Position numbers and translations under genes: made by a program
Source: a virus
Taxonomy: Duplodnaviria; Caudoviricetes
Reading direction: 5' to 3' (one strand)
Length of the DNA: 64,000 nt
IMG/VR virus record: IMGVR_UViG_2837005551_000010
Coordinates: 332-64,331 of that record
Shown here: piece after piece, positions 1 through 64,000 of the stretch
Layout of the letters: the number at the start of each line of letters is the position of its first letter
Position numbering within the stretch: the first letter of the stretch is position 1
Notes under the pieces: model-generated
The model's database searches: none
Seen by the model: the letters and a program-made list of their open reading frames with translations, nothing else
Told to the model about the DNA's origin: nothing

Positions 1-395
1 AGATACACTATCCTCCACGGTCCTGTAAATTGAGGATTGAATTTTCTATACGATGCTCCTAAAGTAGAGTTATCTGCTTTGCCAATCAAAGTATTGAAAG
101 ATTCAGTTTTGAATTTTGCTTCCTCCTCGGTATTTACATATTCTAACCACTTTATAATTAAAGTGGATTCATACGAAAATGATGGCATATTGCGAACTGG
201 GATTGAATATGTCATTATTTCCTCATTTTCTTGACACCATCGTAAATAGTCATTTATACATTCGGGGTTAACAGATATTCCGGATGCTTGATATTCAACA
301 AGCCATTTGTCTTGTGCCATCGGCGTTGGATCATCAGAAGAGCATCCATATAGAAAGATGCTTAATATCCCGATTGTCCAATATAAGTATTTCAT
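1..395 (-). CDS. Lipoprotein, 3'-truncated by the window edge (not in ORF track)
   Basis: Manual translation from the ATG at 395, which overlaps the repressor stop (ATGA): MKYLYWTIGILSIFLYGCSSDDPTPMAQDKW...; hydrophobic signal peptide plus LYGC lipobox; frame open to position 1. Confidence 0.75.
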   Translation of the reverse strand, partial: MKYLYWTIGILSIFLYGCSSDDPTPMAQDKWLVEYQASGISVNPECINDYLRWCQENEEIMTYSIPVRNMPSFSYESTLIIKWLEYVNTEEEAKFKTESFNTLIGKADNSTLGASYRKFNPQFTGPWRIVY

Positions 396-754
396 TTTCC
401 GATTTGTTTTTCAAGTTGAGTAATACGCTCTTTGAGCATGGCGATAGTTTCTGATTTGGATTTGAGGGCATCGTTTAGAGTAGTGATTGTATCCACAAGA
501 CCATTTATACGCGCTATGTCCTCTGAGTTGTCTTCTTTTCTTATGAGCATTTCACCGTTGCCCCTTAGCAGCCACTCAGCAGAGATTTCAGGATATGCCT
601 GAAGAATGCTTACAACTGTTTCGATACTGATACCTCTAAGACCCTTAATCTGGTTATCAAGGGTCTTTTGAGGTATTCCGCTTCTTATGGCAAGTGCGCG
701 AATCGACATGCCGCTATATGCAACGATTTCCTTTAGACGGGTAAGAATGTCCAT
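392..754 (-). CDS. CI-like XRE/HTH repressor with C-terminal coiled coil
   Basis: N-terminal HTH (SIRALAIRSGIPQKTLDNQI...SAEWLLRGNGEM); divergent from the lytic genes. Confidence 0.85.
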   Translation of the reverse strand: MDILTRLKEIVAYSGMSIRALAIRSGIPQKTLDNQIKGLRGISIETVVSILQAYPEISAEWLLRGNGEMLIRKEDNSEDIARINGLVDTITTLNDALKSKSETIAMLKERITQLEKQIGK

Positions 755-782
755 ATTGCCTAAATGTTAATAATTCTAAAAA

Positions 783-837
783 TTAGCCCAAACGAGCCTA
801 CATAATTTGCATTATTAGCTCAAATGGGCTAACTTTG
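783..837 (+). promoter_or_regulatory. Lytic (PR-like) promoter overlapped by two 18-bp operator-like inverted repeats
   Basis: TTTG (806-809) N20 TAACTTTG (830-837) matches the Bacteroidetes -33/-7 consensus; TTAGCCCAAACGAGCCTA (783-800) and TTAGCTCAAATGGGCTAA (815-832). Confidence 0.7.
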
Positions 838-917
838 CATCATCTTCAATCAAACACTACAAAATTAGCAAATTTGATTGAGATGAGCAAGAACATAATC
901 AACAAAATATAAGCAAG

Positions 918-1274
918 ATGACCCCAAACGAGACTAAACTCCAAAACCTCCGCAACTACCTTGATACCCTCATCGGGGAGTATCGGGAGGCAATTTCATC
1001 ATCCGTCCGCGAGATGGAGAAGTTCAATATCTCTCCCGAAGATTTCCGCAAAGAGTCCGTCAGCCTCAACGTAGCCGCCTTTACCCTCGGCTATCTCAAT
1101 CTGGCAAAAGAGGTATCCGAAAAATCGGACTACAAAACAACCGAGAATTATATCCGCTTCCACAAGCATCAGATTGAAACCAAGACAATCGGTGAGGCAG
1201 GTGTAATCACTCTTGCTCAAAACGCCACAATCTCGGCTCTCTCCACCATCATAGACCTCTACCTCGATAAATAA
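918..1274 (+). CDS. Hypothetical early protein
   Basis: First ORF after the lytic promoter, 118 aa. Confidence 0.7.
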   Translation: MTPNETKLQNLRNYLDTLIGEYREAISSSVREMEKFNISPEDFRKESVSLNVAAFTLGYLNLAKEVSEKSDYKTTENYIRFHKHQIETKTIGEAGVITLAQNATISALSTIIDLYLDK

Positions 1275-1298
1275 AGTCAAACCAATAACCTTTTAACA

Positions 1299-1775
1299 AT
1301 GGATCAGAACACAGCCTATCAGTACAAGGCACTTAACGAGGACTCTTACAACAGCCTCGCCGCCTTTGCAGTATCCACTCCTGCAACCGTAACCCTCCAC
1401 CCCGGACTTCTTACCATCGTAATCACCGGCGACGACGCCAACGAGGTTGGCAAGTTCATCGACAGAGAGGGTCTTGACTTCCACATCAACCCGATTGAGT
1501 TTCATGACGAGACTCTCGGTGCTGTAATTGACTGCGAGACCACCGATGCTGGCACCCTCCGCAAAATCATCTACCGCATGATGGGAGAGCGCTCCGCGAT
1601 GGAAGAACACCACAATGGTGCTCTTGCCGAAATTACCGCCCAGCGCGACAGCGCGAAGAAAGACCGTGACATGTATATGCGCTGGTATTCTGATAGCACA
1701 AACCGAGAAGACCGCGTCAAAGGTCAGGTTCAGGCAATAGCATTGCTGCTGAACGAAATCTTCCCCGAGAAGTAA
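1299..1775 (+). CDS. Hypothetical early protein with C-terminal coiled coil
   Basis: 158-aa ORF preceded by the AAGTCAAACCAATA leader motif. Confidence 0.75.
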   Translation: MDQNTAYQYKALNEDSYNSLAAFAVSTPATVTLHPGLLTIVITGDDANEVGKFIDREGLDFHINPIEFHDETLGAVIDCETTDAGTLRKIIYRMMGERSAMEEHHNGALAEITAQRDSAKKDRDMYMRWYSDSTNREDRVKGQVQAIALLLNEIFPEK

Positions 1776-1869
1776 CCCCCGCCAAAGTCAAACCAACCAT
1801 AACGGCTGCTCAAGAGTGAGCACATAGCCCAGGGGCAAGAGAGCCCCGACCCCGAAAGGGGTTTTAATC

Positions 1870-1944
1870 GGGAGTATCGCCAAGCGGTTAAGGCCGGGAC
1901 CGAAAGTCCTAAGTCGGAGGGTTCGACTCCCCCTGCTCCCACCA
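1870..1944 (+). tRNA. tRNA-like RNA 1 with 5-nt anticodon loop (CGAAA); isotype undetermined
   Basis: Acceptor GGGAGTA/TGCTCCC + ACCA; D arm GCC-AAGCGGTTAA-GGC; stem GGGAC/GTCCT with loop CGAAA; variable region AAGTC; T loop TTCGACT. Confidence 0.8.
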
Positions 1945-2290
1945 CCAAAGAAGAGTACCTTGACAAGTCTGGAATTTCCGCTGACACGCCCGGACGGGAG
2001 ACCGCCGGAACATCAGCGATGAGTAGTAGCCGATAAAGAAGCAGTCGAGTATGCCGAGAGGTGAAAGACACTTTGAAACGGGTCGGTGCTACGGTAAGAA
2101 AGAACCATCCGTGCTTATGCCGAAGAATGACGGATGGCGAGTTGAGTCGTGTCCGCTCGTGGCAAATGGACCGGTATAAACTGAATCAATAGCACGTCTG
2201 AATCCGAAATCAAAACGTAGCATACCTTATGACCGTCTGAAAATGGTTGACGGGTGAGACAAGGATAGGAACGTGAATGATTATAAATCG
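1945..2290 (+). ncRNA. Candidate structured ncRNA between tRNA-like RNAs 1 and 2
   Basis: No credible + strand ORF; helices CGCTGA/TCAGCG enclosing CGG-GAGA-CCG, GTAGC/GCTAC, CCATCCGT/ACGGATGG, CCGTC/GACGG. Confidence 0.45.
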
Positions 2291-2361
2291 AACGGTGTAG
2301 CTCAGTTGGTAGAGCGGTCTGTGAAACAGATGCGTCGGCGGTTCGAGCCCGCCCATCGTTC
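2291..2361 (+). tRNA. tRNA-like RNA 2 with 5-nt anticodon loop (TGAAA); isotype undetermined, CCA not encoded
   Basis: Acceptor AACGGTG/CATCGTT; D arm GCTC-AGTTGGTA-GAGC; stem GTCTG/CAGAT with loop TGAAA; variable region GCGTC; T arm GGCGG-TTCGAGC-CCGCC. Confidence 0.85.
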
Positions 2362-2382
2362 CTCACTCAATTAACAACCTAT

Positions 2383-2601
2383 ATGGAAAAGACTATTAAA
2401 GTAGCCACTCTCGGCATAGCTGAAGAGCTTAGAAATATGGAGATAGGCGATGTCGTTCAGTTTCCTGTCCCCAAGTATAATTACAATTCAATTCGCACCT
2501 CCCCCGGCACCACACTTGTAGCCGAAACAATGGAGGGGCGAAAGTGGAAAACAAGAAAAGACATAGATAACAAATGTGTCTTTGTAACCAGAACCGCATA
2601 G
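2383..2601 (+). CDS. Small basic hypothetical protein, possibly DNA-binding
   Basis: 72-aa ORF directly after tRNA-like 2. Confidence 0.7.
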   Translation: MEKTIKVATLGIAEELRNMEIGDVVQFPVPKYNYNSIRTSPGTTLVAETMEGRKWKTRKDIDNKCVFVTRTA

Positions 2602-2604
2602 ACT

Positions 2605-2853
2605 ATGGGAAGATGTCTTGTAACTTCGGTAAACCCTGCGGAGATCATGCTTGAGAATATCTTCCGCGTCATGGAGCGTGAGACGTTCTGCAAAGATACA
2701 GCTGCGAAAATCGTTGGCGGTGTGAAGAAGTTAGAGGACTTGATTGCCGCCGGCGAAATTGATGCTGAAAAGGGATGCAATGCCCAAAACAGCAAATGGA
2801 AATGCAATGCCGCCCAAGTTCTGCGACATTGCCGGAATATGAGAAACAAATGA
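2605..2853 (+). CDS. Excisionase-like / HTH small protein
   Basis: FCKDTAAKIVGGVKKLEDLIAAGEI...KWK pattern resembles Xis/MerR-type winged HTH proteins of Bacteroidales phages. Confidence 0.5.
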   Translation: MGRCLVTSVNPAEIMLENIFRVMERETFCKDTAAKIVGGVKKLEDLIAAGEIDAEKGCNAQNSKWKCNAAQVLRHCRNMRNK

Positions 2854-2983
2854 ACTTACCACATAGTAGCCCGTGAGGGTGTTTTTCATTATAAGAATCA
2901 ATAGATTGCCTTGAGTGCCCGTGAGGGTCGTGGCATCATCTTTAATCAAACCCCGATAGCCGAGCGGGTAATCTCGGCCACTT

Positions 2984-3072
2984 GGTCGGTAAAGCTCACG
3001 TGTTGGAGGCGTGAGGAGCGAAATAACCGATGGAGCCATCGGCCCTCATGGGTTCGATTCCCATACCGGCCA
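2984..3072 (+). ncRNA. tRNA-like RNA 3 with enlarged D arm and tetraloop-capped anticodon arm
   Basis: Acceptor GGTCGGT/ACCGGCC + A; T arm ATGGG-TTCGATT-CCCAT; D-position helix CTCACG/CGTGAG; anticodon-position helix CCGATG-GAGC-CATCGG. Confidence 0.7.
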
Positions 3073-3100
3073 CACCCCAAATTAGAATAATATCATTAAC

Positions 3101-3133
3101 GCCGGATGGTCTGTGAAGATAGTCCGGTTTTTT
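3101..3133 (+). terminator. Intrinsic terminator-like hairpin
   Basis: GCCGGA...TCCGGT followed by a T run. Confidence 0.55.
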
Positions 3134-3137
3134 CACA

Positions 3138-3242
3138 TGAGAGACTGACATTTGGTGAGTGTCCCCCGGGTTGAACCGGGCGTAGGTGAATAATCGCGGC
3201 CGCTAAATAGCCTACAAGCAGGTTCGACTCCTGCTCTCTCAA
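3138..3242 (+). ncRNA. tRNA-like RNA 4 with 6-bp D stem, 6-nt anticodon loop and long variable arm
   Basis: Acceptor TGAGAGA/TCTCTCA; D arm GACATT-TGGTG-AGTGTC; CCCGG-GTTGAA-CCGGG; variable arm GTAGG...CCTAC; T arm GCAGG-TTCGACT-CCTGC. Confidence 0.7.
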
Positions 3243-3268
3243 CTACATCATCAAAACACATCATCAAA

Positions 3269-3502
3269 ATGGATAAGCCAACAATCTCCAAGCGCATCAG
3301 CGCCGGAACTCGCGTCTATTACATCGACGCGCACAACGACCGCAAAGGTCAGCCGTATATTTCCATTTCGGAAATACCTACCGACAAATCGCCAGGCAAA
3401 AAGAAAAGGCAGCGTATCTTCCTCCATGCAGAGAACGTGGACCAATTCGCCCAGGCATTTGCCGAGGTCGCAAACCATATTAAGAATGAATCTCAAAGAT
3501 GA
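3269..3502 (+). CDS. DUF3276 / PUR-like nucleic-acid-binding protein
   Basis: ISKRISAGTRVYYIDAHNDRKGQPYISISE...RIFLHAENVDQF matches the PUR-repeat pattern. Confidence 0.75.
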   Translation: MDKPTISKRISAGTRVYYIDAHNDRKGQPYISISEIPTDKSPGKKKRQRIFLHAENVDQFAQAFAEVANHIKNESQR

Positions 3503-3893
3503 CCCGATTGTTCTTCTCGGCTGGAGTTGCCCGTATTGTGGTTCTCCAACGAAACTCGTTGACGACACGGAAATCTACGGGCGATCATACGGCACCAAGT
3601 GCTATCTCTGCAAACCGTGTGGGGCATGGGTCGGCTGTCATAAGAACTCGGACAAAGCACTCGGCAGAGTCGCAAACAAAGAACTGCGACAACTGAAACA
3701 TCAGGCTCACGAGGCTTTTGACCCCATCTGGAAAGACGGCTATCTCCCACGCACTGCCGCTTATGAGGTCTTGTCCGTTGCTTTCGGACTCCCGATAGAG
3801 CAAACTCACATAGGAATGTTCGATGAGGATATGTGCCGGAAAGTAATCTCATTGTCAAACACAATTCTTAAATACATCAGAGAAGATAGCTAA
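3486..3893 (+). CDS. DUF3268-type zinc-finger protein
   Basis: CPYCG...YLCKPCGAWVGCH...ALGRVANKELRQLKHQAHEAFDPIWK; start moved to Met21 of the track ORF. Confidence 0.8.
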   Translation: MNLKDDPIVLLGWSCPYCGSPTKLVDDTEIYGRSYGTKCYLCKPCGAWVGCHKNSDKALGRVANKELRQLKHQAHEAFDPIWKDGYLPRTAAYEVLSVAFGLPIEQTHIGMFDEDMCRKVISLSNTILKYIREDS

Positions 3894-3945
3894 ACAAATA
3901 ACACGCGGCAAGTTTCTCCTTATAGAATGTACCGCTGGTGAGCTG

Positions 3946-4164
3946 ATGAATGCTGTCGGCTCCGACATCTGCATCTGCGATTGGTGCGGCAGACCATACC
4001 TCCCCTCTGATAAAGGGGTCTACATTGCAGTCCTTAATCATTGGTATTGTAAGGAGTGCTTTTATGAATGGGCGGCACAAGCCACCTGGTATCCCCAAGA
4101 TGCCGATGTTGAGCGTAAGAATTTCAGCTTCTATGCTCCTCGTCTCGGAGTCAAATGTCAGTAA
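3946..4164 (+). CDS. Small Cys-rich hypothetical protein
   Basis: CICDWCG...WYCKEC. Confidence 0.6.
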   Translation: MNAVGSDICICDWCGRPYLPSDKGVYIAVLNHWYCKECFYEWAAQATWYPQDADVERKNFSFYAPRLGVKCQ

Positions 4165-4267
4165 ATGTTAAGGCGTAAAAATGGCGGGCAATGCGTTTGC
4201 GTAACTCGTTAAAAATGACTAACTTTACTGTATATCAGAAACAATGATATTAAAAGTCAAACCAATA
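4153..4267 (+). promoter_or_regulatory. Conserved phage promoter module (class M, copy 1)
   Basis: AAATGTCAGTAAATGTTAAGG (4153), AAATGGCG (4179), TAACTTTA (4220), AAGTCAAACCAATA (4254). Confidence 0.7.
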
Positions 4268-4280
4268 AAAACCTACCTAT

Positions 4281-5069
4281 ATGGCAAAGGAAAAACAACC
4301 AAAAGTTGAGCAAGACCAAGAGGTCAACGATGCTCAGATGAAAACCGAGGCAGAGGCTAAGGCAATCATCGAAAACAACCTCCGCTTCTACTCGCAAGGA
4401 TGCGAGGTTCCGGCAGACGCGCTCAAACCAATCAGAGCAGGCCGACTCAAAGGGATGTCCGATGTGAATCCGATGTGGCGCATGAAGAGAATGACCGAGA
4501 TTTTCGGTCCTATCGGATTCGGCTGGAAATACGAAATTGTAAAGCAGTGGACTGAGACCTACGGAAACGAGGTCAAGTGTTTCTGCGTTGTCAATCTCTT
4601 CGTCCGCGATCCCGAAACAAAAGAGTGGAGTGAGCCTATACCCGGCAGTGGAGGTTCTGCCATCGTATCAATGGAGAGCAAGGGTGCTTATGTGAATGAT
4701 GAGGGCTACAAGATGGCTCTTACCGATGCACTCTCAATCGCTATGAAGCCGCTCGGAATCGGAGGCAATATCTGGTATGGTCCCAAAGCGTCAGGGCATA
4801 ATGAGAGCAAGTATGAGGCATCCACAAGAGAAGATGCCAATCAGAACCAACATCCTCAGCAAAGTCAAGGCACCTCAGCGATGGCGTTCACCGGCGCACA
4901 GCTCAACCAAGCCATTCAGGAAATGAACGCAACCACCACTGAGGCAGAATTTCAGGCTTGCTGGCAGAAATGGGCACAAATATCTCCTGCGTTGACAAGC
5001 AATGGCACTGACTTCTACAAAGCCGCGTGTGCAAAAATCAACTCTATCAAAAATCCCTCCGCAAAATGA
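4281..5069 (+). CDS. Rad52/Sak-like single-strand annealing protein
   Basis: DVNPMWRMKRMTEIFGPIGFGWKYEI...GSGGS...DEGYKMALTDALSIAMKPLGIG. Confidence 0.8.
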   Translation: MAKEKQPKVEQDQEVNDAQMKTEAEAKAIIENNLRFYSQGCEVPADALKPIRAGRLKGMSDVNPMWRMKRMTEIFGPIGFGWKYEIVKQWTETYGNEVKCFCVVNLFVRDPETKEWSEPIPGSGGSAIVSMESKGAYVNDEGYKMALTDALSIAMKPLGIGGNIWYGPKASGHNESKYEASTREDANQNQHPQQSQGTSAMAFTGAQLNQAIQEMNATTTEAEFQACWQKWAQISPALTSNGTDFYKAACAKINSIKNPSAK

Positions 5070-6160
5070 TGCAGTTCAAACAATCCCCTGTAATCTTCGA
5101 CGAGGATAGCCACAGCTATCAACTCGACGGCAAGAGATTGCTCGGCATCACGGGACTTATACACTCAATCCTCGGATTGGGTGTATATCCCGATGCAAGT
5201 GAGCACGTCAAAGATTTCATCATTCCAAGAGCCGGAAGTCGCGGCACCGCCGTTCACCATGCCATTCAGACCTATGACCAACTCGGTATCAAGCAGACTA
5301 CTCAGATAGTCCACACTCGCTACGGATGCCGGGAGCGTGATAACATTTCCTATGTTGATGAGACGTGGGATGTGAGTTCAGAACTTGAGGCATATATCCG
5401 ACACCTCAACGGGTTCAAACCTCTTGCCAACGAGTTAACTGTTTCCGACAATGTGCGCTACGCCTCGCAGATAGACAATGTTTGGCAGTACGAGAAAACG
5501 GGTGGTATATGGCTTGTCGATACCAAGACTAACAACATCAAACTCTATCCGCTTTGCGGCTACTACAACGCCAACTATTTCAATAGCGGTGAAGATGCCC
5601 TCAAAGAATACCTCTCCTGGCAGCTCTCAATCTACGCAGAGTTATTTGAGGCAGAGAACCCCGGACTAAAGGTGGAGGGGCTGGCTTGCAACTGGCTGAA
5701 AGCCGATGCTGATGCGTTCTGGGTTATAGAGCGCAAACCATCCGAGTTGGTTTTGGAACTCCTTAAAACCACCTATTTTTTCAGCGATAATGGACCTGTC
5801 TATTTCCATCCCGATCAGTCGGTGTTCGGCATCGGCTCAACTCTCCCTGCCGAAGTCAAAGAGCAAACTCCGATAGTAGCACCCGATGTTGTGGATTATT
5901 TCACATCACTACTGAAAACATATAAGGAGGCAGAGGCGAAACTTGAAGAGGCTAAAACAGCATTGAGAGCCGCCATGACGGAGCATAAAGTGAAGTCTTT
6001 TGATTTTGGTTCATTCAGTGCCACAATCGGGGCCGACAGCGTTTCAACCTCCTTTGACACCAAAACATTCAAAAAGGATCATCCCGAACTATACAAGAAA
6101 TATGCCTCATCAAAAGCCAAAAAGGGCAGTTTCACAATAAAACTCAAAGACAATGATTAA
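5066..6160 (+). CDS. PD-(D/E)XK exonuclease (partner of the SSAP)
   Basis: FDEDSHSY, RGTAVHHAI, NELTV...SQID...LVDTKT, WQLSIYA motifs. Confidence 0.8.
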   Translation: MMQFKQSPVIFDEDSHSYQLDGKRLLGITGLIHSILGLGVYPDASEHVKDFIIPRAGSRGTAVHHAIQTYDQLGIKQTTQIVHTRYGCRERDNISYVDETWDVSSELEAYIRHLNGFKPLANELTVSDNVRYASQIDNVWQYEKTGGIWLVDTKTNNIKLYPLCGYYNANYFNSGEDALKEYLSWQLSIYAELFEAENPGLKVEGLACNWLKADADAFWVIERKPSELVLELLKTTYFFSDNGPVYFHPDQSVFGIGSTLPAEVKEQTPIVAPDVVDYFTSLLKTYKEAEAKLEEAKTALRAAMTEHKVKSFDFGSFSATIGADSVSTSFDTKTFKKDHPELYKKYASSKAKKGSFTIKLKDND

Positions 6161-6779
6161 ATTTTCAGCAACAAACGCCCTGGTTCACTCGGTTACTCCG
6201 GTGATTGAGATTGAGTCCAGATCCGGCGGTCAGCCGTTCTGCAAACGGGAACTCATCATTGATGACTCTTGGGAAAAGGATGGCAAACTTTATACTAACT
6301 TCGTTTCAATCGAGTTCACCGGCGACAAGATGGCTCAACTTGACAGAATCTATCCCGGTATGCGTGTGAACGTGGATGGACTTCTGAGCGGTCGAGAGTA
6401 TAACAATCGTATCTACAACACCGTCAGTGGGCAGTCGGTTTCTCCTTATCAGGCTCAACAGCCCAGTGCGCCCGCCCCGGCACCCATGCCCGGCAGTTAT
6501 CCTCAACAACCGCAATATCAGCAGGCTCCCGGCTATCAAGCCGCTCCTATGCCCAGTGGTTATCCTCAACAACCGCAATATCAGCAGGCTCCCGGCTATC
6601 AAGCCGCTCCTATGCCCAGTGGTTATCCTCAACAGCCTGCCGCTCCTGCCTATCCTCAGCAACCCCAACAGTATGCCCCATCACCTGCACCGGCAACCGC
6701 GCCCGTTACGGCTCCTGCACAGCGGCCATACAGTTCACCATCCTCGCCGGGTGTGAATGACTTGCCGTTTCCGCACTGA
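6153..6779 (+). CDS. DUF3127-type SSB-like protein with Pro/Gln-rich tail
   Basis: OB-fold-like N-terminus (KRELII...VSIEFTGDK...LSGREYN), low-complexity linker, C-terminal NDLPF motif. Confidence 0.8.
   Translation: MIKFSATNALVHSVTPVIEIESRSGGQPFCKRELIIDDSWEKDGKLYTNFVSIEFTGDKMAQLDRIYPGMRVNVDGLLSGREYNNRIYNTVSGQSVSPYQAQQPSAPAPAPMPGSYPQQPQYQQAPGYQAAPMPSGYPQQPQYQQAPGYQAAPMPSGYPQQPAAPAYPQQPQQYAPSPAPATAPVTAPAQRPYSSPSSPGVNDLPFPH
6497..6634 (+). repeat. 63-bp in-frame tandem repeat (two full copies plus a partial third)
   Basis: Unit starts at 6497, 6560 and 6623; encodes YPQQPQYQQAPGYQAAPMPSG. Confidence 0.9.
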
Positions 6780-7195
6780 TGGAAGCCAATCTCATTAAGC
6801 GCAACGGAGTAGTGACTATTGATAAGGATTTCGACCTCATGTGTTCACTACTCCGTAACGGAGAATACACAGTAAAGATAGTACGAAAGACTCAACCTCG
6901 TACCATATCGCAAAACTCATTGATGTGGATGTGGTACAAGTGTATGGAAGAGGCAACGGGGACTCCCAAAGAGGACTTTCATGATTATTATAAAGCCAAG
7001 TATCTTAGCCGTGATGTAGTCGTTGGCAGAAGGTGGTACCGGGTTCCCGGCAGTACCACCGACCTCAACACCTTGCAGATGACAAACTATCTTGAAAAAG
7101 TCAAGGCGGACGCAGCAACAGAATTTGGGATAATGCTCCCACTTCCCGAAGATAGGAACTATCAAGCGTTCATATCTGAATATAGGATAAGATAA
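6779..7195 (+). CDS. NinB/Orf-like recombination protein
   Basis: PRTISQNSLMW...STTDLNTLQMTNYLEKV...FGIMLPLP. Confidence 0.7.
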   Translation: MEANLIKRNGVVTIDKDFDLMCSLLRNGEYTVKIVRKTQPRTISQNSLMWMWYKCMEEATGTPKEDFHDYYKAKYLSRDVVVGRRWYRVPGSTTDLNTLQMTNYLEKVKADAATEFGIMLPLPEDRNYQAFISEYRIR

Positions 7196-7198
7196 CAC

Positions 7199-7232
7199 GT
7201 CGGACGGTCAGAAATGGCCGCCCGGCTTTTTT
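7199..7232 (+). terminator. Intrinsic terminator
   Basis: GTCGGACGGTCA-GAAA-TGGCCGCCCGGC then TTTTTT. Confidence 0.65.
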
Positions 7233-7250
7233 ATTAACAATTTCAAAACA

Positions 7251-7826
7251 ATGGAAACCCAAGAAATCAAAATCAAAAAAGCCAAATTGAGCAAAGGCGG
7301 CTGTGTCGAGGCATCGTATATTGATGCCGACGGCAACGAGATTACTTTAAAGGGTAAAAACAAGTGCCATAATGACCTCAAAGTGGCACTTGCCGCTCTG
7401 GTCCCATTCTTTGCCGACCTTACCGAACAGAAGGAGGCAGACACCATCGACTGGAGCGACCTTGAAAGTGCCGAGAATGTTGACCTCCTCCGTAAACTCG
7501 ATGTAACGGGTCTCAGTATCGGCGGTGATGACAACAACCGCATCATCACTATGACAGGCCGGCGCACCCTCATCACATCAAGGGTTCTTAATCTCAACGC
7601 TCCCGGCGTAGAGATGGAATCCGAGACATTTGAGTGGAGCCACATCGACGACTTCGACTTAGCGGTGCAGGCTTTCATTTATGAGGTCAAGGAGTACATC
7701 GTAAACCGCAAATGGGAGGTTGTTCAGGCAACTCTCTTTGATGGTGATCCCGATGACCCCTTTGCCGGAGCCGAGCCGACCGATGCCGCTCCCCCTGTTG
7801 AACAGCCTGCCGAAAATGTAGCGTAA
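7251..7826 (+). CDS. Hypothetical phage protein, acidic C-terminus
   Basis: 191-aa ORF in operon with the helicase. Confidence 0.75.
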   Translation: METQEIKIKKAKLSKGGCVEASYIDADGNEITLKGKNKCHNDLKVALAALVPFFADLTEQKEADTIDWSDLESAENVDLLRKLDVTGLSIGGDDNNRIITMTGRRTLITSRVLNLNAPGVEMESETFEWSHIDDFDLAVQAFIYEVKEYIVNRKWEVVQATLFDGDPDDPFAGAEPTDAAPPVEQPAENVA

Positions 7827-7828
7827 GA

Positions 7829-9565
7829 ATGAAACCAATATATATTACCGAAACGCCCAACACTTTCCGCCTCTCCTTTGAGTATAACAAGGAACTTGTA
7901 ACAACCATCAAGCGTGTGCCGAGTGGCCCGCGATGGGATGCTCAAGAGAAAGAATGGATTGTGAAAAAGGAAAGTATCTGCTATCCTCCCGGGCGTGATG
8001 CTCGGTGGTATGTAGAGGCTTTCGCTCAATGGGCAGTTGCCAAACACTTTTGTACTAACATTTCAAGGCGTAGCGAATCCCACGATGTAGTATATGAGAT
8101 TCCACCGATGAAGAATTTCACCGGCGAACATTATATGCTCCTCAATCCATACGAGTATCAGTTGGAGGGAGTGCGCTACGCCTTGGATCATAAGCGTTGC
8201 ATTTTTGGCGACCAGCCCGGCTTGGGTAAAACTCTTCAGGCGATATGCTCAGTAGTCAAGGCTCACAAGGAAGCCGCTGTCTATGGGGATTCATTTCCTG
8301 TACTCGTAATCTGCCCCGCTGCTCTCAAAGTCAACTGGCAGCGTGAGTTCAAAAAGTTTGCCGGCATCAACGCTGTTATTCTCGATGACAAAAACCGCGA
8401 TAGTTGGCATCGTTTTTATGAGTTGAGGCGTGGTGATGGAGACCCCTATGCCCCGGTGTTCATCACAAATTATGAGAGCCTAAAAAAGTTCTTTGTGAGT
8501 GATGTCAAAGACCACGCACGAATGACTCTACGTTCCATAGTCTTCGATGAACGCATCAAACTGTTCAAGTCCATCATCATAGATGAAAGCCATAAATGCA
8601 AATCAAGCAAGACACAGCAATCAAAGTATGTTGAGGGAATCTGCAAAGGTAAAAAGTGGGTGTTCGCTCTAACGGGTACGCCTGTTGTCAATAATAATAC
8701 CGACCTTATCCAGCAGCTCAAAATCCTCGGCAGGCTTGATGACTTCGGCGGCTATAAGCAGTTTGTCGGCCGCTACTGCGATGGACCCAAACAATCCTCC
8801 AATCTGCGAGAGTTGAATTATCGCCTTTGGATGTGCTGTTTCTTTCGTAGAGAGAAAGCTAAAGTGCTTACTCAGTTGCCCGACAAGATGCGCCAGTACA
8901 TCACTTGCGACATTACCAACCGCAAGGAGTATGACGATGCAGAGAATGATGTTATCAAATATCTCCGTCAGTACAAGAATGCGAGTGATGACCGAGTGGC
9001 ACGCGCCATGAGAGGTCAAGTGATGGTAAAGATGGGCATACTTAAACAGATTGCGGCGAGAGGTAAAATCAAAGCAGTTTCCGAGTTTATCCATGATGTC
9101 ATAGACGGAGGGGAAAAACTCATCATGTTTGCATATCTGAAGGAGGTTGTGGAGGCTCTGAAAAAAGAGTTCCCCGATGCAGTAACCGTTACGGGTTCTG
9201 ATGACATCAAAGCCAAGCAGAACGCAGTTGACCGCTTCCAGAACGACCCCGAGTGCAAACTCATAATCCTCAACTACAAGTCCGGCGGAACGGGTCTAAC
9301 ACTTACGGCTGCAAGCCGAGTTGGGTTTATCGAGTTCCCCTGGACCTATTCGGATTGTGAGCAGGCAGAGGATCGCGCCCATCGCAACGGACAAAAGAAC
9401 GCTGTCAACTGTTACTACTTCCTCGGTGACAAGACCATTGACCGCTATATGTATAATGTCATTCAGACAAAGAAAGACATTGCCAACGAGGTTACGGGAA
9501 CCACTACCCAAATCGAAGAGGATATGCTCAACATCACAATGAACCTGTTCCAAGACCGAATATGA
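7829..9565 (+). CDS. SNF2-family (SF2) helicase with HARP-like N-terminus
   Basis: DQPGLGKT Walker A, IIDESH Walker B, LTGTP, GGTGLTLT, QAEDRAHRNGQ. Confidence 0.9.
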   Translation: MKPIYITETPNTFRLSFEYNKELVTTIKRVPSGPRWDAQEKEWIVKKESICYPPGRDARWYVEAFAQWAVAKHFCTNISRRSESHDVVYEIPPMKNFTGEHYMLLNPYEYQLEGVRYALDHKRCIFGDQPGLGKTLQAICSVVKAHKEAAVYGDSFPVLVICPAALKVNWQREFKKFAGINAVILDDKNRDSWHRFYELRRGDGDPYAPVFITNYESLKKFFVSDVKDHARMTLRSIVFDERIKLFKSIIIDESHKCKSSKTQQSKYVEGICKGKKWVFALTGTPVVNNNTDLIQQLKILGRLDDFGGYKQFVGRYCDGPKQSSNLRELNYRLWMCCFFRREKAKVLTQLPDKMRQYITCDITNRKEYDDAENDVIKYLRQYKNASDDRVARAMRGQVMVKMGILKQIAARGKIKAVSEFIHDVIDGGEKLIMFAYLKEVVEALKKEFPDAVTVTGSDDIKAKQNAVDRFQNDPECKLIILNYKSGGTGLTLTAASRVGFIEFPWTYSDCEQAEDRAHRNGQKNAVNCYYFLGDKTIDRYMYNVIQTKKDIANEVTGTTTQIEEDMLNITMNLFQDRI

Positions 9566-9783
9566 AAAAGAGATTCAAACTCCTCAACCGCTCCGGCAAA
9601 GTCCATATTTTGCATTGGGCGGCTGATGGTAAGCTGTTCGGTCCCGACTGGGAAGCTGTGGCTACGTTTGATGACAAAGACTCAAATCTGGAAAGATGCA
9701 AGACTATAATATGGCTTATGAACGAGTGCGACAAGCACACAGACCACCCTAACGATGACAGAACAAGAGATAATAAAAAGTGA
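9562..9783 (+). CDS. Hypothetical protein
   Basis: 73-aa ORF coupled to the helicase stop. Confidence 0.55.
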   Translation: MKKRFKLLNRSGKVHILHWAADGKLFGPDWEAVATFDDKDSNLERCKTIIWLMNECDKHTDHPNDDRTRDNKK

Positions 9784-10204
9784 GCAGGGTTATTCGGAAT
9801 CCAAGATACAGCATATATGTGTGAATTGGTTCCGGCAGACATTCCCCCATGTCGGCAATCTTCTTTTTGCAGTGCCTAACGGCGGATGGCGTGGAGCCCG
9901 CGCCGGTGCCCAAATGGTATATGAGGGACAAGTCAAGGGCGTTGCTGACCTCATCCTGCTTTATCCGTCAGGAGGCAAGTCAAGCCTCTGCCTTGAGATG
10001 AAAGTACCAAAGAAGAAAGGTAGCAGCGCCGGAACCCAGAAACCGCACCAGATAGAGTGGCAGGCTCTCGTTGAGAAATATGGTAGCACCTATGTAGTGT
10101 GTCATGGACTCATCGAATTTATCAAGGCTGTTTGCGACTATCTCCAAATCAATTCAACAAAGTATATCGACGAAGCTCTTAATAAATATCCTCTTTACCG
10201 ATGA
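9755..10204 (+). CDS. VRR-NUC domain nuclease
   Basis: ESKIQ...LFAVPNGG...GVADL...LEMKVP...QKPHQIEWQ. Confidence 0.85.
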   Translation: MTEQEIIKSEQGYSESKIQHICVNWFRQTFPHVGNLLFAVPNGGWRGARAGAQMVYEGQVKGVADLILLYPSGGKSSLCLEMKVPKKKGSSAGTQKPHQIEWQALVEKYGSTYVVCHGLIEFIKAVCDYLQINSTKYIDEALNKYPLYR

Positions 10205-11061
10205 TCAACTACATCGAAATGATTAACCGCTTTTGGCAGGAGGTTGAGATGAAGGATTTTCTTCCCTCGGAGGCTTGCGTATATTTCAGACTTCTGGATA
10301 TATGCAACAGGTTAGGATGGCAAAATCCGTTCCCCCTCTCCAACTCACGGGCAGTCGCGCTGATGGCGATGAATGAAAAGACCTTTCGTGCTATCAGAGA
10401 CAAGCTCGGCGGGCGCGGTTTAATCGAGTTCAGGAAAGGCAAGAAGAGGGAGAGCGCACCGATGTATTGTTTCCCGGAAAAGACTGATGATGGTTGTTGG
10501 GTTTTTCCTTGGGGGAATTTTTTGGAGGTAAAAAATACCGTTAAAACTACCGTTAACACGCCCGCTAACGCTACCGTAAACACTACCGCAAACACACCCG
10601 TTAACACGCCCGCATATAATAAAACTAAAACTAAAACAAATAAATCTCCTAACGGAGATAGTGTGGGACAGCCCCAACCGGAAATATCGTTGTTTGCAGA
10701 AGAGGAAAAGAAAGCCGGCAGGCGAAAGCCAAAAGCATCCAAAGACCCACCATCTACACCGCCGACGCTTGATGATGTCTTGCAATATTTCCTAAGCCAA
10801 GATGCAGACAAGCGTCTTGAGAATTGGGAAGAATCCGCCAGGCGGTTCTTTGACAACTTCAACGCCGTTGACTGGAGAGATAAATTCAACCGCCGGATCA
10901 CAAGATGGGACAGCAGGGCTAACTCATGGATTCTTGATGATGAGAAACGGCAAAAAGAAAGGATAACCCCTAATGAAACTAAGCAAGCAGATAAACTTTC
11001 AGAACGTAGAGGCACTGAGCCAAATGCTACAAGCCGAAAGGGTTTCAAGGGAACGTTTTAG
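10201..11061 (+). CDS. Replication initiator (DnaD-like winged-helix N-terminus)
   Basis: YFRLLDICNRLGWQNPF...IRDKLGGRGLIEFRKG; Thr/Asn-rich linker; PPTLDDV...FFDNFNAVDW C-domain; followed by a DnaC-like gene. Confidence 0.75.
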   Translation: MINYIEMINRFWQEVEMKDFLPSEACVYFRLLDICNRLGWQNPFPLSNSRAVALMAMNEKTFRAIRDKLGGRGLIEFRKGKKRESAPMYCFPEKTDDGCWVFPWGNFLEVKNTVKTTVNTPANATVNTTANTPVNTPAYNKTKTKTNKSPNGDSVGQPQPEISLFAEEEKKAGRRKPKASKDPPSTPPTLDDVLQYFLSQDADKRLENWEESARRFFDNFNAVDWRDKFNRRITRWDSRANSWILDDEKRQKERITPNETKQADKLSERRGTEPNATSRKGFKGTF

Positions 11062-11677
11062 CCTTGAAATTTCCGAAAAGGATTGTGCCAACGGGCTGTA
11101 TTCCGCCATGAAAGCAGAGGTTCAGTATCGTGGCGGTACATTCAATTTAGATGCTGACACTCGCTCCCATATCTTCACGGCTGCCAAATGGCTCATCAAT
11201 CCGAATAGCACACCAGGTCTGTTGTTGTGCGGGTTGTGTGGCAACGGCAAGACTACCCTTGCAAGGGCTATCGCATGGCTAATAGGATACCTCTCGGAGC
11301 GTGAGTTGGGGTATTCCAACCGCAAGAGGATGCCGCTCTATACTGCAAAGAACATTTGCCGGCTATGTGCCGCAAGTGAGAAATTCAAAGAGCAGTATGA
11401 TGAGTATGGGAGATTGTTCACCGAGCCTATGATGATAATTGATGACCTCGGAGAAGAGCCAAAAGAGGTCATGGTCTATGGTATGCCGCACACTCCAATC
11501 ATTGACATCATCAGTGAGCGTTATGCCGCCCAACGGATGACCATAATCACGACCAACCTTGATGTTGACCAACTCAAAGGGAAATATGGAGAGCGTATCA
11601 CTGACCGCTTCCGAGAAATGCTAACCTCAATCATTTTTGAAAATGACTCATACCGAACCAGTCCGAGTGATAGTTAG
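10973..11677 (+). CDS. DnaC/IstB-like AAA+ helicase loader
   Basis: GLCGNGKT Walker A, IIDDLG Walker B, TIITTNL, YGERITDRFREM. Confidence 0.85.
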   Translation: MKLSKQINFQNVEALSQMLQAERVSRERFSLEISEKDCANGLYSAMKAEVQYRGGTFNLDADTRSHIFTAAKWLINPNSTPGLLLCGLCGNGKTTLARAIAWLIGYLSERELGYSNRKRMPLYTAKNICRLCAASEKFKEQYDEYGRLFTEPMMIIDDLGEEPKEVMVYGMPHTPIIDIISERYAAQRMTIITTNLDVDQLKGKYGERITDRFREMLTSIIFENDSYRTSPSDS

Positions 11678-11888
11678 ATGGACCACACGCGATGAAGAAG
11701 CCATTGCCGCCATTCGCAAGCATTTTAATCTGCCCAATTATACCACGCTTAACGGCTGGACACCGGCTGAAATCAAGCCGGAAGATATGGATATGTTTGA
11801 AGAATGTGCCCGACGAGGGTTCTTTGGCATTATCCGCGAAAAATGGTGTAAAAATGGTGGCCAATATATTTTTTCATCTCGTAAATAA
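11637..11888 (+). CDS. Hypothetical protein
   Basis: 83-aa ORF between the loader and the next promoter module. Confidence 0.55.
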   Translation: MKMTHTEPVRVIVRWTTRDEEAIAAIRKHFNLPNYTTLNGWTPAEIKPEDMDMFEECARRGFFGIIREKWCKNGGQYIFSSRK

Positions 11889-11930
11889 TGGCTAACTTTA
11901 CAGTATAACAAACTAAAAGTCAAACCAATA
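11852..11930 (+). promoter_or_regulatory. Class M promoter module, copy 2
   Basis: AAATGGTG (11852), TAACTTTA (11893), AAGTCAAACCAATA (11917). Confidence 0.7.
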
Positions 11931-11939
11931 AAACCAATT

Positions 11940-14045
11940 ATGGAAATTAGAAAAATTCCACTCTCATTGGTGTCTCCATCACCGATGAACCCTCGCAAAA
12001 CATTTGACGAGGATGAGTTGCAAGAGTTGGCGGACAACATCGAGAAGCAGGGGTTACTCCAGCCTATCACCGTCAGACCCATTGCAGACAAAAAACAGTT
12101 TGCCGTTGTAGATGGCAACGCCGACTTCCACCCCGAGTATGAAATCATCTGCGGAGAGCGCCGCTTCCGCGCCTTTTGCAAACTATCTGACAAGTGGCGG
12201 GAAATGGATTGTGTGGCTCCTAAGGGAGAGACATATGACCGCTTCTCTGAAATCTCTGCTATTGTGCGAGAAATGAACGATGAAGAGGCATTTGACGCGA
12301 TGATAACCGAAAATCTTCAGCGCAAAGATGTTGACCCCATTGAAGAGGCTTTTGCTTTTGGTCAACTTATCCAAAAAGGCAAGACCGCTGAAGAAATAGC
12401 GGCTCGATTTGGCAAGTCTATCAGATTTGTTCAGGATCGCGTCAAACTCAACAATCTCATCCCGGAACTCATGCTTGCTGTCAGAGATGACAAAATGAGC
12501 ATATCGGCGGCGATGATAATTGCCAAGCTCGATGATGAGCATCAGCGTCGTTATCATTCATCCTACTCCAACAACTCCAGCGGATTCACTAAACAGACCG
12601 CCGATAGTTTCACTAAATCTCTCTTTATGTCTATCGACGGGGCTCCCTGGTATCAGACCGATGACCAAGCCGATGAAGATTATGAGGGAGGGTGTGGTTG
12701 TAAGTGTTCGGAGTGTCAACTCAACACCGCCAATCATGGGTGCTTATTTTGGGATATGAAGACGGAAGATGCCGGGAAATGCACCAACCGGGATAAATTC
12801 TATGCCAAGCACTCTGCGTTCATCATAGATATGTTAAATCGCTTTGACCACCCGGTAATCAAGAAAGGTTCACCGCTTGAGACCGGGAGCGTTGTCATAA
12901 TAGATGATGAGGAATGGTGCAGCCCAGCCACGAAAGAACTCAAGAAAGCCATCTATGAAAAGATTAGAGCGGCAGGCTTTGAGGTAATCAAGGCTAACGA
13001 GATATTTGAAGGCAAATGCCATTACACTGACAAGAGACTTGACCGTAACATCGAGATGGGATATGTCTATCAGTGTCTTAAAATCTTCACATACGACAAT
13101 GTGAGCTTTGGGACACAGTGGCGGTACTTCAAGGGAAAAGGCAAGATGCTTGAGGCAAATGAGGGCAAAGATAAAACTCCGGCAACCTCCACTCAATCAG
13201 CAGAAGCGATGAAACTCATACAGCAGCGCAACCGAATAAAGGAAATCGCTGTCGAGAAAATCACAGCCGAATCCCGAGCAATGGCCGGCAATCTCGCAGA
13301 GGCAAAGCGCAAAGGAGAGTTGAGCGATGCAGAGATGTTCGCATTTCAGTGTATAATATTCTCCCTCTGCGGATCTGATATGCTGAAAAGGTACGGGCAT
13401 AAAGGTTTGGGCAAGGTGTCTGAGCGTTCTTTCATCGACGTAATCAAGCAGAATCGAGCAGACTGGTCAATGTGGATAAGAGAGTTTATCCGCACGATAA
13501 TTGCCAGTGCTGATATAACCCACAATGGGTTCTATCAGTATTGCGCCGGAGAAGTGCTGAAGGAATGGATGCCCAAAGAGTGGAAAGAGATGATTGACAA
13601 ATATCGAGTTAAACTTGATAAAGACCTCGCCAAAAATGCTGAGAAACTGAAAGGTCTTGGTTATGGCATAGACGGCAAGTTGCTCCCTCAACCTAAAGAA
13701 TCGGTTGTCAAATCGGTTGTAGATTCGACAAAGATTGAGGCAGAGACAATCGCTATCCCCAAAGGGAAGAACATACAAAAGCAATTCAAGGAGATGAAAG
13801 CCAAGCATCCCGGTACTATTCTTCTCTTCCGTGTCAATGACTTCTATGAGTGCTTTGATGAAGATGCCGAGAAAGCAGCTAAGACTCTCAAACTGACGCT
13901 TACCACCGCAAAAGGCAACAAACTTGCCGGTTTCCCTCATCATGCTCTCGACACCTATCTTCCCAAACTCATAAGAGCCGGACATAAGGTTGCAATCTGC
14001 GAGCAACTTGAAGATCCGAAAAAGAAGAGTAACAAAGGGAAATAA
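11940..14045 (+). CDS. ParB/Spo0J-family protein with C-terminal MutS domain I
   Basis: [10 protein letters not shown]...GLLQPITVR...ICGERRFRA...[14 protein letters not shown] (ParB N-domain and HTH); C-terminal [18 protein letters not shown]...[27 protein letters not shown] (MutS_I). Confidence 0.9.
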
Positions 14046-14120
14046 GAATCTCCCTTAAATCACATCATCAACTCAAACGCGGCACTACTCAATCAAACGG
14101 GTGGTGCCGCTTGCTTTACT

Positions 14121-16766
14121 ATGGAATATCAAGAGTTTCTTAAATCCAAGATAAAAATATCCGAGGAGTTCGGCTTTACTGTCAAGATAGAGGAAATCAA
14201 CCCCAAGTTGAAACCTCACAACAAACTGATGGTAAAATGGCTCGTTGAGGGTGGCAAACGTGCCTGTTTCGCATCTTTCGGATTACATAAGACTGTTACA
14301 CAGTTGGAGGCGGTAAGACTTACCCTCTCTAAAGTCGGCAAAGGGAGCGGCTTGATAGTCTGTCCTCTCTCAGTCCGTCAGGAGTTCGTAGAGGACTCCA
14401 AAAACATACTCGGCTGGGAGCGCCCCCCAAAGTTCATCAGACGTGCCGAAGAGATGGATGGCGATGGTATCTACCTCACAAACTACGAAAGTATCCGAGA
14501 CGGCAAGTTGGATCCAGAATTGTTTGTTGTCGCAAGTCTTGATGAGGCCTCCGTCCTCCGTGGTCTCGGCGGTTCAAAAACATTCCGGGAATTTATGAGG
14601 CTGTTCACCGGCGACGGTGGTCCCATGCAAGTGCGCCGGCAGGCAGAGCGTATCAAATTCCGCTATGTCGCCACTGCCACCCCATCACCAAACGACTATA
14701 TCGAGTTGTTGGCTTATGCCGACTTTTTGGGCATCATGGATGTGTCGCAAGCCAAAACAAGGTTCTTTAAGAGGGATTCAACGCACGCTGACAATCTCAC
14801 ACTCCACCCACACAAGGAAGAGGAGTTCTGGTTATGGATATCCTCGTGGGCTTTGTTTGTCAGCAAACCGTCGGACATCACCGGCGACACGGCAGACGAT
14901 GAGGGTTACATTCTCCCTGACCTCGACCTGCGATGGCACGAGATACCGACGGACTATTCTAAGCCGAGTGTTGACAAATACGGCAATCCTGTATTATTCG
15001 CTACCGAGGCTATGGGACTGCAACAGTCGGCAAAAGAAAAACGAGAGAGCCTCCCGGCCCGTATTGACAAGATGATGGAGTTGAGAGCCGAGGATCCCGA
15101 CGCCCACCGCATCATTTGGCACGACCTTGAGGCAGAACGCCACGCCATAGAGAAAGCCATACCCTCTATAAAATCCATCTATGGCTCACAAGATTATGAG
15201 AAGAGAGAGAAAAACATCCTTGATTTCTCTTATGGCCGAGTTCAGGAGTTGGCGGCTAAACCTGTTATCGCCGGTTCCGGCTGTAACTTTCAACGCTATT
15301 GTTCCTGGGCAATATATCTCGGTATCGGCTACAAGTTCAATGATTTTATACAGTCCATTCACCGCCTGCAACGATTCCTTCAGACAAAGAAAGTCCGGGT
15401 TGACCTCATCTATACCGAGGCAGAGCGAGGAGTGCGAAAGGCTCTTGAAACAAAGTGGCAGAACCACAACAAACTCATTAATAACATGACTGAAATTATT
15501 AAGAAATACGGGCTATCTCACAAAGAGATGTCTGCACACCTCGCCCGTAAAATGGGCGTTGAACGTGTCGAGGTCTCCGGCGATGGCTACCGCATAGCCA
15601 ACAATGACAATGTTCTTGAGTTGCAGGACACCGACCGCTACCCGGACAATTCAGTGGGGCTTATTGTAACCTCTATTCCGTTTGCAACCCAATACGAATA
15701 CTCTCCCAATTACGCCGACTTCGGCCACTCTGAAAGCAACGAGGAGTTTTTCAAGCAGATGGATTTCCTCACGCCAAACCTCTTCCGAGTGCTCCAGCCC
15801 GGCAGGATGGCTATCATCCATGTCAAAGACCGCATCGTGCCGATGGGATTGAGCGGAATGGGTTGTCAGACGGTGTATCCGTTCCACTGCGATTGCATAC
15901 GCCACTACACCAAGCACGGCTTTGCCTACATGGGGATGAAGACCATCGTAACGGATGTGGTCCGGGAAAACAATCAGACCTACCGCCTCGGCTGGACTGA
16001 ACAATGCAAAGACGGCACCAAAATGGGAGTAGGTATGCCGGAGTATCTTCTCATCTTCCGAAAGCCTGCCACCGATCGCACAAATGCCTATGCCGACATT
16101 CCTGTTGTCAAAGACAAAAAGTGGTGGAATGAGCAGACCAGAAGTTGGGATAATCCCGATGGTTACAGCCGCGCCCGCTGGCAGATGGATGCACACGGCT
16201 ACACACGCTCTTCAGGTGATAGGCTGATGACCCCCGAAGAGATAGCAAAGATGGACCACAAATCTATCTACCGCTTCTTCAAAAAGTATTCTCTTAATGA
16301 GGTATGGGATTACGACTATGTTGTAAGAGTGGCCGAGGAGTTGGAGTTGCACGGCAAACTCCCTACGGGATTCATGCTCTTGCAGCCCGGCAGTTGGACC
16401 GACAACGTATGGTCTGACATCGCAAGAATGAGGACACTCAACACCATTCAGTCGGTAAAAGGTAAAGAACAGCATCTTTGCCCTCTGCAATTTGACATCG
16501 TGAACCGTGTCATTGACCAGATGAGCAATCCCGGTGATATTGTTCTTGACCCATTCGGGGGACTTATGACGGTTCCCTATTGCGCGCTGCTCAAAGGTCG
16601 TAAGGGCTGGGGCATAGAACTCTCGCCGGTGTACTTCCTTGATGGTGCTCAATATTGCGCCCAAGCTTCCACAAAGAAAGAGACCCCATCACTCTTTGAC
16701 TTCCTCGATGATCAGGCGGAGGATGAAGAAGAGCCTCTACCTTTTGAACTCCAAGATAAAAAGTAA
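14121..16766 (+). CDS. SF2-helicase-like domain fused to an amino (N4-C/N6-A) DNA methyltransferase
   Basis: FASFGLHKT, LDEAS, TATPSPND, QSIHRLQRF; MTase motif IV TSIPF before motif I DPFGGLMT (beta order). Confidence 0.85.
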   Translation: MEYQEFLKSKIKISEEFGFTVKIEEINPKLKPHNKLMVKWLVEGGKRACFASFGLHKTVTQLEAVRLTLSKVGKGSGLIVCPLSVRQEFVEDSKNILGWERPPKFIRRAEEMDGDGIYLTNYESIRDGKLDPELFVVASLDEASVLRGLGGSKTFREFMRLFTGDGGPMQVRRQAERIKFRYVATATPSPNDYIELLAYADFLGIMDVSQAKTRFFKRDSTHADNLTLHPHKEEEFWLWISSWALFVSKPSDITGDTADDEGYILPDLDLRWHEIPTDYSKPSVDKYGNPVLFATEAMGLQQSAKEKRESLPARIDKMMELRAEDPDAHRIIWHDLEAERHAIEKAIPSIKSIYGSQDYEKREKNILDFSYGRVQELAAKPVIAGSGCNFQRYCSWAIYLGIGYKFNDFIQSIHRLQRFLQTKKVRVDLIYTEAERGVRKALETKWQNHNKLINNMTEIIKKYGLSHKEMSAHLARKMGVERVEVSGDGYRIANNDNVLELQDTDRYPDNSVGLIVTSIPFATQYEYSPNYADFGHSESNEEFFKQMDFLTPNLFRVLQPGRMAIIHVKDRIVPMGLSGMGCQTVYPFHCDCIRHYTKHGFAYMGMKTIVTDVVRENNQTYRLGWTEQCKDGTKMGVGMPEYLLIFRKPATDRTNAYADIPVVKDKKWWNEQTRSWDNPDGYSRARWQMDAHGYTRSSGDRLMTPEEIAKMDHKSIYRFFKKYSLNEVWDYDYVVRVAEELELHGKLPTGFMLLQPGSWTDNVWSDIARMRTLNTIQSVKGKEQHLCPLQFDIVNRVIDQMSNPGDIVLDPFGGLMTVPYCALLKGRKGWGIELSPVYFLDGAQYCAQASTKKETPSLFDFLDDQAEDEEEPLPFELQDKK

Positions 16767-16767
16767 T

Positions 16768-16992
16768 ATGAAACGAGAAGATGCCCAGACCGCAACGGGC
16801 TTGAGCCTGCCGGTCATTGTTTTCGTGGTGTTCCTTACCCTGCGCCTTGCCGGAGTAATCTCCTGGTCATGGTGGTGGGTAACATCGCCACTCTGGATTG
16901 TAGCCGCTCTGATAGTGGCAATCACGATTCTCTATGTAGCGGTGTTCGCTTACCGCTACCTCAAACACAAACGCAAACGCAAACGCAACTAA
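16768..16992 (+). CDS. Small membrane protein (WSWWWV-SPLW type)
   Basis: Two hydrophobic segments, VISWSWWWVTSPLW, basic tail; start moved to Met44 of the track ORF. Confidence 0.75.
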   Translation: MKREDAQTATGLSLPVIVFVVFLTLRLAGVISWSWWWVTSPLWIVAALIVAITILYVAVFAYRYLKHKRKRKRN

Positions 16993-17083
16993 CCTCATCT
17001 GTTATGATGACAATAATAAGACCGCCTCCCGGCAATCGCGAAAGAGATAACACCAGTCATTCACTTAACCCAATTCTTTACCA

Positions 17084-17380
17084 ATGGCAATAACGCTGAA
17101 CAAAAGTGCTATCCGATGCGAAGAGATAGCAATCGCCAGTGGTAAAATAACCTCCAACTCATCGGCTCGACCATTGCTTTATGACATATCGCGGAATTGG
17201 CGTGAGTTACTTGATGCGTCAAGTTTTCAAAGCGACAATCCCGGTCCCTGGAGCGAAAAGGAAGAGGCGGCGGCCGAGGTTATGATTTCCACTCTGACCT
17301 ATCTTCAGCGCATTGGGTGCAAGAACATCGAACAGTTGCTCAAGGACACCATAGAGCGACACGCCCGGCAAAATGAGTAG
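17084..17380 (+). CDS. Hypothetical protein, possibly degenerate MazG-like fold
   Basis: All-helical; EKEEAAAEVMISTLTYL resembles the EExADV segment of MazG. Confidence 0.4.
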   Translation: MAITLNKSAIRCEEIAIASGKITSNSSARPLLYDISRNWRELLDASSFQSDNPGPWSEKEEAAAEVMISTLTYLQRIGCKNIEQLLKDTIERHARQNE

Positions 17381-17399
17381 GTTTCGTTAATGGCTATTC

Positions 17400-17421
17400 T
17401 GATGATGTAAATTGATGATGT
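17400..17421 (-). repeat. ACATCATCA-N4-ACATCATCA direct-repeat site
   Basis: TGATGATGTAAATTGATGATGT is identical at 62386-62407; same architecture on + at 3245-3266. Confidence 0.7.
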
Positions 17422-17430
17422 ATAATAGCA

Positions 17431-18087
17431 ATGACCGAAAATACAATTTTAGCAATCGGCCTCTTGGATTTCAACAAGGGGCAACTCCAAGGACTCCCGA
17501 AGAATCCCCGGTTCTTTCGGGACTATCGCTATGAGGCGATGAAAAAGAGCATTGAGGAATCTCCCGAGATGCTTGAACTCCGTGAACTAATCGTCTATCC
17601 ATATCCGGAGGGGCGGTACATAGTCGTTTGTGGCAATCTGCGTTTGCGTGCCTGCAAGGAACTCGGCTACAAAGAGCTTCCCTGCAAGATTCTCAACCCT
17701 GAAACCGATGTGAAGAAGTTGCGCGAATATGCCACAAAGGACAATGTGAGTTTCGGCGAGAATGATGTTGATGTGATGATCAACGAGTGGGACAAATCAG
17801 AGTTGCAGGATTGGGGAGTTGAATTTTCCCCGGAAAAGAAAACCGATGAGTTCAAAGAGCGGTTTGATTCGATCACTGATGAAACCGCAATATATCCCCT
17901 GGTCCCCAAATACGATGAGAAGCACGAGTTGTTCATCATTCAGTCAGGTAACGAGGTTGATAGCAACTGGCTCCGTGAGCGTCTTGGTATGCAGCGTATG
18001 CGCTCCTATAAGACCGGCAAAGTGAGCAAGAGCAATGTTATCGACGTTAAAGATGTTCGTGTCGCATTGGAGGGCGAAAGGAAATGA
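17431..18087 (+). CDS. ParB/Srx-like domain protein
   Basis: LPKNPRFF...MKKSIEESPEML...YIVVCGNLRLRACKELGYKELPC. Confidence 0.85.
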   Translation: MTENTILAIGLLDFNKGQLQGLPKNPRFFRDYRYEAMKKSIEESPEMLELRELIVYPYPEGRYIVVCGNLRLRACKELGYKELPCKILNPETDVKKLREYATKDNVSFGENDVDVMINEWDKSELQDWGVEFSPEKKTDEFKERFDSITDETAIYPLVPKYDEKHELFIIQSGNEVDSNWLRERLGMQRMRSYKTGKVSKSNVIDVKDVRVALEGERK

Positions 18088-18839
18088 GCAATCTCAAAAT
18101 CGTAATCCCCTCACACAAGCGGCACGATCGTGTTTTCGCAAAGAAACTCGTTAACAACCCCATCATCTGTGTTGCTGAAAGTCAGGCAGACCTCTACCGC
18201 CAATACAACCCCGAATGTGAGATAGTAACTCATCCCGATGATGTCATAGGGCTTATTCCCAAACGCAATTGGATGGCCCGGCACTTTGGCGATTTAATGA
18301 TGCTCGACGATGATGTTCACGTTGTCAAAACCCTCTTTTGCGAGAAGGGCGAGACCGGGGTTATACGCGATCCGGACCAGATAACCCATATCATAGAATC
18401 CTTGTATGAGTTGGCGTGTCTGCTCGATGTTCATTTGTTCGGGTTCACCTCAGCCATTTCGCCGGTGATGTATAACGAATGGGGGTATTACTCCCTCTCG
18501 AAGATGATCACCGGTTGCGCCTATGGCGTGAGGTATAACAAGAATGTCTGGTGGAATGAAGAAATCCGGCTCAAAGAAGACTTTTGGATTTCATGTTACA
18601 TGAAGTTCAAAGAACGCCGGATTCTTACCGACCTCCGCTACAACTTCGCCCAGAAGGGCACGTTTGTAAATGCCGGAGGGCTGGCAGCGTTCCGCAATCA
18701 GGAAGAGGAACGCCGCTCGATACTGTTCATCAAAAAGCACTTTGGGGACAGCATCAATATCAAAGGCGCAACCAACAACGGCAAAGACAAGACAAAGCAG
18801 CTCGTGGAGTATAACATCTCCTGCAAGTTCAAATTCTAA
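18084..18839 (+). CDS. GT-A fold glycosyltransferase of the TAGT/GREB1-like family
   Basis: IVIPSHKR, GLIPKRNW, MMLDDDV (DxD), EDFWIS, TFVNAGG. Confidence 0.7.
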   Translation: MSNLKIVIPSHKRHDRVFAKKLVNNPIICVAESQADLYRQYNPECEIVTHPDDVIGLIPKRNWMARHFGDLMMLDDDVHVVKTLFCEKGETGVIRDPDQITHIIESLYELACLLDVHLFGFTSAISPVMYNEWGYYSLSKMITGCAYGVRYNKNVWWNEEIRLKEDFWISCYMKFKERRILTDLRYNFAQKGTFVNAGGLAAFRNQEEERRSILFIKKHFGDSINIKGATNNGKDKTKQLVEYNISCKFKF

Positions 18840-18858
18840 CCTGCTGATTATCCGCTAA

Positions 18859-18907
18859 AAATGGTGTTCAATCTGATTGCTCATATCGTCATTTTTGGCT
18901 AAATTTA
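18859..18907 (+). promoter_or_regulatory. Class M promoter module, copy 3
   Basis: AAATGGTG (18859), TAAATTTA (18900). Confidence 0.6.
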
Positions 18908-18937
18908 CAGTAGTAAACAACCAAATAATAGCGAGTT

Positions 18938-19522
18938 ATGATAATAAGAACTATAAATGGCTATGACTTCTTTGAGGTGAGCTCTGCCATGCAGAAAGCA
19001 ATCCGGCGGGCTGATGCCCGAGTTGCCGGATTCTTCGCCCTGGAACTCTGGCACAGCAACTATCGGGACTATGTATGGAAACGCCTGTTTACCATCAGTG
19101 CCGAGGACTGCTACGGACTCATCACGAAAGAGATAGAGGCTCTTTGGCAGGGGCACGAGTTAGTCAACAAGAATAAGACCGAGCCGAAAGGCAGAATCTT
19201 CGTAAGCAAAGCGGTGCTCCTGCTTTGTGAGTGTCGCAAAAGCAGGGATGCCGACCACCTCCAGAACCTTGTCTATGACCGCAACGATGTGGATGTAGAG
19301 CGGTGGCTTGATGATGTCAGACATTATCCTATCCCCATACCTCCTTATACATTCGATGTTCACACCCGAAAGGGTAAGAAATACGGCAGAACGAAAGAAG
19401 AGTTTTTTCGTGAAGAATATGAGGCATTACAGCCTCGGGTGCCTGGTCTGTTCGATGACCTTGTGCCATCTCAATCAAGCAATCTTTTCAGCGGTTCGGA
19501 TCAGAAGTCTGAGCCGCTTTAA
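18938..19522 (+). CDS. Stand-alone RarA/MgsA C-terminal-like domain protein (no ATPase)
   Basis: YDFFEVSSAMQKAIRRADARVAGFFALEL...VWKRLFTISAEDCYG...YTFDVHTRKGK. Confidence 0.75.
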   Translation: MIIRTINGYDFFEVSSAMQKAIRRADARVAGFFALELWHSNYRDYVWKRLFTISAEDCYGLITKEIEALWQGHELVNKNKTEPKGRIFVSKAVLLLCECRKSRDADHLQNLVYDRNDVDVERWLDDVRHYPIPIPPYTFDVHTRKGKKYGRTKEEFFREEYEALQPRVPGLFDDLVPSQSSNLFSGSDQKSEPL

Positions 19523-19533
19523 TTTTAATCAAC

Positions 19534-20280
19534 ATGAATCTACCACCCTTAGACAAAGAGATGTTGGCAAAGATGGGCATTGCGCCGGACGCGGTGCCCA
19601 TCCGCCCGGCATTAGATTACGGCATCAAAATTCCGCCCAGGAATCCCAAACCTCCCAAAGCAATCAGCACCGCAGAGGCTAACGAGATGTTCGGAGTGTC
19701 GCTTGCAGTAAAGATGAATTTCATCCCCCAGATGCTTGTGGCCCTCGCCCTTGATTATGCCTCTCAGTTTGTGAATCATTGCCGGGATAAGCGTATCAGT
19801 GAGTTTAAGAAACACAATCGCCTTATCAAACTGTGTGTAGAAGAGCATACAGCCCGCCTTGCCAAGTCCTACGGCAACGCATTTCAGGCGTACACCAACT
19901 ATGTTGAGCGGTACTTTGAATATGTCAGTGTTGACCGCTTCAAGATGTGGTGCAGCATCGGGAATGTTGTCAACCGGCAGATTCCGAAAGATAGAGACCG
20001 CGATGGTGCCACCCTCGTTGCGATTATCCATAAACTGATTGATTATGCCGAAGAGTATGACCGCAAAATGGATAAAGTGATTGCCGATAAGGTCAAAGCG
20101 CCTGTCAGTCGCAAGCAGGATGATATGCTGAAGCTCATCGTTGCGATGTGCTATGAGTTTGAGGACACATGGGGGTTCAAGTTAGAGCCGGATCCCATTG
20201 TTGATATGAACATCGGAGTGCTTGCAAATAGAGCCTCAACCCTTGCTGATTTCATCATCGGAGAGGAAAAATGTCAGTAA
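19534..20280 (+). CDS. Hypothetical phage protein
   Basis: 248-aa ORF. Confidence 0.75.
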   Translation: MNLPPLDKEMLAKMGIAPDAVPIRPALDYGIKIPPRNPKPPKAISTAEANEMFGVSLAVKMNFIPQMLVALALDYASQFVNHCRDKRISEFKKHNRLIKLCVEEHTARLAKSYGNAFQAYTNYVERYFEYVSVDRFKMWCSIGNVVNRQIPKDRDRDGATLVAIIHKLIDYAEEYDRKMDKVIADKVKAPVSRKQDDMLKLIVAMCYEFEDTWGFKLEPDPIVDMNIGVLANRASTLADFIIGEEKCQ

Positions 20281-20373
20281 ATGTTAAGGTGATAAAATGG
20301 TGTTCATTCTGATTGCAACATCCGCTTTTTATGGTTAACTTTACAGTATAACAAACTAAAAGTCAAACCAATA
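20269..20373 (+). promoter_or_regulatory. Class M promoter module, copy 4
   Basis: AAATGTCAGTAAATGTTAAGG (20269), AAATGGTG (20295), TAACTTTA (20336), AAGTCAAACCAATA (20360). Confidence 0.7.
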
Positions 20374-20387
20374 AAACCAAGATAACA

Positions 20388-20771
20388 ATGAAAACAATCG
20401 CTGACCTCAACGCTCTTATTCCTACCCTCGTGGAACTCATTCGCAACAATGACCACGAAATCGGAGAGTCTTACTATGAGCAAGATGAAGATGGATGGGG
20501 AAGATGTGATGACTCAACCACTAACTACCTCTGCTATGAGGAAGATGGTTGGCTCATCGAAGTAACCTATGAGTGCTGTGGAGAGTGGGATAATGACCCC
20601 GGCGATTATTGGACTCCACCGAGCTGCGATCTTAGAAGAGCATGGGGCGAGGTTACTGAAATTACCGCTACCCACTACGATGAAGATATAGATGAAGAGT
20701 CTGAGTTCAGCGAAGAGGATGTAAATAAACTCTGGATTGCTCTTGATGAAGAGCTGAAAGATATAGCATAA
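20388..20771 (+). CDS. Highly acidic hypothetical protein
   Basis: About 37 D/E versus 7 K/R in 127 aa (manual count). Confidence 0.75.
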   Translation: MKTIADLNALIPTLVELIRNNDHEIGESYYEQDEDGWGRCDDSTTNYLCYEEDGWLIEVTYECCGEWDNDPGDYWTPPSCDLRRAWGEVTEITATHYDEDIDEESEFSEEDVNKLWIALDEELKDIA

Positions 20772-20797
20772 TAAGTCAAACCAATAAACCTTTTACA

Positions 20798-20956
20798 ATG
20801 ACAAAGTACGTTTTTAGAGTCTATACGACCTACGACCCCGAGGATGGCTTCAATGCCTGGGCAAGCGGGAACAGCCGCCAAGAGGCTGAGCGAGAAATCA
20901 GGAGTGAATATCATTCCATTATCCGTGTTGAACTTATCAGAACCGAGAAGAAATGA
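20798..20956 (+). CDS. 52-aa hypothetical protein (not in ORF track)
   Basis: MTKYVFRVYTTYDPEDGFNAWASG...; preceded by the leader motif at 20773; stop overlaps the next start (ATGA). Confidence 0.65.
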   Translation: MTKYVFRVYTTYDPEDGFNAWASGNSRQEAEREIRSEYHSIIRVELIRTEKK

Positions 20957-21747
20957 CACGAAAAGAGAGACAAGAGGCCCGGGCGGAGCGTTACCGAGAG
21001 TATGCCGATAATGCCGATAAAAGAGCAACAGCCGCCTTTAATGCCAGCAGCGCCGCAGTTGAACACATTCCCCTCGGTCAGCCTATTCTCGTGGGACATC
21101 ATTCAGAACGAGCCCACCGCCGCGCCCTGGAGCGTTCCAATAGCTCAATGATGCGGAGTGTTCACGAATCCGAGAAAGCGGCTTATTACCGTCAGAAAGC
21201 CGAGGCGGTTGAGAATAACGATAACATCTACATCGGCGATGATGATGCGGTAGAACGGCTCAAAAAGAAGATTGCTGAATTGACAGCCCTTCAGGAGCAG
21301 ATGAAAGGAGCCAACAAGATAGTCCGCGCCAAGAGCATGAGCGATGTCGATAAGATTGATGCTCTTGTTCACCTCGGAATCTCAAGACCAAAGGCAAACA
21401 AGATGGTCGGCTCACAAATCATCTTCCCCGGCTATATGCTGACAAACAACAATGCCAAAATCAATGCCGCCAAAAAGCAACTTGCAAAAGCGGAGGCTCT
21501 GACATCAAAGGAAGATAGAGAGTACACCATTGATGACATCACAATCGAAGAGTGCTACTCTGAGAACCGTGTCCGCATCTATTTCCCCGGCAAACCCGGA
21601 GAGGAGACAAGAACAAAAATGAAGAGGGGCGGCTTCCACTGGTCAAAAACATTAGGATGTTGGCAGTGCTATATCAATCGCCGGAGCCTTGACCTCATCA
21701 AAGAGATAACAAGTCAAACCAATAAACCCGATAACAATGGGATATAA
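20953..21747 (+). CDS. DUF3560 domain protein
   Basis: IPLGQPILVGHHSERAHRRALER. Confidence 0.85.
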   Translation: MTRKERQEARAERYREYADNADKRATAAFNASSAAVEHIPLGQPILVGHHSERAHRRALERSNSSMMRSVHESEKAAYYRQKAEAVENNDNIYIGDDDAVERLKKKIAELTALQEQMKGANKIVRAKSMSDVDKIDALVHLGISRPKANKMVGSQIIFPGYMLTNNNAKINAAKKQLAKAEALTSKEDREYTIDDITIEECYSENRVRIYFPGKPGEETRTKMKRGGFHWSKTLGCWQCYINRRSLDLIKEITSQTNKPDNNGI

Positions 21748-22075
21748 ACTTCATGTAGCAGAAGAGTATCAGGTGCGTCATAACTCATCCGATGCTTTCA
21801 GCAATCGTTCCGCAGAAATCAACAGAATGCTTCACGAGAATTGCCCGGATTTAACGTGGATGGGCGAGGATGTGGAGTGCTCTGAACAGCTCAAAGTGCC
21901 ACGCTCCGATTTGGCTGACCTCATCGGCAAGATTGTTGCCGATCGCGAAGATTTCGACAAGTGGCTCAAACTCTATGACATCCAAGAGTCCGTCGATGAT
22001 GTTATTCGAATCATCGCGGGCTGGATTTCCAAAAGCGACCAACGTAATGATTATGTAGTTCTAACCTGGTACTAA
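21737..22075 (+). CDS. Hypothetical protein
   Basis: 112-aa ORF preceded by the leader motif at 21711. Confidence 0.7.
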   Translation: MGYKLHVAEEYQVRHNSSDAFSNRSAEINRMLHENCPDLTWMGEDVECSEQLKVPRSDLADLIGKIVADREDFDKWLKLYDIQESVDDVIRIIAGWISKSDQRNDYVVLTWY

Positions 22076-22079
22076 GAAG

Positions 22080-22325
22080 ATGACAGTAATAGAGCAACAA
22101 ATGATGGATGCGGTCATATCACTCAACCGCAAAACAAAAGACGCCAACCATATTGATTGGGAGCAGCGTCGATATGAGATAGCAAAAGACATTTATACCC
22201 GTTGTCTATCGCACGAAGATGGCGACGTGAGAGCCTTCTGCAATCGAGAACTTGACATGACAGCCTCCGATTGTGTGAGAGAAGCAGATGCGCTTATCAA
22301 AGCACTACAAAAAAAGAGTGAGTGA
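22080..22325 (+). CDS. Hypothetical protein (IDWEQRRYEIAK type)
   Basis: Motif recalled from Bacteroidales phage small ORFs. Confidence 0.7.
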   Translation: MTVIEQQMMDAVISLNRKTKDANHIDWEQRRYEIAKDIYTRCLSHEDGDVRAFCNRELDMTASDCVREADALIKALQKKSE

Positions 22326-22525
22326 TGAATAAAGACTACGCCTATTGTGTCGGCCCCAACTACTTCGGGGGGCCGACACTCTGCGAGAATTGCAAACGGC
22401 ACATACCTTTCAACACCGAAGTAAAAGAGACCTTGACATGGACAATGCCCCTTTACGATGAAAAGACCGGCACTTGCCCTCTGCATGAACCTAAAACAGT
22501 AGCGACTAACATTAACCCCAAATAA
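22322..22525 (+). CDS. Small Cys-containing hypothetical protein
   Basis: Coupled ORF, YC...LCENCKRH...CP. Confidence 0.6.
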   Translation: MMNKDYAYCVGPNYFGGPTLCENCKRHIPFNTEVKETLTWTMPLYDEKTGTCPLHEPKTVATNINPK

Positions 22526-22527
22526 AT

Positions 22528-22707
22528 ATGGATGAAAAAGAATATAACGAGGCGTTAGAAAAGGCCAGAATCTTCTTCCTTGAGAAGTGTGGTGAAATGT
22601 CATTAGCCCATTATCGGGCATTGACATCCGCTTTCAAAATCGCGTATGAACTTGGACTCGAACACGGCAAAGTTCAGGAGCCCACAAATGGTGAGAGTAA
22701 TGGCTAA
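22528..22707 (+). CDS. 59-aa hypothetical protein (not in ORF track)
   Basis: MDEKEYNEALEKARIFFLEKCGEM...; fills the gap in the operon. Confidence 0.55.
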   Translation: MDEKEYNEALEKARIFFLEKCGEMSLAHYRALTSAFKIAYELGLEHGKVQEPTNGESNG

Positions 22708-22918
22708 ATTCATCGAAGTAAAACGAGCCGAGAATCCGGAAGTGTTCCGCTTTGAGTGCGACAAAGAAGATGGCGACATACTCATCAATGTTGATCATAT
22801 CGTTTCAATCATTCCCAATGGAGAAACTTGTTTGATAATGCTAAACGGGTACCCCGGAACTGTTCACGCTCAACACTCTACGGCATGGGTGATGGGATTA
22901 ATTAACGGTAAGCCATGA
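22700..22918 (+). CDS. Hypothetical protein
   Basis: MAKFIEVKRAENP...ILINVDHIVSI; start moved within the track ORF. Confidence 0.6.
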   Translation: MAKFIEVKRAENPEVFRFECDKEDGDILINVDHIVSIIPNGETCLIMLNGYPGTVHAQHSTAWVMGLINGKP

Positions 22919-23484
22919 AAAAGATAATGTTCAATGACCTATACGGACTCACTGAAGCGGTCTTGAATCGACTCAAGACAAAGACGCGCCGCATTGCTCC
23001 CGATAATACGCCGATAGGTAATTGGAGCGAGACATTGAAATATTCAAGGTTCCAGATTGGCGAAGTCGTTGCCATAGCACAAAGTTATAAGGATGCTGGC
23101 GTCAGATTTCTCCCCGAGGAGGATGACGAGTTCGGATGCTACGATTTTCCTGCCGAACAAACAAATGGATGGTCTAACAAGATGTTTGTCCGTGCCGACC
23201 TTATGCCCCACCATATCCGCATCACGAACATTCAGTTAGAGCGTTTGCAGGATATTTCCGATGAGGATTGCATCAAAGAGGGCATCTACAAAGACGAATG
23301 CAGAACGCATTTTAATGGCTACGCTTTTGAGATAATTAAAGACCAAAATGGATGTGTGATGTCAAAAACGTGGTACAATACACCCCGCAAAGCCTTTGCC
23401 GCTCTCATAGATCGAATATCCCGCAAAGGAACATGGGATAGCAACCCTTATGTGTTTGTCTATGATTTTGAATTAGTAGATTAA
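22915..23484 (+). CDS. ASCH-like domain protein
   Basis: MKKIMFN...AVL...KTKTRR...ERLQDIS.EDCIKEG...WDSNPYVFVYDFE. Confidence 0.6.
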   Translation: MKKIMFNDLYGLTEAVLNRLKTKTRRIAPDNTPIGNWSETLKYSRFQIGEVVAIAQSYKDAGVRFLPEEDDEFGCYDFPAEQTNGWSNKMFVRADLMPHHIRITNIQLERLQDISDEDCIKEGIYKDECRTHFNGYAFEIIKDQNGCVMSKTWYNTPRKAFAALIDRISRKGTWDSNPYVFVYDFELVD

Positions 23485-23523
23485 GAAAATCATATAAAAC
23501 CGAACTAATCAAAAAATAAAACA

Positions 23524-23880
23524 ATGATGGTACAAAAACAAGTATGGCACCGCCGGACGCGCTATCTCATAGTAACGCAAAATGCTGCCACAGTGCAGTT
23601 GGAACTATACAAAGAACCTCAAGACCCCGATGGTGTTACCGCTTTCATTTGTTGCCTATGGGTAAATGAGGAAGAGCGCAAGCACGGCCACGCCGGGAGG
23701 CTCTTAGATAGAGCAGAAGAGATTGCCGCCCGGGAGGGGCATAAGAGAGTGCATCTCGAATGGTGTTCACTCGATAGCCCTCAATGGGTACTTGAATGGT
23801 ATCTCAGAAGAGGTTATGAAGAGCAAGAGTTTGGCCATAACTCATCATTGCTGGTTAAAGAACTAAATCAAATAAAATGA
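23524..23880 (+). CDS. GNAT-family acetyltransferase
   Basis: LWVNEEERKHGHAGRLLDRAE...WYLRRGY (acetyl-CoA binding motif A). Confidence 0.85.
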   Translation: MMVQKQVWHRRTRYLIVTQNAATVQLELYKEPQDPDGVTAFICCLWVNEEERKHGHAGRLLDRAEEIAAREGHKRVHLEWCSLDSPQWVLEWYLRRGYEEQEFGHNSSLLVKELNQIK

Positions 23881-24098
23881 AAAAAAGAATCAAAGAAGTG
23901 CTTCTCATGCTAAGCCTTGCGCTAAGTGCAGCGTGGTTGGGAATCTGTATTTTCTATATGGTCAAAGACCATGAGGCATACAGTTCAACAATAGAGTATC
24001 GTGGGCATAGTTACATTTATTTCTATAATCACGGGACAAGTGCGGCAACTCACGATCCCGACTGCCCGTGCCATAAGGAAGATGTAAAAGAGCCATGA
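23877..24098 (+). CDS. Small membrane-anchored protein
   Basis: N-terminal hydrophobic helix; HDPDCPC. Confidence 0.6.
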   Translation: MKKRIKEVLLMLSLALSAAWLGICIFYMVKDHEAYSSTIEYRGHSYIYFYNHGTSAATHDPDCPCHKEDVKEP

Positions 24099-24550
24099 AA
24101 CGCTGGACCCCGGAAGAAGAGAATGAACTGCGAGAGCTTTACGGCACAATGACCGCCGAGGCTCTCGCAGTTCGTTTCGGCACTACCTATCGGGCAATTT
24201 ATCAGAAGTGCAACAAGATGGGACTGAAAAAGGATCAGCCGTGCAAAATTCATCTCACACCTCAACAAGAGTTGTGGATGAAGATACACTGGCCGCATAT
24301 GTCGAATGAGATATGCGCCCTTATACTCGGTATCAGCCATCGTTCAGTTGTCCGGCAGGCGCGCCGTCTCGGATTGCAAAAGACCGAGCAATTCATGAAA
24401 GAGTGCCAGGCACACACCTCAAAAAGAGCCAAAGAGAGCCACATCAAAAATGGCACATATCCGGCAAAGGGTTATTACTCTCCCAATCTCCAAAAGGGTG
24501 AGGCATATCAATTCAAGCCGGGCCACAAAGTAATCAAAAAACCATTTTAG
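24095..24550 (+). CDS. Tandem Myb/HTH-like repeat protein
   Basis: RWTPEEENELRELY...AIYQKCNKMGLKK, pattern occurs twice. Confidence 0.65.
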   Translation: MKRWTPEEENELRELYGTMTAEALAVRFGTTYRAIYQKCNKMGLKKDQPCKIHLTPQQELWMKIHWPHMSNEICALILGISHRSVVRQARRLGLQKTEQFMKECQAHTSKRAKESHIKNGTYPAKGYYSPNLQKGEAYQFKPGHKVIKKPF

Positions 24551-24551
24551 C

Positions 24552-24785
24552 ATGATAGAGATAAACGGGGTCAGGTTCTATGATGAGCCGGGGAGTTGCG
24601 GTAGTTGCCCATGTCTTAAGACGGGAGCAACGCACTTCTCCCCAGGAGGGAAGCGCGGCCTCTGCATAATGTGGAATGAGATGCACCTAAGGACACGCAA
24701 TATCCCGGCGAGATGTCATAAATTATCTAAGAAAGCACTCACTTATCCCGAGGGGAGTAAGCTGACGATAGTTGTAAACATATAA
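24552..24785 (+). CDS. Small Cys-rich hypothetical protein
   Basis: PGSCGSCPC...LC...RCH. Confidence 0.6.
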   Translation: MIEINGVRFYDEPGSCGSCPCLKTGATHFSPGGKRGLCIMWNEMHLRTRNIPARCHKLSKKALTYPEGSKLTIVVNI

Positions 24786-24795
24786 ATAAATTGAC

Positions 24796-25020
24796 ATGGC
24801 AAGACCAAACGGAAACGGCATCATATCTCTCCACGATGATAAGGAAACTAATCACGGGTTCTTCTGCATGAAACTCGTATCATATCTCAACGAAGAGGCA
24901 GAGATGGGTACTGATGTCTACGAAGAGCTATGGCACGAGCGTTTCGCCCAAGCAAAAGCCGGGAAATGTGCCTATCGCGAAAAGTGTCCTAACTATGCCA
25001 AATCAAAACCGCCATTCTGA
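24796..25020 (+). CDS. Hypothetical protein
   Basis: 74-aa ORF in operon. Confidence 0.6.
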   Translation: MARPNGNGIISLHDDKETNHGFFCMKLVSYLNEEAEMGTDVYEELWHERFAQAKAGKCAYREKCPNYAKSKPPF

Positions 25021-25262
25021 TGAAAGGGAGAGCAAAGATAATACACCGTCAAGGGAGCGTAGATGTAGCCGTTTGCAGTGTCCCGATGGATGACGCGCCC
25101 CGGACTTACAACAACCTCGTGAAAGCGATGAAAGACCGCGCCAAAAGCGTTTGGGGAGTGAGGTTTGTAGAGACGCCGGACTCTATCACGGCAATCTGGC
25201 CACGTTCCGATCGACTGCCCGACGGATGGAGCGAGAGCGTGAAGTTTATTCCGGAGGAATAG
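25020..25262 (+). CDS. Hypothetical protein
   Basis: 80-aa coupled ORF. Confidence 0.55.
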   Translation: MKGRAKIIHRQGSVDVAVCSVPMDDAPRTYNNLVKAMKDRAKSVWGVRFVETPDSITAIWPRSDRLPDGWSESVKFIPEE

Positions 25263-25291
25263 TGATTTTTTTGAAAAAAAGTGCTCAAAAA

Positions 25292-25323
25292 TTTGGTTAT
25301 TCAACAAAAGTTGATTAACTTTG
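25292..25323 (+). promoter_or_regulatory. Canonical Bacteroidetes housekeeping-sigma promoter
   Basis: TTTG (25292-25295) N20 TAACTTTG (25316-25323). Confidence 0.75.
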
Positions 25324-25381
25324 CAGTGTCAATAAGACAAAGAGATAATTAACCCGATTGTTTAACCAAAACCGATTCAAA

Positions 25382-25522
25382 ATGAATGACGAAAAATTCA
25401 AATCAAGAATCATCGAGGTAGTCGCCCTCTTGATAAAGTTCAGAACAATGACTGACAAGAGCGACAAGCGAATCCTCCGAGACTACATCAGAGCAGTAGT
25501 TAAAGAGTTGACCTTAGTCTAA
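25382..25522 (+). CDS. 46-aa helical peptide (not in ORF track)
   Basis: MNDEKFKSRIIEVVALLIKFRTMTDKSDKRILRDYIRAVVKELTLV; first ORF after the canonical promoter. Confidence 0.6.
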   Translation: MNDEKFKSRIIEVVALLIKFRTMTDKSDKRILRDYIRAVVKELTLV

Positions 25523-25586
25523 GAGACTCCCCGAAACAAAGAACCCTCCCCCGAAAGGGGGAGCGGTTCCCTTAAAAAAATAAACT

Positions 25587-25925
25587 ATGGCAGACGAAGA
25601 ATTAGTTAAAGAGATTATGGAGCGTGCTCAATCCGATGAGGGTCAGCGGTTAGCCGATGATGTCCTGGCACGTTTGAAAAATGGAGAGGTTGCCCCGGAT
25701 AAAGTAGTGGTAGACCTCAAAAGAGAGGACATTTCAAAAGTGCTGAAAGTGTCCTACATTGCAGAGCGTTTCTTTGGGCGTTCCCGGTCCTGGCTGTGTC
25801 ATAAACTCAATAATGACATAGTGAACGGTAAGCGAGAGGGATTTACCATAGAGGAGCGCAAGAAGCTGAAAGCCGCTCTCGATACCATAGCATACGAGAT
25901 TCAAATTTTGTCGGATAATTTGTAG
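25587..25925 (+). CDS. DUF5053-family protein (HTH-like, often antitoxin-position)
   Basis: LKVSYIAERFFGRSRSWLCHKLN...GFTIEERKKLKAALDTIA. Confidence 0.75.
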   Translation: MADEELVKEIMERAQSDEGQRLADDVLARLKNGEVAPDKVVVDLKREDISKVLKVSYIAERFFGRSRSWLCHKLNNDIVNGKREGFTIEERKKLKAALDTIAYEIQILSDNL

Positions 25926-25965
25926 TTCCTTTTTTCGTCATTCATCTACATAATCCGACGCCCCG

Positions 25966-26000
25966 GCCCGATTGACCTACAAAGTCAGTCGGGCTTTTTT
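25966..26000 (+). terminator. Intrinsic terminator closing the two-gene moron
   Basis: GCCCGATTGAC-CTACAAA-GTCAGTCGGGC then TTTTTT. Confidence 0.7.
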
Positions 26001-26054
26001 AATTCCCTCGATTTCGGGGGAATTAAAATTGTAACCAACAATCAATCACCGCCT

Positions 26055-26399
26055 ATGAAAGCGTATATATCAATTCCCATCAGCGGGAGACCGCTCATTG
26101 ATGCCAAGTGTCAAGCCGAGCGGATCAAGGCGAAACTGACCGAACATGGCCACGAGTGCATAACCCCCTTTGATGTTTGCCCGGAATCAGGCAAGCCTTA
26201 TGCCTACTACATGGGCAAAGACATTGAGGCTCTGTTAGCCGAAGACATCGACGCCGTTGTGTTCGGCAATGGTTTCCACAACTCCAAAGGCTGTCGGCTG
26301 GAGCACGCTGCCGCCGAAATCTACGGCAAGCGAATAGTCTATCAGTCGTGTTTCTATTTTCTCGATCTCACAACCCTTAAACCAATTCCTATCAAATGA
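26055..26399 (+). CDS. DUF4406 / nucleoside 2-deoxyribosyltransferase-like protein
   Basis: KAYISIPISG...ITPFD...YMGKDIEALL...DAVVF...SKGCRLEH. Confidence 0.8.
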   Translation: MKAYISIPISGRPLIDAKCQAERIKAKLTEHGHECITPFDVCPESGKPYAYYMGKDIEALLAEDIDAVVFGNGFHNSKGCRLEHAAAEIYGKRIVYQSCFYFLDLTTLKPIPIK

Positions 26400-26596
26400 A
26401 GAAAAAGTATCGTATCAGGAGAACCTGCAAATGGGTTCACTCACACAACCGGCATCTGTATTGCCCAACATACTCCGTTCAGGTCCGCACATGGCCGGGA
26501 CTTTGGATTGATGTAAAACAATTCAAGGATGAAGAGGATCCCGACTTTGCCCGGCGTGAGGCAGAGGAACTGTTAGACAAACTCAACGAGAAATAA
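26396..26596 (+). CDS. Hypothetical protein
   Basis: 66-aa coupled ORF. Confidence 0.6.
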   Translation: MKKKYRIRRTCKWVHSHNRHLYCPTYSVQVRTWPGLWIDVKQFKDEEDPDFARREAEELLDKLNEK

Positions 26597-26599
26597 GAC

Positions 26600-27382
26600 A
26601 TGAAAGTAATCATCACCGGCGGCGAGGGCTTTATTGGAAAGGCTCTCGCCGTTGCGCTTAGAAAGCGAGGCATTGAGGTGTGCAGTATCGACCGCCTCAA
26701 CGGGATTGAGGCCGGTGATTTTTTCACATCCGCCGACATCTCCGGCGTTGATTGTGTTTATCATCTTGCCGCTCAGACATCCGTTTTCAACGTGAACAAG
26801 ACCGACATTATCCGCGACAACATTGAGGTGTTCAAAATCGTTTGCGATGCCTGCGCCCGTCGAGGTATAAAGTTAGTCTATGCCTCATCATCGACAGCGG
26901 CCGATGGCAACACAACATCCATCTACGGCATCAGCAAGCGTTTCAACGAGGACTATGCCCGGTGTTATCATCCGAGAGCAACGGGGGTAAGGTTTCACAA
27001 CGTGTACGGTCCCCGACCGCGTCAGGGTACTCTTCTTTGGCACCTGCTCAATCAGGAGCGGGTGAAACTCTACAACATGGGGCGTAACGTGCGACACTTT
27101 ACCTACATTGATGACATTGTTGAAAGTCTTGTTTATGCCTATGGGTGTAACCATCAGCTCATCAATGCCGCGAATCCGGAGGAGACAACCACTCTGCATT
27201 TCGCTGAATTGGTAAAACAATATAAACCTCTTGAAATAGAAATGATTGCAGAAGAGCGTGATTTTGACCGCAAAGAGCAATCGGTCAACGAGGCGGTTTA
27301 TACAGTACCTTTGCAATATACGCCTGTTGCAGACGGCATAAGGCGCATATTTGAGAGCATGGACTATGAGCAGACGCAGTAA
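26600..27382 (+). CDS. NAD-dependent epimerase/dehydratase (extended SDR)
   Basis: ITGGEGFIG, HLAA, YASSS, YGISK (YxxxK), RFHNVYGP, RHFTYIDD. Confidence 0.9.
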   Translation: MKVIITGGEGFIGKALAVALRKRGIEVCSIDRLNGIEAGDFFTSADISGVDCVYHLAAQTSVFNVNKTDIIRDNIEVFKIVCDACARRGIKLVYASSSTAADGNTTSIYGISKRFNEDYARCYHPRATGVRFHNVYGPRPRQGTLLWHLLNQERVKLYNMGRNVRHFTYIDDIVESLVYAYGCNHQLINAANPEETTTLHFAELVKQYKPLEIEMIAEERDFDRKEQSVNEAVYTVPLQYTPVADGIRRIFESMDYEQTQ

Positions 27383-27923
27383 GATAATACGCATGGATAA
27401 TTGGGATGTTCCTACCTCTCGGCCTCGGCTGAAGGGTGGGAATATCCCTCTTTGTGATTTGTCGCCCCGGACTGTCCTGCACCATCTCGGCTCCCTGGTG
27501 TATTTCGCCCAGTTCAAGCGTACCAAGAGCGGAACGCCATTCAGCGAGATAAAGCACTCGGCCGATACCGCCGCTTTGTTTGCCGAGACAGCCTGCAACT
27601 TCATTCAGCGTCTTGTCAACAATACGGAAGATTGGTGTATCATCACCACGCCCCGGCGCCGTCATGCAGACGGGTTCCACTTCGCCACTGCGGTATGTGA
27701 GCGCATAGCGGACACTCTCGGCATTCCGTTCTATGCCGATGCCGTTCAGTGTATCAACCGCAACCGCTTGGATCCCGACTTTCATCTGCTCCGGCCCATT
27801 GCCGAGCGGCGGGTTATAATCTACGATGACATCATCACCACTGGCACCACACTGACAGCAACCGCCGAATTGTTGAGCGATCGTGATTTTGTTCTCAACC
27901 TCATCGGCATAAATAACCGTTAA
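27366..27923 (+). CDS. Phosphoribosyltransferase-like protein
   Basis: PRPP-binding loop RRVIIYDDIITTGTTLTATAELL; start moved to Met6. Confidence 0.8.
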   Translation: MSRRSKIIRMDNWDVPTSRPRLKGGNIPLCDLSPRTVLHHLGSLVYFAQFKRTKSGTPFSEIKHSADTAALFAETACNFIQRLVNNTEDWCIITTPRRRHADGFHFATAVCERIADTLGIPFYADAVQCINRNRLDPDFHLLRPIAERRVIIYDDIITTGTTLTATAELLSDRDFVLNLIGINNR

Positions 27924-28195
27924 ATCCACTCTCCCGGCTATGAATTTGACCCAATCCCCACCACATTCATACAGCAAAACGGCTTTCACGGGCATATTTC
28001 GCGCCTCAAACGGGCTTTTTTGTATGATTCCTACAAAATTTTTTCGGGGCGGGTTAAAGCCAAAAGACTTTTACAAACATCTGTCAAAGTCAGTGTCAAA
28101 GTCTATTGTATCTTCTTTTGATTCTCTTTTGATTCATCTGAATGGTACAATAGGAAACAATAGAATAATTAACACCTCATCATATCATCATCACA

Positions 28196-28753
28196 ATGGC
28201 AAAGAAAGAGAAACAGCAGCGCATAAGCCAAGAGCGACGGCTCACGGAAAAGCAAGAAAGGTTCTGTCAGTTCTATCTCGATACTGACGGCAACGCATCT
28301 GAGGCGTACCGCATGGCTTATGACACATCGAATATGCAACCGGAGACAATCTGGAGCAATGCCAGCCGACTTTTAGCAAGTAGCAAGGTTGCAACAAGGA
28401 TAAACGAGATAAGAGCGGAGAGGGCAGCGCGCTCACGCATCGAGCGCGAAAAGGTCGAGCAGGTTCTCATGGATATAGTAACAGCCGACCCTAACGACCT
28501 CTATATAGTGGATGCCAAGACCGGCAGAATCAAGATGAAGACACCGAGCCAACTGCCCAAGCGTATGCGCAACGCCTTGAAGAAGATAAAGAACAACAAA
28601 GGCGTAGTCGAGTATGAGTTGAACGGGCGAGTAGAAGCCGCCCGGTTGTTAGGCTCGTGGAATGGTTGGGATGCCCCCAAAGAGGTTAATGTCAACAATA
28701 CGGGCAACATGACTAATGAAATCCGCATCGGCTTCGGCGATGATCAGGATTAG
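28196..28753 (+). CDS. terS: Terminase small subunit
   Basis: LTEKQERFCQFY...NASEAYRMAY; upstream of TerL. Confidence 0.85.
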   Translation: MAKKEKQQRISQERRLTEKQERFCQFYLDTDGNASEAYRMAYDTSNMQPETIWSNASRLLASSKVATRINEIRAERAARSRIEREKVEQVLMDIVTADPNDLYIVDAKTGRIKMKTPSQLPKRMRNALKKIKNNKGVVEYELNGRVEAARLLGSWNGWDAPKEVNVNNTGNMTNEIRIGFGDDQD

Positions 28754-28922
28754 AGAGATTATGTTGATAGGTTGTGTTGAGAGTTTAGCAATAATGTTGA
28801 GAGCAAACATCAATATAACATATATAGTACCGCCAAGTAGCAAAATGTAAACTTCCCCCAATAGCAAGATACCGAGAAATGTAGCAAAGTGTCAGCGATA
28901 CGCCCAAAAACCGCCAAAAACA

Positions 28923-30941
28923 ATGATTCTGAATTATAAGTTATTCAACCCACTGTTCTTCTACCTGCTGATGTTCTTGCAGAATAAGACCATCCGTAAC
29001 ATCATCATGTTCGGAGGGTCCTCATCCGGCAAGACATACAGCATGGCTCAGGCTATCCTCATACTGACACTATGGGAGGGAACGAATCACCTTGTAATGC
29101 GAAAGGTCGGAGCGTCAATCAAAGATACCGTCTATCAAGATTTCAAGACAGCCGCCGAGCAACTTGGAATAAGTAAGTTGTTCAAATTCTCCGATGGAGT
29201 CAAGACTATAACCTGTATTCAGAACAAAGCGAGAATCGTGTTCAAAGGTCTCGATGATGCCGAGAAAATCAAAGGTCTATCGAGTTTTAAGCGTGTCGTT
29301 CTTGATGAATGGTCAGAGTTTGACGAAGCCGACTACAAGCAGATCCGTTTGCGTCTGCGTGGTATGGAGGGACAGCAGCTCATCTATACTTTCAACCCCA
29401 TCAAGGAGACCCATTGGATTAAAAAGAACGTATTTGACAAGCAGAAATGGCATGATGTCCCTATGGCTGTAAAGTTAGGCAGTCAGACAATACCAGAAGA
29501 ACTTACGAGGGTCAAGTCCATAAAAATGAATGAGCCGCGTGTGATAATGCACAAGAGAACCGGCGAGATGATAGAGCACTCGCCCGATACTGTTGTTATC
29601 CAGACCACCTACCTAAATAACTTTTGGGTTGTCGGTTCGCCGGATGGAACATACGGCTACTATGATGAGCAGTGTATCGCCACATTTGAGTATGACCGCG
29701 AACATGATCCCGATTATTACAACGTGTACGCCCTGGGCGAATGGGGTGTAATCCGCACCGGTTCCGAGTTCTTCAGCTCGTTCAATCGTGGCAAGCACAC
29801 CGCCGAGGTTGCATATAACCCCGAATTGCCTGTTCATCTGAGTATCGACAGCAACGTGATGCCGTATATCTCGGTTCAGTTCTGGCAAGCGTATATCGGC
29901 GATACTATCAGCATACGGCAGTTTGATGAGATATGTGCCGAGAGTCCCAACAATTCAGCACGCAAAGCCGCCAAACTCGTTGCCAATAGGCTGAGGGAGT
30001 TGAACGCAACTAAGGTTTATATACATGGGGATGCCTCCACGAAAGCAGCCAACACGATAGACGATGAGAAACGTTCATTCCTGGACCTGTTCATCGGGGT
30101 ATTGCAGAAAGAGGGATTTGAGGTTGTCGATTGTGTCGGCAACAAGAATCCGAGTGTGCCCATGTCCGGCGAATTTATCAACGCCATATACGATGAGGCT
30201 CTGCCCGAACTCGGCATATTGATAGGCGAAAACTGCAAGACCTCGATAGAGGACTACATGAGCGTTCAGAAAGATGCCAATGGAGCAATCTCAAAGACCA
30301 AGATAAAGAATAAGATTACCGGGCAAACGTATGAGGAACACGGGCACCTGTCGGACTGCAAGAGGTATATTGTTGTTGACATCCTCCGAGAGCAATTCCT
30401 ATTGTTCTCTAACCGTCGTAAACGCAACCTCTATGCCGTTGATGGGGCAATCCGATTCTATAACCCATCTACCGAGTGCGCCTATACCGAGAACCTGGTC
30501 TATTGTATGCCTAACATCAATGGGCGTTTTGTACTCGCAGACGGAAAGAAGTGCGGCGATAGTTGGCATATAACCGATGTGAGATTCATTGAGACCACCT
30601 CCACCGAGAATATGAAAACGGCATTGACCGAGTGCAACAGCAGCCGTGTGATACTGGAGTGTTCCAAATCCTACTACCTCATGGCAAGGGATCTCCGCGA
30701 CAGCCTTACAGGTGATGTGCGTGTCGTGCATGAAAGCACCGACCTGCCCCGGCGTATTGCCGCCACCTCCGATTATGTCAAGAGCAATATCCGTTTCAAT
30801 GAATCCGGCATGAATGACAATGTGGAGTATGGAGAGTTTATGACAAATCTTCTGGACTACAACAAGGATGCCAACGAGAACATAGAGAGCAGCGCCGTGT
30901 TAAGTGGATTCATTCAGGCGGTGTTAAAGTTGGGTTTGTAG
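28923..30941 (+). CDS. terL: Terminase large subunit (PBSX-like) with C-terminal extension
   Basis: FGGSSSGKT, FKGLDDAEKIKG, VLDEWSE, TFNP, GHLSDCKRY. Confidence 0.9.
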   Translation: MILNYKLFNPLFFYLLMFLQNKTIRNIIMFGGSSSGKTYSMAQAILILTLWEGTNHLVMRKVGASIKDTVYQDFKTAAEQLGISKLFKFSDGVKTITCIQNKARIVFKGLDDAEKIKGLSSFKRVVLDEWSEFDEADYKQIRLRLRGMEGQQLIYTFNPIKETHWIKKNVFDKQKWHDVPMAVKLGSQTIPEELTRVKSIKMNEPRVIMHKRTGEMIEHSPDTVVIQTTYLNNFWVVGSPDGTYGYYDEQCIATFEYDREHDPDYYNVYALGEWGVIRTGSEFFSSFNRGKHTAEVAYNPELPVHLSIDSNVMPYISVQFWQAYIGDTISIRQFDEICAESPNNSARKAAKLVANRLRELNATKVYIHGDASTKAANTIDDEKRSFLDLFIGVLQKEGFEVVDCVGNKNPSVPMSGEFINAIYDEALPELGILIGENCKTSIEDYMSVQKDANGAISKTKIKNKITGQTYEEHGHLSDCKRYIVVDILREQFLLFSNRRKRNLYAVDGAIRFYNPSTECAYTENLVYCMPNINGRFVLADGKKCGDSWHITDVRFIETTSTENMKTALTECNSSRVILECSKSYYLMARDLRDSLTGDVRVVHESTDLPRRIAATSDYVKSNIRFNESGMNDNVEYGEFMTNLLDYNKDANENIESSAVLSGFIQAVLKLGL

Positions 30942-31011
30942 TGGATGGTGGTTGTAAGTGTTTGTAATATTGAACCTTAATAGCGATTTTGTGCATTGTC
31001 TAAAATTGAGT

Positions 31012-31056
31012 TTTTCGGCTGTTTGGCTCAACCGAAAACAATGTAACTTATTTTTG
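31012..31056 (+). promoter_or_regulatory. Class L (late) promoter upstream of the portal gene
   Basis: TTTTCGG (31012), TTTGGCTCAACC (31022), TATTTTTG (31049). Confidence 0.6.
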
Positions 31057-31072
31057 CTCCAAAAGAGCGACA

Positions 31073-32551
31073 ATGCAGCTAGTAAAGAAAATAAAAGGAT
31101 GGTTCGCCACTGAGAAATCAGCATCAGAAGCCCCGGTTGAGAAGACAAAGCCGGAGCTGAACAACTATGATGATGAGGCGTGGCGCGTACATCTTATGAG
31201 TGAGATAGCCTCGCCGTATGTCGCCGACCGAAATTTCCTCACGCTGTTCCATACAGTCCCGGAGGTATTCTTCCCAATAGATTTCATCGCCAGGCGCATT
31301 GCCGGAGCCCACTTTGAGATTAGGTCATACAAAGATGACAGCATAATCTATTGCAACGGCCGATCGCAGAAAGCAGACCGCCTCAACGCGATATTGCAAG
31401 CTCCCAACAGCATACAAAGATGGCGTGAATTGGTGTATATGCACCATGTTTTCAAACTCGTAACGGGCAACGCCTTTATGCGTGCTGCTATGGCAGACAC
31501 ATTCAAGGATATGCCCAAGTGGAAATATTGCGACAACTTCTGGTCAATCCCCTCGAATTGGGTTAAGGTAGTGCCTGCCGGCACAAAGATTCCTCTTTTC
31601 GGAATAGCGAAACTTGAAGAGTTGGTTGGAGGGTATGAGTTGGCACGCTCCAATGATACCCTTATAAGGATTCCGACTTTCCAAGTATGGCACGACCGAG
31701 ACGGGATGCCCCAATACCTCAACTGTACCGGTGCAGATTTCCTCAAATCAGAGAGCCGACTCAAAGCCGCCCATAGAGCAATCAGCAACCTCATCGCGGT
31801 ATATGAGGCACGAAACGTCATATATGTCAAGCGTGGCGCACTCGGCTTTATCGTAGCCAAGAAAGATGGTGGCGAACTCGGCACCCAGGCAATGAAGCCA
31901 AAGGAGAAGGAAGAACTATTAGAGGAGTTGAACGGCAAATACGGGTTCGGGGATAACAAGATGCCTATCGGAGTAACAGATGTCCCCATCGAGTTTATCC
32001 GGCTCAACCAATCAATATCCGAGTTACAGCCATTTGAGGAAACATTGCTTGATGCGATCACGATTGCAGGGCTGTATGGTATTCCCGATGTGCTTGTGCC
32101 GCGTAAAGACCACTCGACATTCAGCAATCAGGCAGTAGCCGAGAAGAGTGCCTATTGTGGCACTATCATTCCGATGGCTAAACAGTTCTGCGAAGATTTG
32201 ACCCTGTTCTTAGGTCTTGACAAAGAGGGCTACTACATCGACTGCAATTTCAATGATGTTGACTGCCTGCAAGTCGGATTGAAAGAATCTGAAGAGGTCA
32301 AGAAACTCGTGAACGAGCGTTGCCGGAGTCAGTTCAACGATGGTCTGATAACCTACAATGACTGGCGCGCCCAGATTCATGAAACCGCATTGGAGGGAGA
32401 CATTTACAACAAGGTCAAATTTGACATGACTCCCGAAGAACTTGCCAAGATAGATACAATTATAAAATCAAATAATTCAAAACCCTCAACAGGAGAAGAA
32501 AGCAATGAACGAAACATTGAAAAGAATCCCGTATCAGACCAAAACGGCTGA
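31073..32551 (+). CDS. Portal protein
   Basis: Position after TerL; FPIDFIARRIAG, LVTGNAF, IAGLYGIPDVLV. Confidence 0.85.
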   Translation: MQLVKKIKGWFATEKSASEAPVEKTKPELNNYDDEAWRVHLMSEIASPYVADRNFLTLFHTVPEVFFPIDFIARRIAGAHFEIRSYKDDSIIYCNGRSQKADRLNAILQAPNSIQRWRELVYMHHVFKLVTGNAFMRAAMADTFKDMPKWKYCDNFWSIPSNWVKVVPAGTKIPLFGIAKLEELVGGYELARSNDTLIRIPTFQVWHDRDGMPQYLNCTGADFLKSESRLKAAHRAISNLIAVYEARNVIYVKRGALGFIVAKKDGGELGTQAMKPKEKEELLEELNGKYGFGDNKMPIGVTDVPIEFIRLNQSISELQPFEETLLDAITIAGLYGIPDVLVPRKDHSTFSNQAVAEKSAYCGTIIPMAKQFCEDLTLFLGLDKEGYYIDCNFNDVDCLQVGLKESEEVKKLVNERCRSQFNDGLITYNDWRAQIHETALEGDIYNKVKFDMTPEELAKIDTIIKSNNSKPSTGEESNERNIEKNPVSDQNG

Positions 32552-33533
32552 CGTGGATGAAAAAGGTATCGTCACCGTTGCGGTGAACGGTATAGGCATT
32601 GAGGATGCACAGCACGACATCTCAATGCCCGGCTCGTTTGTGGAAACCATAACCCACGATATGGACCGTATGCGTTGGTTCCTCAACCATGACAGCACAC
32701 AACTCTTAGGAGTGCCGCTGTATGGTGAGGAGAAGTCAGACAACCTCATCGTAACCGGGCAACTCAACCTTTCCAAGCAGATCGGCCGAGATATTCTCGC
32801 CGACTACAAACTGTTTGCCGAGGCTGGCAGAACGCTTGAACACTCCATCGGTGTAAAAGCAATCCGGCGAGACAAGGAGGACCGGCGCAAGGTTCTTCAA
32901 TGGAAGATGTATGAGTATTCAACCCTTACATGGATGGGAGCCAATCCCAACACCTACCTTGTAGGGCTGAAGAGTGCGACACCCTCGCAGGTTCGTGATG
33001 CTGTGGACCTTTTGAAGATGGCATTAAAGCAAAAAGGATATAGCGACGAACGACTTATGAACATCGAACAAGAACTTGATGCCTGTTTCAAGGCACTTGA
33101 GGGCAACAACATGGTTGTTTGTCCCCATTGTGGCTATCAGTTCGACTATGACAAGGCCGAACAGACCACATTCCAGCAGATAGTGTTGGGATATGCCAAC
33201 CAATACACTCGATGGATAGCCGAGGATATAGTATCTGAGCAGATACACGCCCTGGAGCCATCCATTCGTGCAGAGGTGCTTTCCATCATCGACGCGGTTA
33301 AATCCACCAAGCAGGAGATTACCGAGAAGAGCGTTGCCGATTTCGCCTCATACGCACGTTGCCCCCACTGCTGGGGCAAAGTATATGCAGCCAACAATCT
33401 GCTTATGAATCCCGCGCCCGAAATCAAAGAAGAGCCCGCGCCCGCCGCTGATACATCGCAGAAAGGCACTACACCCGAAACTGTCGAGAAATCAAGCGAT
33501 GATTTCTTTGAGAACCTCAACAAGTATATCTAA
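32505..33533 (+). CDS. HK97-type prohead protease with C-terminal CxxC motifs
   Basis: DISMPGSF...FLNHD...SIGVKA...EYSTLTWMGANP; CPHCG and CPHCWG. Confidence 0.85.
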   Translation: MNETLKRIPYQTKTADVDEKGIVTVAVNGIGIEDAQHDISMPGSFVETITHDMDRMRWFLNHDSTQLLGVPLYGEEKSDNLIVTGQLNLSKQIGRDILADYKLFAEAGRTLEHSIGVKAIRRDKEDRRKVLQWKMYEYSTLTWMGANPNTYLVGLKSATPSQVRDAVDLLKMALKQKGYSDERLMNIEQELDACFKALEGNNMVVCPHCGYQFDYDKAEQTTFQQIVLGYANQYTRWIAEDIVSEQIHALEPSIRAEVLSIIDAVKSTKQEITEKSVADFASYARCPHCWGKVYAANNLLMNPAPEIKEEPAPAADTSQKGTTPETVEKSSDDFFENLNKYI

Positions 33534-33554
33534 CATTTTCAATACTTCATATAT

Positions 33555-35135
33555 ATGAGCAAGAAAGTAACAGTAGAAGACCTCGGCCTTAAATTTGACG
33601 GCATGCCCGAGGCTCAGGCTGCATTTCTCCGCAAGTGCGCCGAAATGGTCGTCAATGTAGTTAACAAGAGCAACGAGGGTCAGTTGACCGATGAGCAGTT
33701 CATGGAAAAGATGAACACCGCTCTCAAACCGTTTGCCGGAATCGACAACGAATCCATCCAGTCACTCATCAAGGAGAACTCCGAACTCCAGACGCTCACC
33801 AAGAGCCTCGGCGAGAAGATCGCGAAACTGGAAGAGAAAGGAATCAGTACCGATTTCGTTTCCAAGTTCGACGAGTCGTTCAATGAGATGTATGACTCCG
33901 AATCGTTCCAGAAGTTCGCTTTCCAGCACGGCGCATCGGCAAAGGGCTTTGTCCTCAAAGACATTTCCCTCACGCAGAACTACACCGGCGACAGCCACGT
34001 TATGCTCACCGGTCAGAGCAACGATGTAGTTACTCAGGCCCGCGACAAGCAGGCTCATATCCGCGATTATGCAGTTGTTCTCACCGGCGATCCCGAACAG
34101 ACCTCAATCGCCTATCAGGAAATCTACGAAGTAGACCGCAATGCCCGCTATGTGTCGGAGAACGGTATGCTCCCCGAATCTATGGTCAAGATTCGTGAGA
34201 AGAGTGCCGAGGTGAAGCGCGCCGGTACTCACTTCCGTATCTCCAAGCGTATGCTCAAGAGCCGCGTCTACATCCGCTCGTTCATTCTCAACATGGCTGT
34301 CGAGGCTGTCCGCAACAACGAGGACTTCGGTCTGCTCTTCGGCGACGGCTCCGGCGACAACCTCAAAGGTATCACAACCTACGAGGGTGTAACACCTGTC
34401 GAGAATATCCTCAACGACAACATCGTCAGCATCCCGGCCGGCGGTATCGAATCCATCGAAGCAGTAGGCAACGGCGTTCTTATCCATCTGGAGAAGCCCT
34501 ATGACCTCCTCCGCGACGGATTCAAGATTGTCGTTTCAGGTGCCGTAACAAGCACCGACCTCAACGGCACTTTCGACGTGATCCGCCAGAACGACACAAC
34601 GCTCCTGCTTCGTGGTGCCAAACTCAAGGATGGTGCCACCGATGAGCAGAACAAGGCAGACGCCGCCGCGATGAAGGCAGATGTGCGCAACGGACTCTAC
34701 AAGAGCATCGAGACCCCCAACAGCATGGATGCTCTTCAGGCAGCCGTCGCCGTCATGACCTATGCCCAGTTCCGCCCGACCATCCTCGCGCTGAACCCCC
34801 TTACCATCACCGCCATCTGTTGCGAGAAGGCTACCGACGGCAACCGCCTCGATGTGGTCCGCGATGCCAACGGCAACCTCCGCGTCGGCAACCTGACCGT
34901 TGTCCCCAACACCGACATCCCGATGGGGCACTACTTCCTCGGCGACTTCCGCAACGGAGCCAAGATTGTTGACTACACCACCATGACCCTTGAATGGGCC
35001 GACGACGTGAACTGCAAGCTCAAGAATCAGGTGGTTCTCATCTGCCAGGAAGAGCTCATCCTGCTCGTCGAATGTCCCTGGGCGTTCTCTTTCGGCCAAA
35101 TCGCCGACCTCATCACCGCACTTGCCAAAGACTAA
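33555..35135 (+). CDS. Major capsid protein (HK97 fold) with insertion
   Basis: After the protease; N-terminal delta-like coiled coil; VSENGMLPES, EDFGLLFGDGSGDNLKGI, GHYFLGDF. Confidence 0.85.
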   Translation: MSKKVTVEDLGLKFDGMPEAQAAFLRKCAEMVVNVVNKSNEGQLTDEQFMEKMNTALKPFAGIDNESIQSLIKENSELQTLTKSLGEKIAKLEEKGISTDFVSKFDESFNEMYDSESFQKFAFQHGASAKGFVLKDISLTQNYTGDSHVMLTGQSNDVVTQARDKQAHIRDYAVVLTGDPEQTSIAYQEIYEVDRNARYVSENGMLPESMVKIREKSAEVKRAGTHFRISKRMLKSRVYIRSFILNMAVEAVRNNEDFGLLFGDGSGDNLKGITTYEGVTPVENILNDNIVSIPAGGIESIEAVGNGVLIHLEKPYDLLRDGFKIVVSGAVTSTDLNGTFDVIRQNDTTLLLRGAKLKDGATDEQNKADAAAMKADVRNGLYKSIETPNSMDALQAAVAVMTYAQFRPTILALNPLTITAICCEKATDGNRLDVVRDANGNLRVGNLTVVPNTDIPMGHYFLGDFRNGAKIVDYTTMTLEWADDVNCKLKNQVVLICQEELILLVECPWAFSFGQIADLITALAKD

Positions 35136-35139
35136 GCCT

Positions 35140-35715
35140 ATGCCAGCGTATATCTTGAAAGGCGAATCTAAGGAAGTTGACAAGATACTCCGCGAAAACC
35201 GTATCCGTATCAGCCGAGGCGTGATTTCCATCACCCCGGCTGAGCCGGAAACGGCTCTCGATGAGTATAGCGTCAAAACTCTCATAGAAAGCCACAGCGC
35301 ACTTGGCGAAGAGCGTGTTCAGTTAATCGCCGAAAAGAATAGGCTTGCCGAACTCGCCGGCCTTGTTGTGTCGATAGCCGTAGAGGGTGGTCAGACCATC
35401 CCCGAAGAGATTGCCGGGCGTCTTGCCGAATTCGGCATTATCGTTCCCAAAATCAGCGAAACAGCCGAAAATACGGCTGAAATCGGTGAAAATCTCACGG
35501 AAAGCGTTCCCAACACCCCGGAAAACGCTAACATAGATTCAGAACCCGCCGCGATGGATAACAAGCACATTGAGGTTGAAGATATGCAGGAGGTGAACCT
35601 CGACGCAGATGATAAAACCCCTGTAAGCGATGACACCAAAGATGTATCGGAGGATGATGCTAAGGAAGCAGCGCCCGCCAAAAAGACATCCAAGCGATCT
35701 AAAAAATCAGAGTAA
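35140..35715 (+). CDS. Hypothetical virion-associated protein
   Basis: After the capsid gene; acidic low-complexity C-terminus. Confidence 0.65.
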   Translation: MPAYILKGESKEVDKILRENRIRISRGVISITPAEPETALDEYSVKTLIESHSALGEERVQLIAEKNRLAELAGLVVSIAVEGGQTIPEEIAGRLAEFGIIVPKISETAENTAEIGENLTESVPNTPENANIDSEPAAMDNKHIEVEDMQEVNLDADDKTPVSDDTKDVSEDDAKEAAPAKKTSKRSKKSE

Positions 35716-35717
35716 AG

Positions 35718-36233
35718 ATGCTTATAGACTGTTCTTATTTCACCAAAGGAGCGAGGCATATCTTAAACGCTAATGCCACGCTTGGCACTCTGCCACATTC
35801 TAATGCGGCAGAGGTCAACGACACGATAGAAGCCTTTATAGCCGAGCACCAGGAGGATTATCTTGTTGCCATGCTCGGCAAGACAATCGGCAATAAGGTC
35901 AACGCATATCTCGTGTGTCTCGATGAGGATGAGAAGCCCACACACAACGACAAGTTAGATGCAGTGTGTGATTGTCTGCGCGATTCATTTGCAGACTATG
36001 TTTTCTTCCATATCCTCCGCGACACGAATACGCAAGGCACAGTATCGGGTCTTGTCAGGCTCAAATGCGCCAACGAGTATGTAGCACCGATTGTCCGTCA
36101 GGTTAATATCTGGAATACGATGGTGAATAAGCACAGACGCTTTGCCGAGTGGTGTGCGTCTTCCGACTGCACAATGGCCGGCATAAGCATCGACAGTGAA
36201 ATGCTTACCAAAATCAATCAGTTCAATCTATGA
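35718..36233 (+). CDS. Putative head-tail adaptor
   Basis: Synteny; MLIDCSYF...ADYVFFH. Confidence 0.6.
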   Translation: MLIDCSYFTKGARHILNANATLGTLPHSNAAEVNDTIEAFIAEHQEDYLVAMLGKTIGNKVNAYLVCLDEDEKPTHNDKLDAVCDCLRDSFADYVFFHILRDTNTQGTVSGLVRLKCANEYVAPIVRQVNIWNTMVNKHRRFAEWCASSDCTMAGISIDSEMLTKINQFNL

Positions 36234-36802
36234 GCAAGAGCCGGGAAATAATAGAGATAATTGCGGATGTTGTTAAGGAAACCGCTGTCGATTGCACGCT
36301 CACGGTCGTAATGCCGAGAGGTGTAGTCAAAGAGATTCCTTGTCCGCCCATTCACTATGTTTTCGGCAATGCCCAATATGTCAAAGACAAACTCGATGAT
36401 TTGAGCAAGTCGCCGAGAGGAGCCGAGATGAAGTTTCCGATGATCGCCTTGTTCTGCCCGTTCAATGAGCAGCGCAATACCCCGGATTATCATAGCAAGG
36501 CGAAAGTCAGGATACTCATTGCCTGTTCATCCGATAAAAAATGGAGCAATGAACAGCGTCTGGAGACATCGTTCAAGAACATTCTTCGACCGATTTATAA
36601 CAGATTCCTTGAAGCCCTCAAAGAAGATGGCAGATTTGATTTTGGCTATGATGAGCATGTCGCACATGAATACTCTGAAAACTACTCTTATGGCAGATAT
36701 GGGGCGCACACGGGCACCGGGGAAGAAGTGAGCGAACCCATTGATGCCATTAATATCAGCAATCTTGAATTAAAAGTCAAACTCCCAAATTGTAGAAAAT
36801 AA
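36230..36802 (+). CDS. Putative tail completion/terminator protein
   Basis: Synteny; KFPMIALF...ILRPIYNRFLEAL...IDAINI. Confidence 0.55.
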   Translation: MSKSREIIEIIADVVKETAVDCTLTVVMPRGVVKEIPCPPIHYVFGNAQYVKDKLDDLSKSPRGAEMKFPMIALFCPFNEQRNTPDYHSKAKVRILIACSSDKKWSNEQRLETSFKNILRPIYNRFLEALKEDGRFDFGYDEHVAHEYSENYSYGRYGAHTGTGEEVSEPIDAINISNLELKVKLPNCRK

Positions 36803-37653
36803 TGAGAAAACTTAGAACGTGCGATTCCGCACAACTCAACACGGGTGTGTCTAAGTGTCCGCCCGATTTCGAGAACATGAAAGGTGCCATCCTCGTTCCC
36901 CCCGGCACCAAGTTGCCCGCCGACCTCACCGCCGAAAAGCTGGAGCAGATGGTTCATGCCGACCGCCCGGACCGTATCTTCGGTATTGTCCGTTTCACTG
37001 AATATGCCAAGAACGGCGGCGAAATCCAGACAGCAGCCAACGGCTATGACGGCGAGGCTCCCACCGGCGTAAGTGCCCGTAAGGACACATTCACCCTTAA
37101 CAAGTTCTTCCCGGAACTGATGGCGGCTCTTACCAGAACCTACAATCAGCAGTGGGATGCCTACTTCTTCGACGACAACAATATGCTGTTCGGTCTGAAG
37201 GACGGCACCGACACACTCGCCGGTTATCCCATGACCGCTGTCTATGGCGATTCCACGCCGTTCAACACCTCATCGGCAAAGGCTACCATGACCGTTACTT
37301 TCGCGCACGAGAACGCCAAGCGTGCTATCACTGACTTCGATTTCGTGCAGCTCGACTTCAACCCCCAGAAGTGTGTCCTCGGTCTGACCAATGTCCGGAT
37401 GGAGAAGTCTGCTACATCCGGCAATGCCTACAAGCTCTTTGAAGATGTGGGCGGATATGATGTTACTGGCATCTATGGTCCCCTTATCGCCGCCGCCGGC
37501 AACACCGTTGTAAGTGGTGCCACCTCCGCACTGACCTATGACGATACAACGCAGACTCTCACAATCGCATCTACAAGCGGCGCCGACATCCGCCTCAAGT
37601 CGCCCTCCGTGCTGTATGAGAACGACATCAAAGGAATCGAGCAGGTAGCATGA
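36802..37653 (+). CDS. Putative major tail protein
   Basis: Synteny; beta-rich 283 aa; strong C-ending codon bias shared with the capsid gene. Confidence 0.6.
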   Translation: MRKLRTCDSAQLNTGVSKCPPDFENMKGAILVPPGTKLPADLTAEKLEQMVHADRPDRIFGIVRFTEYAKNGGEIQTAANGYDGEAPTGVSARKDTFTLNKFFPELMAALTRTYNQQWDAYFFDDNNMLFGLKDGTDTLAGYPMTAVYGDSTPFNTSSAKATMTVTFAHENAKRAITDFDFVQLDFNPQKCVLGLTNVRMEKSATSGNAYKLFEDVGGYDVTGIYGPLIAAAGNTVVSGATSALTYDDTTQTLTIASTSGADIRLKSPSVLYENDIKGIEQVA

Positions 37654-37838
37654 TTTTCGAGCGTGTCAATTTTGTAGAAGAAGAGATAAAGAAGATGAGC
37701 CGGGATGAATTTGAGTCCCGGCACATCAATCTCTTTTGGCTCGATCGGGATGAGGCAACCCGAAAGAAGATGCTCGGTCAGGTCTACGACCTCATCAACA
37801 AGCCTGCCAAGCAGACCAAGCATAAAGCCGATAAATAA
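37650..37838 (+). CDS. Small tail-region protein
   Basis: 62-aa coupled ORF. Confidence 0.6.
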   Translation: MIFERVNFVEEEIKKMSRDEFESRHINLFWLDRDEATRKKMLGQVYDLINKPAKQTKHKADK

Positions 37839-37887
37839 CAAATCAACCGGGCGGGGGTGTTATCATCTCCGCCCTTACTTTCAGGAC

Positions 37888-38403
37888 ATGGGCATTGAAG
37901 AAGTAGCAAAGATAATCGGAAAGATTGCCGATGGGTTTGAAGAGGCGTGTATCAAATGCCTTGATGACAATTCCGGCATCGTTCTCCGTGCTGTTACGGA
38001 GCAGTTGTATAGCGGTGTTGACGGGGAGGGTAAGCACCTCTCACCGACATACGACAATGACCCATACTTTGAGGAGGAGGGAACATGGTATCACAGAGCC
38101 AAAGATTACAAGGCGTGGAAATACAGCATAACTCCGCCAGTGGCCGGAACCATGCTCGGATTACCACCGCGCCCTGATGATGTTCCCAACCTTTTCATCA
38201 ACGGTAAATTCTATTCAGAGATTACAGCCACTCGCAAAGGTGATGTTCTTGTAGTAGATCCCGGCAATGGCGATGGCCCGTCAATCGTAGCCAAATATGG
38301 TGATGAGATACTGAATATGGGACCGACAGCCATCAGTTATTTCAACACTACCTATATGCTCCCGGCAATAGATTCATTTTTCAAAGATTGTGGATACCGA
38401 TGA
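37888..38403 (+). CDS. Putative neck/tail protein
   Basis: Start moved to Met62 (MGIEEVAKII); tail-module synteny. Confidence 0.6.
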   Translation: MGIEEVAKIIGKIADGFEEACIKCLDDNSGIVLRAVTEQLYSGVDGEGKHLSPTYDNDPYFEEEGTWYHRAKDYKAWKYSITPPVAGTMLGLPPRPDDVPNLFINGKFYSEITATRKGDVLVVDPGNGDGPSIVAKYGDEILNMGPTAISYFNTTYMLPAIDSFFKDCGYR

Positions 38404-38594
38404 GTTGTGCGTGTGAACATAAGCGGATGGGTCAGGAGTTAGAGCGATTCCGCAGATTAGCAAAAGCGTGGGCCAAGATGGAGGGTAACACCGCTATCAT
38501 CTACAAGAATGATGACGGCACCTATGGGTTCGCGTCAATCTCGGCAGAGTCTGAGATTGGGAAACCGATTGTAGAATATATAACGCCATTCTGA
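38400..38594 (+). CDS. Small hypothetical protein
   Basis: MSCACEHKR...; couples to the tape measure gene. Confidence 0.6.
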   Translation: MSCACEHKRMGQELERFRRLAKAWAKMEGNTAIIYKNDDGTYGFASISAESEIGKPIVEYITPF

Positions 38595-41500
38595 TGAGCG
38601 AAACAAAGATAACCGACCTTGTCCCCCAGGAGACAATCGACAAAATCAAGGAACTCAATACCGAGATCCAGACGCTGCTCACGACCTATACCAATACGGC
38701 AAAGGAATTGGCAAAAGGCGTTGATGTGAACGTGAAAGTTGTCGGGGATATTGACAAGCTGGAGAAACTGCTTGTCGAGAAAACCAAAGAGGCGACTTTA
38801 GCCACTGAACGCCTTAATGCCGCTCTTGCCGAGCAGAGGCAGGTAGTGGCTAATACCACCAACACCATTTCCCGGCAGTTGATGGAGCAGGAGCGTGTCA
38901 ATAAGACTCAGCGTGCGGCATACACCGAACATGAAAAGGTCAAGAACATTATTGACCATATGCACGGCAGTTACCAACGACAGTTGGAGGAGTTAGTTAA
39001 AATTGATTCTCAAATAAAAAGCAATGTAGCAGCGCAAAAGGAAAACGAGAAGGCTATGCGTAAAGAAGGTGCCGACATTGACGCTCTTATGAAAAAACAA
39101 GAGCAGTTAGTTGCCGAGCATCGTGCATTGCGCCAGGAGAAGGCTCGTCTAAATCAGATAATGACTGCCGAGGAAAAAGCCAACACGCAGGTAGAGGGAA
39201 GTTATGTTCAACTCTCCCAGCGTTTGGAACTGATGAAAAAGGCATATAAGGAGATGAGCATTGAGGCTCGTTATACTGAAGATGGCAAGGAACTTGAAGC
39301 ATTGATACAGAATCTCGACGCACACCTAAAGGATCTTGCCGCAGATATGGGCGAGTTTCAGAGGAATGTCGGCAACTATGCCATAGCCGGACAAAATGGA
39401 GTTGTCGCCACAGACAGTCTCATTGCGGCTATGAATCAGGAGGCACGTACCACGCAAGACCTCATCGACCAAACTAAGATTTTGGAAGATGCTAAAAGGA
39501 TGTTGAATACTTCTGATGAGAACTATGAGCAGACTTTAGCGCAACTCAACGAAAAGATTGAAGAGAACAAACGCAGCCTGTCAGATGTCAGCGATATTAT
39601 TGACAAAGATGCAACATCAATAGCCGAAGCCGAAGCTCAAAACAAAAGACTTCAAGAGGCGTTAAAGCATGTCGATCTTTCAAGCGATGATGCTCAGGCA
39701 ACCATTGAAAGGCTCAATAAAAAGATAGCAGACAACACTCAACTTATCAGAGAAAATACGCCCGCCATACAAGAGCAGACAAATGCCACCGAAGAAAGGA
39801 CAAAAGCCAACAAGGATGCTGCTGACGAGTTATTAGGTCTTGTTGGTATAAATACCAATTTCGGAGAGTCTCTTCAAGGTCTCAGTAAAACCAATGCCGG
39901 AGGTGTTATTGATGGACTTGGAACTAAAGCAAAGGCTCTTGGGAATACTCTGATGGGGCTATTGTCTAATCCTTGGGTGCTTGCATTTCTCGGCATAGTT
40001 GGAGTTGCCGCCGGATTCAAATGGTGGTATGACTACAATAAAGGGCTTGTTGAGGCAACTAAGTTGACTAAGGATTTTACCGGTTTGTCTGGTTCAGAAC
40101 TGAAAGCCGTGCGAAATGAGGTTCAGGCAGTAGCGGAATCCTATGACAAAGATTTCAAAGAGGTGCTTGAGGCGGCCAATGCTATGTCAAAGCAATTCGG
40201 CATTTCCGTTCAGGAATCACTCAAACTGATGGAAGACGGATTTGCCGCCGGCGCCGATGTCAACGGAGAGTTTTTGGAGAACGTCAAGGAATACCCTGCT
40301 TATTTCAAGGAGGCGGGAATCTCGGCAAGCGAATTTGTTGCCATTACTACGCAAGCCAATCAAGCGGGTATTTATTCTGATAAGGGTATTGATGTCATAA
40401 AAGAGGGTAATCTCCGCATAAGAGAGATGACCAAGGCCACTGCCGAGGCTCTTGATGCGATTGGTATTTCTTCCAAAGAAGCACAAAAAGCATTGGCAGA
40501 TGGAAGTAAGACCACCTTTGACATCATGCAAGAGGTTTCCGAGAAACTTGCAGAGTTTCCAGAATCATCTTCTGAAGTCGGAACCGCATTGGCAGACATC
40601 TTCGGCGGTCCCGGCGAGGATGCTGGTTTGCAGTATATATTAACCCTTAAAGACATTGACACCAATCTTGACAATGTAAAAGACCGTGCCGGAGAACTCG
40701 GCCGACTTCAGGATGAGCAGTTGAAGAGTCAGATAGAACTTGAAAATGCTATCGCTTCGGTATTTGATGCCACCGGTGGCTCCTTTGAGTCAATGACAAC
40801 AAGCGCGAAAATCTTCATCAACAATGGCATAGTCAAGATAATCGAAGGGTGCGTTGATATTGTTAATTGGTTTGTCAGACTCTACAATAAATCCATCGCA
40901 GTCCGGGCCATATTCAACTCAATAGTAAACTCGTTCAAAACGATATGGGCTACTGTTAAGTTTGTCCTTACTCAAATCATTGATGGATTCAAGGCTCTTG
41001 GAGACATCATCGAGGGTGTGTTCAATCTTGATTTGGATAAAATCAAAGCCGGATACCAGAAAGGATTAAATGCTTTCAAAGACAACTTTGTAAGTATGGT
41101 CAAGGAGATTCGCAAGAATACCGAAGACGCGGTTCGGGAGACCCTTGACGGGCAGATGGAAGAGGTTACACTTGATGTTAAAGCCAATGTGCAAACATCT
41201 TCTACCCCTGCCAGCAAGCCCAAAGGTGATCCCAACTACACGCCTAAAGAATCTGCCGAAGATAAGAAAGCACGCGAAAAAGTCGCTAAAGATGCTGAGA
41301 AGGCAGCAAAGGAACAGTTGAAGATTCTCCATGATTTGGAAGATGCAAAGATTCAGGCTATGGAGGATGGACACGAAAAGGATTTAGCATTAATACGTCT
41401 TAATTTCAAGAAAAAGATTGATGCGATCACTGGCAATAGCGCACAAGAACAACAACTCCGAGTGGCTCTTGTCGAGCAGATGATGAAAGCGTTAGCCGAC

Positions 41501-42901
41501 TGTGAATTGAAGTATCAGACAGAACTTGCTAAAATCAATCTTGAAAACCGCCTCGCATCCGTTGAGGAAGGCAGTAAGGAGGAGCTTGATTTGAAGTTGG
41601 CCCAATTGGAGGCTACACGCGCCGCCGAACTCAAAGCCGCCGAGAAAACCGGCGCCGATGTTGCCCTCATCAATGACAAGTTCAACAAGGAGCGTCTTGA
41701 ACTTGAAGAGGAATATGCCAACAATCTTGCTGATAAGATTACCGAGCGCTATGGCGTTGAGGAAATCACACGCAATCAGGAGTATTCCAATGCTGTAAAC
41801 GCGCTCAAAGAACGCTATGCAAAGGAGATGGCTCTTGCCGCCGGTAATGCCGCCAAACAAGAGGAAATCAAGCGGAATCTTGAAAATGATTTGTACGCCC
41901 TGGAGGTTGAGTATTCTCAAAAGGCTGGCGAGGCTGCTATCAAGATGATAGAGGAAATCCTCAACCTTGAAAACTTATCGGCCGAGGATAGGCTGAAATG
42001 GGAGCAGGAACTTGCAAAGGCTAAGATTGATTTGGCAAATCAGATAGCCGATGCCAATTCCGAGAGCGTCGATAGGCAGATAGCCGATGATGAGAGGTTG
42101 AGAGAAAAGCGCAAAGCCAATCTTCAGAACTGGCTCCAAGTTGCATCCGATGCAATCGGCAACATCAGCGACCTCGTAAACACTCTGTTCGACGGGCAGA
42201 TTGAAAAATTAGAGGAGGAGCAAGAGGCTAATACGGAAGCCGGAGAGAAAGAACAGGAGAGGATTACCGAACTTGTCAATAAAAAGGTGATCACCCAAGA
42301 GGAGGGCGAGGCCCGCAAGAGAGCGGCCGAGGCCCAGACAGCCAAAAAGAATGAAGAGCTGGAGAAGAAAAAACAGCAGCTCAAACACAAACAGGCAGTA
42401 TGGGAAAAGGCCAATAGTTTGGCTCAGGCCGGAATCGCAACGGCCTTGGCGATAACCCACGCACTGCCCAACTTGGTACTGGCCGCAATCGCCGGTGCGA
42501 TGGGTGCCATCCAAATCGCGACTATTCTTGCTACACCCATACCCAAGTATGCCAAAGGTACGGACTATCACCGAGGTGGCCCAGCCATTGTCGGTGATGG
42601 TGGTCGTTCAGAAGTTGTATTGTTCAACGGTGGTGCATGGCTGACCCCCGACAAACCTACACTTGTTAATATGCCAGAGGGAGCCATTGTCATTCCAAGT
42701 GTAACAGACTATGATGATAATCCGGCAGGTTTGTTGATGATGCCCGTGGGTTCGGACAAGACTCCGACCTCCCGGGTCTATGATGATTCCGCTATCCGTA
42801 GAGGTGTGTCTGAACTCATCTACCTCATTAAGTGCCAGACACGACAGCAACACTGCGATTCTTACCTTACCAACTACGAATTTTTTAAGAGTAAAATATG
42901 A
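38594..42901 (+). CDS. Tape measure protein
   Basis: 1435-aa coiled-coil/Ala-rich; FQRNVGNY, FGGPGEDAG, PIPKYAKGT...AIVGDGG. Confidence 0.92.
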   Translation: MSETKITDLVPQETIDKIKELNTEIQTLLTTYTNTAKELAKGVDVNVKVVGDIDKLEKLLVEKTKEATLATERLNAALAEQRQVVANTTNTISRQLMEQERVNKTQRAAYTEHEKVKNIIDHMHGSYQRQLEELVKIDSQIKSNVAAQKENEKAMRKEGADIDALMKKQEQLVAEHRALRQEKARLNQIMTAEEKANTQVEGSYVQLSQRLELMKKAYKEMSIEARYTEDGKELEALIQNLDAHLKDLAADMGEFQRNVGNYAIAGQNGVVATDSLIAAMNQEARTTQDLIDQTKILEDAKRMLNTSDENYEQTLAQLNEKIEENKRSLSDVSDIIDKDATSIAEAEAQNKRLQEALKHVDLSSDDAQATIERLNKKIADNTQLIRENTPAIQEQTNATEERTKANKDAADELLGLVGINTNFGESLQGLSKTNAGGVIDGLGTKAKALGNTLMGLLSNPWVLAFLGIVGVAAGFKWWYDYNKGLVEATKLTKDFTGLSGSELKAVRNEVQAVAESYDKDFKEVLEAANAMSKQFGISVQESLKLMEDGFAAGADVNGEFLENVKEYPAYFKEAGISASEFVAITTQANQAGIYSDKGIDVIKEGNLRIREMTKATAEALDAIGISSKEAQKALADGSKTTFDIMQEVSEKLAEFPESSSEVGTALADIFGGPGEDAGLQYILTLKDIDTNLDNVKDRAGELGRLQDEQLKSQIELENAIASVFDATGGSFESMTTSAKIFINNGIVKIIEGCVDIVNWFVRLYNKSIAVRAIFNSIVNSFKTIWATVKFVLTQIIDGFKALGDIIEGVFNLDLDKIKAGYQKGLNAFKDNFVSMVKEIRKNTEDAVRETLDGQMEEVTLDVKANVQTSSTPASKPKGDPNYTPKESAEDKKAREKVAKDAEKAAKEQLKILHDLEDAKIQAMEDGHEKDLALIRLNFKKKIDAITGNSAQEQQLRVALVEQMMKALADCELKYQTELAKINLENRLASVEEGSKEELDLKLAQLEATRAAELKAAEKTGADVALINDKFNKERLELEEEYANNLADKITERYGVEEITRNQEYSNAVNALKERYAKEMALAAGNAAKQEEIKRNLENDLYALEVEYSQKAGEAAIKMIEEILNLENLSAEDRLKWEQELAKAKIDLANQIADANSESVDRQIADDERLREKRKANLQNWLQVASDAIGNISDLVNTLFDGQIEKLEEEQEANTEAGEKEQERITELVNKKVITQEEGEARKRAAEAQTAKKNEELEKKKQQLKHKQAVWEKANSLAQAGIATALAITHALPNLVLAAIAGAMGAIQIATILATPIPKYAKGTDYHRGGPAIVGDGGRSEVVLFNGGAWLTPDKPTLVNMPEGAIVIPSVTDYDDNPAGLLMMPVGSDKTPTSRVYDDSAIRRGVSELIYLIKCQTRQQHCDSYLTNYEFFKSKI

Positions 42902-43476
42902 TAGAGAGACTTGAACAATTAACCGTCGGCCAGTTCGTCGATCTCGTTTGTGGAGATACAAGTGTGCTGATTGGCAAGCGAGAAGTCGTAAATGAGGCGG
43001 TGCTTGTTGTTGCAATGCGCAACATAGTGTTTGAATACAAGGAGATTGTAGATAAAGCCGGAGTTAGTTCCTACCTCTCCACCATAGAGGAACTAATAAA
43101 GGCTAAGATGTCGGTTGTGGTATTTCAGATGTGCCGGAATCTTGTTTCATTGAATGAACATGACCGCGCCCGTGAGGTGTTAATAGAGTATGGTATTAAT
43201 GCAAATTCTATGAATGACCAAAGGGTTACAGCAGAAATAAAATCACGTCTTGAAAGAGCTAAAAGCACTATCGAGAAAATCGAAAACGAGAGCAAGAAAG
43301 ACAAGCCGGGGTCAATCAATTTCCGCCGGGTATTCGACACACAGACTGCCATGTTGATGGCTCATTTCAAGTTCCAGATTGATACATCCACTATGAAGGC
43401 CACTGTATATGCCCATCTTGTTGACCAACATAACAGAGAAGTCAAGGCGATGCGTGGAGCCTTGAAAAAGAAGTAA
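42898..43476 (+). CDS. Hypothetical protein (possible tail assembly chaperone)
   Basis: Coupled to the TMP; helical. Confidence 0.6.
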   Translation: MIERLEQLTVGQFVDLVCGDTSVLIGKREVVNEAVLVVAMRNIVFEYKEIVDKAGVSSYLSTIEELIKAKMSVVVFQMCRNLVSLNEHDRAREVLIEYGINANSMNDQRVTAEIKSRLERAKSTIEKIENESKKDKPGSINFRRVFDTQTAMLMAHFKFQIDTSTMKATVYAHLVDQHNREVKAMRGALKKK

Positions 43477-43594
43477 GCACCGCCCCCTGTAACCTAATGA
43501 GAGCTTGTCATTCATAATAGCAGGCTCTTTTTTTCAAGGTTGACCGCACTTTAGAACGGTTCGTTAGTAACCCCTTGCAAAACCGCAAAGTGTT

Positions 43595-43828
43595 ATGACG
43601 AAACGTAATCAATGTTATAAGCGCCGCCCGTCGAGGCTTGACCGAGTAGAAAGGAAATGTGACAGAATCCTGTCCGAGTTGTTAATCATCCGCCAGCAGC
43701 TCAACCGTCGGCCGGATATGGATATGGCAATTGAACGCCTCCACCGTACCGCCCGCAAGTTGAGAACTCAATGCGAGCAAGAGCGTGATTTAACAAGAAG
43801 AATGTTCAACTCCAAATTCCCGGAGTAA
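43595..43828 (+). CDS. Small basic coiled-coil protein
   Basis: 77 aa, coupled to the sigma gene. Confidence 0.6.
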   Translation: MTKRNQCYKRRPSRLDRVERKCDRILSELLIIRQQLNRRPDMDMAIERLHRTARKLRTQCEQERDLTRRMFNSKFPE

Positions 43829-44301
43829 TGAACATCGAAGACCTTGTTGTAAAACACGCCGGATGGATACGACGAAAAGCACGAAGATACTATGCCGACG
43901 AGTTTGATGCCGATGATCTCGCAAGTGAGACCATCTACAAATGTCTGAGCCAAGCCCGGAAGTTTAACCCCGGAATGAGTTTTAAGCCGTGGGCATTAGC
44001 CATTATGGAGAACACCTACATTACGCAGTACAACCGCCGCCGTTGTGTTCTCTTTACCGGATATGATGAATATGACCCATACACGGGGAATGATTATGCC
44101 GACCAGAGAGCTTCTGTGAACAGCATCCTATCGATAGTCCGTGATTGCGGGCGTAAGTCATGTTGTATTGAGTGTGTTCTTCTATATGCCAAAGGATATA
44201 GTTATGATGAGATAGCCGAGAGAATCGGCATACCTGTCGGAACTGTCAAGAGCAGAGTTTCAGCCGGGCGCAAGATGCTCCGTGAGGCTCTTGACGGCTA
44301 A
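43828..44301 (+). CDS. ECF-type sigma-70 factor
   Basis: Region 2 ADDLASETIYKCL...FKPWALAIMEN; region 4 GYSYDEIAERIGIPVGTVKSRVSAGRKML. Confidence 0.88.
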   Translation: MNIEDLVVKHAGWIRRKARRYYADEFDADDLASETIYKCLSQARKFNPGMSFKPWALAIMENTYITQYNRRRCVLFTGYDEYDPYTGNDYADQRASVNSILSIVRDCGRKSCCIECVLLYAKGYSYDEIAERIGIPVGTVKSRVSAGRKMLREALDG

Positions 44302-44439
44302 AATGTCAGTAAATGTTAAGGTGGTAAAATGGTGAAAATCAGACGCTAAATGGTGGTCATTCTGTTTGTGTCTCTTGTAAATAATGGCTAACTTTACATC
44401 AGAAAATAAAACAATAACCAACTAAAAGTCAAACCAATA
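44301..44439 (+). promoter_or_regulatory. Class M promoter module, copy 5
   Basis: AAATGTCAGTAAATGTTAAGG (44301), AAATGGTG (44348), TAACTTTA (44389), AAGTCAAACCAATA (44426). Confidence 0.7.
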
Positions 44440-44451
44440 AACCCCTTAATT

Positions 44452-44784
44452 ATGGAAAAGAAAAATAATTTCCGCGTGAGAGTGATGAAGTATGCATGGC
44501 AACTCTGGAAAGCCACCAAGCAGGCGTGGCGCATCTGCATGATAAAAGCGTGGCAGCTCTACCGCCTCGCGAAAGCCATGCGCGAGGGCGTGGTAACATT
44601 CTACTACACCAAAGCCGACGGCTCTATCCGTAAGGCTGTGGGCACTCTCAGAAATGTACCTGCCGGTGCCACACTCGGTGGTAAGAAAGTAACCAAACCG
44701 TCTTACAAGACTATGGCTTACTTTGACACCGAAAAGAACGGATTCCGCTGTTTCAAAGTAGAGAATCTAATCTGCGCAATCTGA
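44452..44784 (+). CDS. SH3 beta-barrel (DUF2693/WYL_2-like) protein
   Basis: VTFYYTKADGSIRKAVGTL...YFDTEKNGFRCFK. Confidence 0.8.
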   Translation: MEKKNNFRVRVMKYAWQLWKATKQAWRICMIKAWQLYRLAKAMREGVVTFYYTKADGSIRKAVGTLRNVPAGATLGGKKVTKPSYKTMAYFDTEKNGFRCFKVENLICAI

Positions 44785-45077
44785 TGGAACTGCAACCTGC
44801 CAAAGCCTACCTTATCACCGTCGGGGGAGATATAAACGAAATCTTCCCCGAGAACGGGGAAACCTTTGAGCTTGAAGAGGCTCAGGCTCATGTCGAGGGC
44901 TATATTGAGATCGTACACCTCACCAAAAACCAGATTATGATTGTCAACGAAGAGGGCAAATTTGATAAAGAGTACAATCCGATAGCCACCGGAATTGCCG
45001 ACCTCCACCGAGCATTGTGGAGTGGCGATTACATCTGCGGCAATGTGGTGATTTGCCCCTCTCCGATGCTCCCATAG
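44784..45077 (+). CDS. DUF3846-family protein
   Basis: FELEEAQAHVEGYIEIV...MIVNEEGK...NPIAT...ICGNVVI. Confidence 0.8.
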   Translation: MELQPAKAYLITVGGDINEIFPENGETFELEEAQAHVEGYIEIVHLTKNQIMIVNEEGKFDKEYNPIATGIADLHRALWSGDYICGNVVICPSPMLP

Positions 45078-45174
45078 TAAAAGTCGCTTTCAGGGCAACT
45101 TCGGGCGCATAATTCACAAACTCAAAGAGTTAAAGTGAGTTATGCGCTTTTGTCATTTGGCAGAATTTGAGCCG

Positions 45175-45209
45175 TTTGGCTGAGCCGGCGATGTTTTGGC
45201 TTACATTTG
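45175..45209 (+). promoter_or_regulatory. Class L (late) promoter upstream of the distal tail genes
   Basis: TTTGGCTGAGCC (45175), TACATTTG (45202). Confidence 0.55.
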
Positions 45210-45225
45210 CGAAAAGACCAAAACT

Positions 45226-47685
45226 ATGCTCACGAAATATTTTATAGAAATAGACGGCCAAAGGACCGAGATTCCTAATGAATGTATTAAGAATTGGGAT
45301 GAGGTTCGGTGTGCTTACAAGCGTGCAGATTTTAGTGGTGTCACTCGCTCGTTCTCATCGCAGTTTGAGTTTGTTGGCGATGCATACGATATGTTGATGG
45401 CCTTGTATCTCCGAGATGGATTCAATGCTGTTGCAACTCTATATCTTTATACCATTACAGACCGTTGGGTGTGGGAAGAACGATTTGCAGCTCCAATTGA
45501 TTTCTCAACCATAGTATGGGACAACAATATCCTAAAAGTCAACTGCGTAGACAATAGTCTTGCCGCTCTCATCAAAGCAAACAAGAGTACCAAGTATGAG
45601 TTTGGAGTCGGTAGTGATATTCCAATAGCATCGCAGTTAAACTATGACCGTATTCCTATGACAGAAGTTGTATCATATCAGGTTATTGGAGAAACAATCG
45701 ATGATAGTTCAACTATGAAGTTATCTGTTCCTGGTGCTTTGGGTGTTGTTTATAGGATACCTGTAAACATTATTACAGAAAATGTGCTTGTCAACGAAAA
45801 GTTACTGTATAATGACCAAACCACAGATGATGGTAGCTATATGGTATCAGCAAAAACAGATGTCACTATTACAATAAAGGGAGGTATTGCAATAGATATG
45901 ATTAATGCTTGTCAACCCGCAAACTTTGGAGTAACAATTTACAAAACAAGTAATGATGTGACTACTAAAATAGGTCCATTATGCAGCCAAAGTTTCTTGA
46001 TAACATATAGAGGCGAATATGATAAACCTGGGGACCTGCCAATACTAACGCCAGCTACACTTGGCGCAACAGCATTTGTTAAACAAACAAATACTATCTG
46101 GAAATGGTGGGTCAATGAGGCGTCTACATCCGAGGATAATTTATTCATATGGATGGATTCAAAGATGTCTTCAGATGAATATATGCGGCAAATTCCCGAA
46201 TACACCTATTCGGTTGACTTGAAGGAAGGTGATAAAATCTGGATTGGAGCTGAGGCGAATCCCGGTTTAGGTTCTCGCCCTGGGCCTTTTTGGATTTTAA
46301 TGCTCGACCAGAAAATTGAGATTTCTTGGGGCGGAATAGGAAAAAGTGCTGAAATTGATGTAATACGGCCTCTTGATTTTTGCGAAAAAATTCTCAATCG
46401 TATTAGCATGGGTAAGGTTAATGTTGGTGTAACATTTAGTGATTTCGATAATCGCCTTGCCAATACGTATCTTTTAGCGGCTGAGAGTGTTCGTGGAATT
46501 GGTGATGCAAAGATATACTCATCATTCACAGAGTTTGTAGACTGGATGCAAACAGTATTCGGTTATACATATTGTCTTGGCCCGCGCACAAAGGCACAAT
46601 TCAAAAGAAAGCAGTCAATATTCTACAATTCATGGCCGATTTCCGCAAATGATAATCTTCTGCATACGATGTGCCCGGTCGAGCCAGGAACCCAAGTTGT
46701 GATAATACAGGGGACTCCATACTGCGCTGTTTTGGGTGATTACAATTCTGACGGTGGCAACAATTACTACACTAAATGGGAAGGCAGTGATGCGTATAAC
46801 GACCCGAAAACCGGTAAAGCTCGTTTGGACACCATTTTTATAGGAGAAGATAAAGAAGGGTGTTATTTCGACAGTAATTATAATCTTCACATATATGATG
46901 GAAATGTTGAAATGGCTATTTGTGATAACCAAGTAATCAATTTTATCCACCGTTCTGAGCTGTTTAAATCTGACGCCTCAACTATGAGAATAAACAACGT
47001 TCGGGATGTCTCGTATTCTGTTGATTCAAGTTCGATTTATTCGGCAATTACTATCGGATACGAAAAGCAGGATTATGAAGGCTTCAATGGGCGTGATGAG
47101 TTTAACTTCAATAATACTTACTCCACCGGCCATACTGTTAACGATAAGAAACTTAGTCTCATCAGTAAATATCGAGCAGATTGCTATGGTATTGAGTTCG
47201 CCGTTCAGAAGCGTGGGCAGGATACTACAGACTCGTCAAGTGATAAGGATGTTTTCTTTGTGCTTTCTAAAAGTGAGAATGGGTTACTTATTCCGGATAG
47301 AACCATTAGAATAGAAAATACTATATCTGATATGGTATTCAATGGCGCATTTTCTCCAATAGCTTGTATCCAGGCAAATGCCGGATTTATAGGAATACAG
47401 GCAAAGCATCTTCATCTTGAATTTGCTTCGAGCATGGGGAATAGCTCTATTGTTATAGATGGCCGAGCTATGTCTGAAGATATAGATCTTGATGCTCCTT
47501 TGATGACGTGTGGTAGAGTATCATTTACAACTGATGAAATTGATGAACCGGCATCTGAAAACAATCTCATAGAAATTGAAAGTAATGGTATCCTGTATAG
47601 GGGATTTGTAAAAGATGCCACATTCAAATATGCCACGAATGAGGCCGTAAAATACGAACTAATCGTAAAAGATATTGAGCTATGA
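45226..47685 (+). CDS. Distal tail / hub-like protein
   Basis: About 820 aa after the TMP module; start moved to Met11. Confidence 0.7.
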   Translation: MLTKYFIEIDGQRTEIPNECIKNWDEVRCAYKRADFSGVTRSFSSQFEFVGDAYDMLMALYLRDGFNAVATLYLYTITDRWVWEERFAAPIDFSTIVWDNNILKVNCVDNSLAALIKANKSTKYEFGVGSDIPIASQLNYDRIPMTEVVSYQVIGETIDDSSTMKLSVPGALGVVYRIPVNIITENVLVNEKLLYNDQTTDDGSYMVSAKTDVTITIKGGIAIDMINACQPANFGVTIYKTSNDVTTKIGPLCSQSFLITYRGEYDKPGDLPILTPATLGATAFVKQTNTIWKWWVNEASTSEDNLFIWMDSKMSSDEYMRQIPEYTYSVDLKEGDKIWIGAEANPGLGSRPGPFWILMLDQKIEISWGGIGKSAEIDVIRPLDFCEKILNRISMGKVNVGVTFSDFDNRLANTYLLAAESVRGIGDAKIYSSFTEFVDWMQTVFGYTYCLGPRTKAQFKRKQSIFYNSWPISANDNLLHTMCPVEPGTQVVIIQGTPYCAVLGDYNSDGGNNYYTKWEGSDAYNDPKTGKARLDTIFIGEDKEGCYFDSNYNLHIYDGNVEMAICDNQVINFIHRSELFKSDASTMRINNVRDVSYSVDSSSIYSAITIGYEKQDYEGFNGRDEFNFNNTYSTGHTVNDKKLSLISKYRADCYGIEFAVQKRGQDTTDSSSDKDVFFVLSKSENGLLIPDRTIRIENTISDMVFNGAFSPIACIQANAGFIGIQAKHLHLEFASSMGNSSIVIDGRAMSEDIDLDAPLMTCGRVSFTTDEIDEPASENNLIEIESNGILYRGFVKDATFKYATNEAVKYELIVKDIEL

Positions 47686-48512
47686 TAGTAAGCCCTTTCA
47701 CTCCGCTGTTTTTCATCAAACGAAAGGCTGATGGGATAGATAGCGAATATATTCAGACATTCGCCACTACTGACCAGATACTCTTGCAGCTCATAGGAGG
47801 GCGTAATGATACCGTTGTCGCCCAGATTATAAGTGAGCCGGACGGAGCGGTCCTGCATCAAATTCAGTTCAATCAGTGGGACATAAACGACACTGTTACT
47901 CTGAGGTTCACAACAATCTCATTGTCGACCGGCTATTATTCAGTAAATATAATGGGTGTCGGTCGTAGTGAGGTGTTTCGAGTTACCGATGACCCTCTGA
48001 TATTGGATAAGACAACACTGATTCAGTATTCGATGAGGAACAACCGCCAGCGTCAAGACGCAGTGTTCTTTATTGACGGGATGCAGTATTTCTTTGATTT
48101 CCGAGTCCCAGGAGGATTCAAAGATAGCAATTGGACTTTCGGTGTGGAGAGCGAGCAGTTCGTGACCCCCCAGGCCGACATATCGCAGTTGTTCGGTCTG
48201 GAGTCAACGCAGAAAAGATTTACTCTCGGAGGCAGTATGGGTGTTCCCGTATGGTTTGGCGAAATGCTGAACCGAATACTCATCTGCTCCCATGTCTATT
48301 TCGATGGTATTAAGTACAGCCGAAAAGAGGCTAATGTGCCGGAACTGACCGTGCAGTTGGAGGGCGTGAACAGTTTTGTGTTCAATCAGACTCTCCAGCA
48401 GTCAACCAACCTTGACCCCGTAATCGAACAAAGGAATCACGCCGCCATGCGCCGCGTTGATGACACCAATTATAGAGCAACTTCTTCAACTATTAACAGA
48501 TTAATTTATTAA
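47682..48512 (+). CDS. Tail/baseplate protein
   Basis: Coupled ORF between the hub and the tail fibre. Confidence 0.65.
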   Translation: MIVSPFTPLFFIKRKADGIDSEYIQTFATTDQILLQLIGGRNDTVVAQIISEPDGAVLHQIQFNQWDINDTVTLRFTTISLSTGYYSVNIMGVGRSEVFRVTDDPLILDKTTLIQYSMRNNRQRQDAVFFIDGMQYFFDFRVPGGFKDSNWTFGVESEQFVTPQADISQLFGLESTQKRFTLGGSMGVPVWFGEMLNRILICSHVYFDGIKYSRKEANVPELTVQLEGVNSFVFNQTLQQSTNLDPVIEQRNHAAMRRVDDTNYRATSSTINRLIY

Positions 48513-48514
48513 GT

Positions 48515-51500
48515 ATGGCAATCACTCCAGACGAACAGCAGAGCATCGTCAGTGCCGTGCTTTCATCAATCCGTACCAACTCACGGACTATCGACCAGCT
48601 CACGCCCGTAACCTCGTTGAGCGAAACCGATAGTTTTGAGATAAACGGAGGAAAGAGAGTAACGTACAAGGTGCTCCGGGATTTGATAGCGTCTTTATCC
48701 TCATCGGAACAAGACTCTCTCAAAACCCTCATCAACAAGTGTGAGTTGAAATCGGTATCTATAACAGTTGCCGAAAGTACCGCCACACTCTCTATCTCGT
48801 CGGTAGGCAAGGCCATCACGACATCGATCCCGATTGCGACCACAAGCAAAGCAGGATTGATGACTGCCGCCGACAAAGTAAAGTTACAGAGCGCATACGA
48901 CACCGCCCAGGCAGCCAAAGATACGGCCAATACCGCCAAATCTAAGGCCGAGTCCGCTCAGTCAAGCGTTACGGCACTATCCGATAAGATTGGTGCCCCT
49001 AATGGTATTGCTCCACTTGATGCCAATGCAAAGGTGCCTGCCGCCAACCTTCCCGGCTTCGTAGATGATGTCGTAGAGTTTAACGCTATGGTAAGTGGCG
49101 TTACTTCGCAAATGGCATCTTCAATCCATAAATCGACCGACGCAGGTTGCATGGTAGTGTATGACACCGACAACGACGTATTCCTTCTCGCAGTGTCGAA
49201 AGTTGCTGTTTCAGATAATACTCAATGGGGAATTATCAAACGCCCCATCAAGAATCTGAATGCCGCCACTCCCGCTGTTGAAGGTGGAACCCTCCAACAG
49301 CAAATCAATGTGTCGGATTACTGGCAGATTCAAAACGGTGGCGCAAGCCTCATTCTCACGCAGTTCACATACTACAACAACTGGCTCGACGCTGATGCCT
49401 ATGGAACAGGCACAGCCGCAGGTCGTGTGCCCGAAGGAGGCAAGATTTACACCTGCACCTCGGACAACAAGACCTTCCGTTGGAGCGGTTCTGAACTCGT
49501 AACCATTGGCTCTGACCTTGCACTTGGACACACTGCAAGCACCGCTTTTCCCGGTGATGAGGGCGCACAGCTTCAAGAAGATTTAAAGGACACCCGTGAT
49601 GAAGTTCAAAATGAGTCCATGCGTGTCAATAATATCGGTATATTACCCTTTGACGGATTCTATGAGGACAACCCTGACCAAAGCACCGGCGTTTGGTATC
49701 GCCGTTATCCTGCCAATGAGGGAGGCACCTGCTGTATGTGGTCAAACAAATTTCCAGAAGGGTATCATCCTACCGACTACAACACCACTTTCCACGGGTT
49801 CCAAAAAATCCGTGAAGATAGAATTTTCCGTCTTGCAAACGACCTCTACCGCTTTGATGGAGAGAATCTCGTTAAGGTCGGGGGCGCATCCGTCGGCAAT
49901 GTCTATAACCTTACTGCCGAACTGCCGACACCTGACCCGGAAAAAATCTTCTACACCCTCAACGATTCAACCGATAAATACTATGCCCCTGCCGCTGTAT
50001 TAGCCCAGGGCAAAGCAAAAATCGGTATGGATATAACTTTCGCCATAGCCAAAGGCTCATGGAAAAGCTACAAATATATCGGTCTTACACTTGATGCCAA
50101 CGATGTTCTTGACAAAGATAATTGGCTCGATCTTGCCGGAATGTCGGCAGGCTCGGAGCCGTTTGTCAACATCAATGCGGTATGTGAGGATAAGGATTAC
50201 ACCCTCTCACTTGCGATTCAGGCTCTGCTCGACCTCAAAGAGACCACAGGCATAGACTATCGTAAGGAGGGTATGGTCATAACCTATCGCCGGAGTTCCA
50301 ACCCCTTTGTTTGGGAGACCAAGCAATATCAAGGTGCGTTGACCGACCTTACCGCAACCAATGAGGCCCAATGGGTTGACTTCGGCAATGGCGGAGGCGG
50401 TAAGGTGGAAACCTCAGACACGCCGGAGAAAGATGGCAAAGACGCACTATCCACCGGCGGGGCCTACGAGATTCAACAAAACCAGTTCGCCGGTCTTGAA
50501 ATGGTTCCCGACCCGACGGATTATATAATCCAGGGTGTGAGCAAAGCTGGCAACCCCATAGGCGACAGCATCAAGATTCCGAAGAGCAACGGGGCCGGAA
50601 CAGCAAGCGGCAGCACACTTACAATCTACTGCGATCAGGCGGTATGGGGTGCTTTCGGCAGTGAGGTTTCACTTATGGTTGCTATCAAGAGCGTAAGTTA
50701 CGATGGCGAGGATGAGGTTCTCGGAACAATCCGAACCATCAGTATCATTGACCCCGTGACCAACATTGAACTCTGGAGCGAGGTTAAGAACGAGCGTTCA
50801 TCAACGAGTGCCGCCGACTTGAAATTCAAGTTTGATTTCACCGACTTCATCACATCAGCATCGAGCCGAGATTTCATCATTCAGGCTACCGATGCCGATG
50901 GCAACCGCCGAACCAAGACCATCACCGTTACCGCTGTCGATGTTACCTGCACCTGCATACAGACCCTCAACTATTCAACATCAACCGCACTGGAAGTAGG
51001 CGTTAACCGAGACAAGAGTCTGCCGATGTATAAGTTTGAGAACAACGTGTCAACGCGCCTCGGTATTCTCGTTACTACCGAGATGTTCTACAACGGTGAG
51101 TGGCGTACACTCGGCACGGCCACTGTTGTTGATTCGTACTCCCACAACATATCCATCAATCCGTGCAATGTATTCGGAGGTGGAGAGCGTCTGGAACACG
51201 GTGCATATCCAATCCGTATTCAAGGCAAAGACCTTGCGTCCGGCGTTGTCGGCAATATGGTGTATACCGCCGTGATGTGTGTTGATTCCACCAACGCCAC
51301 GCCTATTGTCGTAATGCGTTACGATGATCGCACTGAGGGCAAAGTGCGCCTGTACGATTCAATATCTGTCGATGTGGCGGCATATACTCCCGGCAAGACC
51401 AATACTCCGGTAGAGGTGATGATTGACGGGCATATTGCGACCACCGTCAATTGTCCCATCGGTCAGCCTTACAATGTGAGCAAGCAGATACAAGGATATG

Positions 51501-54500
51501 CCACCGACGGCTCAAAGAGCTTTGATGTGTACGCCCGGAGCGGAGCAAGCAAAAGTGAAACTATCACGCTTACCGTTGAGGGGTCTGCTATCGACGCATC
51601 TTTGAAAGAGGGTGCGCTGTTCTCGTTTGATTTCTCCACCAGAAGCAACACCGAGACCGACCACAGAATCATTGACAACGGCTATGAGATGACTCTGAAC
51701 GGCTGTAACTATAACTCCAATGGTTTTGTCAATGTTCTTGGCGAAACGGTATGCCGTATTGCAGAGAATGTAACCGCTGAGATTCCTTATGCACCGTTCT
51801 CATCTGCCGCTTTGGAGACTGCCGGAGCCGCAATCCAGTTAGCGTTCTCTACAAAGAGTATCAAGGATAAGAACGCTATGCTCTGTGAGTGCTATGACCC
51901 GACAGCCGGTGTGGGTTTCTATATTCGCGGCAATGAGATTGTCCTCAGTGTCCTTAACGGAACACCCAAGCAGCAGCGCGTCGGATTCAAATGTGGTGAG
52001 AAGATCACTGTTGCCGTTGTTGTGGAACCCGGCACAAAGTATGTTACCTACAAGGGTATCAACTATTCCTTTGTCAAACTGTATGTCAATGGTGAGGAAT
52101 GTGCCGCCATCGGTTATCAGCCCGGTACAAGCGCACTCCGCCAAAGCAAGAACATCACGTTCAACTCTGCCAATGGCGATTTCAACCTCAACTACATCAT
52201 GCCTTATTCAAGTTACATGGAATGGTTGCAGGCGTTCCGTAACTACCTCTGCAAACTGAGTAATGTTACCGCCATGATTGCCGAGTATGACAAAGAGAAT
52301 GTGCTTGATACCACCGGCAAACCCTCTATGTCGCTCATGGCGGCAAAAGGTATGCCTTACTATGTCATTGTTGCAGATCAGACCACGTTCAACAACTTTG
52401 ACTATGCCCTCAACGGCGGAACTTCCACCTCTGACCAATTCGCCTGCACGCTTTACTACTACAATCCACAGCACCCGGAATGTAACTTTAAGGCGATAAA
52501 TGTTCTTTGGCGTCGGCAGGGTACCACCTCGGCACAACGCCCGGAGAAGAATGACCGATTCAACTTCAATAAGAAGAACAAGACCACGGGACTCAAGGCG
52601 ACTGTAACTCTGCTGAATCCCGATGACAGCACCGAACTCGGCCGTAAGGCGATACTTGCCGCCAAGCATAACAAAGTATTCGTTCACGAGACCGGGCATT
52701 TTGTCGATGTTATCACAGTAAAGAAAGACTACTCTGACAGCTCGATGGCGAATGACTGTGGCGTTTGCGACCTCATGAACGCCACGTTCCGCTCCCTCGG
52801 CTCATCTTACCTCACGCCGGCGCAACGCGCCTTTGACGGTACCCAAGACCTCGGAGACGGTGATATACTCACGGGTATTCAGATGGATCACTCCACAAAG
52901 AATCACCCCATCGCTTATTTCCGTGCAACGACAGACACCTTGCAGGATGCTTGGTTTCAGGCTCGTGGTAATTGGAAAGAGGATAAGGGCGAGCAGGTGG
53001 CTCTTGGATTCAAGGACACACCCGGCTACAACCTCGGATGTCTTAACTACGGTGATTTTGTGGAGTATTTCGGTACACCCGATGAGACTCTTGCCCAGAC
53101 AGAGGCGCGATTCAAGGCAGACCCCGAAACCAATACTGAAAAGGCACACGGAAACGTGTATCTCATATCTCAGTATTGCGGTCGAGATTATGCAATATAT
53201 CGCTACAAGAACGGAGCATGGACTCGTTCAACCGGCTCAATGAAGCAAGTAAACGGGAAATGGGTCGTTACTGGAGATGTTCTTAACCCCGTGACGGGTT
53301 ATGAACTGTTGCAGTATGCCGGAATGGACTGGTGGCAGGGTGTAAACACTGTCGAGGATATGATGAAACCGACTACGCAGAAATCCTCATGGGTGAACAA
53401 ACTCGGACTCGCTGCCACTGAATACCCGGCTTGGACATACTACTTTGAGTGTATGGTCGATGATGATCAGCTTCAGGAAGACCTGGCACTCGGCAAAAAG
53501 GTTCCTTACGACCTGTTCAATATGCTCAGGTTCTTTGATTCATGCGACTATTCTAAAGTAACGGGATGGGAGAAGATATGGAAGGAGAACGCCTATCGCT
53601 ATATGTCGCTGGAGTCGGCTATGGCATACACCGCGTTCACCGACTATCTCGCCGCCGTCGATCAGCGTGCAAAGAATATGCAGCCTATGTTCTTCCTTGA
53701 AGATGGGTGTTCTGTTGAGAATGGCGTTTACTCCGGCTACCGCAACATGGAGCCAACCCGAATGTATCTCAATAAAGTGTATGACTGCGATACTTGCAAC
53801 GGAGCAGACAACGACGGTGGACGCGATATTGATGCGGAGGTTGACCCCAACAAGATGACTGATGAGGCTACCGGATACACTAACCCCTACATGGGTTATG
53901 GCTCCGTGCTGTTCAACAATATCGACCGTCAGCAAGAGTGCTGGAATAGCAACGATCTCGGAGTAACGACAATCTCCTTAAAGAGCGTTGTGAACCGAAT
54001 GCGCAATCAGACAGCCGAGATTGGCGGAAAGACAATGGCTCCATTCTCACCGGATGGCGCAATGTATTTCTTTGTAGAGAGCCGTCTGATGTTCTGGCCC
54101 AAGACCATAGCGACCTATGATTGCGAATCAAAGTATATTGACAAGACACACTTTGCCAATATGCCATACTTCTATGCCCTGCATGGTCTCGGCTTGACAT
54201 CGCTACCCCGATTCATCGAGCAGCGTTGGGCAATCCGCGACGGTTACTATCAGACCGGCGATTTCTTCACCAATCCCCTCAGCGGTCGTGTGTCGGCAAT
54301 TTCCTCTAAATCCAAAATCTATATCACGGCAGCCGCTACGGGCTACTTCGGTATAGGTAATGATGCGAGCGGTCAGTTGTCTGAAACCGTCTATCTCGAG
54401 GCGGGTCAGAGCCATGCTTTTACTGATTTTGCACACGATTCGGGTGCGCTGCTCTACATCTACAATCCCGGGCGAATGAGTCGCATTGACCTGTCAGAGA

Positions 54501-56875
54501 TGTCGCTTGCGTTCCACTTTGACGATTTGAGCAAGCTGGAACTTGCCGAAGAGATTATCCTTGGCGGTAACAAACACTCGGCAAATACCTCGCTTAACGG
54601 CTTTAACCCCCTCGGTTCAATAGTTCTTGGCGATTTGCCGTTCTTGCGTGTGCTTGATGTCAGCCTCACAACGGCTACGAGTATCGACGCAAGCGGATGC
54701 CCTCGTGTTGAAAGCATCATCGCCAACAATACGGAGCTGACAACGTGTAACCTTGCACAGACTTCCCCGATTGAGACGCTGACACTCCCGGCTACAATGA
54801 CATCGCTTGAACTCGTCAACCTGCCTAACCTCTCTTTCCCCGGCGGTCTTACCATTGAAAGTGTCGGCAGTATCACGCGCCTTTGGGTTGAGGGTAGCAA
54901 GTATATCGACACCGAGACACTTCTGCTTGATGTGGCCCGCGCCGGTGCCATCCGAGAGGTACGAATACCCGATGTGAACGTAACGGCATCCGTTACCGTT
55001 CTGCGACTGCTCCGCAATTCCGGTGCCATAGGTCTTGATGCCTCCGGCGCCGCCTATGAGGAAAGCAATCAGTGTTCAGGTGTGATCGGCCGATGGATTC
55101 TTACAGAACTCATCAAGGAAGAGGATAGCGACGGTCTCGCCGGACTCAATAGCCTCAACCGCTACTTCCCCGAATTGGAGGTTATCAACTCACAGTATTC
55201 TCATATCTGCTTTTCAGATTTTGAGAACGACACCGAGAATATAACCAACATGGATGACAGCACGGGCTACAAGTTCGGCAATGCTTACACCGTTCCCGGC
55301 CACTGGGCGAAAATCGAAGAACTGAGCCACGCCTACAAAGCCACGTTCAACTCCCGTGATGGCAAAATGCACCTCCGCCAAATCAGCGATGCCGATTATG
55401 GCAAGATGAAAGACGGCACGGATTATGACCCGGCCGACCTTGCAGGTGAGGGTTTCGACATCATGAAAGACATTTACCCCCATTGGCGTAAGGGTGTCAA
55501 CGACTTCAAGACTCAGGAGAAGCACACCTTCATCAGCTCATGTCCGAATGAACCCATCTCAACCGCAACAAGGGTGAACCGCAAGCATCTTGCCGATATT
55601 ATGGTAAAATCTCTTGCCGCAATCTTCACCGACAATGTTGTTGCCGGCGGAGATTATGAGATTACCGACAACCCCAACATGAATGTCTACGAACTTGATG
55701 TTGCGGGTATGAAACAAGTCCGCTGGCCCGGAGTCAACAACGCCATGATTGGTGCCGTGTTTGTCGGAGAAGATGGAAAGGTTATCAAGAAGTTCAACAT
55801 GAGCGTCGGTGCCGCACTGTTCGACTTTGTGAACGGCGAGTATGTCTATACGGATGTTCCTAACGGAGCGGTCAAAATCGTGTTTACATCACCTGTCGGA
55901 TTTGACAATCTGGAGGCGATAGCCGTTGACAGCTCGGCAGTCGAGGCGATAGAACCCGATTGGGTGTATATCGGTGGCTCCCTTGACAACCCTGCCATCC
56001 GTGAACTCGTAGGCGTGTATGGTATGACACTTGACTCTCTTATGCGCGCCCGCTCAATCAGCGGTGCCGTTACCAAGCGAGGCGAGAACAACAATACCAT
56101 CAATCCCGATTGGCAGTATGATAACGATGGTAATCTTACCAACGCCACGGTACCCTCATCAACTATGACGGGTTCCGCCGCCAACCTCATCAATCTGTGT
56201 CGTATGCGCGGCCCCGGTTTTTACAGCATCGACTACGAGATGAGAATTGACATTGATAACCTTGTTCTCGGCATCATAGGTGATCGCGATGTTCAGGCAG
56301 TGTGCGGTTATGGTTGCGGTTCCGGATATTCCACCGGTGCCAACGGCATGAACGCCTACGGCAACGTGACCAGACGCTGGAATGGCGGTAACACAGGCAA
56401 TATCATCTTCGGCATTCAGAACTATGTCGGCTGTAACTCCGAGTGGCAGGACAATGTAGCGGTCAATGTGCCGAGCTTTGTAGAAATGCGCCGCCAGCGA
56501 TATGCAGAGGTTGCAGCGTTCCCGATTGACGCCAAGTGGCATATCTATAATCCGCTCACTAAGACGGAGCGTGTCGTGCAGGGTATCACGGATACCAACG
56601 GAATGTGTGTCGCCCGTGTCAAACATGGCCGCTATTGCGACATGATAGCCTCTCGCTGTACCACTGACACAAGCAAATACAACGAGAACTATTCCGACGG
56701 CCATTGGTACACAGCCGGGCGAAGCCGTGTCCCTCTGCGGTCGGGCTACAGCGCGTATGCGCATGGCGGTCTCGCGGACTCGGCTGCGAATAACGCCGGG
56801 ACGTACTCGGGCGTGAGCTGCGGCGTGCGGCTGGCCTTCAGAGGCGAGTGCGTGTTCGACGACGAGGCAGCGTAA
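48515..56875 (+). CDS. Giant tail fibre/adhesin and DGR target (LamG-like, CotH-kinase-like, LRR, C-terminal CLec-type variable domain)
   Basis: 2786 aa; C-terminal RVPLRSG...GVRLAFRG variable repeat; internal motif blocks described under findings. Confidence 0.85.
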   Translation: MAITPDEQQSIVSAVLSSIRTNSRTIDQLTPVTSLSETDSFEINGGKRVTYKVLRDLIASLSSSEQDSLKTLINKCELKSVSITVAESTATLSISSVGKAITTSIPIATTSKAGLMTAADKVKLQSAYDTAQAAKDTANTAKSKAESAQSSVTALSDKIGAPNGIAPLDANAKVPAANLPGFVDDVVEFNAMVSGVTSQMASSIHKSTDAGCMVVYDTDNDVFLLAVSKVAVSDNTQWGIIKRPIKNLNAATPAVEGGTLQQQINVSDYWQIQNGGASLILTQFTYYNNWLDADAYGTGTAAGRVPEGGKIYTCTSDNKTFRWSGSELVTIGSDLALGHTASTAFPGDEGAQLQEDLKDTRDEVQNESMRVNNIGILPFDGFYEDNPDQSTGVWYRRYPANEGGTCCMWSNKFPEGYHPTDYNTTFHGFQKIREDRIFRLANDLYRFDGENLVKVGGASVGNVYNLTAELPTPDPEKIFYTLNDSTDKYYAPAAVLAQGKAKIGMDITFAIAKGSWKSYKYIGLTLDANDVLDKDNWLDLAGMSAGSEPFVNINAVCEDKDYTLSLAIQALLDLKETTGIDYRKEGMVITYRRSSNPFVWETKQYQGALTDLTATNEAQWVDFGNGGGGKVETSDTPEKDGKDALSTGGAYEIQQNQFAGLEMVPDPTDYIIQGVSKAGNPIGDSIKIPKSNGAGTASGSTLTIYCDQAVWGAFGSEVSLMVAIKSVSYDGEDEVLGTIRTISIIDPVTNIELWSEVKNERSSTSAADLKFKFDFTDFITSASSRDFIIQATDADGNRRTKTITVTAVDVTCTCIQTLNYSTSTALEVGVNRDKSLPMYKFENNVSTRLGILVTTEMFYNGEWRTLGTATVVDSYSHNISINPCNVFGGGERLEHGAYPIRIQGKDLASGVVGNMVYTAVMCVDSTNATPIVVMRYDDRTEGKVRLYDSISVDVAAYTPGKTNTPVEVMIDGHIATTVNCPIGQPYNVSKQIQGYATDGSKSFDVYARSGASKSETITLTVEGSAIDASLKEGALFSFDFSTRSNTETDHRIIDNGYEMTLNGCNYNSNGFVNVLGETVCRIAENVTAEIPYAPFSSAALETAGAAIQLAFSTKSIKDKNAMLCECYDPTAGVGFYIRGNEIVLSVLNGTPKQQRVGFKCGEKITVAVVVEPGTKYVTYKGINYSFVKLYVNGEECAAIGYQPGTSALRQSKNITFNSANGDFNLNYIMPYSSYMEWLQAFRNYLCKLSNVTAMIAEYDKENVLDTTGKPSMSLMAAKGMPYYVIVADQTTFNNFDYALNGGTSTSDQFACTLYYYNPQHPECNFKAINVLWRRQGTTSAQRPEKNDRFNFNKKNKTTGLKATVTLLNPDDSTELGRKAILAAKHNKVFVHETGHFVDVITVKKDYSDSSMANDCGVCDLMNATFRSLGSSYLTPAQRAFDGTQDLGDGDILTGIQMDHSTKNHPIAYFRATTDTLQDAWFQARGNWKEDKGEQVALGFKDTPGYNLGCLNYGDFVEYFGTPDETLAQTEARFKADPETNTEKAHGNVYLISQYCGRDYAIYRYKNGAWTRSTGSMKQVNGKWVVTGDVLNPVTGYELLQYAGMDWWQGVNTVEDMMKPTTQKSSWVNKLGLAATEYPAWTYYFECMVDDDQLQEDLALGKKVPYDLFNMLRFFDSCDYSKVTGWEKIWKENAYRYMSLESAMAYTAFTDYLAAVDQRAKNMQPMFFLEDGCSVENGVYSGYRNMEPTRMYLNKVYDCDTCNGADNDGGRDIDAEVDPNKMTDEATGYTNPYMGYGSVLFNNIDRQQECWNSNDLGVTTISLKSVVNRMRNQTAEIGGKTMAPFSPDGAMYFFVESRLMFWPKTIATYDCESKYIDKTHFANMPYFYALHGLGLTSLPRFIEQRWAIRDGYYQTGDFFTNPLSGRVSAISSKSKIYITAAATGYFGIGNDASGQLSETVYLEAGQSHAFTDFAHDSGALLYIYNPGRMSRIDLSEMSLAFHFDDLSKLELAEEIILGGNKHSANTSLNGFNPLGSIVLGDLPFLRVLDVSLTTATSIDASGCPRVESIIANNTELTTCNLAQTSPIETLTLPATMTSLELVNLPNLSFPGGLTIESVGSITRLWVEGSKYIDTETLLLDVARAGAIREVRIPDVNVTASVTVLRLLRNSGAIGLDASGAAYEESNQCSGVIGRWILTELIKEEDSDGLAGLNSLNRYFPELEVINSQYSHICFSDFENDTENITNMDDSTGYKFGNAYTVPGHWAKIEELSHAYKATFNSRDGKMHLRQISDADYGKMKDGTDYDPADLAGEGFDIMKDIYPHWRKGVNDFKTQEKHTFISSCPNEPISTATRVNRKHLADIMVKSLAAIFTDNVVAGGDYEITDNPNMNVYELDVAGMKQVRWPGVNNAMIGAVFVGEDGKVIKKFNMSVGAALFDFVNGEYVYTDVPNGAVKIVFTSPVGFDNLEAIAVDSSAVEAIEPDWVYIGGSLDNPAIRELVGVYGMTLDSLMRARSISGAVTKRGENNNTINPDWQYDNDGNLTNATVPSSTMTGSAANLINLCRMRGPGFYSIDYEMRIDIDNLVLGIIGDRDVQAVCGYGCGSGYSTGANGMNAYGNVTRRWNGGNTGNIIFGIQNYVGCNSEWQDNVAVNVPSFVEMRRQRYAEVAAFPIDAKWHIYNPLTKTERVVQGITDTNGMCVARVKHGRYCDMIASRCTTDTSKYNENYSDGHWYTAGRSRVPLRSGYSAYAHGGLADSAANNAGTYSGVSCGVRLAFRGECVFDDEAA
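56724..56833 (+). repeat. DGR variable repeat VR1 (in the target gene)
   Basis: 110 bp; 15 differences from TR, 13 at TR adenines (exceptions T>G at 56777, C>T at 56814). Confidence 0.95.
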
Positions 56876-56965
56876 AACGCAGAGCGCGTTTTGCGAAAAA
56901 ACGACAGAGGGAGAGCCGACCAACGGGAGGCTGCTCCCTCTCTCTTTATCCCGCCTCTGGCGGGT
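56874..56965 (+). promoter_or_regulatory. Hairpins downstream of VR (candidate retrohoming cis elements / terminator); repeated at +312
   Basis: AAAACGC/GCGTTTT, AGAGGGAG/CTCCCTCT, CCCGCC-TCT-GGCGGG. Confidence 0.55.
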
Positions 56966-57035
56966 CGATAAATTTTGATTTTTCTAATTGACCGATTTTT
57001 AGTAATTTTGTACCCAAAAGGTAGATAACCTCAAT

Positions 57036-57145
57036 GCCGTGTCCCTCTGCGGTCGAGCGACAACGCGAATGCGGGTGGCGGTCTCGCGTACTCGGTTGCG
57101 AATTACGCCGGGACGGTCTCGGTCACGAGCTGCGGCGTGCGGCTG
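57036..57145 (+). repeat. Silent second variable repeat VR2 (TR leader upstream, VR 3' end downstream)
   Basis: 110 bp; 12 differences from TR, all at adenines; in-frame TAA and no ATG upstream. Confidence 0.85.
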
Positions 57146-57347
57146 GCCTTCAGAGGCGAGTGCGTGTTCGACGACGAGGCAGCGTAAAACGCAGAGCGCG
57201 TTTTGCGAAAAAACGACAGAGGGAGAGCCGACCAACGGGAGGCTGCTCCCTCTCTCTTTATCCCGCCTCTGGCGGGTCGATAAATTTTGATTTTTCTAAT
57301 TGACCGATTTTTAGTAATTTTGTACCCAAAAGGTAGATAACCTCAAT

Positions 57348-57457
57348 GCCGTGTCCCTCTGCGGTCGAGCAACAACGCGAATGCGAATGGCGGTCTCGCG
57401 TACTCGAATGCGAATAACGCCGGGACGAACTCGAACACGAACTACGGCGTGCGGCTG
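57348..57457 (+). ncRNA. DGR template repeat (TR)
   Basis: Ten AAY codons and 25 adenines; diverges from the VRs after GTGCGGCTG (TR ACATTAAGG vs VR GCCTTCAGA); TAATTTTG -7 box at 57315; upstream of the RT. Confidence 0.95.
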
Positions 57458-57621
57458 ACATTAAGGACTATAATCATGGGCGGGTTAACCGCTCTTATTA
57501 TATAAATCGCCACACTGCAACGTCCACGTGCTGGGCAATGAAAGAGACGAGAGGTTAGAGCCTCGGCAACCCTCGCGCAAGCAGAAAGCCGGAACATAAC
57601 GAAGAGCCCTGAAGGCGCGTC

Positions 57622-59055
57622 ATGGAGATTCAGTATCCAATTGATAATCTTATCCCAGAGATTGTCAGCGACTCCAATATGTATAGTGGCTATGATTATG
57701 TAATCAGCCATTTGGAGAGCAAAGAGCAACGGGCCAAATATGCTCCCGACAAGGAGCCAAAGACGGAGTATGATTTTAATACTCCCGAAGAATACGCCGC
57801 ATATCTGGAACAACAGATTTATGCGGCGAAAGTGCGTGATGCTATAATCGGCACTCTGAAAAGGCAGATTGCCGATGGCTCTTTTAGGATCACGCTGAAA
57901 GATGTAAAGACACTACGGGTTAAGGATGGACCTAAAGAGCGGGAGTGCCAGGCACCTAAAGTCCCAAAGCGTGTCGGATGCCATTGTATAATGGTGGTGG
58001 TTGAGAAATACACTTATCCCTCACTGATTCACAATACGGGAGCCTCTATCAAAGGAAGGGGTATGCACTGGATGCACCATATTATTGAGGATGATATTAA
58101 GGCGGTGCCGGGACTGTTTACCCACTATTATAAAAATGACATTTCCCATTATTACGACAGTATAAGCCAGGAGCGGATGAAATGCGTAATCCGGCAATAC
58201 ATCAGTGACTCCGTTCTGCTTCCGATTCTTGATAGTTTCATAACGCTGCTCCCCGAAGGACTTTCAAAAGGATTGCGTTCATCGCAGACTTTCGGAAATC
58301 TCTTTATTTCGCCGGTCCACCATAAGATGCTCTCTATGGCAGAACGATATTTCATATCAAATGAGGATGGGAGTGTCGAGGTCAGATATCTCTACTACAA
58401 CTATTGCGATGATACTGCAATCGGGGGCAATGACAAGAAACGGCTCTGGCAGTTGCGGGATGTCTATGTTGAGGAGATGGCAAAACTCGGTTTGACTGTC
58501 AAACCTAACGAGGCGGTTAGACCGCTTACGGATGGTCTTGATATGGTTGGTTATGTTCATTATCCGACTCACACCCTGCTCCGTAAGAGAACGAAACAAA
58601 ATGCGGCCCGGAAGCTGGCTAAGGTTAAATCTCGAAAGCGCCGACAAAAAATCATAGGCTCTTTCAAGGGTATGGCTTGCCATGCTGACTGCAAGCATTT
58701 ATATTTCAAATTAACACATCATCAAATGCAAAAATTTTCAGAGATGGGAATTTCCTATACTCCCGCAAACGGAAAGGAAATGCTCCCCGGCAATGTCGTA
58801 AGACTCGCCGCCCTCCAGAATAAGACCATCGAGGTTCACAAGTTCGTATCCGGGCAGGAAACCGGCTACGGCAAAGACCGATATATCGTATCGTGCCGCG
58901 ACCCGCAGACGGGAACTTGGATGAAATTCTTCACCTCCTCCGAAGAGATGAAACAGATACTCGAAAAAGTTCGCGACGTTGACGGATTTCCATTTGAGAC
59001 CATCATCCAAAGCGAGGTATTTGACGGAAACAAAGTAAAATACAAGTTTACCTAA
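57622..59055 (+). CDS. DGR reverse transcriptase with C-terminal extra domain
   Basis: YYKNDISHYYDSI, LSKGLRSSQTFGN (GxxxSQ), YCDD catalytic motif, GLDMVGY; adjacent TR/VR pair. Confidence 0.95.
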   Translation: MEIQYPIDNLIPEIVSDSNMYSGYDYVISHLESKEQRAKYAPDKEPKTEYDFNTPEEYAAYLEQQIYAAKVRDAIIGTLKRQIADGSFRITLKDVKTLRVKDGPKERECQAPKVPKRVGCHCIMVVVEKYTYPSLIHNTGASIKGRGMHWMHHIIEDDIKAVPGLFTHYYKNDISHYYDSISQERMKCVIRQYISDSVLLPILDSFITLLPEGLSKGLRSSQTFGNLFISPVHHKMLSMAERYFISNEDGSVEVRYLYYNYCDDTAIGGNDKKRLWQLRDVYVEEMAKLGLTVKPNEAVRPLTDGLDMVGYVHYPTHTLLRKRTKQNAARKLAKVKSRKRRQKIIGSFKGMACHADCKHLYFKLTHHQMQKFSEMGISYTPANGKEMLPGNVVRLAALQNKTIEVHKFVSGQETGYGKDRYIVSCRDPQTGTWMKFFTSSEEMKQILEKVRDVDGFPFETIIQSEVFDGNKVKYKFT

Positions 59056-59063
59056 GAATCAGC

Positions 59064-59108
59064 TTTTCGGTCATTTGGCTCAACCTGCCGTTTTTCGTTG
59101 TATATTAG
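59064..59108 (+). promoter_or_regulatory. Class L (late) promoter downstream of the RT
   Basis: TTTTCGG (59064), TTTGGCTCAACC (59074), TATATTAG (59101). Confidence 0.55.
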
Positions 59109-59126
59109 CGCAAAAATCATTTTGCA

Positions 59127-59633
59127 ATGAAAAAGATATACGGCGCCAAAGAGCGGCAAGATGGCTTATACTCTATCGGCCGCAACAAATGGGAGGTGTT
59201 CTTCGGGTTCTGGAAAGACAATGAAGAAGATGAAAACGGCTTCAACCTCCGCAAAAAATACACCAAGAAGCCGACAAATGAGGAGATTATCAGCGACATC
59301 TTCGATGCTCTGAACAAGATGTGCGATGATAAAATCCTCTCCGGCCATACATTCAAAGGTATGCCCGTGTGGTTGTCTAAGGAGAATCAGAGCAACTACG
59401 AGACAGCCCGGAACATTGCCCGTGATACCAACGGGGAATCTCTGCCGGAAACATTCAAGTTTGGCGGCGATTTCGACTTGTACCTCTACGACTTCAAGAC
59501 ATTTGAAGATATTGATGATTTCTATATGGGCTGTTACCGATTCATCAAGCAGTGTCTTGCCGAGTGTTGGGCGTACAAAGCCGAGGCGTTGGCATTATTC
59601 CCGGTTGCGAACATAAGCCTGCCGGAGTTATGA
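59127..59633 (+). CDS. Putative tail fibre assembly protein (DUF4376-like)
   Basis: DDKILSGHTFKGMPVWLSKENQSNY...FKFG; follows the tail fibre module. Confidence 0.55.
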   Translation: MKKIYGAKERQDGLYSIGRNKWEVFFGFWKDNEEDENGFNLRKKYTKKPTNEEIISDIFDALNKMCDDKILSGHTFKGMPVWLSKENQSNYETARNIARDTNGESLPETFKFGGDFDLYLYDFKTFEDIDDFYMGCYRFIKQCLAECWAYKAEALALFPVANISLPEL

Positions 59634-60094
59634 TAGCCAGTGTCGTTATTTCGGCTGTCTTATTTGCGGCATTGATTATCGGCTATGCGTTGAGGCATAA
59701 GCATCCCGAATCATTGAGCGCGATTTATTACGGAATGGCAAACGGGTGGATGTTCCCACTTACTCTCGGAGTTTGTGCCGGGCTCATTATCGCGCCGATG
59801 TTTGAGATTACGCCGGAGAGGTTTCAGTTCCTTGTGTTCCTGCTTATGGCAGGTGCCATGTTTGTTGCCGCAAGTCCTAAGTATCGTGATGGTCTTGATG
59901 GCCCGGTACATTATACCTCTGCCATAATTATGTGTGCTGCTCTATTGGCATGGGTGATAGCAATGGGATATTTTCCATATTTCGGGATTACCGGAGGGAT
60001 TGTAGGACTATTCAAGCGGAGGTATCTCGTATATGCCTTTGAGGTCGGGATGCTGGTCAATTTATTCTATGTCTTGATTTTTGAATTAGTGTAA
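59630..60094 (+). CDS. Multi-pass membrane protein
   Basis: About five hydrophobic helices; start moved to Met27. Confidence 0.7.
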   Translation: MIASVVISAVLFAALIIGYALRHKHPESLSAIYYGMANGWMFPLTLGVCAGLIIAPMFEITPERFQFLVFLLMAGAMFVAASPKYRDGLDGPVHYTSAIIMCAALLAWVIAMGYFPYFGITGGIVGLFKRRYLVYAFEVGMLVNLFYVLIFELV

Positions 60095-60115
60095 TATATT
60101 AGTGAGTATGTGCAT

Positions 60116-60158
60116 GAGATGGTGCGAATCGAAAGGTTCGTGCCATCTCGCTTTTTTT
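60116..60158 (+). terminator. Intrinsic terminator
   Basis: GAGATGGTGCGAATC-GAAA-GGTTCGTGCCATCTC then a T run. Confidence 0.7.
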
Positions 60159-60265
60159 GCAAGTCGCTTAAATAGGGCGATTTAAGGTGTTTTGCTTATG
60201 TCGGTTTTTCGGCAATTCGTTGAATGAGTGGCTTATTCACTTACTTTTGGGCAAAAATAAGACTT

Positions 60266-60529
60266 ATGAAGATAGCCAACGATAAAATCAAACATTTCTC
60301 GGCTTGCGCCGTAGTATCATTCACAGCATCAGCCATAGAGTTTAATGCGGAATATCACAACGCATGGATCGCCGGTTTTATCGCTGGCATGGCTATCGGT
60401 GTCGGCAAGGAGTATGGTGATAAATGTGCCATAGGAAACAAATGGGATTGGTCAGACATAGGTGCCGATGCTCTCGGTTCGGTTGTCGGTGCGACACTTG
60501 GCTCCCTTTTCACATTACTGAAACATTAA
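60266..60529 (+). CDS. Small membrane protein (VanZ/YfiM-like, DK..HF motif)
   Basis: NDKIKHF...GKEYGD...WDWSDIGADALG; start moved to Met15. Confidence 0.7.
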   Translation: MKIANDKIKHFSACAVVSFTASAIEFNAEYHNAWIAGFIAGMAIGVGKEYGDKCAIGNKWDWSDIGADALGSVVGATLGSLFTLLKH

Positions 60530-60540
60530 ATCTTTAAGAC

Positions 60541-61017
60541 ATGAACCATATCTCTGAATTTCTCCGCTGGGTGTTCACGGCTATTGGAGCCATAGTAGCA
60601 ATACTTGAACCAACATTGCCATATCTCATCATTTGCACCCTTATGATATTCGCCGACTGTTTCACCGCCTGGCAACTATCCAAACGAGCCAGAAAAGCTC
60701 ATCCCGAAAGAGTGAGCGACGACGGCAAAAAATTCAAATCTCAACATTTCGGCAAGGTCATAATGACGGTGTTGAAAGCATGGGCTCTTATCATCATGGC
60801 GTTTCTCATGCAGAAGCACATCACCGATGGTTTGCCTATCGACCTTACCAAAGTGGCAGCCGGAGCGATATGCTTTTGGCAGTTGTGGTCCATCCTTGAG
60901 AACGAGTCCAGTTGTAACGGCGCAAAGTGGGCGAAACTTCTTCAGCGCATCGTTGTCGATAAGACCGAGCGGCACTTTGACATAGACCTGTCCGAAATCA
61001 AATCTAAAACTGAATAA
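60541..61017 (+). CDS. Holin
   Basis: Three TM segments, ADCFTA, WSILENE; directly upstream of the endolysin. Confidence 0.8.
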   Translation: MNHISEFLRWVFTAIGAIVAILEPTLPYLIICTLMIFADCFTAWQLSKRARKAHPERVSDDGKKFKSQHFGKVIMTVLKAWALIIMAFLMQKHITDGLPIDLTKVAAGAICFWQLWSILENESSCNGAKWAKLLQRIVVDKTERHFDIDLSEIKSKTE

Positions 61018-61018
61018 T

Positions 61019-61747
61019 ATGACTACAATCAAGAAAGGTAGCCGGGGCGATGATGTGAAGAAGCTCCAGCAGGCATTGAACAAAGCCTGCAACTGCGGTC
61101 TGAGCGAAGATGGTGTTTTCGGTGCAAAAACGGAAACCGCTTTGAAGGACTATCAAAGGAAATATGGACTGACTCCCGATGGGATAGCCGGCCCCAAGAC
61201 CTGGAGCAAGTTGGGCTATTCAACATCGGAGGTGCCTATGTCCCGTCTCATCGACGAGATTATTCTCCATTGTTCCGCCACCAAAGAGGGCGTGAACTTC
61301 ACAAGCGACTCGGTCAATGCCGCCCACAAAGCGCGCAAGTTCTCAACCTATGTTGATTCCAAGACCGGGAAGACACTTTACATCGGATATCACTTCTATA
61401 TCCGTCTTGACGGAACAATAGAGGAGTGCCGCCCCATAAACGTGCGCGGATGCCATGCGGTCAATCATAATGCACGCTCCATCGGCATCTGCTATGCCGG
61501 CGGTCTTGACAAAGCGGACACCAACGGCACGAAGATAAAGGACACAAGAACACCGGCCCAGAAAGCAGCAATCCTATCACTCTGCAAGCGACTGATTGCC
61601 GAGTATCCGACAATTAAGCGCATCATCGGGCACCGCGATACATCGCCCGACCTCAACGGCAATGGAGTTATTGAGCCGTTTGAGTATATCAAAGGCTGTC
61701 CGTGCTTTGACGCTATCCCGGAGTACAAACATCTTTTCAAAGTATGA
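61019..61747 (+). CDS. Endolysin: peptidoglycan-binding domain plus N-acetylmuramoyl-L-alanine amidase
   Basis: GSRGDDVKKLQ...DGIAGPKTW; IILHCSAT, IGYHF, GCHA...SIGICYAGG, GHRD, KGCPCFD. Confidence 0.92.
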   Translation: MTTIKKGSRGDDVKKLQQALNKACNCGLSEDGVFGAKTETALKDYQRKYGLTPDGIAGPKTWSKLGYSTSEVPMSRLIDEIILHCSATKEGVNFTSDSVNAAHKARKFSTYVDSKTGKTLYIGYHFYIRLDGTIEECRPINVRGCHAVNHNARSIGICYAGGLDKADTNGTKIKDTRTPAQKAAILSLCKRLIAEYPTIKRIIGHRDTSPDLNGNGVIEPFEYIKGCPCFDAIPEYKHLFKV

Positions 61748-61751
61748 GCCG

Positions 61752-62285
61752 ATGAAGAACCTTGTTATAATCGTGGTATCACTTGCCTCTCTCATGCTTT
61801 CCGGGTGCCACTCATCTAAGCAGATGTTACCCTCAACGCCCGTCATTGTCAACAATACGGATAGCGTCAGGATTGAATATATCGAGACCGTCAGGATTGA
61901 TACCGTTACCATTGAGGTGCCGGTTCCGATGGAATCAGCAAAGCAGGTAGTGCCGGATAGCACGAGCCACCTTGAAACATCTCTCGCCGAGTCCGACGCT
62001 TGGATAAATGAAGATGGTACACTCGGCCACTCGATCAAGAACAAGGAGCAGAAACTGAAAGCCGATGTGCCGGTGCCTGTCAAGGATACAAAGACCAACA
62101 ACACCGAGGCAACAGTCAGAGAGGTGCCTGTTCCTTATCCCGAGCCGGTGTATATCGAGCGTGATTTCTCAAAATGGGAATCGTTCCGGCTTGATGCGTT
62201 CTGGTATCTTGTGGGATTAGTTTTGATTTCTTTAGGCTGGATTCTACGAAAGCCTTTGATTACTGCCATTAGGAAATGCTTATAG
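61752..62285 (+). CDS. Spanin-like lipoprotein with C-terminal TM helix (u-spanin architecture)
   Basis: MKNLVIIVVSLASLMLSGC lipobox; C-terminal WYLVGLVLISLGWIL; follows the endolysin. Confidence 0.7.
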   Translation: MKNLVIIVVSLASLMLSGCHSSKQMLPSTPVIVNNTDSVRIEYIETVRIDTVTIEVPVPMESAKQVVPDSTSHLETSLAESDAWINEDGTLGHSIKNKEQKLKADVPVPVKDTKTNNTEATVREVPVPYPEPVYIERDFSKWESFRLDAFWYLVGLVLISLGWILRKPLITAIRKCL

Positions 62286-62303
62286 CAATTTTGATTATGT
62301 GTG

Positions 62304-62335
62304 AAAAGAGCCACGTTGTGAAACGCGGCTCTTTT
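62304..62335. terminator. Bidirectional intrinsic terminator ending the lysis operon
   Basis: AAAAGAGCCACGTT-GTGA-AACGCGGCTCTTTT. Confidence 0.75.
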
Positions 62336-62442
62336 GCTATGCGAACTTTTAAGAATGTCGTTAGTAATTGGTAGTGGAGCGTCTTTGATGATGTAAATTG
62401 ATGATGTGTGACGCTCCGGGCTGTCGAGATGGCAGCCCTTTT

Positions 62443-62709
62443 TTATTTGGCGAGTGATAGACCGTGATAGGCGAGGAATTTTTCAAGCGTCTCAACTGAG
62501 ATCCTGCCGAGTTGATTAATTTTTCTCAACCCTTTGGCGGTTTGATTTACCAAATCGCCGAGTGTTCTGATTCCTGCTTTTTCAAGAGGGCAAAGGATGC
62601 GTAGGGAGATGTCAAACTCTACAAGGTGAGCTTTCAGCAACCTCTCCATGTGGAGCCTCGGCTCATCGTATTTGTCAAATTCATTGCTTGTGGAGGGAGT
62701 GTCAAACAT
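62443..62709 (-). CDS. RNA polymerase alpha-subunit C-terminal-domain-like protein
   Basis: LVEFDISLRILCPLEKAGIRTLGDLV...LRKINQLGRISVETLEKFLAYHGLSL parallels the alpha-CTD HhH pattern. Confidence 0.8.
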   Translation of the reverse strand: MFDTPSTSNEFDKYDEPRLHMERLLKAHLVEFDISLRILCPLEKAGIRTLGDLVNQTAKGLRKINQLGRISVETLEKFLAYHGLSLAK

Positions 62710-62733
62710 GGCTGATTGAATTGATGGGTTAAT

Positions 62734-62761
62734 AAAAAAGCGGAGGGAACCACCCCTCCGC
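62734..62761 (-). terminator. Intrinsic terminator after the integrase gene
   Basis: Minus strand GCGGAGGG-GTGGTT-CCCTCCGC then TTTTTT. Confidence 0.7.
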
Positions 62762-62824
62762 CAAAGTCAAACCAATAAGACCTTTCAGATGGAAAGAACT
62801 TATTGATAATGCAAAGTTAACACT

Positions 62825-64000
62825 TTATTTCAGATTATCCAACACCTGTCGCACGGCTTTTGTAGCTTTATCAGGCGTTACCGAGATATAGGCGTAAAGA
62901 GAGGTGCCGCCTTTGTCAACTCTATGGCCCAGGATATAGTCAATGACACTCTCACTGATGCCGAGGTCAAAGGCGTGCTGGCTGAATGATTTTCGCGCCG
63001 AGTAGAATATGAGTTGTTTGATGCCCGTTATCTCTGCCAACTTGGGCATATTGACATCGAAGAAGTAATGACAGTTTGATTTTCTCTGAAACTCCGTTAC
63101 ACGGATGAAACCATCGGTGCCCTTGTGACGGGCAATAATATCCTTAGCCTCGTCTGGAATACGGAACTCTACAAACTTGTTCATCTTTGGGCGATTCTCG
63201 GTCTTTGTCCTAACGTAGTGGATTGTGTCGGTCTGCTCATTGAAATTGATGTTGAGCAGATCAATCATGTTGATACCGCCAAGATAGTATGAGAGCATGA
63301 AGAGGTCCCGGCATTTCATGATGTTAGGCTTAACGCTCTCTATGTCCCGGATTTTTCTTACCTCATCTACGGAAAGCCAAGATTGGCGAACCTCCATCTT
63401 TGGCAACTCATATCCGGCAAAGGGGTCCACTCGGAACTGCACATAGCCACATCGCTTGGCATAGTTTAGCAAGACCATCAGGAACACGAGATAGTTGCGA
63501 ACAGTAGTGGGTTTCAGCCCGCGTTCACGGAGATACTTGTCGAGTCCCAGGATTGTCCCGTGTGTAATGTTCTCAACAAGCATCTTCTCGCTGAGGTGCC
63601 CGCTGATAGTTTTCCAGATGTTCACATAGCCCTTGTATGTTCCCGGCTTGATGTGGGCGTTATCCATATACTCCTCGTAGATCGATAATAGGGTGCGGTG
63701 CTTATAATTTCCTGCGTTTTTGATTTGGTAAACGAGTTCCGAGCAGGTCAGACCGTTTGTGTATGCCAAATCATCGATCACGCCTTGATAGCGTTGTAGA
63801 AGACCACGGAGTTTGGTATTGAGAATGGCTGCATCCGGTCTTTTGACTATTGAGCCATTCTTAAACTCTTTGAGGGATTCGATTGTGATGTCAGTTACTA
63901 TGTAGCGAGTTTCTCCATTGTGCGCCACTGAGATTCTGACCTTATGCCGACCACCCTTGAGGACTTTCGCCGGCACAATAACTGCGTTCAAGATTGCCAT
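62825..64000 (-). CDS. int: Tyrosine integrase (Bacteroidetes type, arm-binding and SAM-like domains)
   Basis: N-terminal RISVAHNGETRYIVT, core RDLFMLSYYLGGINMIDL, YVRTKT, FYSARKSF, ILGH, C-terminal Tyr. Confidence 0.9.
   Translation of the reverse strand: MAILNAVIVPAKVLKGGRHKVRISVAHNGETRYIVTDITIESLKEFKNGSIVKRPDAAILNTKLRGLLQRYQGVIDDLAYTNGLTCSELVYQIKNAGNYKHRTLLSIYEEYMDNAHIKPGTYKGYVNIWKTISGHLSEKMLVENITHGTILGLDKYLRERGLKPTTVRNYLVFLMVLLNYAKRCGYVQFRVDPFAGYELPKMEVRQSWLSVDEVRKIRDIESVKPNIMKCRDLFMLSYYLGGINMIDLLNINFNEQTDTIHYVRTKTENRPKMNKFVEFRIPDEAKDIIARHKGTDGFIRVTEFQRKSNCHYFFDVNMPKLAEITGIKQLIFYSARKSFSQHAFDLGISESVIDYILGHRVDKGGTSLYAYISVTPDKATKAVRQVLDNLK

Follow-up and report, generated by a model that had tools for sequence, protein, structure and literature searches.

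The window, the whole 64,000-nucleotide stretch of viral DNA that was analyzed, contains a diversity-generating retroelement (DGR) made up of a target gene, three copies of a repeat, a structured RNA, and a reverse transcriptase gene (Table 1). The element is that of a spontaneously excising 64.6-kb Muribaculaceae prophage of the mouse gut. The three repeats, an expressed variable repeat (VR1), a second variable repeat outside any gene (VR2), and the template repeat (TR), start at 56724, 57036, and 57348, so that the start-to-start period is exactly 312 and then again 312 bp.

TABLE 1 Features of the DGR locus (positions in the window)
Feature	Position	Strand	Basis and remarks
DGR target gene	48515-56875	+	Open reading frame list; 2786 aa; giant phage tail protein; C-terminal tip is VR1
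VR1, expressed variable repeat (110-nt core)	56724-56833	+	15 differences from TR, 13 at adenines
VR-type 3' flank (IMH-like, GCCTTCAGAGGCGAG...) with last codons and stop of target gene	56834-56875	+	TR/VR homology stops at 56833
Three hairpins 3' of VR1	56871-56964	+	DNA fold -41.6 kcal/mol, z = -3.5; terminator-like scan matches
TR leader, copy 1	56965-57035	+	Identical to 57277-57347; box TAATTTTG at 57003-57010
VR2, non-coding second variable repeat	57036-57145	+	12 differences from TR, all at adenines
Second copy of VR 3' flank, stop, three hairpins, and TR leader	57146-57347	+	TAATTTTG at 57315-57322
TR, template repeat	57348-57457	+	25 adenines, AAY-rich
RT-3 RNA motif (Rfam RF03068)	57505-57610	+	cmscan; between TR and reverse transcriptase gene
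DGR reverse transcriptase	57622-59055	+	477 aa, C-terminal extension

The reverse transcriptase (RT) matches phrog_1423 (E = 9.4e-68), with a weak RVT_1 match besides, and its residues 369-477 match phrog_19665. A motif 4 containing SQ together with YxDD is diagnostic of DGR-type RTs. GLRSSQ and YCDD are read in the translation and, with the phrog_1423 match, identify the protein as DGR-type. The exact protein was found in 878 blocks of public assemblies. The RT-3 RNA was recovered at full length (1-148/148, E = 1.4e-7) with 40.8 bits against a gathering score of 40.5; it is present after TR only and is likely the DGR spacer RNA. No Avd accessory protein was found, as there is no open reading frame between VR and TR and those after the RT have no Avd-like match in Pfam, PHROGs, or NCBIfam. 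Because Avd is not universal among DGRs, its absence does not exclude membership. The target protein corresponds to phrog_14959 (function unknown; E = 0, residues 7-2780), and a Pfam search gave no match. Its variable domain had no match among PDB sequences, either as a single sequence or as a profile, and an AlphaFold model of the domain (mean pLDDT 54) gave non-significant Foldseek rows (C-type lectin and TaqVP, E 2-4).

VR1 occupies the 3' end of the coding target gene; VR2 does not. The flanks of VR and TR part after 56833 and 57457, and the VR-type 3' flank, a predicted IMH, is distinct from the TR flank (ACATTAAGGAC) and kept in all relatives. The first of the three downstream hairpins lies at 56871-56895; the second (56906-56941) is sequence-conserved in relatives and has a T-rich tail, and the third (56950-56964) is covarying. 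The leader box TAATTTTG is of the Bacteroidota type TAnnTTTG, a pattern kept in relatives and presumably a promoter, judging from known Bacteroides promoters. Positions 57146-57347 repeat 56834-57035 with 100% identity over 202 nt, all 52 adenines included. The duplicated 312-bp unit begins at the VR core, and no gene sequence upstream of VR is duplicated.

Within the 110-nt core, 12 sites separate VR2 from TR, every one a TR adenine (hypergeometric P = 1.5e-9, against a background of 25 A in the TR core). For VR1 the figure is 13 of 15 (P = 1.6e-8), and both repeats thus pair with TR through differences at its adenines. The two remaining VR1 differences, T>G at the equivalent of 57401 and C>T at the equivalent of 57438, are absent from the initial annotation. 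Of the 25 template adenines, VR2 has changed 12 (8 to G, 4 to T, 0 to C) and retains 13. VR1 and VR2 agree at four of the nine sites mutated in both, all A>G, which is what a G-biased spectrum would be expected to give by chance. Among mutated positions, identical codons are limited to the last two (AGC and TGC); this has a chance probability of about 0.1, and some shared descent may exist at the 3' end. VR2 departs from TR at offset 23 and beyond and from VR1 at offsets up to 90, which rules out an origin from a single TR/VR1 breakpoint. The longest perfect run of TR/VR identity is the first 20-23 nt, and the 20-nt part of it is adenine-free.

VR2 is silent, since no start codon lies upstream and an in-frame TAA at 57026 precedes it by three codons. 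The repeat itself is stop-free; this is no sign of selection, as changes at adenine cannot turn AAY and TAC codons into stops. The initial annotation had reported the three repeats and their period, the TR leader ahead of VR2 with the gene's 3' end, stop, and hairpins behind it, the 12 adenine differences, and an alternative-tip translation with an in-frame TAA and no upstream start, all of which were recovered here. It had also stated that only the last two differences are common to VR1 and VR2, a statement that is right for codons and wrong for nucleotides.

Over 12.4 kb, a public contig, L046 (Logan ERR4082416), matches the window with 100% identity, has the same VR1 allele, and encodes an identical 2786-aa target protein. 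Its sole difference from positions 46015-58716 of the window is exactly one missing 312-bp unit. It follows that the duplication is very recent, with VR1 unaltered and VR2 as the added sequence. A collapse of short reads from the same strain would be a conceivable origin of L046, but its contig runs straight through both branch points, which suggests that VR2 is absent or rare in that sample. Five other loci with an identical RT (L039, L041, L043-L045) have 435 nt from gene end to RT start, versus 747 nt here, a difference of 312. Every relative, as well as L046, has the ancestral layout gene-VR-(IMH, stop, hairpins, leader)-TR-RT-3 RNA-RT. No third VR/TR copy was found at the other related loci (about 38 distinct records, 25 with a clear VR and TR pair), so the VR-spacer arrays that the initial annotation had proposed looking for elsewhere were not encountered among them. 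The seven loci with a 100% identical RT have one VR each and no array, and the junction pattern of leader and VR 5' end followed by VR 3' end occurs in this genome's own loci only. TR is identical in L003, L012, L039-L042, and L046, and it is accompanied by seven further distinct VR alleles in close relatives.

We consider it probable that the locus underwent a real, very recent 312-bp tandem duplication and that the resulting non-coding VR is most likely a neutral, short-lived by-product. The exchange would have fused the leader and 5' end of TR to the 3' end of VR, giving gene-VR1-X-S-VR2-X-S-TR. VR1 was left intact, and VR2 would have received fresh adenine-templated substitutions from the element's own RT. 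In a one-step route, a mutagenized cDNA would resolve its far end on TR DNA instead of VR DNA, the two having the same adenine-free 20 nt of homology. In a two-step route, an unequal TR x VR crossover would come first, and the new copy would then receive its mutations by ordinary homing. Both routes seem to fit the data equally well. The VR/TR exchange put forward in the initial annotation is thus retained, with the crossover it invoked as one of two fitting routes. The adenine substitutions of VR2 probably stem from a mutagenic reverse-transcription event separate from that of VR1, since a TR/VR1 hybrid is not possible and L046 has VR1 without VR2; mutations acquired independently of VR1, as first suggested, are supported. 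VR2 may go on diversifying, as was also proposed there, but its one sequence is identical in C5 and C2. For a recipient VR, three cis requirements suffice and sequence upstream of VR is dispensable (PMC3240598). With identical flank and hairpin copies and 23 nt of 5' identity to TR, VR2 appears to carry all known cis elements for retrohoming, in line with the second retrohoming target proposed in the initial annotation, and may be competent for homing.

VR2 might instead be a frozen, captured allele. Two phage genomes with different VR alleles would have undergone a TR x VR crossover within the first 23 nt that placed a complete, once-expressed VR behind the TR leader, and homing into VR2 would never have occurred. 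Those nucleotides are where TR/VR identity runs longest, different VR alleles coexist in the phage lineage, and VR2 has a GT....GT patch, a single patch of four sites, in common with the expressed VR of L043 and L044. However, offset 20 is G (Ser>Gly) in seven of eight expressed alleles, and in the TR of L015, while VR2 retains A, so the crossover would have to be confined to a 2-nt interval or involve a rare allele. No expressed allele in the small sample is close to VR2, the nearest differing at 11/110 nt. We regard such a capture as unlikely.

Neutral duplication could also be part of something more general. Since the end of the cDNA fits TR DNA no worse than VR DNA, such duplications may be a regular by-product of DGR retrohoming, with gene-less VRs that keep being rewritten without selection and now and then supplant or patch the expressed tip by recombination. 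This broader proposal is distinctly doubtful. If true, it would put a stored-allele layer on top of DGR hypermutation, and the window and L046 would be the process caught at birth.

The initial annotation went further and read the locus as a DGR coupled to cassette-type antigenic variation. In a programmed layer of this kind, VR2 would be a maintained reservoir that diversifies unselected and is moved into the target gene by recombination or gene conversion, in the style of pilS/pilE or vls. The geometry permits a swap, as the period equals 104 codons and the VR1 and VR2 copies have 20 nt of identity on the 5' side of the variable sites and 221 nt on the 3' side. These lengths nevertheless favor loss of VR2 over the useful swap by one crossover in the first 20 bp that had been envisaged: recombination in the 221-nt perfect repeat would delete VR2 and retain VR1, and a swap by deletion would be one-shot and destroy the array. 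There is also one cassette only, no sampled expressed allele is derived from VR2, and the array is absent from all other related loci, including the seven with an identical RT, and from L046. A programmed cassette layer is accordingly not what these loci suggest, and we consider it very improbable.

An assembly artefact, in which two VR alleles from a mixed population of single-VR phages were joined end to end, had been the main caveat of the initial annotation. VR2 has 23 nt, and the leader, in common with TR, the identical phage assembled from short reads (L046) lacks VR2, and the locus disrupts other assemblies, with 100-N gaps here in L040 and L042. Against this, the tandem, with the same VR1 and VR2 alleles and one VR2 consensus sequence, is present in two contigs, C5 and C2, the latter being the attP-junction contig of the excised 64.6-kb prophage. 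Internal differences between them are all 1-nt homopolymer indels, an error pattern of redundant contigs by which the source genome resembles a long-read assembly. Such assemblies do not fail by a k-mer join across 23 nucleotides in common; a de Bruijn join would require k <= 23, and a long-read consensus needs reads with the TR leader ahead of the junction to the VR-type 3' flank. The caveat is largely removed, and an artefact seems unlikely, to the point that we give it very little weight.

A role as decoy or regulator, in which VR2 competes with VR1 for cDNA or the leader promoter makes a short DGR-modulating RNA, would suit its having the same cis elements as VR1, its own TAnnTTTG box, and terminator-like hairpins behind it. 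It is unconserved in relatives, no evidence of selection on VR2 was found, and a single further target would lower homing into VR1 by half at most, which makes either role extremely improbable. A second template or pseudo-template, also raised initially, was rejected, as VR2 has a VR-type instead of a TR-type 3' flank, terminator-like hairpins, no RT-3 RNA, and only 13 of 25 template adenines, and is unable to act as template.

DGRs have been described as one-way writers, from an invariant template to a coding target. The window and L046 form a natural before/after pair in which a second, gene-less target with independent adenine mutations was made by the element or by repeat recombination. 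They offer a concrete starting route for VR arrays and multi-VR DGRs, and VR2 offers an unselected readout of the mutagenic spectrum. The system is tractable, with a cultivable isolate, a spontaneously excising prophage, and a phage common in mouse-gut data. It raises the questions of whether a homing target must be coding or translated and how often cDNA resolves on template versus target. The locus also calls for caution in annotating DGRs and in using short-read assemblies, which break or collapse here.

Silent-cassette antigenic variation is known from Neisseria pilE/pilS and Borrelia vlsE, where, as here, an untranslated alternative copy adjoins the expression site and shares its flanks. 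Here there is a single cassette, very recently made, probably by the retroelement itself, and unconserved: identical-RT loci and L046 are single-VR. No transfer into the expression site was seen among the sampled expressed alleles (a small sample, with one shared 4-site patch), and identity lengths favor loss. Multi-VR DGRs arising by target-gene duplication likewise have one TR and more than one VR with differing adenine substitutions (DiGReF, PMC3521204; MetaCSST, PMC6642488). There, each VR is part of an ORF, either a paralogous one or the same one (PMC3521204; PMC6642488), whereas here VR, 3' flank, and leader alone are duplicated, in tandem, and VR2 is in no ORF. The nearest precedent found is one sentence on a VR outside any coding region in Pelodictyon phaeoclathratiforme BU-1 (PMC3521204). 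The BPP-1 DGR (mtd VR - avd - TR - spacer RNA - brt; Guo et al. 2011, PMC3240598) has in common with this one adenine-specific TR-to-VR transfer, a VR in the 3'-terminal part of a phage gene of the receptor-binding type, a 3' flank particular to VR with hairpins behind it, and a structured RNA between TR and RT. It differs in that here an avd gene was not found and the RT has an extra C-terminal domain. In both, VR is defined by cis elements only, so a gene-less copy should still be a target, and the locus described here has just such a copy: a second VR with the full cis set and no gene, between VR1 and TR.

A repeat finder, a register-by-register comparison, and direct reading of window 56400–57900 revealed three direct repeats with a period of exactly 312 bp. 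These are the expressed variable repeat at the tip of the target gene (VR1), a non-coding second copy (VR2), and the template repeat (TR) of a diversity-generating retroelement (DGR). Of the 110 nt in the TR core, 25 are adenines. Relative to TR, VR2 carries 12 changes, every one at a TR adenine (hypergeometric P = 1.5e-9), and VR1 carries 15, of which 13 are at adenines and two are not (T>G and C>T). Non-adenine changes are also seen in the VRs of relatives. The cores of VR1 and VR2 are followed alike by a VR-type flank (GCCTTCAGAGG...), the gene's final codons and stop codon, then three hairpins and lastly an AT-rich leader containing TAATTTTG, and this post-core block of 202 nt is 100% identical between the two copies. 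The 3' flank of TR is unlike the VR type (ACATTAAGGAC...). Both the three-repeat layout and the adenine-only differences agree with the initial annotation, as do the peptide encoded by VR2, its lack of a start codon, and the in-frame TAA three codons upstream, each recovered on translation. The stop-free state of VR2 is uninformative, because adenine changes cannot turn AAY or TAC codons into stops. No remote VRs were found elsewhere in the genome.

Features of the DGR locus and the prophage, in window coordinates
Feature	Position	Description
Prophage	-417 to 64165	C5:453062–517644; 64.6 kb
Target gene		2786-aa product; phrog_14959
VR1	start 56724	Expressed variable repeat
Hairpin, first copy	56906–56941	CAGAGGGAGAGCC-loop-GGCTGCTCCCTCT
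Following hairpin	56950–56964	
Mechanical ORF over VR2	57034–57303	89 aa
VR2	start 57036	Non-coding second copy
Hairpin, second copy	57218–57253	CAGAGGGAGAGCC-loop-GGCTGCTCCCTCT
TR	57348–57457	Template repeat
RT-3 RNA (Rfam)		Between TR and the RT gene
Reverse transcriptase (RT)	57622–59055	phrog_1423 match; GLRSSQ and YCDD motifs
RT C-terminal part	58726–59055	Residues 369–477 (109 residues); matches phrog_19665, a profile of just 105 positions

Nine adenine sites are mutated in both VR1 and VR2. Four of these carry the same base, always G, which is the chance expectation for a spectrum of about two-thirds A>G. The earlier statement that only the last two changes (AGC and TGC) are shared is correct for codons and incorrect for nucleotides, where the four sites match. 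The sharing of these two codons (chance ~0.1) weakly suggests shared ancestry at the 3' end. The T>G change in VR1 (window 56777) converts TAC (Tyr) to GAC (Asp), and the VRs of two related loci, L003 and L015, have the same conversion at a different TAC codon. This recurrent T>G points to selection or else to a second mode of misincorporation, weaker than the first.

The prophage lies in a 3.55-Mb genome of five contigs, and the window corresponds to C5:453480–517479. A second contig, C2 (30.4 kb), consists of C5:502327–517644 joined to C5:453062–468165 over the core TTACGAAAAAT. C2 is thus the attP junction of the prophage in its excised or circular form. The prophage takes up the whole window and is therefore spontaneously active in the sequenced culture. 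Internal differences between C2 and C5 are solely 1-nt homopolymer indels, and the remaining redundant contigs are indel-rich as well, a pattern that almost certainly indicates a long-read assembly. The VR1-VR2-TR tandem is present in C2 with the same alleles as in C5. The main caveat raised initially, that an assembler could have joined two VR alleles, is largely answered by the tandem in both contigs and the type of assembly; the array is almost certainly real and not an artefact. The host belongs to the Muribaculaceae: genomes in the window's own family have loci that match those of named Muribaculaceae MAGs identically. Because the host belongs to the Bacteroidota, a sigma-70 promoter scan of the locus says little. 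Two MAG scaffolds with an identical RT contain 100-N gaps (L040:2127–2226 and L042:2111–2210), one exactly at the VR and the other within the TR leader. Because the DGR locus disrupts short-read assemblies, VR-array variants would easily be missed in public MAGs.

We searched IMG/VR, metagenomes, GTDB genomes, and the host family with RT-based and DNA-based queries and identified ~38 distinct related loci. Each of the 25 with both repeats visible has a single VR located 270–323 bp upstream of a single TR. The search for VR-spacer arrays at other DGR loci suggested in the initial annotation thus yielded no three-copy array among them. The exact RT protein is present in 878 blocks of public assemblies. 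A junction pattern composed of the TR leader and VR 5' end, a gap, and the VR-type flank matched solely this genome's own loci, with no matches in IMG/VR, and megablast against INPHARED phages returned no match to the query. When the ORF over VR2 was used as a probe, the single match in 5.8 billion proteins was a TR-spanning ORF of single-VR phages. Five single-VR loci (L039, L041, and L043–L045) have a gap of 435 nt from gene end to RT start versus 747 nt in the window, a difference of exactly 312. Their TRs are the same or nearly the same as that of the window and their VR alleles differ from each other; therefore, the element has been active in this lineage. The TRs of three loci with an identical RT (L043:2503–2612, L044, and L045) differ from the window TR at offsets 66 (A>G) and 68 (A>C), counted from the repeat start. 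The L043/L044 VR retains A at both offsets, unlike the TR of these loci. The "invariant" template has therefore acquired adenine-site changes of its own, for which VR-to-TR conversion or self-homing may be responsible.

A lookup of the exact target protein identified one contig, L046 (run ERR4082416). It is 100% identical to window 46015–58716, with the same VR1 allele, minus one 312-bp unit. Its two overlapping alignments contain 12 and 14 mismatches, all of which are TR/VR2 and VR1/VR2 differences. The duplication is therefore very recent, VR1 has been unaltered since, and VR2 is the new sequence. This k=31 contig crosses both would-be branch points unbroken, which argues from assembler behaviour that VR2 is absent or rare in the sample.

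VR2 departs from TR beginning at offset 23, and its differences from VR1 extend as far as offset 90. Its content is the product of a separate adenine-mutagenic event; with VR1 the same in L046, the earlier description of VR2 as independently diversified holds in substance. So does its proposed origin by TR/VR exchange; the TR leader lies upstream of VR2 and the VR-type flank downstream. Two routes are compatible with the array. In two steps, unequal exchange between TR and VR would create the new copy, which ordinary homing would then overwrite. In one step, a mutagenised cDNA would be fixed at the VR 3' side, and its other end would resolve on the TR DNA of the sister copy, not on VR DNA. The switch point would then fall inside offsets 0–22, because leader adenines adjoining VR2 are unchanged; over their first 20 nt, TR and VR share one identical, adenine-free sequence. 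Capture of a whole, once-expressed allele is unlikely, because VR2 has A at offset 20 (TR position 57368), where seven of eight expressed alleles of close relatives have A>G (Ser>Gly). This A is retained by VR2 and L003 only, and the TR of L015 has G. A simple TR/VR1 hybrid is ruled out, as no single breakpoint yields VR2, and a plain sister-copy crossover is therefore insufficient. Read-through cDNA spanning VR1, the block, and TR and integrated at the VR would fit the array, but it would have mutagenised the first copy of the 202-nt block and is rejected because 0 of 52 adenines are changed there (~25 expected, P ~1e-15).

The Gly at offset 20 is at a tip position and looks like selection. 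VR2 (57116–57123) and the expressed VR of L043/L044 (L043:2271–2278) have common substitutions G, T, G, and T at offsets 80, 81, 86, and 87 (chance ~0.002 per pair, uncorrected for several comparisons).

In BPP-1, a recipient VR requires a 3' IMH, a hairpin/cruciform beyond it, and a short stretch of TR homology at its 5' end (8 bp is enough and at least 19 bp is better), and VR-upstream sequence is dispensable (Guo et al. 2011, PMC3240598). VR2 is followed by an exact duplicate of the VR flank and hairpins, and its 5' end matches TR over 23 nt. With these features, VR2 should by analogy be a competent target for retrohoming; one consensus sequence of it is known. A swap by crossover in the first 20 nt, as initially proposed, would place VR2 in frame, but perfect identity extends over 221 nt 3' of all variable sites, so recombination should mostly remove VR2 and retain VR1. 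Any deletion-type swap of VR2 into the gene would be expected to end the array. The suggested cassette-type antigenic variation is unsupported, given that the array has no parallel in the related loci found and its geometry favours VR2 loss. A decoy role, also raised initially, is at most a remote possibility. A role for VR2 as template or pseudo-template is excluded, as it is without the TR flank and RT-3 RNA.

The CAGAGGGAGAGCC-loop-GGCTGCTCCCTCT hairpin retains its primary sequence in every relative, even at 57% RT identity, and in the following hairpin compensatory changes preserve the pairing. The sequence-conserved hairpin probably serves the DGR as a specific cis element and is more than a terminator. 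At the RT C terminus, a phrog_19665-type domain that looks free-standing elsewhere appears to be fused to the enzyme. No Avd gene was found near the DGR; holin and amidase genes lie downstream. Sequence search, profile search, AlphaFold, and Foldseek gave no significant match of the tip to a C-type-lectin fold, and the model was of low confidence.

DGRs with multiple VRs are common and have been ascribed to duplication of the whole target gene (PMC3521204, PMC6642488). In the literature on silent, orphan, or tandem VRs and Muribaculaceae DGRs, of which our coverage is incomplete, we found just a one-line remark on a gene-less VR in Pelodictyon (PMC3521204), and neither a VR-spacer-VR-spacer-TR tandem nor a TR × VR duplication was found described. 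The chief value of this locus is the before/after pair formed by L046 and the window. It raises the testable idea that silent VR copies are a by-product of DGRs.
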